DNA of 20,000 nucleotides from Catajapyx aquilonaris (Eukaryota). The first letter of the stretch is position 1, and each line of letters starts with the position of its first letter. Shown piece by piece: positions 1-20,000 of this stretch. A model generated the notes under the pieces. The model worked only from the letters and a program-made list of their open reading frames with translations, was not told where the DNA came from and did not search any database. Position numbers and translations under genes: made by a program. Location: contig JYFJ02001846.1 of NCBI GenBank assembly GCA_000934665.2, forward strand, positions 48,244-68,243. The letters are read 5' to 3'.

Positions 1-839
1 GGGGGGGGGGGGGGTGTCCATATCCCATTGTCACATGTGAATGCGGCAGCAATCAATTTGAACCTCACTTGACATTACTGTCAATCCCACTCCTGATGTC
101 TCTTTACGTTACCAGTGATTGTAATCCTGTCAAACCAATGAAGCTATTGATTCACTTGCACACTTCTGATTCATATGGATTGTTCTCACCATTATGCAGA
201 GAAATTGTGTTGCACTGAGGTTTCAAATGTAGTTAAATTTCCTCTCGCGGTCATGACGGCCTGCTGATGTTTGATAATTCAGTCATTATGGCGCAATAAT
301 ATTTAAAATAATTAACATGCTCTCTCTAACAGTGCATAAGTTTGATCTTGAAGATGCACGACGTATTAAAGCAAGAGACTGTATACTGATCGATGAAACA
401 CTTCAATTGTCTGGTGGTCATGGAGGATCACATTTTTTGCTGTGTGATTAGTGTTGGTGTGTTATTGACTTGGTTCAGACATTTTGTTGTCGTAGAATTT
501 TCACAATTTATTGACATTTTTTCCCTTCAATTATTATCATACGTGGATTCATTATTCTCATTGGTAGATTTTTTTTTTTTTTGTCCTGCCTGAGCCTGAA
601 AGCCACCAATATTTCGGGTGAATAATAATGCCTCCATGGTGTGCAGTTATCCCGATGTTTCTTTTCAGTGCATCACTTCGCTTAAGTATGAATCAGAGTG
701 ATTAGGTCATAACCTCGTGTAATGAATCCACAACTACTGTTTTCCACTAAAGCCACTGGTACAGGATGGATCAAGGGTTGGATAAAACCTAATGAACTAT
801 AGGTAGTGAGTTGATCCAGCTCTTTTTTGTCTGATAAGA

Positions 840-1500
840 ATCATAGCGTTTGTACACTGTCATGGTTGACCTTTATTTGGATGCAACCCAGGATGTATGG
901 CCATTGTGAAATGTTTTCCCCAGCTCAAGACAGGACGAGAGGGTACACTTGGCCATGTAAGTAAAAATATTTCTCTACAAGAAGTCCTGACTCACATTTG
1001 CCTAGTCTTCAGATGTTTAATAGTTCTTAATGCAACACAGATTACCTGCAATTGAATCTTTTGCCCTGTTACTCATAGAAAATTCCACAATGAATTTATT
1101 AATTTATATCCAGTGTTTAAAAAGTGCTTCACTACAGCAAAATTAATTAAATATTGCTGCAGTTGTTATTATGTGACAGCCTGTATGCGATCATTAGTTT
1201 TCAGCAAACATAACTTGCAGCCTATGCTGGCTACAAAATTTGCATTACATTGGAATACTTTGCTAAGAACATAGGCCTACTGTTCTCATTCATGTTATTT
1301 CGCACAGGAACACTTCTATAATAGATAAAGTGGACAAGGTTTCATAGAGTACGGCTGAAAACAGCAAGAGCACCTTTGTCCCCAGCAAAGAAAAAAAACA
1401 AAAAGCACAACACCAAGCGTACCGGTAATGTAAATATTACTCAAGACTCCGAAGATGCAGATGATGCTTTAATGGAGGCATCACTGGAACACACTGACTG
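840..1500 (+). pseudogene. Degenerate spliced relic of a CACTA/EnSpm accessory (ORF2, SAMD3-like) gene
   Basis: One exon reads ..MAIVKCFPQLKTGREGTLGH and ends at GTAAGT (~957). The exon after CACAG (~1308) reads EHFYNR*SGQGFIEY, then after a frameshift RLKTAR. This matches the 'IV..FP.L.D...GYEHFYD..SG.GYL..RLKT' pattern I associate with animal EnSpm second ORFs. It contains stops and frameshifts. Confidence 0.45.
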
Positions 1501-1518
1501 AAATGGTAGGTTATATAG

Positions 1519-1989
1519 CATGGTGCCAATAAGAAAGTTGGGTACTGGTTGTTGCAATCATTAATGGCATATAGACGGGGAGCAAAATCTGAAAAGGTGC
1601 CGAAGGTCCTTGGAAAGCAGTTGGGTGTAACTTTACACAAATGTGGTTTACTGCTCAAGACAGAGCTGCCTATTTTTGGAGCTTCTCCAGACGGAATTAC
1701 CAGCGAATTCATTGTAGAAGTGAAGTGTCCTTCCATTGAGGAAACATACAAGAGATACTTCACCAGCCAGGGGTCACCAACCCCAAATGTTTATGCACAA
1801 ATGCAACTTCAAATGCATATGGCAGGGAAGAAGAAGGGCGTGTTTTGTGTTGCAAATGCAGATTTTAAAACGTCAAAAAACATCACCCAAATCTTGGTGG
1901 ACTACGATGATGATCACGCAATGGTACTTATAACTAGTGCAACTTTGTTCTGGAAAACTTACATTTTTCCAATGATGATACAACCATAA
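1519..1989 (+). pseudogene. YqaJ/lambda-exonuclease-like PD-(D/E)XK nuclease, C-terminal part, of an ISL2EU-type transposon
   Basis: ORF 1549-1989 carries CGL..PIFGASPDG, IVEVKCP, YAQMQLQMH and a terminal FWK..IFP, which are YqaJ motifs. It is 5'-truncated and convergent with a DDE transposase fragment. Confidence 0.85.
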
Positions 1990-2073
1990 AATGTGCCTCC
2001 AACATTTCAAGTCAAGTTATATGTTGCGATATGTTATATGTTGGTGATCTAAGACTATTGCACCACTATTGCA

Positions 2074-2397
2074 CTACTTCACTAGGGGACCTTGCATATT
2101 GATGAGACCTCCTGCTATAGCCTATTCACAGCATGGCACCAAGTGACAGTCAATACAAGAATAGGGGACCAGCATGTTAACTCCCTGAAGCGCCTGACGA
2201 CTCTTTCAATATGGACTCGCAAGCTGGCAACCCGCCTGCACAACCTTGCTTCTGCCTTGCTCATCTTCTCCCCTGGTACTACACTTGGAGGACGAGCACG
2301 TGAACACCCCTTGGCATGTAACAGGCCCCCCACATGCTTGAATCCTCTGTCAGCCATAACAACTGATCCAGGGGTCAGACAATCCAAGTACCCACAA
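2074..2397 (-). pseudogene. ISL2EU (PIF/Harbinger-related, DDE_Tnp_4) transposase, C-terminal fragment
   Basis: Reads GYLDCLTPGSVVMADRGF..RPPSV..VASLRVHIERVVRRFRE. After a frameshift it continues NMLVPYSC..*AIAGGLINMQGPLVK*, with the stop at 2074-2076. Similarity is lost above ~2400. Confidence 0.85.
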
Positions 2398-2674
2398 ATT
2401 TGGTTGGCAGGTCGGTTCGCCCCGGGGCGACCTAACCGCCCTCCAAACCGAGCTCTGGACCGGACACTTACTCAAACGCACACGCAGGCATCAGGAATAG
2501 CTTACAACAACGAACAAATTTACGACCCTGCCGGGGCACATTCTATAACATCATTTTCGGGTTCATTTCACTTCGCGTGACGTCAACATTTTCGAGACAA
2601 ACAGTGACGTCACCATTTCCCTTCGAAAAAACCCTAATTACTCCGGAACTGAAACTGATTTCTTAAAACGGAAT

Positions 2675-2710
2675 CCTATCCTAACCTAACCTAACTAAAC
2701 CTAACCAACC
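2675..2710. repeat. Short degenerate (CCTAA)n array (arthropod telomere-type TTAGG motif)
   Basis: The sequence reads cctat cctaa cctaa cctaa ctaaa cctaa ccaacc. Confidence 0.75.
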
Positions 2711-3094
2711 ACCCGCCTTACAGAGTCATGCCTGCTCCTCACAGCTCTTGCACATTAGCTTGTTGAGGATCCCCCATCCCACCCGCAGAGCAGAGAAGCG
2801 GATCTCCGAGCTCGAGTCGGCGCCTTTTCCAGACCACCAGAGGCCTGTTAAGCAGCACCCCCCCCCGGATGGTTCCTGTTAAGACCTCCACTCCAGCCAC
2901 TTCCGTCCCTGAGAAGAAGCCAAGGAGGAGGGGCTGCCGGGCTGGTAAAAAATACAGGAAGAACCAGGCCGACAAAGATGCCAGCCAAGCCAGACGGGCG
3001 CAAGAACTTTTCCCCAAAGAGGCCCAAAGGGAGGTGTTCAACCGCCAATACAACAAGCGCCTTGCCATCAAGCAAGAAGCGGATGTTCGGCTCC

Positions 3095-3833
3095 AATACC
3101 AACTGTGCCGCGGCGGGGGAGAGCATCCAACAATTGCAAGAAGACTTACGGAATTGGCCCAGCCACGTTTTTGGCAACCACGCCAAATGCAGAGATTCAT
3201 ATTGCAAGAGGAAAGACTTGGGAGAGGAGAATTATGTACAGGAAGTGAAGAAGGCCGGGGTGTACCAAGAGGTCATGGCTCTGGTGAATTCCTTGGTGAG
3301 TAAAGCTGGTCGTCTGCTCCCCAACAACACCAGCAACAGCGCTGAGCACTTCATGAGTTTGGTTGCCAAGTACGTTGGAGAGAAGAGGATAAATTACAGG
3401 CGCAAAGGGGGATACACAAGAAGGTGCATGGGTGCAGGAATGGCCCTCTCAAGTGGACCATCTTGGCATTTGTCTCCTCTCCGGCGTGCGCTACAACGTA
3501 AGTCTCGGGGTCTTCACCAAACGCCTGATGCAGAGACGTGAGAAGAGGAGAGGTTCCACCGCCAAGTCCCGACGGAAGGTGCCATTTCTTCCCAGAGACA
3601 AAACCAAGACAGCAACGAGGCCACAAGAAACTCTGCGTGATTATGGCAAATCTGCTGCAGAGCCGGACTTTACACAAGAAGAAATGGAGATTGGCTGTCG
3701 GGCAAAACTGGTCGAGCTCCAAGTAAGTGAAGAAGATCAAGCAGACATCGAGAAATCAACACGGCTACAAAGTCAGTCCCACGTATGGGGCACTCACCGT
3801 CGTCCTCGCTTGACGGCGTCAAACTTCGGAGAG
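3095..3833 (+). pseudogene. Kolobok-type ('Mutator-like' Pfam) DDE transposase C-terminus running into the start of a YqaJ domain (KolobokE-like)
   Basis: Reads LQEDLRNWPSHVFGNHAKCRDSYC (H/C motif), then NTSNSAEHFMSLVAK..KRINY..GGYTRRC (catalytic E region). After a frameshift: DYGKSAAEPD..IEKSTRLQSQSHVW..RRPRLTASNFGE, the YqaJ N-terminal motif. Confidence 0.75.
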
Positions 3834-5314
3834 GGTCCAAATTGAAACTAATTATTGTCACTATTTTGTGTCGATATGTTCTTGTCAAAAAATATGGACT
3901 GAGTGTGATTCTTAAGCCACTGATAGAAGAGATCAAAGAATTGAAAGACACAGGTGTCAATATTTGTCTGGGAAGTGAAATTAGAACATTCAAGGGCACT
4001 GTGATTAGCATCCTTGCTGACAACCTCGGGCACATACTATTGGTGGTTATGTGGCAAATTTCAGCTCATCTTTAAGAGTGTGCAGATTTTGTATGATTAC
4101 CAATGAAGAAGCAAGGGTATGTGTAGATAATCAGGAATGACAACTTAGAGGCAGAGATTTATATGAGGAACATATGCAGTCGGTAGAGGATGATGAAACA
4201 TTGAGCAGTGTTTACGGATTAAAAAGTAGATCTGCTTTCAGCCAGCTGGCCCACGCTCACATTACTGAACTTCTTCCTCCAGATGTACTCCATGACCTCA
4301 TGGAAGGCGTTATCCCTGCAGTAGTAACTTTGATGTTAAAAGTGGGTCATGACAAAAAAATACTTACTCTACAAGTCGTGAACAACATATTTGAGTGCTT
4401 CCCTTTTAAAGGCACAGATGGACGATCCAGACCAAAACCCATGTTGAGTTATACTGCCTTCAGACAAACACGTAGTCAAGCTTGGTGCGTCATCAGATTC
4501 TTTCCCCTGCTCTTTGGTGAGTTTGTGCCACAACAAGAACCAATGTGGGAAGTGATACTTTCTCTTCATAATCTAGAAACTTACTGCATGGCTCCATGCC
4601 TCACTCCTGCAATGGCCAATAACCTAGCCGTAGTGATTCGGGAATTTCTGGAGAGGTACAAAGATATTTCTGGCTCTCGAATGACTCATAAATTTCACTA
4701 CTTGTTACATTACCCTTCAATTATTAAAAAAATCGGTCCAGTAGTCACATGTAGCACAATACGATATGAGGCAAAACATGGTGAACTTAAGGAATGGGCC
4801 CACAGGACAAAAAATAGGAAAAACATTTCACTGACACTTGCTAAACGTCACCAGAACCATCAGCAGTATTTGTGGGCATCAAAGTTGCTGCAATCAGTTG
4901 GGAGATATGAAAAGGATTTAAAAAAAGACTGTCAGCAATTTGAAACATGTATGTGTACAACAAAAGTTGCAGGAGTCTGGGTGCAGTAGGAATGATGAGA
5001 TAACAATTTGCTCTCATATTGATTTTTGTGGGACAGAGTATCGATGTGGCATGGTTGTCATTGCAAAGGTTACTGATTACGAACCGTAATTTCACTCGAT
5101 TCTTAACATCTACAGCATCAAGGAAGAAGTTGTCTTTTTGCTACATGAAAGGCAGGGCCATTATGACCGCCACTTTGCTGCTCATGTTTTGGAAGAAACG
5201 AATGCTCGCTCAGCAGTACATGTCAGTGAATTGAGGACTTTCTTGCCACTTAATGTGTACACAGTGAATGGAAAACAATGTGTCGTTCTAAAAGTAATGT
5301 ATCCAATCCATTAA
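3832..5314 (+). pseudogene. CACTA/EnSpm (CMC) transposase, C-terminal part
   Basis: Motifs in order: SKL..ILKPLIEEIKEL..ILADNLG; (frameshift) HTIGGYVANFS..VCRFC; PPDVLHDLMEG; KFHYLLHYP..IGP..IRYEAKH; and a tail GTEYRCGM..HYDRHFAAHV..PLNVY..VVLK..IH* ending in TAA at 5312-5314. Several stops and frameshifts are present. Confidence 0.85.
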
Positions 5315-5381
5315 CCCTTAACTAGTATCATGGGGTCTTTTTTGACCGCAAGCTTACGAGAATATTAACAGTGTCAAGTTA

Positions 5382-5963
5382 TATCCTGGAATGGACCTTA
5401 TCGGAGCTACCTTCATCGCTTCCATTTGGGAGGAGATCATGTGGGGGATGCATCAGAAGACAACGGAGATGGTGGGGATCACATAATAGATGATAACCAG
5501 AATGATTCTGATGATGCGCGGTGCCAGTGTGGAGACGGAGTTCAGACTGCAGCTCATATCATCTGGAGCTGCAATATCCCAGAAATAGCAGCTGCCCGGG
5601 GAGAGCTTCGCCGGACATCTGTTTCTAGAGGATTAGGATGGCCCTGTTCGAAGAGGGCTCTGGTGGAAGATTTGCTGCCTGAGTTCAATCGTTTCTCTCT
5701 GGCAGTGGACCGAAAATTGTCACCTCAATGCAGGAAGAGGCTGGAGTAAGCTACGGGAGGTGTCGTCTGATGCCAACCCAAAGAAGTAGAGGAAGAAGAG
5801 TACGCTATACGGGGTAGACCAGATCTAATCCAGAGAAGAAAGACACGCGAATAATTTTGAGTGTGCATAATGTGAATTGGAATATTGCTAATTTGACTAT
5901 TTATTGAATAAAGCATGGTGATGGGTGCAGGGCCTGTCTAGGCTAGTCACCTTAAACCTCTCG
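5382..5963 (+). mobile_element. 5'-truncated non-LTR retrotransposon 3' end (R1-like ORF2 CCHC zinc knuckle + 3'UTR)
   Basis: Reads NGPYRSYLHRFHL..CQCGDGVQTAAHIIWSC, with a stop at 5749 and AATAAA at 5907. It is flanked by a perfect 14-bp direct repeat ACAGTGTCAAGTTA (5368-5381 and 5964-5977). Confidence 0.8.
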
Positions 5964-6029
5964 ACAGTGTCAAGTTACTCATTAATTAAAAGCCAAATGC
6001 CTTTGTGTATACCTCAAACGTATCTTTGC

Positions 6030-6153
6030 CAAGGGGGTAACCACTCGACTGAAAAGTGTACACTGGAGTACCAAATTCAAGGAGTACCCCGGAGTATACC
6101 AAGGAGTACCACTCGCAGGTGTACACCGGAGTACCGAAGTGGTCACCCCCTTG
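6030..6153. mobile_element. 124-bp MITE with 16-bp TIRs and 8-bp TSD (hAT- or P-type)
   Basis: TIRs are CAAGGGGGTAACCACT and AGTGGTCACCCCCTTG (1 mismatch). The TSD ATCTTTGC lies at 6022-6029 and 6154-6161. Internal GGAGTA(CC) motifs occur at 6065, 6081, 6091, 6103 and 6128. Confidence 0.9.
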
Positions 6154-6409
6154 ATCTTTGCCTATGTGGTCTTTGAAAATGGAAAAATTTAAAAAAAAAT
6201 CTGGGCCATCAAAAAACAGCTGTAAGCACGGTGGGTGCATCAGGGGTCAATAAAGACCCCATGATACTAGTTACGTTTGAATTCCTCATTACTCTTGCAT
6301 TCATGTCTTCAAATGAGCATCTTCTAGTCTTTCATTCTTAAGATCATTGCATCTTCCTCTGTTCACTTTTGAATTTGCAACTTCAGATTGCCCATAACAG
6401 ATACCATGC

Positions 6410-6453
6410 CCACACCAAACCACACACCAACACCCACACACACACACACACCC
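6410..6453. repeat. (CA)n microsatellite
   Basis: A pure CA run lies at ~6434-6451 with a degenerate CA-rich flank. Confidence 0.9.
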
Positions 6454-6596
6454 ATGTGAATGACCTATAACGTCCATCTCAACACAGACAGGGTAGGTGA
6501 ACGTCTACTCTAAATTGTATGTGTATTGTTATTTCCTTGAAAAAATTGCCCAATTTAATTGCAAGAACTAATGTAGTTTACAATAATGTTTTCCAG

Positions 6597-7078
6597 CGAC
6601 TGCCATGTAACATGCGGGGCGAAAAAGAAAGTTATTCGCACTGCCACCCGAAACGTCAGGGACATCTCCCTATCAATTAAAAATGCCTTCTCGGTAAGTG
6701 AAATGCATGAATACATCATAATATAATCTGGACAGCCATTACTGGCTCCATTTGTGACATTGATTTGAAATAATTATATTCACATGATAATTATGTGCTC
6801 CTGTTATTGTACTACAGCTCGCATGTCTTCCTCAAGTACAAGTGTTTCATGAAAAGTATGGAGATTGGGTGGATGTAGAGGAAGGAGAGGAGGTTCCTCC
6901 TACAGCCAGGAAACTACTTGTAGTTGAAGACGAGTATGAATGAAGGGAATGTTATCATGATAATAATGCATGATAGTAAATACTTTTGCAATTCGACAAG
7001 GACACTATATGACATTCTCATCCATTTCAGGACATCAGAAAATGCAACAGTAATGGAGCCGGCATTTTCGGACACAAC
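6597..7078 (+). pseudogene. Spliced N-terminal exons of the EnSpm second gene
   Basis: Three phase-compatible GT-AG exons: 6597-6693 (DCHVTCGAKKKVIR..IKNAFS), 6818-6933 (LACLPQVQVFHEKYGDWVDVEEGEEVPPTARKLLVVED) and 7031-7078. The 'Q..D..(F/Y)G(E/D)WVDV..KL.V' pattern and the position just downstream of the transposase fit an EnSpm ORF2. Confidence 0.55.
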
Positions 7079-7099
7079 GTTAGTATATTTTATATAATG

Positions 7100-7282
7100 C
7101 TTTGTTGCAATTTTCAATTGAATTATTAACTAATTATATCTAACACGAAGCTGCTAGATGTATACTTGTACTTCCCAATACCAGGGCATAGTTTCATGCC
7201 AATTGATCGAGCATTCGCCAAGATTGAAAAATGCAGAAGGAAGAAAGACAATGCCACAGTACCATCCACATGGATTCAAACT
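7100..7282 (+). pseudogene. Sola1-like transposase catalytic fragment (not in the ORF track)
   Basis: The frame starting at 7142 reads NTKLLDVYLYFPIPGHSFMPIDRAFAKIEKCRRKKDNATVPSTWIQT, containing the FP..GHS..P.DR.F..IEK motif. Confidence 0.7.
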
Positions 7283-7605
7283 AGGGGTGCAATGGCAGAG
7301 TGGCTGTGTCTTCAATAATATAACATTACTCCAGGCTTTGAAAAGTGGGACACTAAACGTTCCCAGCAATCATCCCAATTACATGATCGGCGACGCTGCA
7401 TTCCCAATGAAGCCGTACCTTATGAAGCCATATGGTGGGGCAAACTGGCAGCTGTACGAGGAGGAGAAGATATTTAATTACAGGTTAATCACGGGCGAGA
7501 AATGTTGTCGAAAATGCGTTCGGCATACTGGCGGCACGCTGCCGAGTTCTGCTGACTTCCATCCGAACAAAGGTGGAGACAACATATCTCATTGTACAAG
7601 CATGC
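7283..7605 (+). pseudogene. Harbinger (HARBI1-like) DDE transposase fragment
   Basis: Reads GCNGRV, (frameshift) VFNN..IGDAAFPMKPYLMKPY..IFNYRL, (frameshift) SRARNVVENAFGILAARCRVL..IVQAC. Confidence 0.9.
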
Positions 7606-7850
7606 TGAAGGAGTTCCTCCAAATACTACAGCCTTCAGAAGGGAAAGTATTCAGTTCAGTGTACTTTCTTCACCAGAAATCTCATTGTCCTCAATGTCCC
7701 TGAAGTCTGCTACAAAGCTCATCCTATTGGTTTTGGAATTTTGCTTTTAAAGTGCTGGGGCACTGAGGAGTTGGCTTGAGAATCGGTCTAGTCAGTCAGT
7801 TTCGGTCGGGCTACAAGTGCGAAGTGTGGGAACGTGTCACGGTTGTAGCA

Positions 7851-8150
7851 ATGGCAGCGTCGAAAGAGGACACTTATAGATTTGTGGAGCTGTACCAGCT
7901 CCACACTTGCTTGTGGGCAGTGACCAGCGAGGATTACCGCAATAGGTTAAAGCGTGACGCCGCGGACCAGGCCATCGGAGAGAGCATACAGATGACAATA
8001 CCAGCGGTCAAGAAAAAAATCCAAAGCCTGAGGACAACATACTCCCAAGAGAGAAAGAAGCCAGCTGTCCATCTGGACCAGGGACGGAGGATGTGTATGA
8101 ACCTACCATCCAGTGGTACAATCTAATGGATTCATTTATCCGAATACAAA
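7851..8150 (+). pseudogene. MADF-domain DNA-binding gene fragment (Harbinger accessory type)
   Basis: From ATG 7851: FVELYQLHTCLWAVTSEDYRNRLKRD..VKKKIQSLRTTYSQERKK. After a frameshift: SGPGTEDVYEPTIQWYNLMDSFIR. Confidence 0.85.
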
Positions 8151-8169
8151 CAAGCCTCCAGGCCATCTA

Positions 8170-8793
8170 AAAAAGAATACAAGGAAAAAGTCCTTGACGT
8201 CAAAGGCGTAAAAATGCTAACCCAGAAGAAACTCTTTCAAGAGTTTGCAGTGAAAATATGTGAGAGGTTTTCTACCAGCTACACTTCGCAGCAGGTTGGC
8301 GTTGCTGAGACCAAGTGTGGAAGTAAACTTGAGTCCTTTTAGCTGACATAGGACTAATCAGATGTTACTGACTGCATCACTCAATCTCCTCTGTTGATAG
8401 CATGTTGCAACAATACATGATGATGACTAAGAGTTCTCCTTCTGTCACAGGTCCTGAATAAGTGGAAAATCATGGTGAGGGCCTACGAAAAGGCTGAAAA
8501 GCACAACTCACAGACTGGGAGGGACAGGGTGGAGTGCGAATTTGAACAGTGAGTAAGCTCATACATGCTAGACCAATACCACATTCCCAAGGATGCTGTA
8601 AATTCACCTGGCCACAATCATTAATAAGTATATTAACATTTAAATGGTCCTGTTGCAATGTTTGCCCAGTGGAAAATTTGGCAATGACGAAGGTGAGTTG
8701 CAGAATAATTGAACTTGTCATGACCTTTTAGGGAACTCCTGGCTAAGGAGCCCACAACAAGCCCTGTCCTCATGGGCCCAGGTCAAGTTGAAG
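8170..8793 (+). pseudogene. Spliced Myb/SANT-like (trihelix) DNA-binding gene fragment (not in the ORF track)
   Basis: Three phase-compatible exons: ~8170-8294 (KEYKEK..KKLFQEFAVKICERFSTSYTSQQ), 8451-8548 (VLNKWKIMVRAYEKAEKHNSQTGRDRVECEFE) and 8732-8793 (ELLAKEPTTSPV). Confidence 0.75.
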
Positions 8794-9338
8794 GTAGGGA
8801 TAAAAGGTTAGCAATGAGACAGTTCCTGCTCCACAACACTCCAACACTCCCAACACTCGTTCCTATAGGTCTTCTTTTGTTTGCTCCAAGTCCCTCCCGG
8901 CACAGGTTATGTACGTGCGTCAAAGGGCACTTGAAGCTAGCGAAAGTGGGCCCAAAGGAAAATGGGGATGAGTAGTTTTTCACTGGCATGGCAGAACACC
9001 GGTCTGATTGCTACATGACCATCTGCACTCGCTGTCTTTCATCAATCTCCACAGGCCACATGCTGCCTTGTGGCTGATGTGCAAATGTCGAGTGCATATA
9101 GGGGGTGTGGCTAATGAAGTAACGCACACTTGCTTACTAGGTATTGCAGCAATTTTGCAATACAGCTTTCAGATATCAGTTCAAATTACGCCTAATGTGC
9201 GCTAATGCTGTAGTGTAAATGTTTTGTGCAATGCAAGGGTTATGTTAGAACACACCATTAATGATAAATTTAATTACGGCCATAAGACATTGGAACTTAA
9301 TTTTTCAAACACCCACACTTGACCTTCGTCTCTTGCAG

Positions 9339-9854
9339 GTTGTGAGTGAGTCTCGTGAGCACCCAGTAAACGTGCTGATTGTAGAGGTATGAGGTTACAT
9401 TTCAATTACTTCCGTCAATGTTGAAACCTGTCTGAAGAACGTCAACCACCCTTAATTATTCTCATTGGATCAGTCACTTTAATAGTCCAGTGGTTTTAGC
9501 ACAGTGCAGATATTAAGTGGGCGAAAAATTAGTCGGCAGCTGGGTGGAAGTTATTTGTTCTGTTGGTGCAAATTTCAGGATTCGGACCATGAACTGGAGG
9601 TGCCTCATGTCCCAGATGTCACACCTCAAACATCCAAGACCCCTGATCCATGGACTGGGAGAAGGCGCCCAGCTAAACCATGTCAAGCCACAAAGCGGCA
9701 AGCAGCTTCCGCTTTTCTGCATCTGACATGGACTGACATGGACGAGCGGCTAATAAAAGAGGAGGAAGAGGTGTCAAGGCAGCGACGGGAGCTACATCAA
9801 ATGAAAATGGCAGTGCAAGCTAGAAAACTGAAATATTTCCGTAATAAAAAGTAG
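9339..9854 (+). pseudogene. Last two exons of a gene with a C-terminal coiled coil, resembling Harbinger Myb/SANT protein tails
   Basis: Phase-0 exons 9339-9386 and 9579-9854 end in ERLIKEEEEVSRQRRELHQMKMAVQARKLKYFRNKK*. AATAAA follows at ~9918. Confidence 0.45.
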
Positions 9855-10309
9855 TTGAAAAATTTAGTTCCCACAGTGTTTACCAAACAGTGCGGTTACT
9901 TGAATCCCTTCCTGCACAATAAATTTGTTTAAAATATGTTTTTAAATGTCTGTGTGAGTGACGCCAGGTTTGTGTAGCTAGATGCATGTGGGAAGGGAAC
10001 GTCCTAAGATGACATTTGATATGCTCCGCCCTGGCCTGGGCTTCCACTGACTCCTATGGTCAGTGCTAGGAAACCCTTCTCCACTCCAACCTGTTCTATA
10101 CCCACATGTGTGGCCTCATCGATACTCTTTGAGTCCTTAATGGACGCTGTACCGGGCGGTGCAGACACTCGGCTGGTCCAGTCAACTTCATAGGGACGAC
10201 GGGCTTAGGTGGCAGCAGAGTCGAAATTGCTCCTACCGACCGAGTCGGCAAACACTACCGGGATTCTTCTGCAGACGAAAAGTGTCAGCTAGCCTATTCA
10301 TCATGGGGG

Positions 10310-10531
10310 ATGGGGGATGCTGTGCAGATCCATTTACGATGCGGATTTAAGCCCATGGATGGTGTATCCCGGTACTTTCGACCTGCTACTCTGAAGAAAG
10401 GCTTGAGCTTGAAGTCTGCAGGCCACATTGAGGATGTGACACAAGTGATTCGGGGCCATGGCGGAGAAGTTACTGGAAAATGTGTTCCCCAAATGAGGGT
10501 TCAGGCGGCACGCTATGACGTGAACTTGGAG
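10310..10531 (+). pseudogene. First exon of a SWIM/YqaJ-type transposon accessory gene
   Basis: LKKGLSLKSAGHIEDV..VTGKCVPQMRVQAARYDVNLE, followed by GTAGGC, resembles the segment that precedes the SWIM finger in ISL2EU exonuclease proteins. Confidence 0.5.
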
Positions 10532-10614
10532 GTAGGCCATAATAAATGAACCTCTCTAACCTTCTAAAATTCTGAAAGCCCATTACTCTATGCATGTTAA
10601 AATGAGATGTAATT

Positions 10615-11306
10615 GAAGGGCTTGGTGCAAGAAGGGGATAAATCCAATTTTGGTTGGAAGGACTTTATTGGCCGCTCGGATAGGGGGAAAAAAAGGCCGA
10701 TCGCTTGGTGCAAGAATGGGAGTCATCCGGCTGGAAACGAGCATGTCATAAAGGCTGTGGATATATACCCCAGCTCCCTTTGGTAGTAAGAAGGGGGCAG
10801 ATCCGGGATGTACCCCTTTCTTGCGCCCGAAAGTTTCAGCATTGCAGTTATTTGCTGCCTGGGCACCGCGGTCCCCTTGCCCCTGGTCGCAAAAGCCAAA
10901 CATGGATGCCAATAAAGGCGTGCAGATGGACGAGTTGCGAGATTTGTCTGATTCGGGGAGTGACTACGTGCCTTCCGGAGATGACAGTGACAGTGAGGAG
11001 TCGTCTGATGAGGAGCCATCTGCAGAGGAGCCATCAGGGTCTGGTGACACTGGTGCCCAGCATGTATATGAAAAACGTCGGACAAGGAACCCAGGGAAGT
11101 GGCAGAGGTCCTTGCGGAAAACGAAACTCGCCAAAGGGGAGGCTCATATTAACTCCGCCAGTGTTGCAGTGGAGGCCAGGAAGCCTGCCACACAGTGCGA
11201 GTATAAGAAACAGTGCTTGTCGGCTTTGACGGATGACCTAAAACAGTTGATACTCGCATCGTTCAACTCCATTGGTGACTTTCACAAGCAGAACATATAT
11301 CTCAAA
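10615..11306 (+). mobile_element. Left end and N-terminal coding region of a Sola1-like transposon
   Basis: A subterminal motif GGTGCAAGAAGGG recurs at ~10624, ~10707 and inverted at ~10806-10828. From ATG 10902 there is an acidic SDSGSDYVPS tract, then KRRTRNPGKWQRSLRK..GEAHIN..C..KKQC..ILASFNSIGDFHKQNIYL. Confidence 0.6.
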
Positions 11307-11409
11307 ACGGCCCGATGTGTAATAAAATTTACTACAGAGAAACTACTGGGTGCTGAAGCTGTTGCGAAGGGCCTGCAAAAGATGGTTCGTAATTTCGCTA
11401 TCAACCCTT

Positions 11410-11935
11410 GGGGCAAGGTTCGGGGTAAGACTTGGGCTTCTAGTCGATGTTGTAAAACAAGGCGGAGGTACAGTAATACTAACGACGGAAATACCGCTAC
11501 GAGGTTTTTCGCCAACAGCTCCAAGTCTGCATCGATTACGGGGATTGACGAGTACATTGTGCAGAAACTGGGAACAATATTGAAGGCTGTCTCAAGTGGG
11601 TATCCCATTGACGCCAGTAAATTCAAGGACTACTGCCTCGAGACAGCAAATTTATTGGTGAAAGCATACCCCTGGTATCCTACGCCAGTATATAGGCTGT
11701 ATATAGGCTCCTTTTACACGGGCCTCAGATTATTGCCATGTCCGGCCTGCCAGTTGGTCTGCTGTCAGAGGAACCTCAGGAGGCCAGAAATAAGGACTAC
11801 AGATACATCAGGGAGCATCACACACGAAAGACGTCAAGGGTTGGCACAAATGAAGACGACCTGAAAATCCTTCTTGTGTCTTCCGACCCTATCATTTCAT
11901 TGACAAGGACAATGCCTCCAAAGAAGAGATGGATG
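11410..11935 (+). pseudogene. Transib (RAG1-core-related) transposase, C-terminal fragment
   Basis: Reads LGLLVDVVKQGGG, (frameshift) NDGNTATRFF..ITGID..SSGYPID..YPWY, (frameshift) LPVGLLSEEPQEARNKD..REHHTRKTSR..LLVSSDPIIS. Confidence 0.9.
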
Positions 11936-12169
11936 CCGCTAGATATCATCTGGCTCAGTTGTTACATAGTTCAATATGGCTGATGGCTGTAATGAACATA
12001 AGTTAGGTCAATGCAGATCAAGCAGTACTTCATGTGGCCCTTCACCCGCCAGTCGTCACGACGCCCATTGCCGAGCGACACCATTCCAGGGCATCATTAT
12101 AATCCACCTTGAGAAACATTTTCAACCAAAACCAATTGTCTATTTCATTGACTCGTGGCAATCTCCTGC

Positions 12170-12373
12170 AGGAAACGTTTTCCCCTTACCCATCTTGGGG
12201 GCTGCTCTGGCTTCGACGCCATCTTGGATCCCTGACGGTCGACTGTAGCAGTGGGTATACGAGATAGAATAGGGCACCTGGATCGGCGCGCAATAAGCCA
12301 CCAAAAAAAAAATCAGCTTAAAGAGAAATTTCTTGTAACTGAAAGGACTAATATATTTGAAACACACCCTGTA
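12170..12373 (-). mobile_element. Possible single Tc1/mariner-type terminus
   Basis: The minus strand reads TA|CAGGGTGTGTTTC from 12373 and later ATG GGT AAG GGG AAA (MGKGK). No partner TIR was found. Confidence 0.3.
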
Positions 12374-12963
12374 TATCAGTCGTGATTTTAAGAAAATTTT
12401 TGGACATTTTGCATTATGAACTGACTATATGGGGTTTCACTTTTTAAAACCTGGCTAAAGGTAGGGAAACATTATCACCAACTGGATGGACTTCGCGGGT
12501 TGCCACTGCTCAAGTTCCACACCCCCAAACGCACCCTCTCAGCCTTCCGCCGAATTTGTGAGCGGGGCAAGAAACGGAAGCACTCTGACGATTCCATTGC
12601 CACCAGTGGAGGCAACATGAAGAAGCCCCGCCATGAGAAGGTAAATGATCCCAATTGGAAATATAGTGCCATTTTTAAAGGAGCTTGTTTTCACTAGATT
12701 CTTCTGATCTCAACGAGTCTTAATAGCCTTCAATACTGACAAGGGACCTTTCCTGGGTGATAATACAATGTAATGAATATAAATGATGGATTCTACTTTC
12801 TTCTATTGAGGTTTGACAGTACCATTGACTCCTGATGTAACAGCCGCATCTTTAACATACACGAGGTAGAGTTGATTATTTCACGATGTCGATGATGCCG
12901 AAACTTCCACTATTTTACGAGAAAGACTACAGGCCTTACCTTGCAGCTACACTCTGAACCATG

Positions 12964-14548
12964 GAAACTATACGCCGCCTTCCTTGACTTATCAAAAGCC
13001 TTTGACACGGTGAACCACGAGAAATTATGGGCAACAATGCAAATGAGCCGTATAAGCACTCAATTTATTGCGATTGTGCGTGACATTTACAATAAGTTCC
13101 GCATCACTCCAGGCTTAGGCGAACCGGACATACATTTACATGTGGGGAATGGAGTACTGCAGGGGGAGGTTCTTTCGCCTGTACTGTTTAATATCTATAT
13201 AGCAGGCCTCGGGAGAGTTCTAACTGAATCTGGAGCTCATGGTGTGAATTTTGGAGCGAATCAGGCAGATGTACACTATTTAACCTATGCTGACGATATA
13301 GTTTTAATGGCAAGCAATCCACTACACTTGAAAAAGGCATTAGAGACCACTGTAACTTTCTTTTCCAACATGCACCTGACACTGAATATCAACAAAACCA
13401 AAGTGATGGTTTTTAGAAGAGCGGGTCGGCTACCACGAGGTCTGGTGTTCAAGGTGGCTGATCAACCACTTGAAATTGTTCCCCATTACAAATATTTAGG
13501 GGTGATTTTCTCCTCGTCGGGTAAATTTGTTAAGATGGCTGAATCTACAAAGTCCAGAGCGATAGCAACAATTAATGCTCTTTGGCCTACCTTATTAGAC
13601 TACGGATACGTGACATTATGTTAGCAAAGAAGCTGTATGTGAGCCACGTTATTCCCATTGCACAATACGCTTTTCCAACCTGGGGTACTCGGTACATGGA
13701 CATTATGGAACAAATTCAGAACTCCTTTATAAAAAAGTTTTTGAGTCTTCCTAAAAGAACGGCGGGCTTTTTTATTCGGTTGGAAACTGGTATCCCACAC
13801 TTGGGAATAACGTTGACAAGGCAGGTGATTAAGTTCAATCAGAAGCTTGTAAATCCACACATTAACAAACTCCTGGTTGCAGCGTATGGATGCGCGAAGG
13901 TACAATCAGTTCAAGGGTCTGTCTCAATTGATTGGTGCAGGGATGTCAATAAGCTGCTACCCCCAGGTATCTATACTCAAATGCTCAACTCCAACCCGAG
14001 TGAGGCGCTCACCTACTTGACAGAGTTCTACGCTAAGCAAGACGAGGAACTTTTGGCCAATTCTATTTCCTATGCCCCATACTATGCAGCCAAATCTTTA
14101 AACCAACCGGAAGTGTATTGGTCTTACAATCTCCCACTAAACCCGCTGCGTACATGGATTCGATTGCGTGGTTTACCTAAGGTTCTTTGGTTTCAAAACT
14201 ATAAGTTTTCATTTGACGGTGGACCATGTGTGTGGTGTAACACGACCTCTGAATCTGACCTTTTTCATTTACTTTTTGACTGTCCTTTTTTTGTACTCCC
14301 CGCTCTCAATACCTGGTAGATCTGCCCCGCATGCCGCCAGACGGCTTGGCTTTTGTTTTTAACAACCCTCCCAAAAAACCGATAATGGATGTGCACTATT
14401 TTTTTGTGATTGTCTTAAAAAATGTATATAATGGCTGAATAATTGGTTGTCAAAAAAAGGGAAGTGTATGTAATGACTTGGTTGCGGTGTCCCCCATAAA
14501 GGGTTAATCTTACCCTAAAGCCGGGGTACAAATAAATAAATAAATAAA
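12964..14548 (+). mobile_element. 5'-truncated LINE (RTE-X-like) with RT domain, CCHC finger and (TAAA)n tail
   Basis: Motifs: FLDLSKAFDTV, GVLQGEVLSPVLF, YADD, KTKVMVF, YKYLG, IRLETG, CVWCN..HLLFDCP. Frameshifts lie at ~13590 and ~14290. The tail is (AAAT)n at ~14530-14549. TSD TACACTCTGAACCATG lies at 12948-12963 and 14549-14564. The clade assignment is less certain than the LINE call. Confidence 0.92.
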
Positions 14549-14934
14549 TACACTCTGAACCATGAATCTTGTCATGTAAGGTAGAGGTACAAGAGTAATG
14601 AACATTGTTAAAATAAAAAATTAGAAATAATTCACTCACTTTCTTCTACACTATCCACCATCTTGTATCCAACATGTTACTTTTTAAATTTCAGATCTCG
14701 GATGTGGATTGTGCTATTTATTATGCTCAACCGAGCTCAATCTCATGACCAGGAACACCCCCATTTAAAATAGGTATCAAATTGATTAATTTAGGTTGGT
14801 GTGTCCGCCATATTGAAAACTGAAATTTTATCCAGATCTTCAGTATTCATCCGACAAAGTAATTTCACGAGGTGTTAAAGCCAGCTTCTTTATTAAGTAA
14901 CCTAAGCACATAAATTCCATTCGAATAAGAAAAT

Positions 14935-15110
14935 TTAGGATAGTCTCTTCACAATGGAAGACTTGAAATTCGACAGCGTGTAACGAACATACACAATCAT
15001 GTTGCCCATTCGTAGTTTCTGTTGTAATAAGTTCTGCTTTCAGGATTTTGTAAGTTTTCCCTAAACCAATTACAGCACGCTCAATGTGGATACGCTTGGA
15101 CGCCAGGTCT
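14935..15110 (-). pseudogene. Second ISL2EU/Harbinger-type transposase C-terminal fragment (not in the ORF track)
   Basis: The minus strand reads DLASKRIHIERAVIGLGKTYKILKAEL, then after a frameshift GNMIVYVRYTLSNFKSSIVKRLS*. Confidence 0.7.
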
Positions 15111-17827
15111 GTTCATGCCTTCAAGTGCAAGTGGGGCAAATTACAGGTATAATCCATCCCAGAGCCTGAACTATACCACAAGGTGACAAATCAGTGAAGA
15201 AGAGATCCTTGGGCTACACAAGAAGGGAGGAAGAGAGTTATTTTCACCGAGTGACGGTTGCTTCCTTGTGTGAGGTGGTAGTTCTGTCACTTCGTCTACA
15301 CTTAACTCATTCACCTCCTGAAGGAGCGATGTTGCGGGTGCAACAAAAAACCCTTTAAATAACTGACATTTCGCGCCAGGAATTCCATGTGCCCTAAGAG
15401 CTTGTTCATATTCAGTCGTAGGAGCTGCTGCCCTATTATTTAGAGCCTACGCTTTTAAAATCTCAGCAGCTCCCTTCCGCCAACAACAAACTTACTTCAA
15501 TACTCTGACAGTTGAGAGAATCCACTGCTACAAGCACCATGGGTGAGAGGACCAGATAATGGCGACCAGGGAGGTACAAGAAACTAATGGTGCAGCACTG
15601 TCTTTTCTGGACTACACCTAGTCATTGCCGCAATTATCAGGCAAAGCAGAAGGACTTTTTATCGCCGTTTACGACATTGACTTCTCAGTATTTTCAAAGA
15701 GATATCCACGTAATAGCACAATGTTACTTCCATAATAATCGATTTATGAATTTCACATTAACGGACAATCCCACGAATGCGAACGAATTTATGTGAAATT
15801 GAATTGTCTTGCTGAACATCGCAATACAAAACAATGTGCAATTCACCAGTTACCATCAACACGAATGACATGTAAATCTATTGTGAATCTTGTAGGTCTT
15901 AATTTCTGGTCTGGGTTGTTATATCAGCGTCCTTTGAACTACGGTACCGCTATCAGCACGAAGAAAAAGGAAGGGCCAGTTGCAATGACGACACCAATTG
16001 GTCTCGCCTACGGACAGTTCTGGAAGACCTGTGGCACCTGAACCATATTCAGATGGTCTGACTGACTAAAAGTTCTCCTCCAAACTTACTACAACTACTT
16101 GGCTACTACATGGCTGCTCTCCTGCAAACCCAACTAAAACGAGAAACCTCGTCCTTGACAAGACTTTGCGACACCACGTGGTGGGCGGAAAAAGTTGCAA
16201 CCTTGTTGGAGGAGGGGGTTCGCCCCTTCTTCTCTTTCCCTTCCCCCACATGACAGTCCTTCCCCGCCTGGCGAGTTGTGTAGGCGGGCCTGTGTGGAAA
16301 TACATATACCATTTTACTTCATCCGTTGTCTGTGTTATCATTTGAACCCGTGAGCTAGTCCGGAGCCAGGGACCCTGTAGGTGGGGTTCCTGACAACTTG
16401 CATCCAACATGTCTAGGAAATACTGGTCTAAGGAAAGCAGTTGGCATCTGGAACAGCCAACTTCCCAACAGACAACAATGCACACCTTACTATTTTGCAC
16501 GACGACATTTTACTTTGACTCATTAAAATTCATGCGAATACTTTTTCATCTATGTTAATACCAGAGGCTGTAATTATTAGGTTTCCAAGTAATTGCTGGT
16601 GTCATGTGAATTATAGTAACAACCCTTGGCATGACTGGGCCAATGACCATCTATATGCAGAGATGCAAAATATGTAAAGTTGTACACAATTTTTTGCTGC
16701 TACTACTGCATATCTATGTTCACAACGGTTTCCTTTGTTAGATGTTCTTAGACCTTATCCTTGCACTATACAAACACGTAGACTTATGGAATAGAACTCT
16801 AGCAAGCAGAAATGGAATTACGTGTTACAAGTAATGCCATTTGTTGGTGTGTGTGGGGGTCGAGTTGCCACCTCACTGTTGTAGTAGTCAGCCGATAGAC
16901 GGCTGGGGCTGTCAGGTAGAGTGAGTAATAAAAAGGGAATCCACTCTGGAGACTTTCTGACAAATATTCAGACCTGTGGAAATTCTGACATTGTCTTTCT
17001 AGCCACATGACCTTTTGATAGTATTGATCACGCAATTTGTCAACATAGGGAGCAAGGGTATCTATGGGTATGCCCTTACTGGCGTAAATACGAGCTGCCC
17101 TTCTTTCCTCTCAAGCCCCATAAAAAGGAACAAATCTGCACAACATGTTGGAACGTGTCACAAGATGGCCCACTGACAGCGGACCCTGTACAAGCTGGCA
17201 AAAAATAGTTTTGACACCTTATGGAACGAGTTCTTGGTAAAAGTGGAAGGTTTGTCGCCTACGTGCGACGGGCTTTGAGCCACTTTTGTACCTCCCGCTT
17301 CTGGCTCCCCTGGGTGGCCGCAGTTGTGGCCCATTCAGGCCATTCAGGCCGCAGTTGTGGCCGCAGGCGCGGAAGCTCCCCGGCTGTGGCGCCGGCCCCT
17401 GTATCTTGTGTGTATTCACCAGTGTGTTGTATGTATTCAGTAGAGCAGTGCTGATTAAAGTGGTTTGAAAGAAACCTAGCGTGTCGTGCTTGAAAGTATG
17501 ACCCCTCGAACCCCGTCGCCTTGAAGGGTGAAGGCGACAGGTTGGTGGAAATGTCCACGCAACATTGTAGGGTATGATTAGTGACAGGAAAGCGAGTACA
17601 GCCACATAACGATAACCGGATGAGTCATAGGGGGTGTCCAGTCCAAGGTCTGGAGTCAGCCTTGTGTTAACAATCCTTATGCCTTGCAATAAGCAATTGC
17701 TGGAATAACTTGCATTTTCTAATGAATATTTTTACATTGCCCGATATCTTCATGTGCAGACAAGATGCAGCATCATTCTTCACCAGCTTTCTTTAAAAAT
17801 TGAAACTGCTCAGGTTTCGTATACTCG

Positions 17828-18000
17828 GTGAACATTCACTGCACCAACAGAAAAGGAGCAGTGCAAGGAATGCAAATTTCCCCCAACAAAAAATTGCTTC
17901 CTGAAAAATTCACAGATGATGCTGGGCAGACTGAAGGGGCAGTGGATCTGGGTGGACCAAAGAAAGTGTACCAGAGCCTGATTCTGAAACACACACACTC
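17828..18000 (+). pseudogene. G2E3-like HECT ubiquitin-ligase domain fragment
   Basis: NIH..GAVQG..SPNKKL..KFTDDAGQTEGAVDLGGPKK matches the HECT N-lobe motif F..E.AVD.GGP.(R/K). Confidence 0.65.
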
Positions 18001-19519
18001 AACCCGACATAATGGAGGGAGAAGAGGGTAACAACAAGATTTGACATGGATTAATAGGGCGAATTTCCCTGCTAGTATCGTGATTGCCATTTCCCTTTTC
18101 CAATATCCCTCGACCTCAATTCCAGACACCTAGAGCACTTTTTTTTTCTTTTAAACAATCATTTGCCCAACATAGACAAGTTTGCAGTAGAAATTTGCTG
18201 TGCAATACTTGGCATTCATGTCAGTAACATGCTCCTGCAGCAGAATTGTAATGCCTAGCATAGATTTTCATATATCTAAAAAATGAAGCAGACTTGTACT
18301 ATTTTCAGTCCACAATTACCCCTCCTCACCCTAATCCCATATTTCCCACACACATGTATGGGCAGAAGGGAACCATTCTGCCTACTGGACTTGGGACTGC
18401 GGGAATGTCTGAGGCGTCTAGTTTGAATGAGGAGAAGGCATGAATGAGGCCCCTGGGTCTTCTTCCCAACTGCCACCCTCATGTTGTCCCCGCCAGCATC
18501 CCGCAAGGGATCTCTTGATGGTTGGGGGATTGAAGCCCTTCCCTTCCCCGTTGTCCCCGAGGCCTCTTTCTCCATGTTGCTCCTCCTAGTTCTTCCATTG
18601 TCCTCCAAAAGGTGGGCAGATAATTGAAAACCAAATCCATGGTTTTATAAAACATAACCAGCTCCCAGGATGTCTTCTTTGTTGTTGAGTTAACTTAGCA
18701 AGCACTGAGGCTAACAGAGTAGTAGACTGGAATATCATTGTAACGTCGTACACAAAAGTTGTTGAATGTGGGCAGTATTTTGGCACAAAACTGCTCCAGT
18801 GGCACTGAAGCAAGGCTGGTTGGCTGCACCAATGGGTAGGTGCATTCATGTGAAACTCCAGAAGGTGGCTTGACCGAAGGGTGAAGATCGTTGCCACTCG
18901 AAGTTTACACATGACGATGTCCATTCCAGAACCACCCTGCAGTCTCCGCTTTTGTTACATTTAGTTCGTCATAAGATTCCAGTGTGTTCAGCCAAACCCA
19001 GGTTATCAGTTGCTCTGCTTACTGTCATACTGGTAGCATCCATTGGGGCTTTGGCAGCACATATCTGCACAACCTGTCAAAGACAAAAAGGACAAAATTA
19101 GCATTCATTTGTCAGTGTCAGGTAATTACCCGATAAACACACTTTTTTACAAATATTCTAAATACAATGCAAGTGGATACTCTCCCTCATCATGTACGCT
19201 GGTAATAATGATTGGGTAAGATAGCAAAAGTCTATGTGCAACATTATATTGCCTGTCCATACTACGGGAAAAGAGCAGCATAAAATTGGTTGGCTTAATT
19301 TCCTCACACTTGATGGCTATTGCCCTTGAGCCTTCAAATTAACGAGGGCTACAACCTCAGATTAGTACATAGACTCATCATCATGGTCCATCTCACAAGT
19401 CAAGTGCTGTTTCATGAGCGCTGTAATAGTGCCTTGTAATGGGTGATCAGAAATTATTGTTGGATGGCTCCAGCTATTTGTTGGCACTGAAGCTGGTTAT
19501 TTTCAAGCAATTACATTTG

Positions 19520-19696
19520 CAGGGGTCAAAATATTTGGATGCAAAGGTGCAATTTGCACTCCAGTTGACCTGCTTTTTAACGTGGCTGAACCCAGTAATT
19601 AAAAATTAAGCACTCAATGTAAATAATTTGCACTCCAAATGAAAGTCTGGAATGCAAACTTTGCAACTGGACAAAAATTGTTATATTTGACCCCTG
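19520..19696. mobile_element. Small hAT-like MITE
   Basis: Inverted ends are CAGGGGTCAAAATAT and ATATTTGACCCCTG, with AATTTGCACTCCA repeated twice inside. The TSD is not clean. Confidence 0.55.
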
Positions 19697-19905
19697 CTTT
19701 TGCATAACTTTTTTACAATGATTATCAAAAGTATTAGCTACTGGACCCTTGCATTGCATGTGGCCATTCCGCCTTAATAGCAAATAAATTTCCTGTTTCA
19801 AGACTCATTGCGTCTCAGGTGAGGATGGGGTGAACATATGTTTAGTAGGTTGGCCTCGCCTAGAATGTTATTTTTTAAATGTCCCATTTCATCAAATAAT
19901 ATCCC

Positions 19906-20000
19906 TTAAGGGGAGAACTGAGTTTTGACCTTGAAAAAAATCGATTTTGCAATTTTAATATATGTCACAGTGTCAACCTTCCTCTTTTATTTGTCACAAA
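19906..20000. mobile_element. Possible start of a TTAA-targeting (Kolobok-like) non-autonomous element
   Basis: TTAA|GGGGAG is followed by the palindrome AAAATCGATTTT. The other end is not visible in the window. Confidence 0.25.

Follow-up and report, generated by a model that had tools for sequence, protein, structure and literature searches.

A strand-polarised field of transposon relics in Catajapyx aquilonaris, a candidate one-strand piRNA source locus dominated by DNA transposons

Introduction

Along one contig of Catajapyx aquilonaris nearly all transposon coding relics point the same way, which raises the question of what set this orientation and what has kept it. An initial annotation of part of the contig had proposed a uni-strand piRNA cluster or transposable element (TE) trap, and had considered its dominance by DNA transposons unusual. 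Here the relics are identified one by one, their orientation is compared with the genome background, and the candidate explanations are weighed.

Materials and Methods

The window is a stretch of 20,000 nt (GCA_000934665.2, contig JYFJ02001846.1, forward-strand positions 48,244-68,243), within which the span under study covers 840-14550; window positions are used unless contig positions are stated. Open segments in the window with a minimum length of 40 aa (125 on the plus strand, 131 on the minus strand) were run against Pfam, as were 526 open segments of the whole 68-kb contig. A TE library built from the same genome's own elements, with no dedicated Helitron, BEL/Pao, MULE, Tc1, Merlin or Maverick members, was queried by tblastn and phmmer over the whole contig. 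The background comprised 10 windows; the small contigs, which carry most TE matches in the genome, lie outside this sample.

One-way elements were counted by their single gene direction, while two-way elements are two-gene convergent transposons (ISL2EU, Harbinger). Left out before counting were a plus-strand match at 6025-6114 (a MITE piece within a library ORF), a weak plus-strand match at contig position 1951 and a minus-strand match at contig position 2330 (an unlabelled ORF in a DNA repeat). Four upstream plus-strand candidates seen by eye (a Gypsy protease, one P-like and two hAT-like) were also kept out of the counts. Loci of the same genome are given by L numbers.

Results and Discussion

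Relics in the span

Unless stated otherwise, the relics described here lie on the plus strand. The first is the 3' part of an element of family A (896..1572), which we take to be EnSpm-like, with 93% DNA identity to L007 and 95% amino acid identity to the 842-aa L007 ORF. The EnSpm relic of the initial annotation is therefore present, but its match begins at 896 and the coding part that can be recognised sits upstream of the window, with the ORF end at contig 46226-46609, the element having been split by insertions. A second EnSpm-like transposase relic, family B (3815..5310; 73% DNA and 71% amino acid identity to L009, with a weak Plavaka match), has downstream exons at 6577..6965 (70% and 57% to L009) that were counted with it. 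A non-coding TIR element without assigned strand (5310..6282; 38-nt arms, inverted repeat I1, a copy in C3301) has nested within it the 3' end of a non-LTR retrotransposon (5379..5968; 95% DNA identity to L014, where the ORF encodes RNase H); a 14-bp target duplication marks its insertion in place.

ISL2EU elements are described, in the available text of PMC4482050, as combining a THAP-HTH-DDE transposase with a second ORF carrying YqaJ. The three relics so named here fit this description: the transposase ORF of the L006 parent carries THAP, HTH_Tnp_4 and DDE domains, and the window copy carries YqaJ. ISL2EU no. 1 retains the 3' part of the YqaJ nuclease gene (1593..1989; Pfam YqaJ, 6e-7; 94% DNA identity to L006) and, on the minus strand, the C-terminal ~110 aa of a DDE transposase convergent with it (2118..2447; DDE_Tnp_4, 3e-7); some 2.4 kb of the parent is missing at 2401/2402. 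ISL2EU no. 2 is a lone nuclease-gene exon (10320..10535), for which a homolog search with 10133-10546 returned none; it was placed afterwards by an own-genome relative, the exon upstream of the L026 YqaJ (41% amino acid identity, E 4e-12). ISL2EU no. 3 is represented by a YqaJ gene tail (12874..12954; 70% over 27 aa to L028). Inserted into this element is a 5'-truncated non-LTR retrotransposon with a TAAA tail and a 16-bp target duplication (12962..14548; Pfam RVT_1, 4e-25; 94% DNA identity to L012). A minus-strand transposase tail just beyond the span (14936..15112) is the probable convergent partner of this YqaJ tail, both matching one relative, L028, in convergent layout.

The Harbinger relics comprise a DDE transposase fragment (7285..7607; Pfam 2e-4; 74% DNA identity to L016) and a MADF gene fragment of the Harbinger partner type (7827..8118; Pfam 3e-14; 69% DNA identity to the L016 MADF gene). 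In L016 the MADF gene is convergent with the DDE gene; no TIRs joining the two window fragments into one element were found. The middle part of a Harbinger second gene (8170..9151) has 88% DNA identity to a TIR-bounded 4.8-kb element in L010, keeps its apparent introns and lacks the convergent transposase. In this parent, TIRs and DDE were found and the second gene is spliced, its Myb/SANT domain being judged by eye. At 9338..9854, a translation read by eye, without a database match, probably gives the final exons of a further Harbinger second gene.

The remaining pieces include a weakly supported repeat with a putative ORF (2714..3092; 74% DNA and 63% amino acid identity to L013, where the open frame is 177 aa long) and a transposase fragment of the PF20700 + YqaJ type (3107..3840), presumably Kolobok-like, which matches P0001 (E 1.5e-24, with PF20700 and PF09588) and has further own-genome matches. 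Two pieces initially called Sola match at DUF7869 genes: a transposase-like fragment (7130..7279; weak Pfam match, E 2e-10 to L112) and the N-terminal part of a DUF7869-type gene (10900..11303, its start set by eye), of which 11073-11303 matches L113 (E 1e-10) at an ORF upstream of DUF7869. A multi-copy, MITE-like 200-bp repeat was given no strand (10608..10806). The C-terminal fragment of a Transib-type transposase (11407..11947) has 89% DNA identity to L011, whose ORF matches PDB 6PQN (E 9e-62) and, weakly, RAG1L. The labels Sola, Kolobok, R1 and RTE-X of the initial annotation are provisional.

In total, ~87% of 840-14550 is TE-related or repeated sequence. Target duplications and nesting show insertion in place, with element ends and most of the length since lost. 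Captured pieces of spliced mRNA are not favoured as a source, given the introns apparently kept at 8170-9151 and the target duplications of the two LINEs. Tandem duplication was rejected as the origin of the polarity, the window being free of long direct repeats or arrays.

Strand bias

Where the initial annotation had noted about 14 plus-strand coding relics, 17 gene pieces are listed here, 16 on the plus strand and one on the minus strand, two of the plus pieces resting on weak or by-eye support. Its caution that some fragments belong to the same element was justified, and after merging the strict count is 12 to 1 (p=0.003). Plus-strand Pfam matches in the window are to YqaJ (1519), DDE_Tnp_4 (7158), MADF (7767) and RVT_1 (12896), with weak ones to Plavaka, DUF7869 and Mutator. 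The sole minus-strand TE match by Pfam is DDE_Tnp_4 (2118-2471), and the only clear minus-strand gene in the span is, as first described, the convergent partner of the YqaJ gene. Within the span and next to it, the minus strand holds no other gene pieces than two transposase tails, each from a convergent ISL2EU core. The weaker minus-strand hints reported at 12.2-12.9 kb did not hold up: this region has short dispersed repeats and no coding match.

Over the whole contig, the plus strand carries 35 of 38 merged tblastn matches and 40 of 44 phmmer segments to the own-genome TE library, as well as 16 of 17 one-way elements (p=2.7e-4). These 17 comprise 12 DNA transposons, four LINEs and one Gypsy-type RT relic; the minus-strand survivors are two transposase tails and one LINE tail. 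The initial annotation had named orientation near 50:50 over a longer interval as evidence against its proposal, and the 46 kb upstream, which it had not seen, hold eight of nine one-way elements on the plus strand (one-sided p=0.02). The polarised relic field is a real feature and reaches across the whole 68-kb contig. Chance in a compartment dense in TEs, with counts swollen by pieces that are not independent and by post-hoc choice of the window, draws some force from the small counts and from the several pieces that come from one element, yet it is very improbable in view of the p value after merging, the upstream replication and the biased pairs genome-wide (below).

Gene sense and element direction

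Two-way elements allow the direction of the element to be separated from the sense of the gene that survives. Their transposase lies on the plus strand in only two of seven cases (Fisher p=0.003 when compared with one-way elements), the strand being inferred from relatives in three of the seven, whereas their surviving gene sequence amounts to 3236 bp on the plus strand (a figure that counts introns) versus 507 bp on the minus strand. Intact relatives in the same genome, namely the TIR-bounded Harbinger element in L010 and five ISL2EU pairs, are convergent. With transposase strands mixed and surviving genes mostly on the plus strand, the bias follows which way the retained gene reads. That is what an antisense trap would predict, and it points to selection over insertion preference.

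Directional insertion itself, through the replication fork or chromatin and with no later selection, would fit the widespread co-orientation of TE matches in this genome. It is nevertheless a most improbable explanation here, because two-way transposases point both ways while the surviving genes lie on the plus strand, and we know of no direction preference common to TIR transposons, LINEs and Gypsy. The two LINE insertions in the span, 94-95% identical to other copies and with intact target duplications, are both on the plus strand, so the bias appears recent.

Genome background and Argonautes

Neighbouring TE matches are co-oriented genome-wide at ~72% (22 of 30, p=0.008; 26 of 37 in a second set). 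At that rate a 13-of-14 run appears in 5% of trials, which makes the locus less exceptional than a 50:50 null implies. A one-strand relic field is not unique in this genome, co-orientation being common among its TE matches. Host genes were found in seven of the 10 background windows, a TE family in none and relic-dense sequence in none. By comparison, the contig is TE-dense and host-gene-poor in the manner of unistrand piRNA clusters, with no host Pfam family above cut-off among its 526 segments.

The polarity could also stem from a long minus-strand intron or non-coding transcript with no small-RNA role, from which sense insertions were purged solely because they carry splice and polyA signals that interfere with transcription. 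Such an ordinary long transcript predicts the same gene-level bias and could give the same layout, and antisense bias is well documented in mammalian transcribed regions (PMC1391917 and PMC3088655, in the parts available). We consider it rather unlikely: Pfam detected no host exon in 68 kb, although short or novel exons could escape, and the longest tested unexplained minus-strand ORF upstream (L004:9249-9827) yielded no homolog when searched. Furthermore, the minus strand shows no depletion of AATAAA (contig totals of 56 on plus and 49 on minus, where composition predicts a ratio of 1.44), and the extreme TE density relative to background would be left unexplained.

The genome has 60 Piwi domain matches on 32 contigs, and nine of 10 Piwi loci examined fall together with ORFs for which Siwi is the best match among solved structures. 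PIWI-clade Argonautes are thus present in the host as many genes, and AGO-clade genes occur too (L045). The latter would suit a scenario in which small RNAs arise differently, as siRNAs or from both strands today, and an earlier one-strand state has left the polarity behind; conversion between one-strand and dual-strand clusters has been proposed, as far as the accessible text of PMC10643416 goes. This seems improbable to us, as the plus orientation of the two young LINEs makes the bias look recent.

From the layout of the relics, whose one-strand arrangement spans ~63 kb, we hold with moderate confidence that the contig belongs to a piRNA source locus of the one-strand type in which DNA transposons predominate. 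Its minus strand would give rise to a long transcript from which PIWI-bound small RNAs are made. Insertion would be random in direction, and insertions or parts of them that placed a transposon gene in sense with this transcript would be lost, either because the transcript was truncated or because useful guides were lacking, while antisense pieces would be kept by selection. Its piRNA products would silence active relatives at other loci of the genome. For several relics, identity to copies elsewhere is 88-95%, which would suffice for guide pairing. The uni-strand cluster first proposed is partly supported by the plus-strand bias beyond chance, its upstream replication, the gene-sense effect and the PIWI-clade genes. 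Depletion of minus-strand polyA signals and strand-asymmetric mutation were not seen (the latter among 55 private substitutions in 2,135 columns, a comparison of low power), and the locus is not singular.

Comparison with known systems

Like flamenco and flam-like clusters (PMC10643416), the locus is gene-poor and TE-dense, with remnants polarised on one strand. The strand bias of flam-like clusters is reported there, in the part available, as driven only by Gypsy elements. Here polarisation is likewise found (16 of 17 on the plus strand), but Gypsy accounts for just one of the 17 one-way elements, and piRNA output is putative. Somatic one-strand clusters of mosquito, stingless bee and cricket (PMC13172572) share antisense insertions of more than one class, given as gypsy, LINE and Copia, with viral pieces in mosquitoes. 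In contrast to our candidate locus, those clusters are supported by small RNAs, and none is named, in the available portion of that paper, as a polarised DNA-transposon-dominated one.

The piRNA clusters of Lymnaea stagnalis (PMC6128900) are also rich in DNA transposons, e.g., Kolobok and hAT, with no polarity reported in the sections available, and show that DNA-transposon-rich piRNA clusters are not new in themselves. What stands of the supposed unusualness is that no polarised cluster dominated by DNA transposons was found in the main texts of the literature searched, mostly outside subscription journals. Selection for an antisense DNA transposon within a transcribed unit is shared with the P-element insertions antisense to the lncRNA CR43651 (PMC13171184, from the text available), a case of one family, recent and experimentally tested, in contrast to the multi-family relic field described here. 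Polarity is not obligatory for one-strand clusters, as the accessible text of PMC11614815 on Rhodnius shows, so its link to piRNA output is not a tight one.

Conclusions

A wider and doubtful extension is that the genome holds a whole compartment of one-strand archives of all transposon classes, chiefly DNA transposons, pruned gene by gene to antisense and feeding an expanded PIWI family. This would be a broad-spectrum polarised trap, unlike the Gypsy-specific flamenco. Should no small RNAs map to the locus, a clear gene-level TE polarity would still require another cause. If small RNAs confirm the piRNA source locus, polarised trap loci would reach beyond Gypsy defence, and convergent two-gene transposons would provide a built-in test of insertion preference versus later selection, one for which sequence alone suffices and which is applicable to any genome.

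Orientation of the relics

The coding relics of transposable elements (TEs) in this locus show a real strand bias that exceeds chance. The window is the final 20 kb of contig C839 (68,243 bp), one of 20,583 contigs in the 286 Mb assembly, and the remaining 48 kb of the contig were fetched and analysed beside it. Pfam searches of its open segments (125 plus, 131 minus) placed the clear TE families YqaJ, DDE_Tnp_4, MADF and RVT_1 on the plus strand, along with three weak matches (Plavaka, DUF7869 and Mutator). The sole minus-strand family was DDE_Tnp_4 (2118–2471), in agreement with the initial annotation, which had recognised one clear minus-strand gene, the convergent partner of the YqaJ gene; the weak minus-strand hints it listed at 12.2–12.9 kb proved to be short dispersed repeats that match no coding sequence. 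Its central observation, a plus-strand excess between 840 and 14550, was borne out: 16 of the 17 gene pieces there are plus and one minus, or 12 and one under strict counting (p = 0.003). A library built from fetched own-genome loci, with 209 long open frames (169 labelled), was compared with the full length of the contig; the plus strand accounted for 35 of 38 merged tblastn matches and 40 of 44 phmmer segments.

The upstream part of the contig played no role in the choice of window and served as a hold-out. Its 270 segments yielded six TE-family Pfam matches, six plus and none minus. With this flank annotated and independent elements tested for orientation, the bias persists: among elements with genes on one strand (one-way elements), 8 of 9 upstream (one-sided p = 0.02) and 16 of 17 contig-wide (p = 2.7e-4) are plus, the single exception being a weak LINE tail at the far end of the contig.

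Identity and origin of the pieces

The relic names EnSpm, Kolobok, Sola, Transib, R1 and RTE-X are presumptive, in part taken over from the initial annotation. The window is a patchwork of pieces whose relatives on other contigs, found by genome DNA searches, share 67–96% identity, and these pieces originated by ordinary insertion, nesting and deletion. Target duplications of 14 bp and 16 bp flank two plus-strand LINEs, one (5379–5968) nested in a TIR element (5310–6282) and the other (12962–14548) interrupting a likely ISL2EU core; a YqaJ tail at 12874 (plus) and a transposase tail at 14936–15112 (minus) both match genome locus L028 in convergent layout. EnSpm family A (896–1572, extending upstream) is interrupted by insertions, ISL2EU no. 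1 (core 1593–2447) is without about 2.4 kb of its parent, and the relic at 8170–9151, from the second gene of a Harbinger element, retains apparent introns of its parent. Relic and parent domains agree with the ISL2EU definition as excerpted from PMC4482050, the parent of the Transib-type relic matches PDB 6PQN, and the Kolobok-like piece matches a protein with PF20700 and YqaJ.

An insertion in EnSpm family A (window 10–821; contig 47964–49064) shares 82–93% identity with the DNA that immediately precedes an LRR-type open frame of contig C7532. A 17-nt inverted repeat (9292–9308 and 9855–9871) flanks a Myb-like tail fragment, and may be due to chance or to a small TIR element carrying that piece.

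Insertion direction and gene sense

The Harbinger and ISL2EU elements of this genome are built of two convergent genes, as seen in a TIR-bounded 4.8-kb element in locus L010 and in five ISL2EU pairs. Directional insertion predicts that such two-way elements are oriented like one-way elements. Their transposase is on the plus strand in 2 of 7 cases (Fisher p = 0.003 against 16 of 17 one-way), a small sample in which three transposase strands were deduced from relatives, that for the MADF piece (7827–8118) without TIR proof. The gene sequence they left amounts to 3236 bp on the plus strand, introns counted, versus 507 bp on the minus strand, and in three cases the partner gene alone remains on the plus strand, the transposase being absent. 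Because transposase strand and remaining sequence diverge in this way, polarity tracks the sense of the surviving gene.

Genome background

Background was sampled as ten 20-kb windows at preset positions on contigs of 34–204 kb; small contigs, which hold 59% of the genome's TE hits, lie outside this sample. Labelled TE matches occurred in one window (two, both short), none of the 131 open frames 115 aa or longer gave a TE family, and seven windows contained host genes; C839 had no host Pfam family above the cut-off. Genome-wide, 414 TE-family rows lay on 384 contigs, 25 of them with at least two matches, and neighbouring TE pairs shared a strand in 22 of 30 cases (p = 0.008), namely 9 of 10 among pairs lacking DDE_Tnp_4 versus 13 of 20 among those that include it (Fisher p = 0.21). 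Across 167 fetched loci, 26 of 37 TE pairs agreed in strand, with five ISL2EU pairs excluded and some pairs non-independent. A run of 13 of 14 arises in 5% of trials at 72% concordance versus 0.2% at 50%. The window is part of a wider compartment and not singular, and its pattern recurs elsewhere in the genome.

Five loci on contigs with the closest relatives of the window relics (L009, L011, L013, L022 and L025) are themselves co-oriented relic fields. On contig C4728, a minus-strand Mononegavirales mRNA-capping-domain fragment (L114:1–711; Pfam E = 4e-11) neighbours a DUF7869 relic on the same strand; antisense viral remnants are described for mosquito somatic clusters in an excerpt of PMC13172572.

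Relation to piRNA clusters

The genome holds 60 Piwi domain matches on 32 contigs. For two Piwi ORFs the best match among solved structures is Siwi (E = 2e-57 and 6e-58, versus 5e-22 and 7e-19 for AGO2), and 9 of 10 fetched Piwi loci group with them. The Argonaute/Piwi expansion comprises two or more PIWI-clade subfamilies, in one of which the Piwi domain lacks introns.

As excerpted from PMC10643416, the strand bias of flam-like clusters is due to Gypsy only; because of this, the present locus falls outside that family, although it may work alike. Excerpts of other studies describe DNA-transposon-rich clusters in Lymnaea (PMC6128900), one-strand but unpolarised clusters in Rhodnius (PMC11614815), bee clusters with antisense LINE and Copia as well as gypsy (PMC13172572), many one-directional clusters in Anopheles (PMC4662822) and adaptive antisense P-element insertions in a lncRNA (PMC13171184). 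A literature search of incomplete coverage turned up no cluster that is both polarised and made up mainly of DNA transposons. The suggestion that such dominance would be unusual is tempered by the Lymnaea example.

At the end from which any minus-strand transcript would begin lies a 4.8-kb composite block (15100–19900), also present on contigs C3091 and C3399 (73–94%) and containing a high-copy 850-bp repeat (18406–19262) and, by eye, a short plus-strand HECT-like motif (~17940–18000). A 193-aa minus-strand open frame in genome locus L004 (9249–9827) had no homolog in two homology searches and is likely not a gene.

The proposal of a uni-strand piRNA cluster or TE trap is favoured by a bias that exceeds chance and tracks gene sense. 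Against it, two indirect marks of transcription from the minus strand were sought and not found, namely depletion of minus-strand AATAAA on the contig (56 plus, 49 minus) and strand asymmetry among 55 private substitutions, and the locus is not singular. The main rival, a plain long transcript, appears rather unlikely. The most likely reading of the sequence, at about even confidence, is that it would form part of a piRNA source locus transcribed from one strand and moulded by selection acting on the sense of genes.
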